This document shows positions 1-64,000 of a stretch of DNA of 64,000 nucleotides, in pieces. Both the position numbers and the translations under genes were made by a program. Position 1 is the stretch's first letter. The number at the start of each line of letters is the position of its first letter. The notes under the pieces are model-generated. The model was not told the DNA's origin, did no database searches, and worked only from the letters and a program-made list of their open reading frames with translations. Location of the stretch: positions 35,836,001 to 35,900,000 of the forward strand of contig OX597827.1 in the NCBI GenBank assembly GCA_951406725.2, in the 5' to 3' direction. This stretch comes from Octopus vulgaris (Eukaryota).

Positions 1-335
1 TTTACCTAAGTATCAGTCTGATACTATACTAAACTAACAGTACCTGTATAAGACAATACTGATTTAGCTAATATTGTCAGTATGATACTATATTGACTAA
101 GCTAATAATACCAATTTAATACTATACTGACATGTTAAGTGTTGATATCATACAATGCTGGCTTAACTTTGTTTATCTAGCCAAGATTTATTGATTCTGA
201 AGAGTCAAAACAATATCTACCGATTGTGTCTATCCACTACTTAGTTACAGATTGTGACTTTCTAGTCAGCATCTAGAGATTATATCTATCTAGCAAACAT
301 CTATAAACTGTCTATTCAGTCAACATCTATAGTTT
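1..335. repeat. Degenerate short-period tandem repeats
   Basis: Recurrent gatactatactga..ctaa (~33 bp) followed by tctat.tag.caacatcta units. Confidence 0.45.
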
Positions 336-2039
336 TTAAATGTTTTTGTTAAAATATGGTCACCAAAGGATTACTACAGTGAAAACATTAAAGACATTAT
401 GTAACGTGGAAAAGATAATATTAACTCTATGGTTACTATTACTTTAAATATTTCACCAAGTATGGGAGATAACTTTGGGCATGTTTTGGTTTTAATAGCT
501 CTCCTCAGTGAAACACTGGCTTCATTATACTTGCTGAATTATTGGTGGAAAAATCACTGAGTATTATGTCATTATAGCCGCCAATTTCAAACTGAATATC
601 TACGTAAAAAAAAAAAAGACTGTTCTAGTTCCAAAACACTATCATATACAAACCAGAAAATGGACCTCCACATATTTACTCAATCTGCTAGAAATAACTG
701 CCAATATTTTTCAAATAACATCCAACTGTTTTAAAGAAGGTCATGCGTCTCGAGGAACACTACACCTGGAAAAAAACAATGGAATATCGTCGATCTTAAA
801 TCAACTCAAAGTTGTCTTAGGACTAATTAAGAGCCACAACAATGTACTAATTAGATATCCCTAGCTGCAAAATAACAGCTCGTAGAAGCTTTCAACAAAA
901 ATTAGGGTAAAACTGCTAATAAACTTCAACTGAAAATTAATTTCCATTGATGAAATTTAAAAAATTCGATATTTTTACCAAATAAAGGCTTTTTACCATG
1001 TCAAATTCCCGTTTGTCCCATCTAACCTATCAAAGACTAAATCCATCTAAAGTAAAAAGATATTTTGTTCTATGATGCTGGTTGGGACTGACAGTAAATT
1101 TTGTACGAAGCGGTATTCTTTATTTCATTGAAGTTCATTCTCCCTTCCCCACCTTCTACTCATGTTCCTCAGCTTCTTTCTTTTATAGGTTCGCTGTTTC
1201 TTCTCTCTCAATCTCATGGTTGTTCTGTTTTAAAAATACTTCGTAAATAAAGTACAGATGAGAATGAAAATGAAATAACTTTACGAATTATCACCTTAAT
1301 GGAGAAGGGAGTAAACATTATCCTAGCAAACAACATATTTCCAAAATTTCTTCAATAAATTCTCCTGTCAAACAAAGAAAAATTCCATTGATCACTTTTC
1401 CTTGTACTATGTGTGTGTGCGCGCGCTACAAAATATCAGGTGAGAAGAGGGCTAGTGCTTCTATACTAAACAATATGATAAATATTTTGGGCAGTTTTGC
1501 TGGTAGGAACAGTCAGCTCATAAAGTACAACGTTCTGAAATTTAACTTTCCGAACTAAACTACATCAATTTCCTCCTTCTGGTCAGACTTCGTTAACGAA
1601 CTATGAGCGTGCCCCCTCACCGAGTAATGAAAGCAATTAAAAATGAATAGTCCTAGATAATATAACCTTAAATTGGAAAAGTGCGCGGTACGCTGGTAAA
1701 TTCTTGCTGAAATGGGTCAGCAGCCAGGTTTTGATTCCCTTTTAGCTTACCTTATTACATTAATACCTGACAAAGGCTTGAAACAACACAATCCACATTT
1801 ATCCCTATTCCATAACATTGAGACCTTTTCATTAATTCTAACATAATATTTCCAACAGGCATTGAAATGATAGTGATGGTGGCGGCGCGATGTAGACTGC
1901 CCCAAACTGTCTACACCACCACTACTATAAAAGACAGACGAGTTATACACTTGTAAAAAAAACAAAAAAAACATGAAAACTAGCCTCTCGATAGTTATTT
2001 TATTTCGTTAGCAGTATTAGTTTTGCTAACTTACCCTTT

Positions 2040-2820
2040 ATTTGTTGTAAATTGGTAAGTGTAATAGGCCGGAAGTAAATTCTACATTGCTAGGTAGATT
2101 ATGTTAACGAAGTAGTCAGTGTTAATTGTTACATATTACATTCACCTAGCGAGTTTGAAATGGCAAAAATTAATCATAAAGAAGCGAGACATATCGCTGA
2201 GAAAAAAAAAATTATTACAAAACCCATTCCAGAATATTACATTTCGTTTTTACTTAAGTTGATTATAAAATAAAGGAAATTAGATGGCGATCGAGAATAA
2301 AAGAATTAGAGTAAAGAACAAACATGGAGACGAAAAGGGGAAAACGGTAAGGGGAGAAAGAATAAAATACAGTGGAAGACAAATAGAGTAAATGAAGCGG
2401 GTGAACAGACAGATGGGTGAGGTAAGAAAATGAAGAGATGTGAAGAAAGATAAGCGCGAGTAAGGAACAAAAGCGGGAAAGATGATGTCAAAACGAGAGA
2501 GAGGGAGAGATTGAAGCTGAAACAAAAGGAAAAGGATGGGAAACGTAAGTAGAAAGGGGGACTTTTTCACCGCTTACACCGGGTCGCATCAAATTTTATC
2601 ACCCGCAGACAATGGTACGGAGGAACTGGCGCTGTAGTAATTCGTTCTGCGACTACTTGGTGACGCGATCCTAGCTGACGCTTGGTTATCCCTCCCCCAA
2701 CGTTGTGTTTGTCCTGGTCGGGACTGTTTATGGTGTGTCAGCGGGCCAGCAACCGACCGCAGCCAAACTGGCTCTCTTAGCAACGGCCCCGCCTCTCTGT
2801 AGCCGAAATACTAGTGAGTA
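2040..2820. promoter_or_regulatory. Candidate CpG-enriched, possibly bidirectional promoter / first-exon region
   Basis: ETS-type CCGGAAGT at 2069-2076, YY1-like AGATGGCG at ~2282, GC box GGCCCCGCC at ~2785, local CpG enrichment 2570-2820, + strand donor motifs GTAAGT (2055, 2545) and GTGAGT (2814), minus-strand donors at 2034 and 1750. Confidence 0.5.
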
Positions 2821-2990
2821 CTTACAATTAGTTCCTTCATTCTAACACATTCTCGGCAGCACGTCACAGTCGTTTCCTGCATGCATGTTTCCACTTAAAT
2901 TAAAAAAGAAAAAACAGAGAGAAGCAGTTAAAGAATATATATATATATACACATACTAAAAGTACACGCGCACACACGCATACATGTATG

Positions 2991-3022
<32 letters not shown>

Positions 3023-3653
3023 TACATATAGCAAGTATGGTTGATTACGAGATAAGGAGATTTGAATGTATAAGAAACATAGGTTTTAAAATATTCTTAT
3101 TTCTTCCTTCGGATTTCAAAGACAAACAGACACGGAAAAATTTACACCTTGGCAAATAAAACGCTAATATTTATAGCCCTTTTATTTTAAAATATTTCAG
3201 TTGTTTGTTTTCTACACTTTATTTGTGTCTTTATTGATATTACTTTGTTAAAGAAATAATAGTATTTGAGAAATGTCGGCAGTAAGATTCCGAAGGAAGT
3301 CTTTGTGAAAGAGGTGGGGGGCATATTAAAAATAAATAAATAAAAATACATAGACTTCGGTGTATATTTGTGCGTCTGATCGTATAGATTTTTGGAAATC
3401 CTGTATTCTCTCCCACCACATCTGTTCACTGCTGACCCATATCTTTCGATTTTCGGCGTAAGAGGGTCTGTGCAAGAAGAAATATATAAAGGAAACAAAT
3501 TAACGAAAAGCTTACACTAATGTCTTCTGTAAGAGTACAAAAGTGTGTACATGTGCTGTGTTTTTTAACAAAAAGTTATATATATTCCTTTATATGTATA
3601 TAATATATATGCACGCGGGAATTTTATGTATTGTGTATATGTACGCGTGTGTA

Positions 3654-3700
<47 letters not shown>

Positions 3701-4679
3701 AAATACAAGTGTTTTCTTGGATGTAATCATCCCTTCAAGAGGTTATATCCATATTGAATTGATGTATGTATTATATGCATGTGTATAAATAGTCATTATA
3801 TAACTACATGCGTTTGTATGTTTTTGTATATATCCATGTACGTTTGCGTGTGTATTCTGTTACATGTAAATATTACTAAAATCAATCTTTAAAGTGTATT
3901 TATTAACTGATTTGTGTGTATATAAACCTCAAGAGGAAGAGAGTGGTTTAAATTCTGTAGAGACTATTGATTTATGTAGATAAATTTTTCACACATAGAG
4001 CTGCAAAAGAGCAACTTTTAGGGTTTGCTTTACCTGCTGAACGACAGTTTGTACTTTGTCACTCGTAGCGGGTTGCGCCCGTGCTCGAAAGAGAATATTC
4101 TTCAGTCGCCGGATCCACTAAAAGGGTACCTCAAAGCGTTATACTTCACAACGTCAATCAGCGGCAGAACTATAAAGGAAATTCTGCATTAGTTCGTCTC
4201 TAACCAGTCTTGCTACGAAATATATTGATGGAGTCCTTACTGGTATCCCGATGTCAATGGGTTATTAAATTATGTATTTGAATTGTAGTCTTTATACTTA
4301 TGTAGCTATATGCACACACAAAAGATTACCGTTGGGTTAAATAAATTACTTCTAATGTAAAATATATCTATAAGTTTTAGCTAATATTCTATGTGATACA
4401 AAGGTATAAACATTTTGAATTTATGCACGCTATGTTCCTGGACAGAAAAAGTAATGTGCTGCATAATCTGCATGCCAAGAATGTGTGATATATGAAAATT
4501 GGTTTCTTTCATTTATTCGAGCCCTTACCAATAACTAGTTTAAAAGCTGTCTCTTCGTAGTCAAAGGCAGTGTCATTAACTGAAAATATCTCAACACAAT
4601 TCAAATTACTTCGATTATCCCACTTTTTCTGCCCGCTGTGGTGTTTGGAATAAAGACAATGTGTTTATGTCTATCAGTT

Positions 4680-5165
4680 ATTTAGTATTAAGTACGTATG
4701 TGTAATATAGGAAATGTATGTGTAGACATATATATATATATACATATACACGTGTGTATATATATATATTTAATATTAAGTACGTATGTGTAATATAGGA
4801 ATTGTGTGTGTATGTGTAGACATATATATTTATATATATATACATATACACGTGTGTATATATATATTTGTATACGTGTGTATATATATATATTTGTATA
4901 CATGTGTATATATATATTTGTATACGTGTGTATATATATATTTGTATACATGTGTATATATATAATTGTATACGTGTGTATATATGTATATACATATTTG
5001 TATATATGTGTATATATATATTTGTATATGTGTGTATATGTGTATATATATATTTGTATACATGTGTATATATATATTTGTATACGTGTGTGTATATATA
5101 TTTATTTACGTGTGTGTGTGTGTGTGTATTTGTACCTATACATATATACACATGTATACATATTT
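4680..5165. repeat. Compound (TA)/(TG) micro/minisatellite
   Basis: tatttgtatacRtgtgtatatata units; similar tracts at 21530-21640, 22015-22270, 58730-59210, 59900-60350. Confidence 0.9.
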
Positions 5166-5170
5166 AGAAT

Positions 5171-5463
5171 TCATTTTTCAGGACTCAAAGCACACACAGA
5201 GTTAAATAATAGCATGTAAATATTGGGCTGAAGACCCCTTTTGGATATGAAAAAAAGTTCTTCCTGTGAAACTTGAACCCTCATCTCCTGTACACATGAC
5301 AGGCATTCTGCCACTCATTTTTCAGGACTCAAAGCACACACAAAGTTAAATAATAGCATGTAAATATTGGGTTGAAGACCCCTTTTGGATATGAAAAAAA
5401 GTTGAAGGCTTCCTGTGAAACTTGAACCCTCATCTCCTGTACACATGACAGGCATTCTGCCAC
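5171..5463 (+). repeat. Tandem duplication (144 bp + 149 bp)
   Basis: tcatttttcaggactcaaagcac...ggcattctgccac at 5171-5314 and 5315-5463. Confidence 0.95.
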
Positions 5464-5478
5464 AAGCAACCTTTGACT
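5405..5478 (-). pseudogene. tRNA-like sequence (pseudo-tRNA or SINE head), partly duplicated at ~5250-5314
   Basis: A-box-like GCTTGTGGCAGA, stem-loop CCTGT-CATGTGT-ACAGG, B-box-like GGTTCAAGT; acceptor stem does not pair. Confidence 0.4.
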
Positions 5479-5659
5479 TTTTCTGTCCGACAGGGTTTTT
5501 CAACCCACTATTTACATGCTATTACATATAACTTTATATATGTGCTTCGAGAATTTCAAAAAAGAATTAGTTCATGTTCTCTCAAAAGTTATGAAATTCT
5601 TCTGATGTTATATTTATCTGTATACAAATATATATATGTGTGTGTATCTATATCATTTG

Positions 5660-5856
5660 TCTTTTATTTGCTTCAGTCATTAGACTGCAGCATGCTGGAA
5701 CACCTCCTTGAAGAATTCTTAGTCAAAGGAATCAGCTCCAGTCCTTAATATTTTTTAAAAACCTGGTACTTATTTTATCAGTCTCTTTTGCCGAACCACT
5801 AAGTTATGAGGAGAGATAAACACACCGACACTAGCTATTAAGTGGCGGTTGGGGAC
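5660..5856 (-). mobile_element. tRNA-derived octopus-type SINE, 3' half (5' half at 10152-10285)
   Basis: Matches the intact copies at 60127-60517 and 62918-63277. Confidence 0.8.
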
Positions 5857-6439
5857 TCTATCTTCTATTAAATTGCTGTTTCATTAAAATTATGTTTCGC
5901 AAAAATCCCAAAAGAATTATCTCTCTCCCCTTTCATGCTCTACCCTAACACTGGCATTGTCTCTCTCTCTCTCTCTCTCTCCATGTTTCGATAACCATTT
6001 GCTTCTCCAATCACTTACCTCCTCCTCCACCATCCCACTCTATATAAACCTACTCTCTTGGATTCCTACTACATTTCAGTAACCCCGCCAAAAGAACACA
6101 AACCCAGAAGATGTTGTTCAGATAAGGAATCTTGTTTTTTTTTTTTAACTCAGTACATCTATCACCTCTATTTCAGTGCAGATCATAATCCCCTCTTAGT
6201 CCTGTAAACATAGTTTTCATCTTCCGTCTTAAAAACAAACTTAAGTTCACACAAATACCCTTGTTGTCACTTATTCATACATCTATTTACTTTTGTCACA
6301 TTGTAAATTATTCATTTCTCTAATTTTTCTGTCACAGATTGGCTGACCAAAAAGTCTAAGAATTTTAAATTCTGTCTACTATTAATATGCCATTCCTAAT
6401 ACCAGTATTGCTATTTCGCAGTTCGCCCGCCCTCCCGCC

Positions 6440-9400
6440 CCCACCACCAGTACCAGACGTCCATATCCTCTGACAGCCTTCAGTTGTCTCCCATGAAGAC
6501 TTCTGAAGGCTTAATCCCATCCCCACCCCTACTTAGGCTCTATCTCCTATGTAAGGTTGTGATCATATAGTACATAAAAATGATAGTGTAGTGTATGCAG
6601 GTTGAAGTCTGTTGTTTGTTTATGAATTCTGCCAAATGTGAGCTTTCTTTTCAGGTACAAGACACTGCTGTCCCCCATCCCAGGGTCACACGGGCCCACA
6701 CCTCCACACCCTCGGGGTTGGCACAGTGAAAGGTAGGTCTGGTGAGATTGTTGAGATGCTTGAATGGGGATGTGTAGATTAGCACTGCATCCAAGATGTA
6801 AGGTGGAGAGAAGACTCTGCTAGGTTTCTCACAGGCAAAGAACATAGATACAAGATCTTCTGGGCAGGGAACACTGATGGGATTGGGAGCGTGGGTATAC
6901 TTCTTGCAGAGAAATGGGTTGATAAGGTAATCGAGGTCGTGAGAGTCTGCAATAGAATACTTAGGATTAGATTAGTACTACATTATGGGTTAGCTACCAT
7001 TATCTTAGCCTATGCCCCTCAGCCAGGGCTACCTGATGGACAGAAAGACCAATTTTATGACACTCTCTTGCTAACTACATCGTCGACGAATGACAGGGAC
7101 CTTCTCTTTGTGGCTGGTGATTTCAATGGACATGTTGGACAACATGCAGGGGCCTTCCATGGCATACATGGAGGCTATGGTTTTGATTCCCACAATGAGG
7201 AGGGAACCAGGCTGCTGGAGTTCTATGATGCAAATGATCTTGTGGTTTGCAATACTAACTTCAGGAAACCTACCAGTCACCTAGTCACCTACCGATCTGG
7301 TAGACACACTAGTCAGATTGACTACATCCTCACCAGGAAAAGGGAAAGAGGGCTACTTATAAATGCCAAAACCTTCCCAGGCGAAGAATGTACCCCGCAA
7401 CATAGACTGGTAGTTAGTGACTTCAGGATCAGAGCTAAATGGATGCCCAGAAGATGACCAGCATTGGAGGAGAAGGGTCTGGAAGCTTAAAGATCCTGTG
7501 AATGGACAGAAATTTTGAAACATATTACTCAAAGCTTTTGACGAAATAGAGGGGGATATAGCATCACATGACATGGAAGACAACTGGAGGTTTCTACGGA
7601 ACAACCTGCTGAGGGCCACTGACCAGATCTGTGGATGGTGCAAAGTCCCCCCTCGACCCAAGGTAACATCGTGGTGAGACAATGTTGTTGACAGGGCCAT
7701 TAGAGAAAAGAAACAGGCTTGGAAGAACGGTGGTGGCAGGGAATCATATCAGACTGCCAAAAGGGAAGCTAGGAGACAGTTTATTTAGCTAGGGGCAAAG
7801 CAGATAAAAAATGTGCCGTGAGGACCAAAGACTTAAGGTATTCTATGCTGCGAGACAGTGTGTGAGAGAGAATCGTGATGTGGTAAGAGAGAAATGTATT
7901 TGCATGGATGATGGTTCACTTGCTTTAAACGAGGCTGCAAAGAGAGAGGTATAGAGACGCCACTATGAAAAGTTGCTAAATAAAGAGAATGAAATGGGAG
8001 AAAGAGAGCCTGCCAAATGCCGACCCAACAGAGGGACCAGCTATCCGAATTGACAGTGCCTTGGTAGATAAAGCAATTAAGGTTATGAAGACAGGGAAAG
8101 CCCCTGGCCCATCAGGAATCACTGCAGAGATGCTCAAAATATCTGACAGTGTTGGCTATAGCCTAGTCACCCATATAGTCAACCAGGTGATATATGAATT
8201 TGTCACACCCAATGACTGGTGTAGCAGCACCATAGTCTACTGCTACAAAGGTAAAGGTGACGCATTAGATACAAATAATTACAGAGGTATCAAGCTGCTG
8301 GATCAGGTAATGAAAGTCACAGAAAGGGTTGTAGCCCAACTAATTAGGGAGAGGGTCAATCTAGATGAGATGCAGTTTGGATTTGTGCCAGAGAAAAGCA
8401 CCACTGATGCTATATTTCTGGTAAGACAGCTACAGGAGAAATACCTAGCCAAAGATAAACCCTTGTACCTAGCTTTCGTTGACATGGAGAAAGCTTTTGA
8501 CAGGATCCCCTGATCCCTTATTTGGTGATCAATGAGGAAACTAGGGATATATGAATGGTTAGAGCTGTACAAGCCATGTACAGGGACACTGTCAGTAAGG
8601 TGAGGGTTGGCAACGAGTACAGTGAGGAATTCCAGATAGAGGTAGGAGTCCTCCAAGGTTCAGTCCTCAGCCCCCTCCTATTTATCATAGTCCTCCGGGC
8701 AATAACAGAGGAATTCAAGACAGGAGGCTCCTGGGAGCTCCTCTATGCTGATGACCTTGCTCTAATTGCTGAGTCACTATCAGAACTAGAGGAGACTTTT
8801 CAAGTGTGGAAGCAATGATTAGAATCAAAGGGCCTTAGAGTCAACCTAGCTAAAACCAAATTCCTAATAAGTAGGAAGGTAGACAAATCACAAATCCCTT
8901 CAGGTAGATGGTCTTGCTCGATCTATAGAAAAGGTGTAGGTAGAAACTCTATAAGATGTACCCAGTGTAAGCTATGGACACATAAGAGGTGCAGCGATAT
9001 CAAAGGAAGGCTAACTGGGAAGATAGTTTTTATATGTGGCATATGCTCAGGAGCAATAAGCACTGAAAATATGCAGAGAACAACTTCTGTCACATTCCAG
9101 GGAGAAAAACTAGAAGTAGTTGACAGCTTCCATTACCTAGGTGACCAAGTCAGTATTTGGGGTGGATGCTCTGAATGTGTAGCTGCTAGAATAAGAACAG
9201 CCTGGTCAAAGTTCAGAAAGCTCCTACCTCTGCTGGTGACAAAGGGCCTCAAGCTCAGAGTAAAAGGTAGACTATATGATGCATGTGTACAAACAGCCAT
9301 GCTACATGGCAGTGAAACATGGGCTGTGAGTGCTGAGGACATGCGTAAGCTTGCAAGGAATAAAGCCAGAATGCTCCACTGGATGTGTAATGTCAGTGTG

Positions 9401-10152
9401 CATACATGACAGAGTGTAAGCACCTTGAGAGAAAAGTTGGACCTAACAAGCATCAGATATGGTGTGCAAGAGAGACGACTGCACTGGTATGGTCATGTGG
9501 TGTGAATGGATGAGGACAGCTGTGTGAAAATGTATCACACCCTAGCAGTTGAGGGAATCTGTGGAAGAGGTAGACCCAAGAAGCACAACCTTCAAACATT
9601 GGGCCTCACCAAGGCAATGACTAGTGACCAAGACCTTTGGAAATATGCTGTGCTTGAGAAGACCCGGCTAGCCAAGTGAGACCATAACCTGTGGCCTATG
9701 CCAGCGGTGTAACCAGCATACTTATGCGTACCTTTCTTTCATTGGACACTAAACTTTGCTTGCGAAGACCTGTTGAGGCAAGTGAAATCACAATCAAAAT
9801 CAAATTCACTGACGTAGCCAATGACAGCACTGCCTGACTGGCACCCGTGCCAGTGGAACATTAAAGCACCATCTGAACATGATCGTTGCCAGGACAACTG
9901 ACGGGCACATAAAAAGCACCATTTGAGTGTGATGGTTACCAGCGTTGCCTTACTGGCCCTCGTGTCAGTGGCACGTAAAAAGCAACCACTACACTCTCGG
10001 AGTGGTTGGCGTTAGGAAGAGCATCCAGCTGTAGAAACTCTGCCAGATTAGATTGGAGCCTGGTGCAGCCATCTGGCTTGCCAGTCCTCAGTCAAACTTC
10101 CAACCCATGCCAGCATGGAAAGCAGATGTTAAACAATGAAGATGATGATGAT
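6440..10152 (+). mobile_element. Near full-length decayed RTE-clade LINE (APE endonuclease + RT, 3' UTR with internal repeats, (GAT)n tail)
   Basis: ORF pieces with YAPQ, GDFNGH, SQIDY, QHRLV (APE); KAPGPSG, YRGIKLL, QFGF, FVDMEKAFD, QGSVLSP, YADD, YLG (RT); stops and frameshifts; ends in gatgatgatgatg; the 5' UTR may extend to ~5857. Confidence 0.93.
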
Positions 10153-10285
10153 GGGCTCCTTTCAGTTTCTATTTACCAAATTCACTCACAAAGCTTTGGT
10201 AGGTCCAAGGCTGTTGTAGGAAACTTGCCCACGGACGACACATTGGGAATGAACACGGAACCAAGCTTCTTTCCATACAGCTATG
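10152..10285 (-). mobile_element. tRNA-derived SINE, 5' half
   Basis: gggctcctttcagtttc...cactcacaaagctttggt matches the head half of the same SINE. Confidence 0.75.
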
Positions 10286-10420
10286 ATTGTGCCTTCCTCT
10301 CTCCATTGTTTTCTTTCCACTTTTCCTGGGTGTCAAACCAATACACCTTGTTTCTTATACTCTCACCTGTCTCTGTCTTTTGTTTTTTGTACAATTTTGA
10401 ACTGTATATCTATATATCTC

Positions 10421-10616
10421 AAAGTTAGATTAGGCCAGTTTATGGGATTACCTTAGGTTTTACATCCATAAAGGGCTTAGCTTATGGTGTATCACCAGAT
10501 CCCAAAACCTGTTGGCTAAAGGCCTCTCTAGCAAGTTGCCTACATACGCCATAATGGTAAGCCCTTTATGGACGTAAACGTTAAGATAATCCCATAAACC
10601 AGCCTTATCTAACTTT
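10421..10616. repeat. ~70-bp imperfect inverted repeat
   Basis: aaagttagattaggccagtttatgggatta...cataaagggctta vs taagccctttatg...taatcccataaaccagccttatctaacttt. Confidence 0.85.
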
Positions 10617-10674
10617 AATACATACTCCTTTATAACTTAGAGTGCGCTTCTTTTCTCGGATTTATGTTTACGGA

Positions 10675-10725
<51 letters not shown>

Positions 10726-10956
10726 AATGTACATGTGTGTGTGTGTGTGTTAGGTTAGAAAGAAAGTCATGTTGCATATCAAGCTGGGAAAGAAACAAAT
10801 GCTTCTTTGGTCTTAATTGATATATTTAATCAAGATAATAGTTTCCCTCATTATTGATAACATAATTCCATTTATTTGGAAAATTGTTGATCCCTTCAGT
10901 ATAAACTCCTTCAGGTTTCAAAGCAAAGAAACACTGATTATCATTTCTAACCTCTT

Positions 10957-11090
10957 CATAGGCTCAGGAACATGGGGCTCGGGGAGAGCTAGAGCACCGG
11001 TTAAAATTTGGGGTGCTAATGCAAACACTATACACCTTTGATTGGATCTGGGTTTGCACCCACTAAACAAACTTTGTTCTCATGCTTATG
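10957..11090. mobile_element. 134 bp hAT-like MITE
   Basis: Imperfect TIR cataggctcaggaac / gttctcatgcttatg; 8-bp TSD AACCTCTT / AATCTCTT. Confidence 0.65.
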
Positions 11091-11389
11091 AATCTCTTCA
11101 TAATTAATAAATTGTCTTCACTAAGAATAAGGTTACAATAATCTGAAAAGATGATGAGATAGAATAAGGTCAGAAGAGTAAGGAAAATGAGGCAAAACTT
11201 CCATATTTAGTACCATAATCTTTTTCTGAGTGACTTAAGTAATATGTATGCTTGGATTATCATGTAAGAGCAACTCCCTTTTGCAATTGACCAATAAGGA
11301 CTTTTTTCTTTCTTTTTTTTTACAAATTTTTATGCAATGCTTCAAACTGACAATACTTTTCTGCATTGTTTCATTTTGGTTTAACACTT

Positions 11390-11770
11390 AATGATAGATG
11401 ACTCCTTTCATATCCCTCCAAACACTCAGCATAGCCTTTTGGGTGTAATCTTGCAGATGACGCAAAAGTCTCTCAGAGGCTACAGTACCCTGGAAACATT
11501 GCGCTACTGCAGCTGGAGTTGAACACAATATACAGGTGGATTGGGGACAATAACTACAGGTTAATGCTGGAAAACTCCAAGCCCTGCACTACCAACACAC
11601 TGCTGAATGAAATGCAGACAGGATACACTGGCCCATGAGGGTTTGCAATCCCTGAATCAAAGTCAATGTGCAACCTGGACATTGACATGTGTAATGATGC
11701 ATATTATTAATTTGGTTATAAAATGCAGGCGGCTGGCCAGAAGGATTCTCCAAACTTTCAGAACAAGTTC
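11390..11770 (+). mobile_element. CR1/L2-group LINE RT fragment
   Basis: Translates as ADDAKVSQ...LLQLELNTIYRWIGDNN, the pattern that follows the RT YADD motif in CR1/L2/Jockey LINEs. Confidence 0.6.
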
Positions 11771-11779
11771 ACCAGGACT

Positions 11780-12770
11780 TAGTCCCATTTTATTCATCGT
11801 AGTCCTCCTGGACATAACAGGGATTTAGGAATGGCTGCTTTTGGAAACTACTATATGCTGTTGACTTTGCTCTTATAGCGGAATCTGTAGCAGAATTGAA
11901 AATGAAATTCCTGACATTGAGGCAAAACCTGGAATCAAAGGGCTGTAAAGTTAACCTAGCAAAGACCAAAGCTGTAGTTAGCAAGAAAGCAGTTAAGACT
12001 CTCTTTCCTTCAAATAAATGAATCTGCCTAATTTATAGAAAAAGTGTTGGAAGGAATTCCATTCAATGCACCAAGTGCAGTCTGTGGAAATACAAGGTGT
12101 GCAGTGTATCACAGGCAGGTTTACAGAGAAAGTAGTTTTGTATAGATGCATAGGAACAATAAGCACTAAGGACACATTGAAATTAGATTTTTTGAAATGC
12201 CTAGGAGGCGTCATAGAGGTTATAGACAATTTCTGTTACCTAGGTGGCCAAATTAAGTGGGAGAGATGTTATGAAAGTATAGTTGCTAGAATAAAAATAG
12301 GATGAAGAAAATTCAGAGAGCTATTACCTCTGTTGGCAACAAAAGGCCTCTTTCTCAGAGTGAAAGCCAGATTGTATGATGCTTGTGTACCAACAGCTGT
12401 GCTCCATTGTTGTGAGATATGTGCCTTGAATGCAGAGGGCATGCAAAGACTGGAGAGGAATGAAACTTGTATGCTCTAATGGTTGTACTACATCAGAGTG
12501 AAAATGTGTTAAGAGAAACATTAGGCATAAGCATGGTAGAGAGAAGACTTTGATGGTTTAGTTATGTGATGCATATGAATTAGGACAGCTGTATAAAGAA
12601 GTACCAATTGCTCAGTGGATGGAACCTGCAGAAGAGGGAGATCCAGGAAGATATGGGATGAAGTAGTGAGGGCTGATTTCAAAATGTTGAGCTTCACAAA
12701 AGAGATGACAATGAACTAAGGTGCTTGGCGTTATAAGGTTCTTGAGAAGATCCACCCACCTCAGCAAAAC
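11780..12770 (+). mobile_element. Older 5'-truncated RTE LINE fragment (RT C-terminal half)
   Basis: Collinear with 8660-9680: LLYAVD, KVNLAKTK, FCYLGG, KARLYDACV remnants. Confidence 0.85.
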
Positions 12771-12883
12771 TGAATTCTGGAAGCGCTGTGTATTATGTGT
12801 TCTCCACCCAGACATTACGTTAACCCCCACATACACACACACACAATCCTAATGAACCAAACTACATCTCATCCTACACTATG

Positions 12884-12941
<58 letters not shown>

Positions 12942-13260
12942 CTCTGTTCCTGCAGTCCAACAACACTATGTCATTGCTCTCTCCTGTTTGCCCTCCGCCA
13001 CTGTATTATTTTTATCATAACCATTCAGGGATGGTTATGAGCATATTGGGTAATTAACCAGCTGGCAACTTGGAGAATTTCAGAAGGGACTTCCTTTGGT
13101 GGGGATAGAGTTTAATTGTCTGAACGGTAAAGTTAGGATGTTAAATTTTTCTGCTAAGTAGAGTTGACACCTGCTACTCATAGAATGTGCTGGAGCTGAC
13201 TCTATAATAGTCCATTTAATATTATTGTTAGACTCCAAATAGACTTTGAGAGAGTTCTTG

Positions 13261-13672
13261 GGATCTTTTCGGTTTGAACGGCAGTTTTTAACATAATTTC
13301 TAGGTAACTAAAAAATTTTAAACTTCATATACTGGTAGAATGTGTTTATAAAACATCTTTTTCTCTTGGCTTTATTGAGAAAATTCTATAGTTTGTAAGA
13401 TATTTGTTGTTTTTATTCTTCAATTTCTGCAATTTCAACCAATCACTGACGTCTATTGAGGTAAAAAAAACATTCTGTGCCGTATGAATATGTCCCTTGT
13501 GTAAGGAACAGATTGGGTTTATTTACATTTGTGAAGAAAAAAAGGTACCCTTCCCCCCACCTCTAACCCTAAAACAGATTGAAATGCAATAGATCGATAC
13601 TAGGGTCATAATTATGGGTGACATTTTCATATGACACCGCTAGAAAAAACTGCCGTTCAAACTGAAAAGTCC
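13261..13672 (+). mobile_element. ~410 bp MITE with GG...CC ends and perfect 8-bp TSD
   Basis: TIR ggatcttttcggtttgaacggcagtttt / aaaactgccgttcaaactgaaaagtcc; TSD AGTTCTTG at 13253-13260 and 13673-13680. Confidence 0.9.
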
Positions 13673-13757
13673 AGTTCTTGCAGATTTTTTTATCCTCATC
13701 TTGGGAGGTGTGTGTATGCTGAGTATACCTCAATCTAAGAGTGTCCTCAGTAAGGTT

Positions 13758-14920
13758 TATGAGGGTCAGCTGAAAAGTTTTTTGACTGATCAAGATACTC
13801 TCATGGAATGTGACCAAATTAGGTTTATTTTACAACTTAGTCCCCCATTGTGGTTCGCTTCTTCCATTGGTGTTGTAGTGCTTAGATCCCATTGGTGAAG
13901 GAGCTTTCATCCTGCTGGTCAAATAAGTTATCAACAGTAGATATGACATCATCATCACTGCAATATTGGTTCCCAAGTAATTTTCATTTTGGGGAATAGA
14001 TGAATGTCAGGTGGGGCCAAATCAGAAGAATAGGGAAACTGATCAACCAATTCAAAGCTACAGTCACATACAGCAGCCATTGAAACCATTGATGTCTGCA
14101 GCATTATCCTAATGGAACAAAACCTCTTTCATAAATGCCTTAGAAAATTGGCATAGTACTTTACATTGCACATGTGGCCCTTTTGAAAATAGTCAATAAA
14201 CACAATGCCTTGTATATCCCAAAACACTGAGGCCATCACCTTCCCTGCTGATGAAACAACTTTGGCCTTCTATGGAGCATATCATGAGGTGTCTTTCCAC
14301 TGCATGGATTGTCTCTTTATCTCTGGTTCAAAGTGCTAAACCCAACAGTCATCCTGGGTTAGGAAATGCTCAAGGAAAGCAGCTGGATTTACCTCAAACA
14401 GTATCAGATTTTCCCATGATATGATCAGCCTGGTGCACTTTTGATCAAGTGTCAGAAGACATGGCACCCACTGAGTAGAAACCTTCATCAAGTGAAGTTC
14501 ATTGTGCAGAATAGTCTCAACTCTCTCACAAGATATGCCAATAGCACTGGTGAACACAATCCAGGTTTTCTTCAGTGGTTGCAGTTGCAGGAAGACCAGA
14601 CCATGGGTCATCTTCAAGAATCTCCCTTTCCCTCCTGTATTCATCTGCCCACTCTTGTACAGTTTATAAACTGGAGTGTCATCCCCTTATGTAGCCACCA
14701 TGTCAGCATGAATGTTCTTGGAGGCCAAACCCTTTTTCTGCAGGTTCTTGATAACATGATGATGCCATATTTTGTCCACTTTCAAGAGAGGTTGCTATTA
14801 GTTTTGAAATCTTCTTTTAAGAGTCACATGTCAGTTTACCTAAAAAGAAACAATGCAGTTATTTATAAGAATAGTTGAAATTTATGCAAGCAAGATTTCA
14901 CAGCTCTAGCATCTCTCCTT
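13758..14920 (-). mobile_element. mariner transposon remnant
   Basis: KVSTQWVPCLLT (WVPxxL) and FLTQDDCWV motifs; mariner-type end ta-tgagggtcagctgaaaagtt at 13758. Confidence 0.8.
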
Positions 14921-14923
14921 AGT

Positions 14924-15098
14924 CATTGCACATGTGGCCCTTTTGAAAATAGTCAATAAACACAATGCCTTGTATATCCCAAAACACTGAGGCCATCACC
15001 TTCCCTGCTGATGAAACAACTTTGGCCTTCTATGGAGCATATCATGAGGTGTCTTTCCACTGCATGGATTGTCTCTTTATCTCTGGTTCAAAGTGCTA
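14924..15098 (+). repeat. 175-bp copy of 14164-14338
   Basis: cattgcacatgtggccc...ttcaaagtgcta repeated at offset 760, no mismatch seen by eye. Confidence 0.95.
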
Positions 15099-15489
15099 GT
15101 ATATAGTATTTTATATTATTGCTATTATTATTACTTGACACTTCAATACAGTAAACAACATATTTTTTTTATAAAGCATTTAATGGGCATGTATCTTTAT
15201 TTAGGCAGTTGCATTGAGGTGAGGGTTCATTTGTAGAAAGAAGGTTTGGTTTTTTTCTATTAATTGTAGCTAAAAAAAAAAGGAGGAAATTGTCCATGCA
15301 GTTGCTAGGTGGATGATTAAAGTGCTTATTAATATAATGTATGACCTCATTAGGTTTTCTATAGGGGCTGTAGGATCCTAAATTTAGATCCTTTATAATA
15401 TCTAAGAAATTAACTATTCTAGTAATAGTAATAACCATAATTTTGAGGTCAAGGTTTTTAAATATATTTGTTCTGGGACTCCATTGATT

Positions 15490-16192
15490 AGAACAACAAG
15501 GTTTCCAGTTTATCCAATCAACAAAACATCATGCTTGTGAAATTAACGTGCAAGTTGTTGAGCACTCCATAAACACACGTACCCTTAACATCAAAGAGAT
15601 TCAGCGCGACACAGAATGTGAAAGGGCTGATCCTTTGAAATACAAGTACAACTCTTTTATCGGATCTTTTTGGTTTGAACGGCAGTTTTTTCTAGCGGTG
15701 TCAAATGAAATTGTCACCCATAATTATGAACCTAGTATCAATCTATTGCATTTCAATGTTTTGGGGTGGGGGGAAGGGTATTTTTTTTTCTTCACAAATG
15801 TAAATGAACCCAATCTGTTTCTTAAACGAGGGACATATTCATACGGCACAGAATGTTTTTTACCTCAATAGACGTATTTGATTGGCTGAAATTGCAGAAA
15901 TTGAAGAAAAAAACAACAAATATCTTACAAACTATAGAATTTTCTCAATAAAGCCAAGAGAAAAAGATGTTTTATAAACACATTCTACCAGAATACGAAG
16001 TTTAAAATTTTTTAGTTACCTAGAAATTATGTTAAAAACTGCCGTTCAATCCGAAAAGATCCCTTTCATCAGCTAAGTGGACTCGAGCAGTATGAAATAA
16101 GTGTCTTGCTCAAGGACTCAATATGCCACCAGTTATCGAACTCACAACCTTACGATCATGAGCTAAATACTCTAACTACTTAGTCACATGCT
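15490..16192 (-). mobile_element. tRNA-headed CORE-like SINE split by the MITE
   Basis: B-box (atcgaactc) and CORE-like gtcttgctcaagga segment right of the MITE, body left of it. Confidence 0.7.
15662..16062 (-). mobile_element. Second copy of the same MITE, inverted, inserted in a SINE
   Basis: Reverse complement of 13261-13672; TSD CTTTTATC / CTTTCATC. Confidence 0.9.
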
Positions 16193-17489
16193 TTAAATAT
16201 ATTAATTAGGCCTTTCCTAAGGCGGTCCAATTGGTGTCCATTTTGTTACATGTTGGAATAAGACCGTTTTCTCTGTATAATTCTAACTATACATTTAAAA
16301 TTAGAAACTATTTTGTTTAAAACCTATAAGGTTGCTGATTTCTGTTCCATCATAACAGCCCATTGAAAGATCAAACAGTTCTGGTTCATTATGTTTTGCT
16401 CAGAAAGACTTGTCAAAACATAGAAGAGATTTTCCGATATGCGTAATGACATTGATGTCCAGATGTGCTTTGGCAGCACATCTGCAGGCAAAGTTTATCC
16501 TTTTCATTACTGTATTTATCTTGAGATGCTCTGTGTTTCTTTCAATTAATTATAAACAACAAAGAATTTAGTAAAGTCACTCAGTTATCATGAAGCTAGT
16601 GTTAGGAACATAAATTGTGACTAAGTTTTGGCGGAAGATTTTAATTCAAAACTTATGTAAACAAGACATTTGTACTCGGAGTCAGAGCCAGTTTCAGCTG
16701 GGTTGGTAATGAAAGGGTTAAAGCTTCTAGTAATAGAAGGGTTAGAATCAATAATATCAAATTGAGTAAATTTACAGTTCCTTTCATTGTGTAAATTTCC
16801 AAACCAATTTGTCACTGATGAACTATTCTTCCAGAGGAGAAGATTAGTAGCTTTAATTATTTTATCATTAATGGAGTCTAATATAGTCTTACTAACTCTG
16901 CCTAATTCACATCTGGCAGGGGTTGATAAGTCTAAATTTGGAGTCAGCTAAGTTAGCCATATAATACTTTAGAGTGACATGGTGAGTCCTAGGAGCTAAC
17001 CATTCAACCCTTTCATCTATTTTAGTTTTGACACTAGTTTTTTTTGCTTCAATATTATTATTGTATGTGCTAGTGTTGTTGTTTTTTTATGGTTTAGCTA
17101 ATTGCTAGAGAGGAGTTGATTATACAAATTTTTCTCTACTTCATCAATGTTTTTTGTTTTGTCTGGGAGTACATGCAATTTGTCTGATACATGGAAATGC
17201 TTCAAATCATTTAAGAGTGTGTTGGAAAAATTTCTGAACTTTACCTTTTTAACTATGTTCAGTAGATTGTTTTCAAAGGCCTCCAATTCCTTAATTTGAG
17301 GTGGATACTTTTCTTTGGTGGTATATCCATATTTGAGGTTAGGAAAATTTCCCTGGGTTCCCTTCTCAAAGAAGTATACTTTCCAGCACATACATTTTAT
17401 TAGATGTTCTGTTTTTACAATGAGTTTTTTTAGGTATATTCTCTTTTGTGGTATAGGAATATTCTTCATATATATATATTCTTTTATGT

Positions 17490-17700
17490 TTTTAGTTATT
17501 TCAGTCATTTGACTTCAGCTATAATGGAGCAGTGCCTTAAAGGGTTTTAGTTGAAGAAATCAACCCCAGGACTTATTTTTTGTAAGCCTAGTACTTATTC
17601 TATCATTTTCTTTTGCCAAACCTCTGTTATGGGGATATAAACACACTAGCATCAGTTATCAAGCAATGGCTGGGGGACAAACACAGACACACACACATAA

Positions 17701-17710
<10 letters not shown>
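17490..17710 (-). mobile_element. tRNA-derived SINE 3' part
   Basis: ttcagtcatttgac...ccccaggacttatt...gggggacaaacacagac. Confidence 0.8.
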
Positions 17711-17748
<38 letters not shown>

Positions 17749-17753
<5 letters not shown>

Positions 17754-18110
17754 ATAAATCCTCGTGTATAATCTGCATTTTTTTCCCAAAATTTAAAGGT
17801 CAAAATCCCTAGTGTGTACTATATACGAGGTTAAAAGTGAAAAATATTTTCTAAGCAATGATCAAGTCTCTATTTGCTGTCCGGCAATGTTTATTCAGAC
17901 GCATTTTGTGATGTTAGATGCGAAAATACCTAAGCTAAGCCTGAAAGCAATGAAGTCATAAAAGAATCATCAATAACTTGCAGTAAGCAACATTTATTAA
18001 AATGAAAGTATTCAGAACACAGAATATCATGTAACAAAAGCAATTTGCAAACATTTACATTCCCATATAACAATTAAGAACATCACCATTATTATATTAC
18101 GCATGCGCGG
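17749..18110 (+). mobile_element. Possible Tc1/mariner (Tigger-like) terminal fragment
   Basis: ta-ccataaatcctcgtgtataat start after (TA)n and an internal tatacgagg echo; no right end found. Confidence 0.35.
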
Positions 18111-18149
18111 ACATGTTTGTTTGACTAGATGCTGCTGGCTTAATTACCT

Positions 18150-18480
18150 CTCATCCATATGGTTAAAGCTTCAGTTCCACTGCATGGTACCTTGAGCAGG
18201 TGTCTTCTACTATAACCCCAGGTCAACCAAAGTCTTGTGAGTGGATTTGATTGATGGAGACTGAAAGAAGCCCATTATATATGTGTGTGCGTGTGTCATT
18301 ACATTTATGTTTGCCCCTACCACCACTTGACAATTGGTGTTGGCTTGTTTACAACTCCGTAACTTAGTAGTTCAGCAAGAGAGACCTATAGAATAAGTAC
18401 CAAGCTTGAAAGAAAAAAGTTCTGGGGTTAATTTGTTTGATTAAATTGTTCAAGACAGTTCAGTGACTCACAACTATAAA
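18150..18480 (+). mobile_element. tRNA-derived SINE
   Basis: ttcagttccactgcatggtaccttgagcaggtgtcttctactata...gaaagaagccc. Confidence 0.75.
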
Positions 18481-19261
18481 CCTAGTTCTTCATTCATACT
18501 TTAACTTCTCTTCACACCTCATCTGAAGTTATCACTCTCTTGTTCTCCCTTTCAGTTAAGGAGGCTCTTTAGTCTTGTGAATTACTAGGTATCTTCACTG
18601 GTGCTGTTGGCATGAATAAAATAGCCAGTCCACTCTGTTAAGTGGTTGGTAAAAGCAGAGATATGGTCCTTCTCCTCGTTAAGTCATGTCGTACCATCTG
18701 GGCCATGCCAACATAGGAAGCAGAAGTAAAATTATAAATGATGAATACTCTAAAACAATAACCCTTATTGAATTTTTATAATGGAGCTACACAGCTGCTT
18801 GCATTTAGAAGAAAGGTTGAGAATGATCTGTAGGAACTGCAAAGGGATAAATAGGTGATGAGATATTCAGATGGCCCCTCATGGAACAAGATGTATAGAA
18901 ATAAGAGGGGACAGCAGAACTAGGATTGTAGGTGTAGTGGGAACCATACACCTTTTGTGTATTTGAAAATGTTCCTGCACATAATATTCTGTTGTTTTTT
19001 GTTTGTTTGTTTGGTTTTTTTTTACTTTATTTGGAAGACTATGATAGTTTTGAGAATATACTGTTAATGAAATTAGGTTCAATATCCTTATAGTGTTAGC
19101 ATATGAAAACAAATCTTTAGTGATTTTAATTTTAAAATTAAGTTGTAAGAAGTGTACAGTCAGCATAGATTAGGATCTGTCTAAATATGTACACAAGAAA
19201 ACACACATATATTTCAACTGTAATCTTTATTTATTTTTTTCTTTGCATTTATCCGGTCATT

Positions 19262-19293
19262 TCATAATTTTTTGTTTTTTTGTCTTTTCAAAG
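19262..19293 (+). other. 3' splice acceptor of the coding exon of zinc-finger gene 1
   Basis: T-rich tract tttttgttttttgtcttttcaaag|gttgc. Confidence 0.7.
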
Positions 19294-19440
19294 GTTGCTG
19301 GACATTCTCAACCAGGTGATGTTTTTGCTGTGATTTCAAAATGGGATCTTGCATTCTCTCATCTGTTATTGCATCATTGAACGCTTCAACATCAGAATTC
19401 AACCCAACAGAAACTAAAAGATTATTTCGGTAGTAAGAAT

Positions 19441-20844
19441 ATGGACTCGCTAGCAGCCGACACCCAGCAAATGCCTTGCCCAACTGCAGACTTATCAGTA
19501 ACAGCTTCCCAGAAGCCGTACTCTGGGGTTACTTCCCCTCTAGTATCACCCGATGTTCCAACTTGTTATTCACAGTTACCCCCCTTGCCTGTATTGCCAT
19601 CTGATGGCACTCCACCGGATAACTGCCAAAAATTAAACTCGGGGAACAATTCAAACCGAGTACAAGTGAAAACAGATCCGGGGGAGATGACTAACCCAGA
19701 AAGTACATCGACCAAAAAAAAGTCATCGACAAAAAGCTCTGAAAAACCTTTCAATTGCACCATGTGTGGGCAGCACTTTGCACGTAAAGACACTCTGCAG
19801 TGTCACAAGCGGACACATACTGGCGAGAGACCATACTCTTGCGATTCGTGTCCATTACATTTTGCCCGACGCGATACGCTGCAGTGCCACCGTCGAACTC
19901 ATAGCGGTGAGCGTAGGTTCACTTGTGAAGTGTGCCTGCAGAAGTTTGCTCGCAGGGACACACTCCACTGCCACCAGCGGACTCACAGCGGTGACAAGCC
20001 ATTCAGCTGTGACTTGTGCATTCAGAAATTCGCCCGACGTGACACCCTGCTCTGTCATAGACGAACACATTCTGGTGAGAAACCGTTCGTGTGTCAGTTT
20101 TGCGGGAAAAGGTTTGCACGCACAGACAAGCTGCACCGTCACAAGCGCACCCATCTTCGAGGTAATCCCACCACAACACCTGGCTCTCATTATAATCAGA
20201 ATACAGCATCTAACTTAAGTGCTGGTAACAACCTGCATTGCAACAACAGCAGTTGCAACAGTAGCAACTGCAGCCTTAGTGCTATGCAAGGTCCTTGCAA
20301 TGACAATTGCCTAAATTACAACAATAGTAGCTCAGGTGCAAATACACCATGTACGAGTGCACTCTGTAATAGCTCAATGGGTTGCACCTACCACTGTAAT
20401 GGTAGTGGATGCAATCAGGTAATTCCTGCAAATGTGCAGTGCAATGTATCAGGGTGCAATGGAATTTCATGTAACAGTAACATTTCCAACAGTGTGCCAT
20501 GCTGCCCAAACATGATCAACACAAGCGGTTCTTGTGGAAACAGCAACATGTGCCTCACTTCCAACAGCCCCCAGTGCCATGACAGAAGTTCTGCATCTGT
20601 CAGCACAGACACTACAACTGCCTCTTCTGTGGCACCCACCTCTCTTCCTGCTGCTTCAGGTTGCGGTGGTCAGACCGTCGTGCTTTCCCACCATTCATCA
20701 CAGCCTACAGCTGTAATGACAACTTCAGCAGCTCCAATGTTCACGACCAACTCCACCAACAACCTCACCAGCACAGGAACACTACAGAAACCTGATCGGT
20801 TCCAAGCCAATTCAGCCAACCAAATATGGCAGATATTCTACTGA
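19441..20844 (+). CDS. C2H2 zinc-finger protein, 467 aa, single coding exon: 5 tandem fingers followed by a Cys/Asn/Ser-rich low-complexity tail
   Basis: Uninterrupted 1.4 kb ORF with five C-x2-C-x12-H-x3-H units joined by TGERP/SGERR/SGDKP/SGEKP linkers; polypyrimidine tract + AG acceptor ending 19293 upstream; AATAAA candidates at ~21307 and ~21352. Confidence 0.93.
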   Translation: MDSLAADTQQMPCPTADLSVTASQKPYSGVTSPLVSPDVPTCYSQLPPLPVLPSDGTPPDNCQKLNSGNNSNRVQVKTDPGEMTNPESTSTKKKSSTKSSEKPFNCTMCGQHFARKDTLQCHKRTHTGERPYSCDSCPLHFARRDTLQCHRRTHSGERRFTCEVCLQKFARRDTLHCHQRTHSGDKPFSCDLCIQKFARRDTLLCHRRTHSGEKPFVCQFCGKRFARTDKLHRHKRTHLRGNPTTTPGSHYNQNTASNLSAGNNLHCNNSSCNSSNCSLSAMQGPCNDNCLNYNNSSSGANTPCTSALCNSSMGCTYHCNGSGCNQVIPANVQCNVSGCNGISCNSNISNSVPCCPNMINTSGSCGNSNMCLTSNSPQCHDRSSASVSTDTTTASSVAPTSLPAASGCGGQTVVLSHHSSQPTAVMTTSAAPMFTTNSTNNLTSTGTLQKPDRFQANSANQIWQIFY

Positions 20845-21532
20845 ATAGAGAACCAATTCAAATGTGGTAACTGAACACTTTCAACCTCATCAGATATCAG
20901 ATTGGCTATTCTTCACCTATTACTTGATGCATCAGATACACTTCCTGTTTTGTTTTCAACTGTTGGAATATGGTTTGTGAGCACTGCATGTTCCAGTGTC
21001 TCAAAGGTTTTCAGATCCTGGGGACTGGCAGCAGTGCTACACACCTATTTGCATTTTCTGTTTCTATGCAAATTGGTTCAAAAATCACATGGACGCACGT
21101 GAATATACACATGAGTGTGTGTGTGTATGTTTATATATACATATATGTCTGTGTATGTATATATATAATATTTATAAACATAGCTTAAGTCAGGAAAAAA
21201 AAAGATTTTATTGTGGGATAGAATTTGTTCTTTCTCTCTGCCTTTTGCTCTGCTTATATCTTACATTGTTTACATCATAAGAATTTAGAAACTTCAAGGG
21301 ATATGAAATAAATTGTTTTGTTTGTTTTTTTTCCTTAATGGTCAAACACAAAATAAAGCTATAAATAATAGCCAGTAAATATTGAGTTACAAAGCCCCAT
21401 GGGTAGAAGAAGTCAAAGGCTTCCTTCAGTTTTTTTTTCTATTAGAGGAGTTTTTTAACACAGTATTTATATACTATCATTTATAGCTTTATCTCTTTTG
21501 AGTTCCACCATTCAAAACAATTTATTTATCAT

Positions 21533-21565
<33 letters not shown>

Positions 21566-21592
21566 GTATGTATGTATATATATATATGTATG

Positions 21593-21638
<46 letters not shown>

Positions 21639-22180
21639 CCAGCATTTTATTTATTTTTTTTATTATTTCTTTAAAAACATAGAATGTAACGGTGAAGAAA
21701 ACACTTTTGTATTTTATACCATGAGTCAAGAATACACTAGATTTTATGTTTCCCTATCACTACCACTTCCACCACCCAACTTCATTTCAATTTTATAAAG
21801 TATGCTGTTTTTTTTACCCTTTCTCCCATTTACTTTTAAATTTGAAGAAAAAAAATGAAAAAAAAAAATAACAGGGAAATGTTTTAGTCTCACTAATTGC
21901 ATAACTGTTCAAGCCTGTAATACTGGCCAATATGTGTGTGTGCACACATGCATATTTCATATTATTTATGTGTGTGTGTGTATGTGTATATACATACACA
22001 TAGACACAAGCAGACATGTACATTATATATATATATATGTGTACATTATATATACAAATATATATATATATAGATATATATGTACATTATATATACAAAT
22101 ATATATATATATATACACAAATATATATACAAAGATATATATATACACAAAGATATATATATATATATATATACACAAAG

Positions 22181-22237
<57 letters not shown>

Positions 22238-22669
22238 CACACACACACTCACACATGTGCACACACAAAAAAGATAGGTAGATATATTGGCAATTAAAAT
22301 TTTTAACCCTTCCTTTGCCCTATTGTTTTGTCAAACACACAAATATAAGAATCACCACTCACTGCATATTGTTCCATCAAACAATGTTATCAAACATCTT
22401 CATATGCAGCACAGTGTGCAGTCAGACACTGTTATGAAACTTCAGCCACCCCTGTTGTTCCATCAGACACCATTGTAAACCTTTTCCCCCAACCCCCCAC
22501 TACATTTACTGTACTTTCAAACACCATTATATGAGTAAATAAAAAAAAAATAACAAAACAAAATGACTCCTACTTGTATCGTCAGACATGCTTTAAAAAG
22601 AAAAAGAACTCAAGGTAAAACTCACAATTACAGTGATAATTTGGTGATGGAATTCTGGATTTGTATATA

Positions 22670-22975
22670 TGTATAGCTGTATTGTTAAGAAGCTCACTTT
22701 GTAAAAACCTGATTTCAGGTTCAGTTCTACTGTGTGGCACATTGTACAAGCGTCTACTACAGCATTGGGCCAATTAATGCTCTATGCTTGAATTTGGTTG
22801 ACAGAAACTGTGTGAAAACCTGTCATATGTGTTTGCTTTATCTCCACCCCTGTCCCCATAACTTAGCTGTTCATCAAAGAGACTGATAGAAATAAGTACT
22901 GGAATTGATTTGTTTGATTAAACCTTTTAAGGCAGTTCCCCACCATGTCTGATGACAAACAAGTAAAAAATAAAA
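22670..22975 (+). mobile_element. tRNA-derived SINE (old)
   Basis: A/B box remnants, ggttcagttctactgtgtggcac, same body as other copies. Confidence 0.65.
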
Positions 22976-23555
22976 TATAATTGAGGTTTCAAATTCTGCC
23001 AAAATGGTTTTTGTTGCTTTTGAGGTCCTTTAACTAAATACTGGTCATATATATGGGTTCTGAGATGAAAACTTTAATCATATATTATGTGAGCTGATAA
23101 AATTAGTGGTAATCACAGAATGGTGTTTTGACTAAAGAAACTTGATCTCATCCAATGTGAAGTTGATAAAACCAGTACCAATGATATCATAGGGTTTGAA
23201 GTGAAAATTATTTATATGTGGTGGTTTGCTTTCTCTACTAAACATACATTTATAACTGGCCACTAATGCAGAACTGGCTATTACAACCTCATGGCAATAG
23301 TAACAAGAACAAGACAAAAAATATGTGCCACACAACCATTATAGTAAAGTAGTGTATGCATGAAAATTGTTTTTCTTAAACATGTTTTGAAATAGTAGCC
23401 CTAAATTAAGATATACTTTTGCAAGAAGAGAGATGACTGTGACTTTAAAGTTTAAGCCTGCTGGCCTTAGCAGGTTGAAACTCAGATGTTGTAATAGTGT
23501 ACTCTACAGAAAGTATTGAGTAATCCTTCAATTTAATGTAAAACTATTATAACTT

Positions 23556-23598
<43 letters not shown>

Positions 23599-23600
<2 letters not shown>

Positions 23601-23931
23601 CACATAAAAAGCATCATTTGAGCATTGAGCCTCACAGAGGCCATGACAAATAACTGAGACCTTTGGCAATATGCTATGCTTGAGTAGAAGACTGATCAAG
23701 CCAAGTGAAATCATAGTCGTAGCAGATACTAGTGTCATTCAACTGGCACCCGTGCCAGTGGCATATAAAAGCACCCATTACACTCTTGGAGTAATTGGCA
23801 TTAGGAAAGACACCCAGTCATAGAAACCATGCCAAATCAGACTGGAGTCTGGTGCCACCCTTCATCTTACCAGCCCTGGTCAAACTGTCCACCCCATGCC
23901 AGCATGGACAACAGATGTTAAATGATGATGA
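23599..23931 (+). mobile_element. 5'-truncated RTE 3' end
   Basis: Matches 9600-10152 and ends in atgatgatg. Confidence 0.8.
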
Positions 23932-24389
23932 TATATACATATATATCAAAGCACAGAGAAACAGAACTGTCTAACCTCTTATTAAGCTACTGGACTCATA
24001 TAAACACAGTCCTATTACCATGTCCATAACAGCAGGACAGCAAATATACAGTATTATCACCCTGTTAGTCTTGTCATACTCACATCACTTCATGATTGTC
24101 ATCTTACAGCTGATGAGAGGATATGAGATGAGTGCACATGGTATAGACTAGGAAGCTTGAAGGAGGAGGAGGCAGTTGAGTAAGTAGTGTAGAGACAGCA
24201 TATCTGTAGGCCAAAGGCTGGACTGTTAAACATACATATTTCTATATACCATAGACATCATATTAAGACCATAATCAACCTCACACACAAATATGTGTAT
24301 ATGTCATATGTGAAAATATATACCGAAAGTTACATGCGTGTGATAGTATTTCATGCCATAACTATTAGCTCTGTAAAGTTATCCATTTA

Positions 24390-24620
24390 GTGTTCTATAT
24401 CCATCAAAGGCCATTCACATCTTACATTTTCAAGATTTTGGATTAGTAGTCAGTATCAGTGAGGCACCACTCTACAACAGATGTAACTTATTTTTAGTGT
24501 AGTGTACTGGAGCAATGTGGGAGAAAATGCTTTGCCTATGGACACACGTTACCTGATCTGGGAATTGAACTCACTACCTTATGATTATGAATCCAACAGC
24601 CTAACCACTAGACCATGTGT
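24390..24620 (-). mobile_element. tRNA-headed CORE-like SINE (old)
   Basis: gggaattgaactc B-box and ctaaccactagacc A-box in reverse. Confidence 0.55.
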
Positions 24621-25379
24621 GTTCACTGAAAAGGTAATCTATTAAAGTTGGTTTTCACTCAAAGTTTTAATTATTTCACTTCATGTACATTGCTAATGTC
24701 TTTGACATAAGACATGCAGGTACAAACATTATATGGTTTCATTTCTCCTTCCACTATTAAAACGCTTGTGTGTGAAATCAACATTACATATTGTAATAGT
24801 GGAACGTTTAGCTATCTCTTCCCTTTAACAACCAGTACAAAAGGGGATATCAGTGAATAATAAACTAAATGCCTTCACATTTGGTTTGATGTTTCATTAC
24901 TGTGAACTGAAATCTTGTCAACTTTTGTTGTATTTTACAGGTTGTGACATTGATTCAAGTATGAGTAACATACTTGGATTTGGCCACTTTTTCGTATTAT
25001 CTGCTGGTGGATTAGGCAATGATCCATTCAAATTTGATTTACAAGCAGAGATCATTTCTCATACAGTGATGAGGCACTATTTCTTTGCATTGAGAGGTTA
25101 TAGCTCTGGTAATACAGATGTGATTAGAATGTCTCAGAAAATAATCACAAGACAGATTCTTTAAGCCAAGCAGGAGACCTAAAGGCAAGCTGGTTGGATA
25201 ATATTTATAGTCTGCTGGTGATGCTTGAGAATCCAACCAAAAAGTATGATAGTCACTTCTGATAGGATCCTATGGAGGTGATACCTGGGGGGAGGGGGAC
25301 GAGGACCTTGGGAATAGTGGACAGAGAAAATGGTTGGATGAATTTTTTTTTTTCTGAAGGAAAAGGCTGTGCTGAGGAT

Positions 25380-25610
25380 CTCCAAAACCAGTGAGATTGA
25401 CATGGTTAATGTGCCTTTTGAATAACTGCAGGGAATAATATAATCAGGGAGGCCATTCCAGAGAGATAATATTCTATGAAGAAAGGATTGTGTAGAGGTC
25501 ACAATTGAGGTGGTGACAGAAAGAGAGATAAGTTGGGATTGGCTGAGTGAAGGTGGCATCAAACCTCAGATATGGGAGTAGTGTTCCAACCTAAGGTTTT
25601 ACATCTGGTG
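25380..25610 (-). mobile_element. CR1/L2-group LINE 3' remnant
   Basis: QSFLHRILSLWNGLPD resembles the C-terminal F..R...WN.LP motif. Confidence 0.5.
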
Positions 25611-25887
25611 TCAACATATACATTCCTTTATTCTTAGCTTAACATTTTCAATTAAAACCAAGATATCATTTCAAAGAGACAAAACGAAGTTATGAAAACT
25701 TCACTGTTTAGATTGACAAAGAAGGGGTTGAAAACCAAAGATTTCTTGCTAACAGAGAGAAATAAATGCATGCATTCCCACACTCTCTTATAAACAACTT
25801 ATCCCTTGTCTTTAGCAGCAGACTCAACCCCATCATGGTCTTGGGAATTTGTTATTTGTAATTTCTCTATGTCTCTATATGTATGTA

Positions 25888-26693
25888 TATAGGCTAAATT
25901 TGAGAGTGCATAAAAGGAAAAGAAAACACTATCCCATCCAAAATAAAGGTATTTTAAAAAGTCAAAAAATATTAACTAGTTTATGGCTGGGAGATAATAG
26001 TTTACTCAAAGAAGCCACTCTCAGCTTTCAACACATTCTCAAGATAACTCCTCACTGTGTCCCTGGGAAGATCAACGAGCACCTTGATCTTGGCTACCAG
26101 CATATCCTTGGTGTTGCAGGCTGCGCAGTTGGTGTCATTCTCAACCATACCCCACAAATAGTGACCCATGAGATCACAAACAAGGGGATTAAGAGGCCAG
26201 AAATTGGGGCTGGTAAAGTTGTAGAATTTCAACAACCACTTCTGACTCTTTGTGCCACACTTATAGTCTTCCAGCAGTAACCCTCTCCAGCCAGGGCTTG
26301 ACCACAATCTCCAACAGCTTCACATAACAATCTGAATTGGGTCTAAGACCCTGTTCAAAGATATGGGGATGAATTCCAACATGCTGGTACAGTCAGTACA
26401 ATTACGTGTCCCTTCCTGTTGGCCACAATTTTGCAGCTGTCCGTGTCACATTGTGCAGCCTTTACAGTGTTCACAGAGCATTTGAGATGTAGTCATGATG
26501 TCAGCATTTTGACACCTGGTGCCAATCAGCAAGATACAGTTTACTCTTTTTTTTGTATTCACATGGCTTCCAGTCCATCTCCACTTTAACTTCAATCTTT
26601 ATGCTCTCCAATGCCGTTGACCATTCACCATCACATCAAGCTGTTCTTGTAAAAAAAGGAGACATAAAAAAAAATCATCAAATTTAGCCCGAA
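25888..26693 (-). mobile_element. Tc1/mariner (maT-like) internally deleted element
   Basis: NFWP...YLWGMVE..TN...NTKD.L...LE.VLKAE.GFFE C-terminus; inverted ends ggctaaatttga / tcaaatttagcc. Confidence 0.72.
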
Positions 26694-28229
26694 CACCTTT
26701 TCTCTCTCGCTATATATATATATGCATGCATGTATATACGTGTGTATCAGTGGCATGCATTTACTTCTGAGGTTGGTCAAGCAATAAATACTTGGCGCAC
26801 ATGACAGAGACGTAACCCTCCCCCCACCCACTTTTAAAATAATTTTTGTTTTTACGAAAACTCACGTTTTTGGCTAGGGAGATTTCCAATTCTGAAAAAA
26901 AAAAATTGGTGAAAATCACAACTTGAAAGTTTCAATTCCCCTCTCCCCCTTCCCATTTCTTCATTTCTCACTTTTTTCAGAAATTTCGTTTTGGGAAATA
27001 TGTAGAAAAATACAGAGATTATGATTCTGAAAAAACATTTGTTTGTAATATTTCATACACAGGTCAGGCGGAATTTGATGAGGCAGATTTTCTACAGACG
27101 CCTTTCCTGTTGCCACGCCTCACCTGTTTCCAAGCAAGGTGATACTTCTCCGTCGCTGGACATATTTTTCACGGAAAACTAGAAACGATTTAATACTAAG
27201 TACTTCATAAATTATTCTGTTACCGAAACGGGGTTTGGTGTGTTATGGCGATAGCAAGAAATGAATTGAGAGAGACAGAGAAAATACAGGGAAAATATAA
27301 GAAATAATAATTACGAATAAAGATGGTAGATTCAATAACAAGAAGCATTAAACCCAAGAGAGAAGGAATGAACTTAATGCAAGAAATGGACTTAAAGGTG
27401 TTGCATGACAAAAGAGGAAGATGAAGCTAATTGGAAAAGAATGAGAATGGTTAATCGAGAAAGAAGATAAAATAAAAACAATGATGATAGGCAAGAATAT
27501 GTCACATAAGCCAAAATGAGAAAACAGACTAGAAGAGGAAACATCGTCAAAAAGAATGGATAAGATTTCCCAGATGTTCTCCGTGTTAATCAACGGAAAC
27601 TGGAAAATAGATCTTATTTTGACTAAGTATCATGAAACAAAACCATCAAACTGTTTCTTATCATTATGAAAGTGAAATAATAATCGAAACATAATTAATT
27701 CAACTCGAATGTGTCAACAAAATCATATTAATTTGTAAATACTGTTTACGTTTTAAATATTTTTGAATTAACTATCACGACAGTTACATATCAATGAAAT
27801 ACTACTCCGCCCTGAAGCTATTTCCAGTTTTCGTGGATCTCGAAGTATTTCAAGAGCTTAAACAAAAGAAATACAGGTGATTATGATTTTAGAATTGTTT
27901 CGCATTCTGTTAATCAGGTTCTGGAAACATTAAATAAATTAATATTGCTTATTGTGGTTTTGCTACTGATACAAGCCATCATAACTCAGAAAACTTTAGT
28001 TAAAATTATATTGGCGTGCATGTCCAAAGTAGTCTTGAAATAAGAATAATTGTTTAATGAGAGTGCATTGCATTGAAGATTGATATTATATATATATTGG
28101 AGGTTGCAACCATGATGTAAAAGGAAACAATATCTTCTTAAATATAAAGAAACAGTTTTTAAAAATAGCATTTGTAGCTCCTGACTACTAAATCACAAAT
28201 TTGAACTGTATAACATGACAAATATTTAT

Positions 28230-28990
28230 GCTCTGAACGTAGGTTCGCGGCAAAATTTTCTAAAGGACCATAAAGAAAATTTTGCTGCGAATTCTTCCGT
28301 TCGCCTCATCTGCTCCTCAAGCTTTGATAGGATTAGCAAAGTTGTATTAGATAAGATTCTACCCAAACTTCGTGCTAAATCATATGGACTAAAACTACTG
28401 AGGCTGTCCAATGCTTTACTACCTTAAGCCCCAAACATACATTTAAATTCATTCAGGTAGATATAGACTGATATCATTCTAGCATACCCTTATCCTGTTC
28501 GACAAACATGTCATATTTGCAATGAAACATTCTAACCCCACTCGATGTTAACTGCTCCATGATCTCTGGGACCAATTCCCTAATATATCTGGCGGCCTAT
28601 ACAGGGACGTCGCTCTGTTTGCAATCCAGAATCGTGAAATAGAACAACTTAGGAAAAGATTCAGATTTTTTTAAATAGACGTGGGCCTTACCGTCTCTTA
28701 CAGTAACAGCATTAAAACAGCTAATTGCTTAGAGGTCACTCTAGATTTACAAAACAACACTTTCTACCCGTACCATAAACCCGGTGAGAACCTTAACAAT
28801 GTTGACTTTTCCTCCAATCTCCCCAACCCACCCCCATCAACCCTAAAATCCACCGTGGACAGCGTATCTTAAAGGCTTTCATTCCTGTCCGCCAGTAAGA
28901 AAATATTCGAGCAATACGCTGAATATTATAACTACGCCCTGCAACGTGTCGGATATAAGAATCTGATCGAATATATCCCTATATGGGACG
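28230..28990 (+). mobile_element. Penelope-like element RT remnant
   Basis: LKDHKENF..VRLI..RISKVVLD, GLYRD, LEVTLDLQNNTFYPYHKP motifs, same family type as 15140-17470. Confidence 0.7.
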
Positions 28991-30284
28991 ACCTTCCATC
29001 TACTAAACCCGGCACCATGGATGCATCTGCCCCTTTAAATAAAACATAAGTGTCTCACATATTCACCGTCCCCCAAATGTTACCGTAGTAGAAAACCTAA
29101 TAGGCACTACTCCCACCCTGTGATCCAGGATCCCAAATCCACCGCTGCTCATCGAAATCAACACCAGCGCACACCTCCGTACCCTAAGCTATACTCGGGT
29201 AACCTTCTTAACCGCAATAAACGGAACAGGACACGCGACGTTTTCTAGCTATCGACCGTGGTAATGCCGCGAGCATGTTGGCTTGATTTAGTAGGGTCAG
29301 GTGCGGTCCCAGGAATTTTTCGAAGGGCGGGTACAAGGTCAGAAGGGATTACAATTCCAGGAGAAAAGGGTGTAATAACATTATTTAGAAGGGTGAACCT
29401 CTTTTCTTGAGGGGTGGGGAGCACGTGCCCCTCAGGCCTCCACCCACCCTCCGACCCTGATGGTATGCGGCTAATTGAAGCACTTAGTGTTGAATTAATG
29501 TCTTTTTCTTTCTTTCTTCGCTCGTGCTTGTGTTTTCTTCGGGTTTGGATTGGTATATCTTAATGTGGTTTTGCACCATATATGTATCATATACATGCGT
29601 GTTATATATGTAATAATTAAATTCTCTAAATTTCCAATAAATTTGCTACCATGTGTGGTGCGACCGACTAATTTTTAATAAAATTCTGGAATTGTCTCCC
29701 TTGCCTTTCTTGACCTGAGTTAATACAGGTAGATAATGGTTTTAAAATCTTTTTAGTCAAGACGGAAGGCTGTACCTATGACTCTCTACAAGACCTCTGT
29801 GTCACGAGGGAGGAAAGTTTCCTCAAACCAGAGACCTGGCCTAAATGCTTGCAACGCAGTGCATTCTGCTAAAGGCACTCAAGTATTTGATGGTGGTCTT
29901 AAACCGGGCGATGGATTAAGTATATCACCCATTAGTTTTTCTCAGTAGGGATGCAAATTAAATTGATTGAAATGTCTTAGCTCATTACACTTAATATGGT
30001 AGAGTCCACTTTACTATTCCTTTTTTCAACAGCAGATACCGTTGGGCATTCCTTCTTTAACTCCCCCATAGACATCAAAATCTGAACTTTGTGTCTTAAT
30101 TCAAATAGTAAGAATAACTTGAATACATTTGACATTTTTTGTGAACATAGAGTACAGATAACTATCATCATGAAAACAAAAACTGCTTCAAAACTCTTTA
30201 TTCACATAAAATCAAGTAAATGTTTCGTTTTTGGATTTGGTTTGCAAGATTCTTTATATGAGTTCGTGTGTTGAAGCATATTCT

Positions 30285-30497
30285 GTTGTGTCTGGGGAGA
30301 GTCATTTTCTTTTTGTGCCTTATAATATAACACACTCACAGGCAGTGTAAATAACGGACAGAGTCAAAACTATTGAAAAGGTTGCAAGACGCAACGAAAA
30401 TTTTAGGAAAATAAAAATAAGAAAAAAGTGGAAATTTTACCGGTGTGTGTGTTATATTATAAGGCACAAAAAGAAAATGACTCTCCCCAGACACAAC
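30285..30497. repeat. ~51-bp perfect inverted repeat with ~110 bp spacer, PLE pseudo-LTR-like
   Basis: gttgtgtctggggagagtcattttctttttgtgccttataatataacacac and its reverse complement. Confidence 0.9.
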
Positions 30498-31301
30498 CAA
30501 ATAAATGTTCAATTTCAACATTTCAGCATTTTAAAAATATAAATCAGGAGAAAAAAATATGCGTTTAACCGGCAAGTTTAATCATTGCAAAACAGTTTGT
30601 CTAGGTCATGCAATTAACCGGCGCATGCAATTATTCGATATGTATGTAATTAAGCTGATTTAAATGCATACATACGTAAATAAATGGCATCAGGTTCAAA
30701 ACACAAAGAATGGCATACTGAACCATCCAAAAATCTATTAAAATTCTAGAATATGCTCAATTTTTAATACAGTATACTATTAAAAGGTAATCAAGTCAAT
30801 TTAATGAATTTTAATAATCACAAGTTCTTCATTATCTAATAAATATAATTTCAAAAAATATTATTTACAGTACATGTCTACAAAAATATTTAATAAAATA
30901 TTATTTACACGTGTCTACAAAAATTCTGTTGTTTTATGTCGATAAAATATATCATAAAACGGTAATAAATCTTAGCAGTCACATACATAAAACGATTTAT
31001 TTGGAAATTGTATGAATGTAGCATATCATTTCTTATGTTTGTTTAAAGGCTGACTATGCGTCCCTATTTTAAATGTCTAGCAATTATCACTAGGTAGGAA
31101 GGCCCGAAGACCACAGCAGGTTGAAGTAGAGGTTGTATATGACTGTAGAGTAGCGTTAATTGAAGGCAGCCGAAATCTTCCCTCAGCCGGCTGAGAAACA
31201 CTAAATGAAACCAAATCTTACTGATTGACTGACACTTCTTGTCCTACCTGTGGTTACTCAAATATTTCCCAGCGTAGATTACAAACATCGCTACCTAAGA
31301 G

Positions 31302-31405
31302 ACTACATATAAAGAGATAGAGAAATAACCCTAAGGAAACTACATATAAAGAGATAGAGAAATAACCCTAAGGAAACTACATATAAAGAGATAGAGAAAT
31401 AACCC
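31302..31405 (+). repeat. 37-bp tandem repeat x2.8
   Basis: actacatataaagagatagagaaataacc(c)taaggaa repeated. Confidence 0.9.
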
Positions 31406-31727
31406 AAAGTATATCATTGTAAAGTGAAATGGAAAGGAAAGAGAGAAGACATTACAATAATAATTGAAAACAACAACAAAAAAACCCTTGATGTTCCTTA
31501 CTCTATAAGATTTGGACCTTATTAGTAGTGGGGACCTAACACCGGTTCCAACGCAAACACACAGACAACTCCCCTCCAGTGGGCGAAAAAAATTCCAGCT
31601 CAAAACAAGAAGAGACGGCACTGACGAAAGGTAAACAAAGCATTCATATCATATTTCTTCTTTCTCTTCTTCCTTATTCCTCTCATTCAACACGCTCATA
31701 TAAGTGCACACACTCATACATATATGC

Positions 31728-31768
<41 letters not shown>

Positions 31769-31894
31769 CATATCTATGTCAACATTATATGTAATTTGTT
31801 TACTCTTTTTGTCTCTCTATCATCCTCTACTTGTCTCCATCTCATTATCCATTTGTCTTTATCTTTCTACTCGTCTTTGCTAGCTTGCATGAAT

Positions 31895-32707
31895 GTTGTT
31901 GTTGTTGAGCCCAAGGCCAGCTCTGATCCAAAAGGCCTATTACGAAAGGCGTTCCAACCGTGATCATCCCATCTTTTATTCTTAAATAGTGTGTTTCGAA
32001 CAACATTATTCAGTGTGTCTTTCTTTAAGACAAAAGGGTGCGATTCGACAGGGATTTAGCTGCTATTTCTAGCATGCCGAGCAACCATGAAAAAGTTCCT
32101 TATTGAATAATGTGTATTTCTCAAAATATATTCACACACACACATAGGCGCGCGCATGCACACACACACACATACGCACTGAACTCATTCATGCACCTAC
32201 CTTATATTTTGCCTGTACGTTTATAGATATAACTAGCCCCACCACGAAATAAGAAAATCATCTCGTATATATATTTAATTACAGTTATTTTATATACATA
32301 TCTGTATGTATTTATGTGTTAGCATGTGGTTGTTTATTCGCATCTTTATTCTGATGTGTGTTTGTGGTTCATATGCTTATCAGGTGTAGCGTAAATGTGT
32401 GTGCGTTTTTGACATATGTAAATTAAGCGTGTGTGTTTATGTGTATGCATACATATTCAAAGAGGAAAGGGGAGCGTAAACCGGAAACGCACTTTAAAAA
32501 TCATTAAAATATTTTGGAATTTTTAATTATATTTCAATTATATATTTTGCTCAGCTTTATTATTATTATATTTTTTTTTGTAAATCATTAAAGCGGTATT
32601 TTTTAAAATACGTAAATTCTAAAATTTTATTAAAATTTATATGCATTGTTTCCAACCCTTTTAACACCAAGCATTTACTCACACGCATACACATAATGGA
32701 ACATGCA

Positions 32708-32751
<44 letters not shown>

Positions 32752-33435
32752 ATACACAAACACACGTGTTGTTGTTTAGCATCTGGTCAGTCGTTATCTA
32801 ACTTATTCCATCCATATATAAGACGGCGGGATGCGATTTGGCTGTTATTCTTAGTTGGTCAAGCGACTGCGTAGTCTCTCCACACGTTATATATGTCTGT
32901 ATGTTGTTTAACCACAGGTCAGTTCTAATTAATCATACTCTGATCAAACATAGTACAACCGTCTCGTCTCTTATTCTGACAAAGATGTATATGAAGTACA
33001 TTAAACAATTTGTCATTTTCTCAGACCACAGTATATAGTAATTTGAGGGAGTTTTAGCTTATGTTTCTAGCACGTCGAACGATTAAGTTTAGCTCTAGAT
33101 TAGCACCAATTAACTAGACTAGTTATTAAAGGTACTCCAGCCGTGATCATCTAGTCTTTTCTTCAAATAGTGTATGTAGAACTCTTATTATTTCATGTGT
33201 CCTTCCCTAAGCAACTAATTCTAATCGGTGAAGCAACCAGGGTAGAAGCTCCTTGTCGGTGGTGGTAAATGACCAAAGGAAATCTAACAGTGACCATCCT
33301 GTCTTTATTTCAGGCTGTGCATCTAGGACGATGTTATAAAATGTATATCTCCTTTTTGTTTTTAAGATGCTACGATGTTATTTGAGGGAGATTTGGTTGC
33401 TATTTGTAGTTGTTCAGGTAGCTACCACATAGAGA
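31895..33435 (+). repeat. Cluster of degenerate ~200 bp interspersed repeats (core gatttgagggagatttggctgctatttctagca)
   Basis: About five copies here; further copies at 660-890 (-), 49200-49610, 50570-50870, 51637-51850, 55820-55875, 58005-58340 (-), 60880-61050 (-), 61340-61510 (-), 61790-61940 (-). Confidence 0.7.
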
Positions 33436-33576
33436 GATTATGTGTAATTTTAGAATTGAGCATATGAAATAAATTTACACATGTTTATGTTTTCTGTGTA
33501 TGCGAATACATATGGTTAAATGTTTAGGGTATTGACTTTATAAAGTAATGGCTTCTATTCCTGAACTTGGCAGTAC

Positions 33577-33871
33577 ATTGTGTCTTTGAGCATGGCACCT
33601 CATTTCACATTGCTCTAGTCTACACAGCTGAAATGACTGCGGGTTGACTGCTTGTGCAGCTGTCCATCCAGCTGTCATGTCTTTGATTTTCTACAAGGAT
33701 GAGAAGGCAAGGGCATCTCTGTTCACAACTAAAACATAACCACATAAAACAATTTGCCCTTGTCATGACATGACAGCTGGATGGACAGGTGCACAAGCAG
33801 TCAACCCGCAGTCATTTCAGCTGTGTAGACTAGAGCAATGTGAAATGAGGTGCCATGCTCAAAGACACAAT
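33577..33871. repeat. 105-bp inverted repeat (fold-back) with 85-bp spacer
   Basis: 33577-33681 is the reverse complement of 33767-33871 with one mismatch seen. Confidence 0.93.
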
Positions 33872-34139
33872 ACCTACCAAGTCAAGCTTGCAAGTGATAG
33901 CTGCATTTTCTTTTTCTGCTTATATATATTAGAAGTACTGAAAAGTAAAGTCATATCATCAAACAAATAATCTGTTGTCATACCACAAATAGTTTACAGG
34001 CCAATAAAAGATATCCTTGTAATCATTCAGTCAGCATAGAGTTAATGGCCAAACATTAATGTAGACATGTGCTCTGTATGTATGTATGTTCTATCTGATA
34101 GCTCATACTTTACAAATTCCCTAAGGGTAACAATGCAGC

Positions 34140-34720
34140 CTGTGCAAGGGGAAATATATATACTGTATATCCTTATAGTGTGTGTTCAGAAATGCCAAAG
34201 GTTGTTTAACAAATTCAAAAACAGTGATTTTAATCTTTTGAATGGGTATCGATCAGGAAGACCAACTGTTCTCAATAATGATAATGCAGTGAAAACAGCA
34301 ATTGAAGAAGATCCATATCAAAGTGTTGAAGACTTATCCTGGAGGCTTCATAAATCTTGGTCCACTGTGCAAGATCTCAAGCAGATTGGGAAAGTGTATG
34401 GAGAAGAGAAGTGGATACTACATTATAATGATTGGTAATGTAGGGTTAGTTCAGTGAAGAAAACCCAAGGGAAGGTAAATTCATCAGGCTGAAAAGCTCT
34501 ACCTCACTCTCCCACTCACCAGATCTCGCATCATCAGATTTTCACTTATTTGGTCACTTGAACACTTTACCAGTGGAAAAACATCCAGAAGCAAGGACAG
34601 TATTGAAATGACACTCCAAAGATTATTTTGCTTGAGGAATCAATAAGTTGGCTTTAAGGTGAAAAATGTTATTGATAATGATGGTGGTTATATTGTAAAT
34701 GAATAAATAATTTTCAATAT
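34140..34720 (+). mobile_element. mariner transposase remnant
   Basis: F.KFK.SDF.L...RSGRP HTH region and HSPHSPDLASSDFHLF motif. Confidence 0.75.
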
Positions 34721-35797
34721 GCTTTATGCTAATTTGAACTCATTACATAAATGTAACATTACATTTTGGTTCTTCAAATGCATGCATGTATAGTGTGAGT
34801 TGAATGTAATATTTGTGTTTGTTGAGACTATACTAAAAATTATGCTCCTGGAGTTCTGCAACACATGTAACCTACTCGTTTGCAATACTAACTTCAAGAA
34901 GCTGGCCAGCCTTCTGATCATCTTACCAATCAAGAAATGCATAAGCCAGATAGATTTCATTCTTACCTGGAAACAGGAGAGTTAGAATGCCTGTGAAAAT
35001 TAAGTATTTCTCTAGTGAAGAATGCACCACCCAACCTAAACTAGTAATTAGTGATTTTAAAGTGATAGCTAAATGGAGCAAAAGGCAGTCAGGAAAAGGA
35101 AGATATGGAAACTGAAAAAGTTGTAGGTAACATATAGCAATAGAGATAAGAAGTTAAAGAAATACCTGCTGCAGCAACAGACCAGATCAATGGCTGGTAT
35201 AAAATTTCAGCCAGATGAAAGGTGACCTGTGAGGAATAGTACTGCAAATAATTGTAAAACCTAAGAGGCGAGCTGAGAAAGACTGGAGGAAAGGGAAATA
35301 CCTAGTTGCTAATAGAGAAGTTAGACACCAGATATACTTAGCAAGGAGATAAGCCAAAAGTAATAGGTTTACACATATTTTGTGATGTGAAGACAAAAGG
35401 CATAGACTATTCTGGATTGCAAAGGTAGTGTATTCAAGAAAATCAAGAGTTGTTGAATTTAACAGTCTACTTGCCGTTACCAACACTGAAATAAAATAGA
35501 CATAGAAATGCTATTTTGTTGTTGATTGAGAATTAATGGGAGAAAGAAGGCCCACCCCAACGGAGGGACCTGCCATTGAATTTGACAACAGTACTATTGC
35601 AAGCATAATTTTGTATATGAAGATAGTAAAGGCATGTGGACCATCAAGAATAGCTGCTAAAATGCTTTAAATATCTGGAAAAGTGGATGAGGGCTAGTCA
35701 CTTGCATAGTCAGATAGTATAGAGAAGTATCACACTTGATGACTGGCAGAGCAGTATTATTATCATCTGCTATGAGAACAAAGGAGAGGCACTAGAG

Positions 35798-36109
35798 CAG
35801 TGGTTATGAACCAGGGTCCATATAAGATTTTTGGATCCACTCAAGCAAAATAGTAAATTGAAGATGCACAGTATTATTTTAAAGGTCTGTGATAAAATTC
35901 CAATTTAGATGTATTTATTGCAGGAAACAGCTAAGTTTATTTCTCTAGCATTTAATTTGACATGTTTCTGGTGAATGCGGACAAAATAGGAATTTTGAAC
36001 AAAGTATCTAGAAAACTAACTTTTAAACATTGAATGGTTATGGAGGTCCACCAGAATATAAATGGTAATCAAAGAAGTCCATAGATAAAAAAATGGTTGA
36101 GAGCCACTG
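35798..36109. mobile_element. hAT (Charlie-like) MITE
   Basis: TIR cagtggttatgaacc / ggttgagagccactg; flanks CACTAGAG / CATTAGGG. Confidence 0.75.
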
Positions 36110-36117
36110 CATTAGGG

Positions 36118-36298
36118 CAGTGCTCCGTAACTTTTTCTTACTTGCAATACACTTATATTCTTTTCAAAATTTGGCAGCACAACTGAACTAAAAATATAAC
36201 TAAAAGTATAGGGGACAAAATTATATTCAGGATGCAGCACACCTAGCATCGTCTCATAGCACACCAGTGTGTTGTGACATACCATTTGCGGATCATTG
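36118..36298. mobile_element. Second hAT (Charlie-like) MITE adjacent to the first
   Basis: TIR cagtgctccgtaa / ttgcggatcattg; flanks CATTAGGG / CACTAGAG. Confidence 0.7.
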
Positions 36299-37121
36299 CA
36301 CTAGAGGGAGAGGCAACTACAAAGGTATCAAATTGATGTACCAGATCATAAAAGAGTTAAGGCACAACTGATTAAGAACAGAATTGGACTGGATGAGATG
36401 CAGTTCAGCTTTTTGCCTGGAAGAGGTACTAGTGATACCTAATTCTACAAGAAACAACTGCAGGAAGAGTACTTAGCTTGTAGTAAGCCGCTATAACAAG
36501 TGTTCATCGATCTGGAGAAGATATCTAATGGTCTGTTGCTGGGTTGTTGCTAAGGAAACTAGAATCAAATGAATGGCTTGTAAGAACCATGTAGACTATT
36601 TACCGAAGTGCTTTCAAAGTGATAGCAGTGAGTTTAGTGATGAATTTACATGCAAACAGAAGTCCATCAAGGCTCAGTTTTTCAGTCCCCTCTTATTTGT
36701 TATAGGCCTCCAGTCTATAACAGCGGAGTTTAAGACTGGTTGTTTGTGGGAAGTCATGTATTTTGATTTCCTAGTTCTTGTTTGCTGAATCTGTAAAAAA
36801 TTTTGAAAAGAAATTCCAGACATAAAAACAAAACCTAGAATTGACAGATCTCAAAGTAAACTTTATTAAGTAGGAAAGAATACAGGAAAATGGCTGTGTT
36901 TGTGATGTAGAAATGGTGCTCTCTGCATAAAATCATGGATGTACAAGAGGCGCAGTAGAATCATAGGCAGCTGGTAGAGAAGATGAGAAAGAATGGATTA
37001 AGATTCCTCCTTTCTTCCATCCTAATTATCCTCAAGAAATTTGCCCACATTAAACAATAGCCTGTCCAGCACTGAGTGATGAAAGAACTTCATAAAACAG
37101 GTGTTGCATTTATTGCACATG

Positions 37122-37270
37122 ATTTTGTGATTAAGAAGCTCACTTTGTAACTGCATGGTTTCAGGTTCAGTCCCACTGCATGACACCTTGGACAAGTGTC
37201 TTCTACTATAGCCCCAACTAACCGATGCTTTGTGAGTGAATTTGGTAGATGGAAACCATGTGGAAGCGTG

Positions 37271-37272
<2 letters not shown>
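37122..37272 (+). mobile_element. tRNA-derived SINE head
   Basis: ggttcagtcccactgcatgacaccttggacaagtgtcttctactatagcc. Confidence 0.75.
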
Positions 37273-37317
<45 letters not shown>

Positions 37318-37318
<1 letters not shown>

Positions 37319-39223
37319 AGAATAACAAGATAGTCAGAATGTTGGATGATTATATATATTTTCATTTACATTTTTAGCGCTTCCTTTCGTTATCGGACTT
37401 ATCAAAAAAGTGGTTTTCAGTAAGTTTACTTTGCCTTTTTTTTATAAAATTGAAACTGATGATGTTTTAGAGAGAGAGAGAGAGGAACAACCCAAACTTC
37501 TGAAAGACAATGGAACTATAGTTCATAAAGAAGTTCTCACCAAAATTAAGTGGTTGAAAAAAGGAAGGAGCAAACATTTGGATATATGTGGAGAAGGAAA
37601 ATTCAAAGAATGACCCAAGGTTCCAAAAGACAACAGAACTGTATTTCATAAAAAAAGTCCTCAGTAAAAATTAAACAATTGAAAAAACTACATCAATATA
37701 CAGGGATGCTCCATCAAATCAAATAGAATAAATCAGAGGTCCAACAACAACATACTAAGATACTATACCCAACGAACATTCCTGGAAAATATGATTGAGA
37801 AATAATGTGGATACTAATATACCCATGTTTGGCCCTCTCCAAACATCACCTGTATGAAATCAATCATCACTGGGGAGAAGGTATATTTCCATGGACATTC
37901 CGACTCCCCACCTGCCATTCAGATTATATTTATGATTCTTTATGATTTGTATGATTCTGATCCTTTGATTTAGATTGTATTCATAATTGTGAATATATTC
38001 ATTTAAGAAAGGTATATTTTCATTGACATTTAGATTTCCCCCTCCCCATTTTTTTTACACTCAGATCCTATTTATAATTTTTTTAAAGAAATTCAAATTG
38101 AAAAACACTTTCCCACATTCAATTTTTTTCAGATTGTATTCAAAATCACAACTATACCTACATAAAAATCACTCTTTCAAAAACATAGCTACACACAGCT
38201 ATATCAAAAACAACATCTGGAATTTGAATCAAAAAAATCCACATCCATACAACCATTCTCTCCCCCTTACATTAATAAATCAGAGGTCCAACAACAACAT
38301 ACTAAGATACTATACCCAACGAACATTCCTGGAAAATATGATTGAGAAATAATGTGGATACTAATATACCCATGTTTGGCCCTCTCCAAACATCACCTGT
38401 ATGAAATCAATCATCACTGGGGAGAAGGTATATTTCCATGGACATTCCGACTCCCCACCTGCCATTCAGATTATATTTATGATTCTTTATGATTTGTAGA
38501 TTCTGATCCTTTGATTTAGATTGTATTCATAATTGTGAATATATTCATTTAAGAAAGGTATATTTTCATTGACATTTAGATTTCCCCCTCCCCATTTTTT
38601 TTACACTCAGATCCTATTTATAATTTTTTTAAAGAAATTCAAATCACATATATGATTGAGAAACACTTTCCCACACTTCAACTTTTTTTCAGATTGTATT
38701 CAAAATCACAACTATACCTACATAAAAATCACTCTTTCAAAAACATAGCTACACACAGCTATATCAAAAACAACATCTGGAATTTGAATCAAAAAAATTT
38801 GACCACATCCATACAACCATTCTCTCCCCCTTACATTAATGAATATAAAAGAATTAAATAACAAGACCTTGAAATGTAATTATAATTCTTACTGGAGAAA
38901 ATCAAAAACATCCCGTTTTCCAATTAAAGAATTTGACCACTTGAATACAAATCCCCCCCCCCCCCCAAGGTCACTAAGTTGAGAGAAAAAACATATTGAA
39001 TCCAAATCAAACAAGTCTGACCACACTGATACAAAAACCATGCCTCCTTTACCTCCCCCTCTCTCTCAAATGTTTCTCTTCTTTCTTTTCCCTTCCTTTG
39101 CAACCCCCCCCCAAAAAAAAAGAGTACAATCCAAAAACACACTCCTACTCGTTTTCTCTTCTCTTCTCTGTCTTCACTATCTCCCACTCTCTCACCCCTG
39201 TACCTTTCTTTCTAATTTGTTTC

Positions 39224-39256
<33 letters not shown>
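37318..39256 (+). mobile_element. Penelope-like element 3' portion with inverted 5' pseudo-LTR (37318-37480)
   Basis: SKHLDICGEGKFK and ELYFIKK endonuclease C-terminal remnants shared with 45420-45900; terminal segment present in inverted orientation upstream. Confidence 0.65.
37727..38840 (+). repeat. Near-identical ~550 bp tandem duplication inside the PLE 3' region
   Basis: aataaatcagaggtccaacaac starts at 37727 and again at 38274. Confidence 0.93.
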
Positions 39257-39257
<1 letters not shown>

Positions 39258-42200
39258 ATGTCCCCATCATCAGGATGATGCACTCCTTGGTGGCTGCCAT
39301 CATACTTGATTCTTTATTGCCTACCAGGGGCCAACACAGATGGGACATTACAATCTCAGAGGTCAGACACAACGAAATGAAATTTAGAAAAGAAATGCAG
39401 TTAAAAATTTACATGCAATGAATGATAACAACACAACAGACAACACAAATGGTGTGGTGTTTGGGTTCAGCTCCAACCTCACAAGCCCCAATTCACCATT
39501 GATATCTTTAAGACACTTTATGGCATATTCACACGGTTACAACCACTCTCAACACTTGTGCTACATATTTCCATCTTTTGTTAAACATTTTCTCCGACAG
39601 ATACCTCATCTCCAGCCCTATTTTCCTTTTCAAATGAAAAGTAAAATACCTTTGCAAGGCAAAGCCAGAGATAAAGCTGCCTGTCATTACTCCTTTCATC
39701 CTTGTCTTCCATGCCACCTCTTTCGCTAATGCTACTAGGGTGAGAAAACAATTCTTACCTTCATTCGACAGAAAATCAGGCAGGTCAGTTTTCATAATTG
39801 TCTCAGTCGATAGCTGTATTCTTCTTGTACCTGACAACAGATGTTCCACATAAGCCCACATCTCTGACACCCCTGGACACTGAACAATAGCATGAGGGAC
39901 TGTTTCCCTATCCAGCTCACATCTTGGGCGGGTTGGCGCGTCGCATTGACCATGTTTTGCAAGCTTATCCTGAATGGGCAAGACTCTTCTGTGATATTGC
40001 TAGGTCAAGGACTTTTGGAAGTTATCCAGTATCCTCAACCCAAATGTATAGAAAAACAGGCTGTCGAGATGAATATACCCAAGACCCAAAGTCTCCCCCA
40101 GGGCATCGTTACATCCAGCCTCTACTAACCCTCTACAGAAAAATGCTGTAGAACCACCACCACTGGCATTTCCTGAGTGATGGAATAGCAGGAGCACCTT
40201 GTGACACTCCATATGCCACTCACTCAACCAAGATCTACAAAAGCACCAGGCTTCCCGTCCACTGAAACCAGTGAATGAGGGAAACATCTGTTTCGCCAGC
40301 AGAGACCACACCAGTTCACCATCCAGAAGAATCCAGAGATGCCTCAACCTCAGCACATGTGCATCAACAGCCAAGGCATCCCTAGTCCTCCTTTTAACAG
40401 TCTTTGACAGCAAATAGAGTTTTACAAGTGGCTTCAAGCCCTTCCACAAAAAGTGAAAGCGCTGTCTTTCCAACTTGATCAACCATGAATCTGGGCAAGG
40501 AACAATGGTTAGGCGGTAGGTAATGACCAATGCGATGAACACATTCCCTTTCGCCCTCCCTTTCAGGGACAGCCACTGCCAAGACCAGGTCCTGACTATG
40601 TGAGCCACCCTGCTCGAAACCTCGTCTTAATTCTCTACCTGGAGGTCTGGACCAAACCAGACCCCTAGCAACTTAACCGGGACCCCCCGTCCAATGTCCT
40701 ACAATGCTGTCTGAAGGCATTGACTTGCTCCTCCAGTTGCCGAGTTGCAAGCTGACTGATTATTCCTGGTTAATCTTTGCTCCTGCCACTGTCTTATAAT
40801 CCTCAATGGCCTTGCCTACCCTTGTAGGTATTCCATTTTGGTCATGCTGATGGTGATGTCATCCACATAAGCTGAAACCTACTCTCCACATCCTGGCTCT
40901 CTCAGGATGCCACTCAACCTTTGCAGTAACGGCTTAAGAGCCATCACATACATAAGTGTGAGAGTGGGCACCCTTGGTGAACCGAGCATTTGATACAGAA
41001 CAGTTTTGATAGAAAACCATTCACCTGAATGATCAAGTCAATGTTTTCATACAATTGTATAATCCACCTAAGGAAGCCAAGACTTAGGCCAAACTGTGCA
41101 AGAACAGTCACCAGGTAATGATGGTCAATCCTATCAAAAGCTTTAGATTGGTATAAATTTACCAATGCCCCACCTTTGCCAGATTTACTCTCAAACCCTT
41201 CTAAGGTGTAGCAGAGAAGGTGGAGATTGTCCTGGTTACTTTTGCTGGGAATGGCACATGTCTGTGCTTCCCCGATCAGACCATCCACGACGTGTGCCAA
41301 CCTTTTTGCTAGCACCTTGGCCAAAATCTTCACTTCTGAATTTAATAGAGTGATGGGCCGGAAATTATCCATATGATCCCCCTTGCCCGGGTCCTTTCTG
41401 ATCAGTGTCACCACTCCCCAGCGCACAGATCTGGAAATAAACCCATTCTGTTGCCAGTTCGCATATACACTAGTCAGCAGGTGCCCAAACAAGTCTGGCA
41501 TACACTTATATAACTCGTAGGGTAGACCATCCAGTCCCGGTGACTTACCTACGCCACAGTCTGCCAAAGCCTCAATCACCTCCTCGGGTGTGATCAGCCC
41601 TTTACAAGACTCCGCATCCTGCCCTGAGAAGCACAGCAGCCGAGAAAAGAAGTCTGCAAAGTCCCTCCTACCATCCTGTCCATCGCTCCCCATAAAAGGT
41701 GGGTGGAGTGCTCATAAAAAGCCTCACACATTTCCTCGGGTTTGTTTATCAATACACCTTGATGATTTACCAAAGATCAAACTGTGGAATCATTTCCACA
41801 TTGAGCTTCCACTTGGGTCCATCCAGCGGCCTTGATCCTTTTGTAACCCACTGCACATAGTCTAGCCCTGACAATGCACCCCATGTATTGGGTTTCAAGG
41901 AGCTGGTTTAATTCCTGTCTCTTCGCCCTCACCTAGTCTGCACTGCCATTCCTCATGGCTTCCTCTAAGTTCTTAACTAGACCCTCTTCTTCCTTACATT
42001 CCTTAGCCACTAAATTTATGCTATACCGAATAGACTCAAATTTTATCACTCATTTTAGGGCATACCACCATTAGTTGTTAATGATGGCTCCTATTAATAC
42101 CGTCTGAATTATCAACTTAATCCACTTTCTGTACTCCTCAATCACCAACAGGGATGCATTGAGTTTCCAGTAGCCAGATCCCTGTCTATGTACCTTATCT

Positions 42201-43500
42201 AAGTTCAGAGTACAGATAACCATCTTGTGATCACTGTAGCTGACTGGATAAAACTGTGGACACTTAATTATGCGCTTGTCTACTTTTCTAATTAAAATCT
42301 TATCTATATATGATCTGGAAGACCTGTTGTTATTTGACCGTGTACACAATGGAGCGTCCAAGTGTTCCAGCCTATATGGATCTGCTAGCTGAAAATGACT
42401 TAGCAGATCCCGGAAGCCAAAGTTACATATCCTATGAAGTCTCAAGTCAACACAATCTATGCGTGCATTGCAGATTGTTTTAAAGTCTCCTAGAAAAATT
42501 AAAGGATGTGACATGCCTAGAAATTTCTCTAGGTCACAAAAATACTCACTTTTTTTACCAGAAGCATTGGGTGCATAAATTGCAACCAGCCTGATCATCT
42601 TGCCACAACTGACTGTCAAGTCCAAAATGACCAGTCTACCTTTTGGATCAGAAAAAATTAACCTTTTCTCCGAAACCTGGTTTCTTTTTAATAGGACCAA
42701 CACCCCACCCCACCTGTCACCTGACACAGAGAAATGTATTTCTTGTAGCTGTTCAGCAGAGGGAGCAGATCTCTTGGCCCCTTCAACCGGGCTTCTTTGC
42801 AACAATTACATCCAAATTTTGTGATGCCATTTAGGAAGCGCCCTTGTTCCATCTCGGCATCAGCCACATACATTCAAACAACCAATGTGAATTGCCATAT
42901 CTTACCTCAATTTTTTTTCTTTATTCCATGGTATCAGGTGGAGGGGAGTCTCCACCTCTTCTTTTTTCTTGGTTCATGGGATCAGAGTAGGTAGTCCTTC
43001 AAAAATTGAAGGTAAAAAGTCTTTCCTTATCGTCCCTCCAGAAACCCTAAAGTTATTACTTTGGATTCTGTAGTTTTTCAAGTCTGTCTCATAAATGTCA
43101 TAGTTTTTGTATTTCTCCGAATGCTCATCATTCCTTATGGCAGTTTTAATCACCTTCGCGCTTCTTACTAGTTCAACGTTATCTGTTTTTATAGCTACTA
43201 AGCCCTTTTCTTCTTTCTTTTCTTTTTTTGCCATCTTCTTTGGCCTCTTGTCCGATGGTAGTTTTGGTTGGTGCTGTAGGATGCTTCTTTCTTTTGTTGC
43301 CTGCTTGGTTCTCTGTTTTCTTTTCCTCTTCCTCCTCTTCTCCTTCTTTGCACTTAGCACGGATGTGCCCCAGTTCACCACACTAGAAACACTGTGGCTT
43401 CCAACCCTCCACAAACACTACAAGGTTTTCATCCCATCTCTATTTTTTTTCAGGGATTTCCTCCAATATTTGCAGCTCTGCTTGAATTATTAAATTGACT
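39257..43500 (-). mobile_element. Decayed near full-length L1/Tx1-clade LINE (ORF1 CCHC knuckle; ORF2 APE-RT-zinc motif)
   Basis: ORF1 CF*CGELGHIRAKC at 43350-43391; APE GRLVILD, IYAPN, LGDF, YSDH, GYWKLN; RT KSPGLDGLPYE, NFRPITLLN, KAFDRI, QGCPLS; C-terminal RC...ETVPHAIVQC; minus-strand AATAAA at 39313-39318. Confidence 0.9.
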
Positions 43501-44086
43501 GTTTGTCCATGCCAGTTTTGTTTATCTGTGACTGATGCCTGGTGGAGTGTGATCTTCCCTCTCTTCTATTTGTTGATACTTTTGTTTACCTACCAATGCA
43601 TTGTTTCACTTTAAGGATGCGTATTTACTCATCGATTATATTTTGACTGTTGTCCATTGCTTCAAATATATTTTAGCATTGTCGTTCTAGCCGTTTTTTA
43701 AACAATCACAAGAAATTTCGCTTTCATGTAAAACAACTATATTTTGTTATCATTATCCATAAGCTACTCCCAAAACACTTCAGTAGCTTTCCTTTGCATT
43801 GCTTGCAAACTTATATGCTCTATTGATCATAAAAGTGCAATGACCTTCACAATAACAAACTTTCAGTTTGGTTTTCCGTTCCTAGGTTAATTGGAAACAA
43901 AGATTGCCATGCTACCTATAAACCTTTTCAGTAGTCCATTTGGTAAAAAACATACCACCAAAGTAACTTAAACCATCCAAAGGAGAGGTGCGTTTGCTAG
44001 TATATGTATGGATGTATGGATGGCTGGATGGATGGATGGAGAGAGAGAGAGAGAGTTTTTGAAGTGATATACAGATATTGTATACT

Positions 44087-45900
44087 GAGAATAACAAGGA
44101 AGTCAGAATGTTGGATGATCATATACATTTTTATTTACATTTTTAGCGCTTTCTTCTGTTACCTGATTTGTCAAAAAAGTGGTTTGCTTTACCTTTTTAT
44201 ATAAAATTGAAACTGATGAAGTTTTAGAGAGGGCGAGAAAGAATGGGAGGAAAAATTAGAAAGGAAGGTACAGGGGATGAGAGAGGAGAGAGTGGGAGAT
44301 AATGAAGATAGGGAAAACAAAGTAGAAGGATTGTGTTTTGGGAATGTATTGTTTTTGTGGGGTTTGCCAAGGAAGCGAAAAGAAAGAAGAAAAAGTTTGA
44401 GGAGAAGTAGAGGAGGCGTGGCTTTTGCATCAGTGTGGTCAGACTTTTTGATTCCACCTATTGACCTTTTGGGTGGGAAAGAAAAGGAATTTTTGTATTC
44501 AAGTGGTCAAAGTTTTTAATTGGAAAACCCAGATGTTGTTTTCCATTTTCTCCAGTAAAAATTATAATTACATTTCAAGGTCTTGTTTTTTAATTCTTTT
44601 GTATTCATTAATGTTAAGGGGAGAGAATGGTATGGCTATGTTTTTGAAAACATAGCCATACACAGCTAATTCAAAAACAACATCTGGAATTTTAATCAAA
44701 AATGTTGACCACATCTACACAACCATTCTCTCCCCTTTAATGAATACAAAAGAATTAAAATACAAGACCTTGAAATATAATTATAATTCTTACTGGAAAA
44801 AATCAAAAACACCATCTGGTTTTCTAATTAAGAACTTTAACCACTTGGATACAAAAATTCCTTTTCTTTCCTACCCAAAAGGTCACTAAGTAGAGGAAAA
44901 TAACATATTGAATCTTAATCAAACACTGATACAAAAGCCATGCCTCCTCTACCTCCCCTCCTTCTCAAATTTTTCTCTTCTTTCTTTTCCCTTCCTTGGA
45001 AAACCCCCAAAATACACTGCTACTTTCTTTTCTCTTCTTGATCTTCACTATCTCCTCCTCTTTCACTCCTGCATCTTCCTTTCTAATTTGTCCCCCCCCC
45101 CCCTCTCTTTCTTTCTAAAACATCAGTTTCAATTTTATATCAAAAGGCAAAGTAAACTTACTGTTAACCACTTTTTTGATAAATCTCATAACTGAAGAGA
45201 GTGCTAAAAAATGTTAATCAAAATAAATATAATCATCCAACATTCTGATTACCTTATTATTCTCAATATAGTGTTAAAAATGTAAATATTTTTATTTACA
45301 TTTTTAGCACTTTCTTCCATTACCAGATTTATCAAAAAGATGGTTTCTGATGATGATTTACGAAGAGGGAGGGGAGAGAGCCCCCAAAATCAGAAACCTT
45401 AAAAAACAACTCACAAGAGAACAAAACATTCTCTGTAAAGGAATGTGGAGACAGTAGATGGGGACACCCACATAAAATTTAAAAGGGGATTCTTATTCAA
45501 AATAAATGCAAATATGAGCTGCAAGACACAAAACCTCATATACTGCATTACTTGCTCCAAATGCAAGGAGAATTGTATTGATGAAACCAATAATTCCCTT
45601 TGCCAACGCGCAAGAATCCACAGACAGTACATCTGACAAGAAGAGCTATGGAAGATTCCACTGAGCAAACATTTGAAAATATATGGAGAAAGAAGATTCA
45701 CATCCTCCCCTTTTACAAATGCTTAAGGAATGACCCAAACTTCTGAAAAACAATGGAGCTACACTTGAAAAAGAAATTCTCATGAAAATTAAATGGATGG
45801 AAAAAGGAAACATTTGGAAATATGTGGAGAAGGAAAATTCAAAGTTCTGAAAGATAATGGAACTATACTTCACAAAAGAAGTCCTCAACAAAAACTAACA
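44087..45900. mobile_element. Penelope-like element pieces: 1.18 kb inverted pair of 3' ends plus a GIY-YIG endonuclease fragment (45420-45900, +)
   Basis: SCKTQNLIYCITCSKCKENCIDET..L.QR...HR matches the PLE GIY-YIG pattern; 44087-44630 is the imperfect reverse complement of 44720-45265. Confidence 0.75.
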
Positions 45901-46600
45901 TGACTATATATTTTTTTGAAAGTCCACCTAGGAGAATTGCATATGAATATGACTGTATATATGTTAAAGATGATCTCAAACCATTGCTAAAACCTTTTTA
46001 CCACATTGTTGTTGGACCTTGCAAAACACTCCAGATTCTGAAATTCTATAAGAACAGCTGTTTTGTCTCTTCTTGGCTCTCTTTCTCCTTTAGAAAATTC
46101 TAGGTTTGAGCTTTAAAATATATTCAAAACAAAACAGCCAACAAGAAACAGATGAATTTGGATATATAATTGTGACAGCATTGTGTATTGCTTTTTCAAA
46201 ATTCTATTTTGCAGTCTGAAGGACAAATACTCAGACAAAAGTCAAGAGTAGTGGCTAAAATGTGTAGGTATGAACATGCGTGCTTACGTGAATACTATGA
46301 ATCTTTTTACCCCCTTACTTGTAACTCCCTCCCCTCACTTAGTGGTCATTCAAATAGCTCTTTTGTCTTAATAGCGGTCAATCACACAGTAATTAACCTT
46401 TGTATAATTTTTCATAGCATTTTTTCTGATGGCCAGATAACTGAAGAGATGGCGGCGTGGATTTCCACCTCGGCATCCGAAACTCAGAGTTTTATGACGG
46501 CTACTGAATAATTGTCACATATTACATTTACAGATATTCATAAATATATATGCATATATATATACACACACATATATATATACATATATATTTATATAGG

Positions 46601-46900
46601 CATCATCATCATTGTTTAACGTCCGCTCTCCATGTTAGCATGGGTTGGACGGTTCAACTGGGGTCTGGAAAGCCAGAAGGCTGCACCAGGCCCAGTCTGA
46701 TCTGGCAGTGTTTCTACAGCTGGGTGCCCTTCCTAACGCCAACCACTCCATGAGTGTAGTGGGTGCTTTTTACATGCCAGACAAGGGTGGCAAACGGCCA
46801 CGATCGGATGGTGCTGTTTACGTGCCCAGTTGAGGCTGGCAACGGCCACAATCAGATGGTGCTTTTTATGTGCCACTGGTACGGAGGCCAGTCAGGGCGG
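46601..46900 (-). mobile_element. 5'-truncated RTE 3' end
   Basis: catcatcatcattgtttaacgtccgc... is the reverse complement of the RTE tail. Confidence 0.85.
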
Positions 46901-47140
46901 TGCTATATATACATATATATACTTATATATACATATATATACTTATATATACATATATATATAAATATATATATGTATATTAATAGTTATCGCCAAGCTA
47001 ATATGGTAGTCTATAAATAAAAGACTAAAGCTGCCGCTGATTAGCTCCAAGAGGCCATCGCCTCTAGCTAGCTATATGACACACGAACCTGCGTCCATTA
47101 TAACCTTCGAACAGGGGAGGTCAGCCGCTTCACCTTGCTG

Positions 47141-47202
47141 GTCAGACATCTGCAGACATGTTTCAGGGTAGTTGCCCTTTATCAATGCAGGGTAGTCAGA
47201 CT
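47141..47202 (-). ncRNA. Type I minimal hammerhead ribozyme motif (U3-A8 core variant), PLE-type
   Basis: Minus strand reads GTCTGAC-TACC-CTGCA-TTGATAA-A-AGGG-CAACTA-CCCT-GAAA-CATG-TC-TGCAG-AT-GTCTGAC: stems I and II pair, palindromic loop 3, GUC triplet. Confidence 0.75.
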
Positions 47203-47269
47203 CTTTTTTCCACCTTGTTTCACATTTATGTGTTTACTCCGGTATGTATGTATATATGTGAGAACAGTC

Positions 47270-47763
47270 AGAATCAAAATCAAAATGAAAATCAAACCAA
47301 ATCAAATCAGATATCAAAAAGCAGAACCAAAATTGAGGTCGATCAACATCAGTGGAAGTTGCAGCTGTGGTTAAGCGAACCATCCGATCATGGCCGTTGC
47401 CGGCACGTAAAAGCACCATCCGCTCGTGTCCGTTGCCAGCCTCGCCTGGCCCCCGTGCTGGTGGCACGTAAAAGCACCATCCGTTCATGTCTGTTGCCAG
47501 CCACGCCTGGCCCCCGTGCCGGTGGCACGTAAAAACACCATCCGTTCGTGGCCGTTTGCCAGCTCCGTCTGGCACCTGTGCGGGTGGCACGTAAAAAGCA
47601 CCCATTACACTCACGGAGTGGTTGGCGTTAGGAAGGGCATCCAGCCGTAGAAACACTGCCAGATCTGACTGGGCCTGATGCAGCCTTCCGGCTTCACAGA
47701 CCCCCAGTTGAACCGTCCAACCCATGCTAGCATGTAAAACGGACGCTAAATGATGATGATGAT
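47270..47763 (+). mobile_element. Young 5'-truncated RTE 3' end with ~4 tandem 61-bp UTR repeats
   Basis: ggcacgtaaa at 47402, 47463, 47524, 47586; CpGs retained; (GAT)n tail. Confidence 0.85.
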
Positions 47764-48069
47764 ATATATATATATATATATATATCTTGTGTGTGTGTGT
47801 GCATGTGCATATATATATATATACAAAGATATAAAGATATATATATGCACACGCACACACACACAAGATATATATATATATATATACTATATCTGAATTA
47901 TAAGACTGGATGGTCACGAGCGGAACGCCATTAACCACTCGACTGCATGATTAGGATTGACCTCAGGTTAAACACCAACGACATTGAAATTCATCTTAAG
48001 AAGTCACTGTTGTGCTAGTTAAGTCTGGTACATCTTGCACTGACCAGCACACAGTTTGACAGGTTAGTC

Positions 48070-49150
48070 TCTCTCTCCTCATTTCTATTTTCTTTACTTC
48101 TCTCGTTCTTTCTATTTACCTCTTTCTCTCTATCCCATTCATTATGTTTCTATTCTCGCTTGTCCTTTCCCCCCTATCTATTTTTCTCCTTACCTCATTA
48201 TTCCACTTCCAGCCACCCCAGTTTTTTTTATCCTCTACATGTTTAACATTCAAGCTATCAAGTGTTTTCAATGCTATATCTATCTATCTATCTATCTTTA
48301 GTTGTTTATATATCTATGTTTAGCTATCCAGTCTTCAGTATATTTATATCTATATATCCAGCTTAACTATCAATATTTTCATTTATCTATCTACATATAT
48401 GTCTAGTTTTTGTTGTTTTTTTCTCTCCTGTCTCCCTCCATCGTCCGACATTTGTAAGCGCTGCTGTGAAAATTTTTCTTAATGTTTGTTTAACCTGAAT
48501 TTATATTTCTTTTAACCGCAGCACTCTCTCTCTTTCTTTCTCCTTCTCTCTCTTTTCCTAAATCTCCATTCTCAATTATCTATCTCTTACTATTTCCCTG
48601 TGTTTCAAATTCTGCCGCCTACCTTCTTTCACATTCTGTATCTTTTGTTATTTTTTCCTCTATTTACGAGTATATACCTCTCTTTCTCTCGGTCTAAACT
48701 TTTCTCTCTCATATATCCCTTCCATCTTTCTGTCTATCCGGCTTCCCCTCTCTCTTCCGTTCCTTCTTTCTTTCTCCATCCATTCCTATTTCTCTCAGCC
48801 AATGTTTTCCTGCCGTTCTTGGCAAGACTTTCCTTTCACTGTAAAACATCGGACAGTCTTACCGAACAGATTGCTGGTGAGTACGGAACTTTCAACAGCT
48901 GCCACACTTTTAATACCTTCTTTCTTTTTCCTTCTCTCCTGCTTATTCCTTTTATTTATTTTTTATCTTTGCTCTGTTTTATTTTCTTTTGTTTTTCTTT
49001 TCTTTTTTATTTCTTCTTTTCTTCTTCTCTTTCTTCGTTTTCTTTTCATTCCAGTGTCTTTTTTTCATTTCGTTTTCTGTTTATTTTTGCAGTTTATTCC
49101 ACTACACTTTTCTCTATTTCTCTTTTCGTTTTTTTTTTTAATCTTTTAAA
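48070..49150. repeat. Pyrimidine-rich low-complexity tract
   Basis: Mostly T/C on the + strand; produces spurious Phe/Ser/Leu ORFs. Confidence 0.8.
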
Positions 49151-49614
49151 TGTATGGCAATAATTATGGTGGTGGTAGTCGTCATCGTGGTCGAAATAAT
49201 TGTTGTTTATCCCCATATCAGCAGACCTGTGATCGATAGCATTCCAGTCACGACCATTCCATCTGTTTAGAAGTATCTAGGATTACATTATCCAGTAAGT
49301 CTCTCTTTTAAGATCGTAGAGCATTCTTTGAGACCGATTTAGCTGCTATTTCTAGTAAGTCGCTCAACTATATGAGGGCCACCCGCTTTGACTCATGGTA
49401 GAAATATTATTACTAATGTTGGTGGAAGCTCCAGGTCAACTCTGATTAAATACACCTATGATCAAAAGCGGTCCAGTCGTGAATATCAAGTTTTATATCC
49501 AAACATCGTGTCTAATCGTACGTTGTCCAAAAGGGTGGAAATTTAAGGAAAATTTGGTTACTATTTCTAGCAGGTCCTATGATCTCTTAGAGGATTTCTT
49601 GTTGACTTGTGGTA

Positions 49615-50570
49615 ATTAAGTGTATTGGTAGAGACGTTATTGGTGGAGGTGGTGGTGGTGGTAGTGGGATGATGGTTGTGGTATATTGCTAGAAATACTA
49701 CTGGTTGTGGTGGATCTCCGAAGAAATGTTATTAGCGGTGGTAGTAGTAGTGATAACTGTGGGTATTGATAGAAATAACATTAACGGTGGTAGTTGTGAT
49801 GGTTATAGATCTTGGTAGAAACGTTATTTGTGGAGGTGGTGGTAATGGTGATGGTAGTGGGTATTGGTAGAAATATTAGTAGTGGTGATGTTTGTGACTC
49901 TTGGTAGAAATGTTATTGGTGGTGCTGATTGTGGTGATGGTAGGTATTTGCAGAAATATCATTAGTGGTGGTGGATGGTGACGGCTGTGGGTCTTGGTAG
50001 AAATGTCATTCGTTAGTGGAGGTGACGGCTGTGGGTCTTGGTAGAAATGTCATTCGTTAGTGGAGGTGACGGCTGTGGGTCTTGGTAGAAATGTCATTCG
50101 TTAGTGGAGGTGACAGTTGTGGGTATTGGTAGAAATATCATTAATGGTGGTGATGGCTGTGGGTCTTAGTAGTAATGTCAGTGGATGTGACGGTTGTGGG
50201 TATTAGTAGAAATACTAGTGATGTGGATCTTGGTAGAAATTTTATTAGAGGTGGTGGTAGTGTTGATGGCTGTGGGTCTTGGTAGAAATGTCATTTGTGC
50301 AGGTAATGGTGGTTGTGATGATAGTTGTGGGTATTGATAGAAATATCGGTGGTGGTGGTGGTAGGTTTTGGTAGAAATGCTTTTAGTGATAATGGTGATT
50401 GGTAGAAGTGCTTGTTAGTGGTGGTGGGAGTGTTAGAAGCGTTGGTAATGGGTATTTCTAGAAATATTAGTGGTTTTGGAGATGAGTTTTGGTAGATAAT
50501 AATTTATCTATTAAGATTCATTATTAGTTGTGATGGTCTTGTAATAGTGGTGATGGGTCTTGGTAGATAT
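49615..50570 (+). repeat. Degenerate G/T-rich minisatellite (~44-50 bp unit, core TTGGTAGAAAT)
   Basis: Core recurs throughout; three perfect 44-bp units at 49977-50108. Confidence 0.85.
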
Positions 50571-50639
50571 GGTTAAAGTATTCCAAACATGATCATCCCT
50601 CCAACCCTTAATGCAGACGATATATCTAAGACTGATTAA

Positions 50640-50750
50640 AGGGGAAAATGCTTAGCGGCATTTCGTCCGTCTTTATGTTCTGAGTTCAAATTCCGCCGAG
50701 GTCGACTTTGCCTTTCATCCTTTCGGGATCGCTGAAGAAAGTACCAGGGT
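50640..50750 (+). mobile_element. tRNA-derived SINE fragment (second family; related copy ~56170-56270)
   Basis: aaaatgcttagcggcatttcgtcc...ctgagttcaaattccgccgaggtcgactttgcc with B-box. Confidence 0.6.
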
Positions 50751-50881
50751 CGAACTTGAAACCATTATCCAAAGTGTCATAACCTTTAAAAAAGACGATG
50801 GTATGCTTTGAGGGAGAATTGGCTGCTATTTCGAGCAGTTCAAGTAACCACATAAAAGAATCTCCTCTCATTAAAGATGCT

Positions 50882-50993
50882 TGCACTTAAAATTTCCAGG
50901 TGGTCACCCATCTTAAGTAGTGCTTAAATGTGTCCTGGAGTTGTTTAACTCCCTAATCGAACGGGAACCGGTGTTTTCGGCGTGACATGACTA
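50882..50993 (-). pseudogene. 5S rRNA pseudogene (or 5S-derived SINE head)
   Basis: Reverse complement CACGCCGAAAACACCGGTTCCCGTTCGAT...GAGTTAAACAAC...CTACTTAAGATGGGTGACCACCTGGAAAT follows the eukaryotic 5S rRNA consensus, with several substitutions and an insertion. Confidence 0.8.
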
Positions 50994-51009
50994 AAATTAT
51001 TATTAGTAA

Positions 51010-51384
51010 CTAGCAGTATCGCCCGGCGTTGCTCAGGTTTGTAAGGGAAATAACTATAAAGCATTTTTAGAGAGTTATAGCCAAAAAATAGCAAAAAAAT
51101 GGAAAAAAAATTATGGTAAATTTTTTTTGAGAGTAAAAAAAGGTTGAGTTGCGTCCCCTAGACAGTCTGTGGTTTGTTTTTTTTTATTCTCGACCCCATG
51201 TCGAATTTATCGATTTTTTTCAGAACTGGGGTTAACTTTTCAAAATTTTCGCTGCGTTAGTTTTGAATTATGACATTGGGCTATGTGTGTGTCAAGTTTC
51301 ATCAGAATCGGTTGAAAGCCGTGGTCAGGGTGAGGGTACGAGAAAACAGACGCACAGACAAACTGCCGTTTATATATAGAGAGA
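51010..51384 (-). mobile_element. Non-autonomous Helitron
   Basis: Minus strand starts A|TCTCTCTATATAT and ends CCTGAGCAACGCCGGG (hairpin)-CGATACTG-CTAG|T, with no TSD. Confidence 0.8.
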
Positions 51385-52225
51385 TGATGGTGGTGGCAAT
51401 GGTGCTTGGACAGGCGGTAGTGCTGGTAGTACTGGCGGCGGCGCTAGTGGTGGTGGTGGTGGATAGTCGGGTGTTCTTACAAATCTTGATAACGAACGTT
51501 TTGTTATTGTTGTAGGTAATGCTTGGTTAGTCTGCTGGGAAGGCGGGAGAAGTATTTGCAAAAGTGATGATCGTGATGGTGACAGGTCTGGGGCTGAGGG
51601 TTAATTGATTAGAAGAGTTAGATATTAATAAAAACACTGTTGTTGTTGTTTAGCCCGGATCCGCACTGGTTGAGCAAACCTATTAACAAAGGCACTGTAA
51701 ATCCAGACATCCCCGTTTATTTAGTTTTTCTAATATCAGATTACATTGTCCAATGTGCCCTAGATATTTTTAAAGTGGGTGGAATGTGTGATTTGAGGGA
51801 GAATAGGCTGCTTTTTCTAGCAAAGCGAGCGGTCGCGTATAAATCCCCTTGTTGATGTAGGTGGTGTTGGTGGTGGTTTGGGGGATGTTTATGAGGGCGA
51901 TCATTTAATGATTGGGCAAGAAAAGTGAGAAGAGAGCGGCGATGGAGGTGGTGGCGGAGACGAGGAACTGTAAAGAAAAAGTTTCACTTTCCTGTTCCTC
52001 TGGAACAGGAAAGTGAGGGGATAATTGAGTATGTAGATACGGAGGTGGGATGTGTGACTACCGCATTCCTAATCTGCCAACTTTTTCTTTTTCCGTTTCT
52101 CTAATTCATTTTCTATGCTATTTTATTTTCTCTCCTTACTCTTTCACTTTTGAAATCTGTTTGTATTCTCCCTCTCTCTTTCTCTCTCACTCTCTCTTCC
52201 TCCCTCTTCTCTCTCACTTTCTCTT

Positions 52226-52292
<67 letters not shown>

Positions 52293-52319
52293 TGACTATT
52301 TCTTACTCCCCCAATTTCT

Positions 52320-52616
52320 CTATTTTCATCTCTATCGAAGCCTGCGATATCGTTAATATAGACTGTCTTTATGTTCGTCTGCTGTTTTGTGTGTGTGTGT
52401 ATACGGCCAAGGTTGTTAACGCAGACTAGTAAAACCTGTTCATTAGTGCGGTCGTCTGTCTTTAGAGGAAAACTTCTTCGAACTTCCTATCAGTTGAAGA
52501 GAGTAATGGAACCCTACAATGTTAAAGAAACAAAAGAAAAACTTATGGTGGTGTGCAATGATTAGCTCATTCATAGAGCTAAAGTATTAAAATCAGCGAC
52601 GAAGTTTGCAGTAAGT
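52320..52616 (+). promoter_or_regulatory. Candidate non-coding first exon of zinc-finger gene 2
   Basis: Non-repetitive, CpG-containing segment after a (CT)n tract, ending in gca|GTAAGT at 52611; in-frame stop upstream of the junction, so 5' UTR. Confidence 0.45.
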
Positions 52617-52817
52617 ACGGGAAATAACTCTAGATGCATTTCGCCTCCTTTCCTCAACTTCTTCGGCACTTTACCAAATAAATATACTAAAATCTTGTTG
52701 GCACAGTGTATTATAAATACCGACATATTACATTTCCCTTGTATATTTTATTTGCCCTGCATGCATACCTATATAAGTGTTCCCCCAATCCGACTTTGTT
52801 TTCACTTAAAATATTAT

Positions 52818-53000
52818 TCTTTTACTTGCTTCACTCATTTGACTGCGGCCATGCTGGAGCTCTGTCTTTAATCGAACAAATCAACCCCGGGACTTATTCT
52901 TTGTAAGCCTGGTACTGATTCTATCGGACTCATTTGCCGAACCGCTAAGTTACGGAGACAACATCGGTTGTCAAGTGATGTTGGGAGGGGGGACAAACAA
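52818..53000 (-). mobile_element. tRNA-derived SINE 3' part
   Basis: tttgactgcggccatgctggagc...gccgaaccgctaagttacgg. Confidence 0.8.
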
Positions 53001-53009
53001 GCATACATA

Positions 53010-53290
53010 TACGAGGTCTGATCAATAAATATCCGGACTGTTGGCATAGTAACGAAGCTAAAGCATGCAGAGTAAAGCCACTTGACACAGATTGACCTTG
53101 AACTTTGCTGTGCATATGTAGTAAGTTTTAAGATTCTAGCTCAATTCTGCTGTTTACAGCAGTGCTTGGGAGGAAGGTGTGTAGCATATGATCATCGCAT
53201 TGACCACGACAGCGATATCTGCTCAGAGGCCTACACAAAGTTGCAGAAAGTGTCATCAGGATGACAAGGCTGAATCACTCACTACAGATT
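53010..53290 (+). mobile_element. mariner-type terminal fragment
   Basis: ta-cgaggtctgatcaataaatatccggact start typical of mariner TIRs; no matching right end seen. Confidence 0.45.
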
Positions 53291-53344
53291 AACTACTTGC
53301 ATATAAGTTAATGCTGCCGACTATAGATGTGTGTGTGTGTGTGT

Positions 53345-53750
53345 GTAGTTGTGTAGTTAAAAAGTTCACTTCCCAGCCACGTAATTTTGCATTCTGTCCC
53401 ACAATCTGGTATCTTAGCCAAGTGCTTTCTGCTATAACCCCAGGCCAACAAAAGCTTGTCAGTGAATTTGATTGTCAGAAACTGAAAGAAGCCCATCAAA
53501 TACACACATAAATGTGCACGTGTGTTTGTGTTTGTGCCTTCTTGTCTTAACATTACATGATAGTTGCAAACGAATGTCACCATTATACAAGTAGTGTTAT
53601 TTATTTCTTCTGGAATACATGTCTAGTCACAGAGAAACAAGTGAGGGTTGGTGACAGAAAGGGCATCCAGCCATAGAAAATCTGTTCCACCAAATTCTAT
53701 CCAACCCATGCAAGCATGTAAAAGTAGACACTAAAATGAAGATGAGGATA
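53345..53750 (+). mobile_element. tRNA-headed SINE with RTE-derived 3' tail
   Basis: SINE head (gaaactgaaagaagccc) joined to agggcatccagccatagaaa...ccaacccatgcaagcatg...atgaagatga, as in the RTE 3' end. Confidence 0.7.
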
Positions 53751-53754
53751 TATA

Positions 53755-54390
53755 GTCAACACCTTCTTTGGACGTCTGCAGAAGTATGTATGACAGAAAT
53801 GAGTACTGTATCTGTCCACCAGGATCAAAGTCTACAAGGCTGCTATCATCACTACTCTCTTCAATGGGTCAGAAGCTTAGGTGCTCTACATGAAAGCTTC
53901 CTCCTTCACTCCATCATGGAAATTTCATGGAAGAAATACATCACCAACAACAAAGTCTTTCAGTAGACCAATGTTCTGAGCATTAAAACCATGCTGCTGT
54001 TCAGACAGCTCAGATGGATAGGCCACACTTCACACATGGTCAAAGCCAGAATGCCAGAGGTTGTATTCTGTAGCAAGCTCAGCTAGGAGTAAAAGAGACA
54101 GGATCTCCCCAGAAGCATTTCAAAGATCAGCTGAAATACCAGCTCACCCAGGCAGGGATAGACCCCACAGAGTGGGAGGGAGATGTGTAGAGATTGCATC
54201 CAAACTGCTGCAAGCAACTTTGAGAAATCTGGGCCAGTTGTGGCAGATGAGAAATACTTAACAAGGAAAGAGATATCATCACAGTCCCCATCTGATCAAA
54301 GCCTACATATTTGCTCCAGCTGCACCAGAGCCTGTCATTCAAGGATCAGTTTACTTAGCCACTTGCTACTCCTCCAAACATGAAGAACTG
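53755..54390 (+). mobile_element. RTE (BovB-like) LINE 3' fragment
   Basis: Translated remnants FGRLQ, IKVYKAA, RQLRWIGH and terminal CSSCTRACHSRISLLSH zinc motif. Confidence 0.7.
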
Positions 54391-56509
54391 ACATAATTCT
54401 GTGTGTGTTTAAGAATGATATAACAAGGATGGAGGGCATCAAGCTTTAATCTACTGTTAAAGCCTGTTATCCTCCATCCTCATATTATTCTTGTATTAAT
54501 TTTATGTAAAGAGGGGTTCCACGTGTGTATCCCACCCTGGAATATATCCTACTGTAGGATAACATGTGGTAGCCAAATAACAACACAAGAGCTCTTAACT
54601 GCACATAATGAGGGTTTTACCAAAATTATACTAAATGTATATGTATGTATTTATGTGTGTATGAATGAACGATAATTACGTATGTCTAGAATACTCAGCC
54701 ACTTATATGTTAATTTCATGGCCAGGCTGTTCCATTGCTCAAATCCACAGGAACATTCATAACCAATGGAGTGCCCAGCCAAATTGGGGAATTCAGTTGA
54801 TCAAACAACAGAATCTTCATTGACAAACAATGGAAAACTATCCATCCAGCCACATATATTTATGTACACTCACAGGGTTACTCGTAAGGTTTCTAGGACC
54901 CTGGGTACTCTGAATTTCTTTCCTTCAATATATACTTTTAAAATGTTTTGACAAAAAGTAAAAATTGCAAAAATTGAACATAGAGCTACAAATTTATTGA
55001 ATGTAATAATTAAATGTTTTATCTTATTTGTTATTTTCATTTTTTTTCCTTATGTATTTCTTGGAATATCCCATAGAACATTGTGCTCTGTACCACATGG
55101 TCCCCTGGGTGACTGCCTAAGTTGCTGATAACTTCAACTGACCATGCATGCATGCGCACATACACACATTTTCTTATATTTTAAAATTACTGACACAACA
55201 CTGTTTCGTTTTGATACAATAATGTACTATAGAATAAATCTATACATTTTAGCCAACACTGCATATGTGAATTAAACTTAATTAAATAGATTTGGCTATT
55301 GTAAAAAAAATGCTTTTTTTCATATAATTTCTATTGCTTTGTAGACTGGAAGAGAGGAATCAGCTATACTGGTTTCAATTCTTTATTTGAGATTTCATAA
55401 ACAACTGAGTACCTGCATATAAATGTTCACAGGGATACACACACACACATCATTATCATCATTGTCCCTGTTCCATGCTGGTATGGTTTGGATGGCTTGA
55501 CAAGGATTTGATGAGTCCAAGGGCTGCATCATGTGCCAGTATTTGCTGTAGTATGGTGTTTCCATGGATACCCTCTCTAAGGTTAACCTGTTTAAAGTGT
55601 GTACTGTGTTAGATATATGTATAGATATATATTTTGCTAATATATATGTACACACACACATACACACGCACACACAACCACTATTATTGAAGGCTCCACT
55701 AAATCAGATAAATTGAATTACTAATTTAATTTATTTATTTACTAGCCATTAAGAATGTTTTATGGGGGGGGGGGCTGACTTTTTTTCTTTTTTCTTTTTT
55801 TTTTTTTGTAGGAGAGTAGATTTAAGGGAGATTTGGTTGCTGATTCTAACAGATCAGTCAACTGCACAGAGGGTGTCCTGCAACATTGCTGTAAAAATCA
55901 ATAAAGGATCTATCTGCTAGCAGTACTGTGTTAAAACTCTCTTTTTGGTTTGAGTCTTGATAGAAATGTTAGCCATGCTGTTGTGTTGGTAACTATTTTA
56001 GATTGAATCAGAAAATGTGTGAATTAATTTGTTATCCAACTGAAAAAGTAAACAAATTTCTAGAGTCAGCAGAGCATTTATTAGATAGAATGTCTCCCGG
56101 TATTTATTGTACAGTTGGCAATTAACTTTGATTTTTATTCATTCAGGGTCAATAAAATAAATTACCAGTCCAAGGTGATGGATTGGTGGAACTGTGAGAC
56201 CGTCAGGCTGGATGCCTTGTGATATTTATTTCAGATCCTTGTGTTCTGAGTTCAAATCCTGCTATGACCTACTTGCATAGCAGACTTAATTCATCCCCTG
56301 GCTTAGTACCACCACTTAGTGCATTGGTTACTTTTAGAAGAGTCCACTTTGTTGCAAACTTTCAGGTTAAGCTTCCGATTTAAGAATACTTATCTCCAAT
56401 CTCCTCACAAATCATGTGAAGAGTCAGGGGCAGCTTTCCCTCTTCACTAAAATGATAAAATAAATAAATAACTGAAAATTCTCTTTCAATCTTATTCTCT
56501 TAATTCTCT

Positions 56510-56550
56510 TTAATCTTAAATATTTTTCTTCTTTATTTTTGTATTTTTAG
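56510..56550 (+). other. 3' splice acceptor of the coding exon of zinc-finger gene 2
   Basis: tatttttcttctttatttttgtatttttag|gttgc immediately upstream of the ORF. Confidence 0.8.
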
Positions 56551-56560
56551 GTTGCGGAAT

Positions 56561-57295
56561 ATGTATCCTGGTCAGTCAGTCTATACCATGAGCCAAAAAT
56601 TCTCCTGTGACGAATGTGATGAAGCATTTCCTTTGTATGACCTGTTGAAAGCCCACATCCGCACAACCCATTCATTGGCTTCACAACAGCAACGTAGTTA
56701 TTGCTGCGCAATCTGCAACAAAGCTTTCACACAGAGAACAAACCTGCGTACACATGAAAGAGTGCACTCTGGTGAAAGACCCTACAAATGTGCGATGTGT
56801 TCCAAGGCATTTTACCAACGTACCAATCTACGAAATCACATACGAACTCACACAAACGAGCGACCTTATACTTGCACTGTATGTGGGCGTGCCTTCACTC
56901 AGCGAGGTAATTTGTACCTTCATGAAAGAATTCATTCTGGTATTCGTCCATTTCAGTGCAACATTTGTGAGCGAGCATTCTCGCAGAAGGGTAACCTTAA
57001 AAGCCACCTGCGCACACATGAGCGCAAGAAGGATGCAGGAAAGAACTATTCTAAAGTTGAGGGGAATAACATTACTGCATTTGCGTGTGGCGAGTGTGGA
57101 AAAGCATTCCAGCGCCAGTCCTTGCTTAAGTGTCATGAAAAAACACACCAACTTGAACAGCAATCACTGAAACAGAAAGGATGTGAGGATAAGGAAGAAG
57201 ACATGACATTGAGTAACTACAAACAAAGTGGTATATCTCAAGCTGTCTTTCCTGATACATCTTCACCCTTGCTCCTGAGAATCACCACAAAATGA
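56561..57295 (+). CDS. C2H2 zinc-finger protein, ~244 aa, 6 fingers (4 in a linked tandem array)
   Basis: Intact ORF with CDEC..HIRTTH, four linked fingers (SGERP, TNERP, SGIRP linkers) and a sixth CGEC..HEKTH; strong acceptor ...ttttgtatttttag ending 56550; first ATG at 56561 (the ORF track starts at an upstream TTG). Confidence 0.92.
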   Translation: MYPGQSVYTMSQKFSCDECDEAFPLYDLLKAHIRTTHSLASQQQRSYCCAICNKAFTQRTNLRTHERVHSGERPYKCAMCSKAFYQRTNLRNHIRTHTNERPYTCTVCGRAFTQRGNLYLHERIHSGIRPFQCNICERAFSQKGNLKSHLRTHERKKDAGKNYSKVEGNNITAFACGECGKAFQRQSLLKCHEKTHQLEQQSLKQKGCEDKEEDMTLSNYKQSGISQAVFPDTSSPLLLRITTK

Positions 57296-58431
57296 ACCTT
57301 TCCAACAACAATCTAATAAATCTTCATTCTCTCTCCTCATATACACCCTTTCCCTTCTCTCTCCCTCTCTCTCTCCATCCTTTGTCACTTTCATGCAGTC
57401 TCTTTCTTTCATAGACCCTATTTCCCTGCTCCTCATACTCACTCTCTCTTTCCTCTTAATTCATTACTTCTCTCATATTCTCTGTTCCTTTTTCAGTCAC
57501 CATCATGTATACACTCTGTATTACATCTTCACTATCATACGCTATATATATCTTAACAGTTACAATATTACACATACGTCATGCAGCACATTGTCATTAC
57601 ATCTGCACATTTCTTTGCTAATAGCTGAGGTTAAAGTGGCGGACCACAGACTACATAGGCATGAGTTGTTCAAACCATACTACTACTATTACAATCAATC
57701 AGCATGTTATCTCTCTAAGCAAAATATAGCCCTGATTTCTCCAGTTTACCTGTCTAACTGAAATGATTTTCCTTCACTTAGGAGGTCTATTTTAGAGTTA
57801 TTACCCCTGCCTGCCTTGGTGAGAGAGAGAGAGAGAGTCTTGATCTTTTTTTTTTTACATGGTGTTAACATTTATTTAAACAGATGCCACTCATACTTCA
57901 TGGGTGGGTGTCTAGAAGTAGGAATGGATATTCATTTGCAAAAACAATCATTCACACTACTCACACTAGCAATGACAAATATACTTCATAAAACTAGTCA
58001 ATAAGGGAGCTTCTATGAGGTCGATTGATCTTCTGAAAACAGCAGCCAGATCTCCCTCAGATCACAATAAATATACAACAAATGTAACTAGTCACTGAGA
58101 GAACCTCTACAAGGTTATTCACCATGCTGGGAATAGTGGTCACTTATCCTCCAATTACATGACAAATATGCAATATATATAACTAATCGATAAAGGAATT
58201 CTACAAGGTCATTCAACCTACAGAAATAGCAATCAAATTTCCCTTAAATTACACCCTACCACTCTGAAAAAGGAAGAATGTGGTCCTATATTTTGCAATG
58301 CCTGCGAAAAGATTGGATGGTCATGACTGGAATGCTCTGATGTGTGTGTGTATTATGAAAACATTGAACAGAAAATAAAAGAAGACAGCTCAGGAGGGAC
58401 ACACTTTATCAAATGTATTAGCTTATGTGTG

Positions 58432-58715
58432 TGTGAACGTGTGCAGCCTAGTGGTTAGGGTGTTACACTAATGGTTGCAAGATTGTGATTTCAATTGCCA
58501 GATTGGTAATGCATTTTGTTCTTGGAGAAAAACATATTATTTCATGTTGGTTCAGTCCATTCAGATGTAAATGGGTAACCCTATGATGGACTGTCATTCC
58601 ATTTGCAGGTGAATGATAACCTGTCCACCTACCCAGCAGGGTGACATCATTCTAAAGCTTTAACAATGTGAAGAAGCACATTGTGACCAACAGTGTATAA
58701 CAACATCTAATAGTA
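58432..58715 (+). mobile_element. tRNA-headed CORE-like SINE (old)
   Basis: gcctagtggttagggtgtt A-box, gatttcaattgcc B-box, atttcatgttggttcagtccattcag core. Confidence 0.6.
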
Positions 58716-58757
58716 TAACAACATCTAATATGTATGTATGCATTTATATATAGATAT

Positions 58758-58794
<37 letters not shown>

Positions 58795-59030
58795 GTGTGT
58801 CTGTATGTATGTATCTATCTATATATCTGTATAAATGTATCTATATATGTGTGTGTATATATGTATGTATATATATATATATATGTATATGTAATATGTA
58901 TGTATATATGTGTATATATATATGTGTGTGTGTGTATATATATGTATATATATAATTATGTATATATATGTATATTTATATATATGTGTGTATGTATATG
59001 TATATATATATATTTATATGTATGTATATC

Positions 59031-59667
59031 ATCATCATCGTTTAATGTGCACTTTCTATGCTGGCATAGGTTGGATGGTTTGACTGTATATATGTATATG
59101 TATATATATGTATGTATGTATATGCATATATATGTGTGTGTATATATATATATGTATGCATGTATATATATATGTATGTATATATATATATATGTGTGTG
59201 TGTGTGTATATATCATCATCATTATCATCGTTTAATGTCTGCTCTCCATGCTGGCATGGTTTGACTGAGGACTGGCAAGCCAGAAGGCTGCACCAGGCTC
59301 CAGTCTGATCTGGCAAGGTTTTTACTGGTGGATGCCCTTCCTAACAGCAACGACTCTGAGAATGTAGTGAGTACTTTTCATGTGCCAGTCAGACAGTACT
59401 GGCATCGACCAGCACAGGACTAGTCAGGCGGCACTGACATCGACCATGTTCATATGGTACATTTTACGTGCCAGTCAGGCGGTACTGGTATCGGCCATGA
59501 CAATGATTTCAATTGACTCAACAGGTCTTCCGAAACACAGTTTATTGCCCGATGATTGAAGGGTACTCTTAAATGGATGAGTTATGCAACACTCACATAG
59601 GCTAAGGTTACAGCCTCACTAGGCTTGCCGGGTCTTCTCAAGCACAGCATGTCTCCAAAGGTCTCGG
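59031..59667 (-). mobile_element. RTE 3' end (59213-59667) plus short tail remnant (59031-59085)
   Basis: catcatcgtttaatgt...gctggcat motif twice; homology to the RTE 3' UTR. Confidence 0.75.
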
Positions 59668-59756
59668 TGTGTGTGTGTGTATATGATGAACGGGAGAAAC
59701 TCAGAGTAACAGATTTTGTTGAATTTTCTGCTGCTGTGTGTGTGTGTATAATTGTT

Positions 59757-59798
<42 letters not shown>

Positions 59799-59951
59799 TG
59801 TGTGTGTATATGCATATATTTTTATATATATTATTTCTCTTTATATAGAATTAAGGATAAAATCACTTTAATGATTTTATCTAGTGGCCAGTGTGAAATA
59901 TAACCTATATATAAATATATGTATGTATGTATATATGTATGTATGTATATG

Positions 59952-60005
<54 letters not shown>

Positions 60006-60126
60006 GCTGCAGTCAAATGACTGAAACAAGTAAAACAATACATATATGTGTTTGTGTGTATATATATACATACATACATATATATGTGTATGTATGTATA
60101 TATGCACATATATATATTTATATATC

Positions 60127-60259
60127 CTTTTACTTGTTCCAGTCATTTGACTGCAACTAAGCCTTTAGTCAAACAAAATAACCCCAGGACTTATTCTCTT
60201 TTGCCGAACTGCCAAGTTACAAGGATAAACACAGACACACACATGCATGCACATATGTT

Positions 60260-60325
<66 letters not shown>

Positions 60326-60517
60326 TATACATACATATACATATACATATACATGCGATAGGCTTCTTTCAATTTCCATCTACCAAATCCACTCACGAAG
60401 ATTTGGTCAGCCTGAGGCTACAGTAGAAAACACTTGCCCAAGGTGCACGCAGTGGGACTGAACTCAGAACCATGTGACTTGGAAGCAAGCTTCTTACCAC
60501 ACAGCCATATCTGCACC
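60127..60517 (-). mobile_element. tRNA-derived SINE, near full length, central (TA)n expanded
   Basis: Head gcagtgggactgaactcagaacc...cttcttaccacacagcc and tail both present. Confidence 0.85.
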
Positions 60518-62638
60518 TATGAATATATATATAGTGAAAATGATGATATTTTTTAATAAGTACCTGGTTAGAAAGACAGTGAGAATGATAATTTAAGGTA
60601 GATGTTTGATTAGGCTTGTGAGTGCTGTCATCTAAAAACTCTCACACACACACCTACACATGTATGTATGTCATTGTTCCTACATCTGTCTTTGTTTTTC
60701 TATAAATTTGAACTATATATATATATTGAGAAACAGAGTAAGTAGGTGGGCAGAGAGATTGTTTAACCAAGAATATCTCTAAAAGTGTCATATTGGTATG
60801 ACATCATTGATATTTGACACACTAGTATCAAACTGCAACAAAGACTAGAAATGATCAAAATTTAGTAAACTTCCACTTGACCTTTCAACTTGCTAGATGT
60901 AGCAGCCAGATCTCTCAAACCACATTCTACTATCAAAAATGGGGGAAGTCCTCAATACATTATCTAGAGACATAAAACAGGGTAGTCATGATTGGAATGT
61001 TTTTGAGCATAGGTCTACTGGATTATAGCTGACTGATCTGAGTCTTAACAACTACTGCTACAATACTAGGTAAACAATAAAGACATCAACACAGTAATAT
61101 AGAAAGACACAACAGAATTTATTTGCATGTTATTTAACCTATACACTGATGAAACCAAATCTCCCTACCCTTATTAAAATGGTGCCCTAAATCTCAAAAC
61201 TGAAACCTATTGAGGTGAATCCATACCACATTTCTAAATATTCAACCAACACAGCTGACTGACATTACTCAATAACAACAACTTTATCACTGTACTGCAT
61301 GGTACAACACTGGCTAACCAAAGACTGTATATACAGTCACTGAAATTGATGGAAATAACAGTCAAATCTTCCTCAAATTGCATCATATTTTTTTTTTTTT
61401 AAAGTGACATTGGATAATGTAGTACCAGATATTTAATGGAAAGGGCATGGCTAGATTTACTTTAATCCTAGGTCTGGTCATGTAATGCTAACCTGAGATT
61501 AAACAACACTAATACTACATTATATCATGCTATACTATAATTACACTAAAAATATCTCAAGGGTGTCATATCTCATTAAAATCAGATTTCATCTTCATCC
61601 ACAAAAACTATACTACAGAAGTCACCTCCAACATTATCATTGCCACTGTCTCCATAAAAACCATCACAACAACAACCACAATAACAAAAACATTCCCACA
61701 ATGTTATTTGTAGTGCCAGATAAAGAGATTTATCTCCAACTACCTGAAAAATTCAATTCAATAACCTAAAATAAATGGCTAGAAGAGAATGATGCAACCT
61801 CCTTGATACTGAATTCAAATTCATTTGAAACCAACAAAAAGCCCTTACATCATTGCTTGACCTGCTAAAAATAACAGCTAAATTCCTCAAATCATATCTT
61901 TGCCATCTCAAATAAGGCATACATTAGATAACACTGCACTGTGCTGAGTCCTGTCATTTAGCAGACAAATTCCTTGCAAGCCAAATATGCAAAATGGTTT
62001 TAATTCCCAGTTGAAACCATTTCATCTCACCTTCTTATATGTTGCTAATGTCTTTGGCAAAAAGCATGAACATCACAGAATCCCTTTCTTTTCTTTTATA
62101 AATTTAGGAACTTGGGCCTAGTCAAAAAGTCGAATAACTAAAAGAAACTAATAGTCCATCTAACTCTGAATCTATAAAAACTGAGTTCCTTGATATCAAC
62201 CTCAACCAACTTGCATAATCAGTAACATTATACTCACTCGTTCCTTACTTTACCATTACAACTCTCTCCATATATTTCGTAGACTGGTACGCTGGTAAAA
62301 TGCCTTCATCGTTTTGTATACAGACATCAAAATAAAATATATTTAAGCTAATTGTGTTCTTGAAAATTTTCAACCTGATCCCTCCAACACACTCATATGC
62401 ATACGTATAAATATGTGTATCTGTATGTCCACTTCAATTTATGTCTTTACATATATGTGTGTGTGTGTATATATATATATAATATACACACTCTTGTTTA
62501 TTTAACAATGTCAGAGGCTTTTACTTTAAAATTGACATTTCTTGTTAAAAACAACTTCGACAGGAGGGAAAATATATTTGTTCTTGTCATATATTGTTTG
62601 CCTATTCATGAATGCATATGAATGGGTATATATATATA

Positions 62639-62901
62639 TGAGGGAGTGCTGAAAAGTTCCTAGCTTTGGGTAAAAGAAAATATAAGATTAAATAATTATG
62701 ATTTTGTTCAACATATTCCCATCTCAGAGTAACAAATTCATTGCAGCGGTCCTTTAGTTTTCTTAAGCCCTGTAAAAGAACTTGTAATGTTGGGCCTCCA
62801 GCCAAGCCTTTCATAATAAATAATAGTGAAATTATTGTATACAGTGCTCAGATGCACCACAACATGATACCTTTAAGCCAGGAATTTTTCAGCACCCCTC
62901 A
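62639..62901. mobile_element. mariner-derived MITE in a (TA)n site
   Basis: TIRs tgagggagtgctgaaaagttcctagctt / aagccaggaatttttcagcacccctca, TA on both sides. Confidence 0.85.
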
Positions 62902-62917
62902 TATATATATATATATC

Positions 62918-63277
62918 TTTTTCTTATTTCAGTCATTAGACTACAGCCATGCTGGCACACCACCTTTGAAGAGTTTTTAGTTTGAATGAATCAACTCCAG
63001 TACATTTTTTAAAGCCTGGTGCTTACTCTATCAGTCTCTTTTACCAAACTGCTAAGTTATGGGGATGTAAACAACTAACACCAGTTGTGAAGCAGTGATG
63101 GGGGACAAACGTGTATATGAGTGTGTGTATGTATATATATATATGATAGGCTTCTTTCAGTTTCCATCTACCAAATTCACCCACAAGGCTTTGGTCAGCC
63201 CAAGACTATAGTAGAAGACACCCAAGGTGCTACGCAGTGGGACTGATCCCAGAAGCAAGCTTCTTACCACATAGCCT
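62918..63277 (-). mobile_element. tRNA-derived SINE, near full length
   Basis: Same family as 60127-60517. Confidence 0.85.
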
Positions 63278-63282
63278 GTCCC

Positions 63283-64000
63283 TTATGGTCATCCCATAAG
63301 TTCTGTCCGATTTTACCTTTTTTAAAATTGAATGAAATTTAATAGTATTTTAGAATGTTTAATGGAATTAAAAATTATTTTTATGCATTTGTATACATTA
63401 AAACTAATTAAATATTATTTTACAGAATTAAAGAATTAAAATTTCTTTGATAAAAACCCTTTCTAACATGGAAGTATCCAAAGAGCATTTAGGCACATAA
63501 TGCTTTATGAGTACAAAAAAAGAAAACTCTGCAGCCGAAGCAACTCGAAACATACACTCAGTTTATGGGAAAGAATATTTGAATGAAAGAACTTGCAGAA
63601 GATGGTTTGCAAAATTCAGAAGTGGAGATTTCAGCCTTGAAGATGACAATCAAACAGGACGTCCAATTGAGTTTGATAAGCTCCTTGAGGCATTACTTGA
63701 AGAAAATCCTACATTATCAGTTGAAGAATTGGCAATAAAGCTTAGTTCAAACCATACAACTATTCATCGTCATCTTCAACAACTTGGAAAAGTTCCTAAA
63801 CATGGAAAATGAGTGCTTCATGAATTGTCCGAATGCAACCGTAAATCCCGAGTTGACCTCTTCTCTCCATTCTCGCGAACTTATTTCACCCTTTGTGGAT
63901 AGACTTGTAACTGGTGACAAAAAATGGATCTTCTATTGAAATGTTAAACGTTGTAAACCGTGGCTTAGTAAAATGGAAAAAGCTCAACCACAACCGAGAT
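63283..64000 (+). mobile_element. mariner element, 5' part (runs off the window), frameshifted transposase
   Basis: CRRWFAKFRSGDFSLED..TGRP, K*VLHEL (WVPHEL), LVTGDKKWIFY. Confidence 0.88.

Follow-up and report, generated by a model that had tools for sequence, protein, structure and literature searches.

A window of 64,000 nucleotides from the genome of Octopus vulgaris, which is the whole stretch of DNA analysed here, contains on its minus strand a sequence resembling a self-cleaving RNA in which both partners of a core base pair are exchanged. The locus raises the question of whether this is a genuine hammerhead motif, to what kind of element it belongs and how that element came to be inserted where it is. 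The motif, which can be read directly from the sequence, occupies 61 nt at 47141-47201 (minus strand); the initial annotation had found the motif itself, though with an end at 47202 instead of 47201 and one surplus A in the string. It consists of distal stem I, a UAC internal loop, proximal stem I, the core, stem II and a palindromic loop 3. Proximal stem I has 5 bp in the window motif, the sixth pair being a C.A mismatch that is present in 1 of 111 copies; in most subfamilies of the family described below stem I has 6 bp, and in one subfamily the sixth position is a G.A mismatch. The core U3-U4-G5-A6-U7-A8-A9 lies at 47179-47185 (minus strand), with U3 at 47185 and A8 at 47180, and A9 directly precedes stem II with no bulged base. 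Stem II (47165-47178, minus strand) is formed of 4 bp, closed by A10.1-U11.1, and carries a 6-nt loop 2, CAACUA, which is CAAAUA or CAACAA in other subfamilies. G12 to A15.1 are found at 47161-47164, and the self-complementary ACAUGU running from A15.1 to U16.1 at 47156-47161, both on the minus strand; this is the palindrome already recognised in loop 3, and a palindrome is retained in all three families, as ACUAGU in families B and C. Taken alone the window motif would have a stem III of 2-3 bp, and a dimer is predicted in which stem III forms between two copies through the palindrome, with a predicted duplex energy of −6.0 kcal/mol. Dimeric hammerhead variants of Penelope-like elements (PLEs) were reportedly the subject of a 2017 paper. 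From the hammerhead consensus, cleavage is predicted after GUC between 47154 and 47155 (minus strand), C17 being 47155, in agreement with the site proposed originally.

All of the type I core positions (U4 G5 A6, A9, G12 A13 A14 A15.1 and U16.1 H17) are present in the motif, positions 3 and 8 form a Watson-Crick pair, stems I and II form and covary, and stem I is the open helix. All 15 stem pairs are predicted with pair probabilities of 0.85-1.0, and the hammerhead fold, at −15.0 kcal/mol, is at most 0.3 from the MFE. The stability of the isolated 61-mer is modest (z −2.25, with 7 of 200 shuffles folding equally well); in full copies stem I runs on for about 30 further pairs, giving z values of −5.4 and −6.0 with 0 of 200 shuffles as stable in each case. 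A relaxed descriptor allowing any Watson-Crick 3-8 pair, applied to both strands of the window, gave the motif as its sole match, compared with 0.03 loose matches per window and no strict match in 30 block-shuffled windows. A near match to CUGACGA at 31616 was rejected as a hammerhead, being without hammerhead stems. As a matter of sequence and predicted fold, the well-formed hammerhead that had been proposed is thus confirmed as a genuine type I motif with a compensatory U3-A8 pair. While a pattern allowing U3-A8 finds it, as anticipated, the Rfam models, put forward as another route to the same end, reported no hammerhead in the window; since the Rfam scan also failed to report a C3-G8 relative of the motif as a hammerhead, the U3-A8 exchange is not the cause of the miss.

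The motif is carried by a 5′-truncated copy of a 362-nt retrozyme unit at 46977-47201 (minus strand), covering unit positions 316 to 178 and 95.9% identical to the reference unit, L019, over 217 nt. The copy begins at the distal part of stem I, and its final few bases are common to the (TA)n microsatellite at 46904-46980, the insertion target at the retrozyme 3′ end. The element had been drawn at about 47010-47260; 47200-47245 (plus strand) is instead the 3′ tail of another repeat, element 2, which meets the retrozyme arm head-to-head and overlaps it by 2 nt. Element 2 has its own C3-G8 hammerhead-like motif and forms two-armed inserts in (TA)n. Its inserts (L076:2904-3135) are short, young and palindromic, the motif having a bulged A and a very short stem II, with U4C in some copies; a search for a parent of element 2 found none. 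The rest of element 2 is absent from the far side of the window insertion, and the join is the sole case among 128 sequences containing the retrozyme, overlaps included. The simplest reading would be a single event primed on two RNAs, one arm deriving from the retrozyme and the second likely from a different RNA of the PLE type, which would imply shared machinery, although a deletion between two neighbouring inserts is also possible. With its single ribozyme the window copy is probably unable to make a monomer, and is probably an inert by-product.

A decayed PLE GIY-YIG fragment at 45478-45675 (plus strand), 39% identical to the 781-aa protein discussed below and interrupted by a stop, is located 1.3 kb from the retrozyme copy. 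The insertion is flanked by inverted copies of a common repeat (46602-46891 and 47446-47763, 78% identical) that has internal subrepeats of 48 and 61 bp, and two fragmented LINE-type elements with endonuclease and reverse transcriptase (RT) pieces are found at 6783-8513 (plus strand) and 39529-42805 (minus strand). C2H2 zinc-finger frames flank the insertion at 19381-20844 and 56504-57295, both of them plus-strand; because the ribozyme is encoded on the other strand it would leave their transcripts uncut, if it were intronic.

The source genome (2.8 Gb in 227 contigs) was searched for further copies. Starting from the window region, 2584 first-look candidates were obtained, 40 of which were scored. 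An exact 30-mer containing U3-A8 has 435 matches in the genome and the same-context C3-G8 version has none, while a 34-mer with the U3-A8 core has 961 matches at up to three mismatches. In 30 loci picked for a core check by a mid-unit pattern outside the ribozyme, all 21 complete cores obtained are U3-A8, with a private change at U4 or G5 in three of them. Contigs of four organisms cover the unit, with no difference at positions 3 and 8 among the 40 of 89 rows listed, a comparison in which ends, strand and circles are beyond reach and in which a joint that goes back 362 is expected from tandem DNA too. The family is one of about 1000 copies of a non-coding repeat of about 360 bases with a U3-A8 hammerhead, rather than the CUGAUGA family that the initial annotation had named as the outcome that would count against it. 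The core itself is not novel, U3-A8 being already published in both PMC3088659 and PMC4209133; the retrozyme family itself was not found in print, though an earlier entry for it may exist. In the literature listings and passages searched, no paper was found on this family or on any U3-A8 retrozyme, nor was any cephalopod retrozyme family, and PMC5680766 makes no mention of octopus.

The unit is a 362-nt non-coding sequence repeated head-to-tail, with a cut-to-cut spacing of 360-365 nt, one type I hammerhead in each unit and no ORF of its own, as the initial suggestion of a retrozyme-like unit would have it. A non-coding, ORF-less head-to-tail unit of 150-450 bp, with duplications of more than 4 bp where these occur, is what characterises non-LTR retrozymes, for which a GC content below about 45-50% and expression as linear and circular monomer RNA are further described traits; here duplications of 11-14 bp flank 4 of the 7 single-arm inserts tested. 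Insertions were mapped in 40 loci picked solely for an intact ribozyme 34-mer and comprising 68 arms, the base after the cut being numbered 1. Most arms (54 of 68) end at two fixed internal sites, 26 at unit positions 170-178 and 28 at 228-238, and (TA)n adjoins 40 of these 54 ends; none of the 68 arms ends at the cut. The arrangement is head-to-head in 22 of the 40 loci. Arms longer than one unit number 24 of 68, the longest being 944 nt or 2.6 units, and no large array was present in the 40 loci, four of which have two same-strand hammerheads one unit apart. Among the copies picked by the mid-unit pattern, 25 of 30 extend 5′ across the cut and two begin 3-4 nt after it. None of the 30 starts exactly at the cut, and a linear cleaved monomer was rejected as the main template on this ground. 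Variants found in no more than 3 of 82 loci were counted as rare. Successive units of one arm share them at 11 of 5329 positions; for the paired arms of a locus the figure is 21 of 7418, and for a comparison with the nearest other locus it is 2 of 22,978. A circular template would explain both the shared variants and the arms longer than one unit, though local duplication or gene conversion could instead account for the shared variants. It is this insertion anatomy that is the new part of the finding, and it would fit priming of the Penelope type with a likely circular RNA as template.

The family, the length of its unit, its core, the covariation of its stems and the insertion anatomy are all seen in the copies themselves, and we consider it probable that the window motif is a hammerhead from a truncated non-LTR retrozyme copy and that tandem transcripts of this retrozyme self-cleave, likely circularise and are likely copied into (TA)n by a PLE. 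A retrozyme cycle with a PLE as the proposed helper has been described (PMC7229834). Transcripts containing two hammerheads would be likely to cleave, as dimers via the palindrome, although in one study eight of nine predicted frog retrozyme dimers were uncleaved in vitro (bioRxiv 10.64898/2026.07.22.740005). The resulting monomers would, on balance, be ligated into circles. Machinery of the PLE type is very likely to be responsible for the next step, in which an endonuclease/RT would nick AT-rich DNA on one or both strands. Copying would then start at either of the two fixed internal sites, about 175 and about 235 nt after the cut, and continue over the ribozyme junction for as much as 2.6 units, with scattered stops giving rise to permuted and often head-to-head inserts. 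Partial tandems with an inverted truncated copy are reported for PLE inserts (PMC8557442), and internal RT initiation, both-strand priming and AT-rich targets for a PLE assayed in vitro (PMC11167929).

The same family and the same PLE-type mobilisation would also be expected if a few source loci supplied uncleaved tandem transcripts as the template, with circles not an intermediate and the ribozyme active solely at those loci, or inactive while insertion takes place. Read-through of the cut site is equally consistent with uncleaved RNA, which was the dominant substrate of the PLE assayed in vitro (PMC11167929). Scattered 5′ truncation would, however, shorten such linear sources at each generation, and no long array is present in the 40 loci, where no arm exceeds 944 nt. 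Moreover, the rate at which variants are shared within an arm (11/5329) is about that between the arms of one insertion (21/7418). We regard an uncleaved template as rather unlikely.

Returning to the circular template, a candidate for the PLE that would copy it was sought by a genome search for GIY-YIG domains. This gave 6136 candidates and, of the 150 scored, 16 are in open frames of 781 aa. Two copies were read whole and have RT and GIY-YIG domains and the linker finger of Neptune/Nematis; we call them Neptune-type as a shorthand, since they agree with the definition of Neptune/Nematis and the two were not separated by a tree. They represent an intact and very young PLE (L233:1342-4895, in G000:C17:42762500-42767500, and L234, in G000:C5:1040600-1045600) with two overlapping frames and a U3-A8 hammerhead near the 3′ end. 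ORF2 is 98.6% identical between the two copies, and the upstream frame is at least 472 aa in one of them. A diverged relative (L222) has a similar core. In 17 of 30 GIY-YIG loci a minimal-looking hammerhead with a UUGAUAA core and the ACAUGU palindrome is located 3′ of the ORF, and the same 17 then terminate in (TA)n at either of two positions. This motif has 1152 exact matches in the genome, with 8 head-to-head and no tail-to-tail pairs within 5 kb among 100 matches listed, and its predicted fold is weak (z −0.58). Other (TA)n-ending PLE families occur in the genome, and Naiads, which favour (TA)n, have been reported from Octopus (PMC8557442).

That the intact Neptune-type family is the helper has, in our estimate, a little short of an even chance. 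A closer coupling can be imagined, a matched helper-parasite pair in which the intact PLE would copy the retrozyme circle from two internal starts and the shared U3-A8 core would be functionally significant, either through recognition of the core by the helper or through slowed cleavage that allows circles to persist; this we think unlikely. Both core changes follow the AT bias, so that convergence on U3-A8 is plausible, and the C3-G8 core of family C counts against a direct link between the retrozyme and the Neptune-type element. On the sense strand of the PLE 3′ region there is no clear homology to the unit outside the core, and derivation of the unit from this region was rejected as no match there is consistent. 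A weak match in the antisense direction, close to start site 2 and seen between two of three family A units and one PLE subfamily, was treated as chance, being inconsistent in B or C and lying in AT-rich DNA. Heterodimers of retrozyme and PLE ribozymes were rejected by reasoning, as the stem I strands are not complementary, and no retrozyme arm is joined to a Neptune-type tail in the loci examined. Were the matched pair true, the enzyme moving an animal retrozyme would be identified, and there would be genomic evidence for rolling-circle target-primed reverse transcription.

It had also been suggested that the window copy is a solo pseudo-LTR, the unit then being the pseudo-LTR or tail of an unsampled autonomous PLE. 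The insertion anatomy is PLE-like, U3-A8 is known in PLE hammerheads (PMC4209133) and pieces of Neptune-like ORF occur near the unit in five of the places examined, two judged from coordinates only and one being directly joined. At this direct join (L072:2826-4050) a retrozyme arm abuts the 5′ part of the ORF, and the junction is present twice in inverted orientation. Against this, the unit follows itself head-to-tail without an ORF, and the ORF matches are scattered, with no repeated ORF-unit arrangement in 134 loci (570 kb) and the window. No unit was found flanking a PLE ORF in these 134 loci, in 16 Poseidon-type regions or in the 30 GIY-YIG loci. Both the Poseidon-type and Neptune-type families carry other terminal sequences, and the 16 Poseidon-type regions have no similarity to the unit. 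On this sample of the genome a pseudo-LTR is quite improbable. The Poseidon-type family (L138-L153) is an older one, rejected as parent or helper on account of its broken frames and its copies being about 87% identical to the query copy L006, which has itself received a retrozyme insertion, accompanied by an 11-bp duplication. A third repeat (L145, L147, L148, L151, L002 and L140) has a classic minimal hammerhead with C3-G8, a bulged A, a 6-bp stem II and an ACGU palindrome.

Whether the hammerhead of the retrozyme has been maintained can be judged from its relatives. Family B (114 pattern matches) is about 80% identical to family A, and family C (nine matches to a relaxed C3-G8 pattern, with a spacing of 343 nt) about 60% identical, with a C3-G8 core and compensatory stems. 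For an alignment, 34 ribozymes of A and B (one later assigned to C) were taken from 16 of 30 family A-search loci and 18 of 25 family B-pattern loci, overlapping, truncated and gapped ones being omitted. In this alignment 90.5% of cells are paired, 11 pairs have changes in both partners and U3-A8 is found in 31 of 33 distinct rows; of five covariation measures that for further pair types is not above shuffles (480/500), and shuffle controls on related sequences overstate significance. Across six subfamily majorities none of 10 fixed core positions varies, compared with 72 of 155 downstream positions, a core figure inflated by the family B and C search patterns, which fixed part of the core. 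In B the patterns placed no constraint on positions 3-9 or on the 5′ strands of stems I and II, and in C none on stem I. All six majorities keep 12 of the 13 pairs in the stems and palindrome, and positions 3 and 8 switch together, being C-G in family C; the U3-A8 pair proposed for the window copy is shared across its family. In a tree of 43 copies, rooted at the midpoint without an outgroup, C is split from A and B (100/100) and A forms a ladder of successively younger subfamilies; such a rooting gives no direction to the C3-G8/U3-A8 switch. As read from these alignments, the hammerhead structure has been conserved while the sequence changed.

This bears on the possibility that the hammerhead is a vestige, crippled by U3-A8 and A10.1-U11.1, and that the repeat spreads without cleavage. 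Both changes do deviate from the usual consensus and many predicted retrozymes are silent in vitro (bioRxiv 10.64898/2026.07.22.740005), but the stems and palindrome stayed paired through later subfamily changes, a stem I pair changed from U-A to G-C inside the U3-A8 clade and U3-A8 ribozymes are reported to be active in vitro (PMC3088659), making a vestige highly improbable. Chance, whether as an accidental motif or as a fortuitous double mutation in a CUGAUGA family, can be dismissed despite C-to-T and G-to-A being common decay changes, given the 435 exact matches against none, the 21 of 21 U3-A8 cores and the lack of strict matches in 30 shuffles.

The probable retrozyme resembles the metazoan non-LTR retrozymes of coral, mussel and axolotl (PMC7229834) in its non-coding unit within 150-450 bp, tandem copies, canonical type I hammerhead, duplications of more than 4 bp and the presence of PLEs in the same genome; families have been reported from frogs also (bioRxiv 10.64898/2026.07.22.740005). 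It differs from the metazoan ones in having U3-A8 throughout and two fixed internal 3′ ends, and in that its copies are mostly dispersed, permuted or head-to-head inserts of 0.2-2.6 units and not long arrays. Circles have been shown for the metazoan retrozymes in 2020 (PMC7229834) and are predicted for the octopus family. With the minimal hammerheads of Schistosoma mansoni (PMC4209133), where U3-A8 has about 1300 matches, the motif shares covariation of positions 3 and 8, a palindromic 15.2-16.2 region and predicted dimeric cleavage. Those ribozymes occur in pseudo-LTRs, and minimal hammerheads are defined there by a helix II of 7-8 bp, a bulge between 9 and 10.1 (after A9), a short helix I and an ill-defined loop 1. 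The octopus motif, in contrast, has a 4-bp helix II with a 6-nt loop 2, no bulge, a UAC loop and a long stem I extension within an ORF-less tandem unit, and its initial description as minimal does not apply. The exchange of C3-G8 for U3-A8 is also found in the hammerheads of Perreault et al, 2011 (PMC3088659), as a natural covariation reported there, from another paper, to be active in vitro; these are several separate examples, as opposed to a mobile family of a thousand copies that has a C3-G8 sister. The Poseidon PLE of Anolis, as studied in vitro (PMC11167929), is similar to the octopus family in its internal RT starts, AT-rich targets, both-strand priming and copies running through the hammerhead, but it is autonomous and protein-coding, while the octopus unit, having no coding capacity, would depend on a protein of this kind supplied in trans.

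The C3-G8 and U3-A8 sister families provide a natural pair for the effect of the swap on cleavage, and the more than 2000 U3-A8 motifs in one genome, 961 of the retrozyme and 1152 of the PLE, are invisible to CUGANGA searches. The interest of the locus lies in the insertion record and the candidate helper rather than in the swapped core alone. Both PMC7229834 and bioRxiv 10.64898/2026.07.22.740005 treat as open questions the identity of the enzyme that mobilises animal retrozymes and the role of circles as its template. The young and dispersed octopus family records where copying started and stopped, and with an intact candidate helper in the same genome the question of mobilisation is open to an existing in vitro assay.
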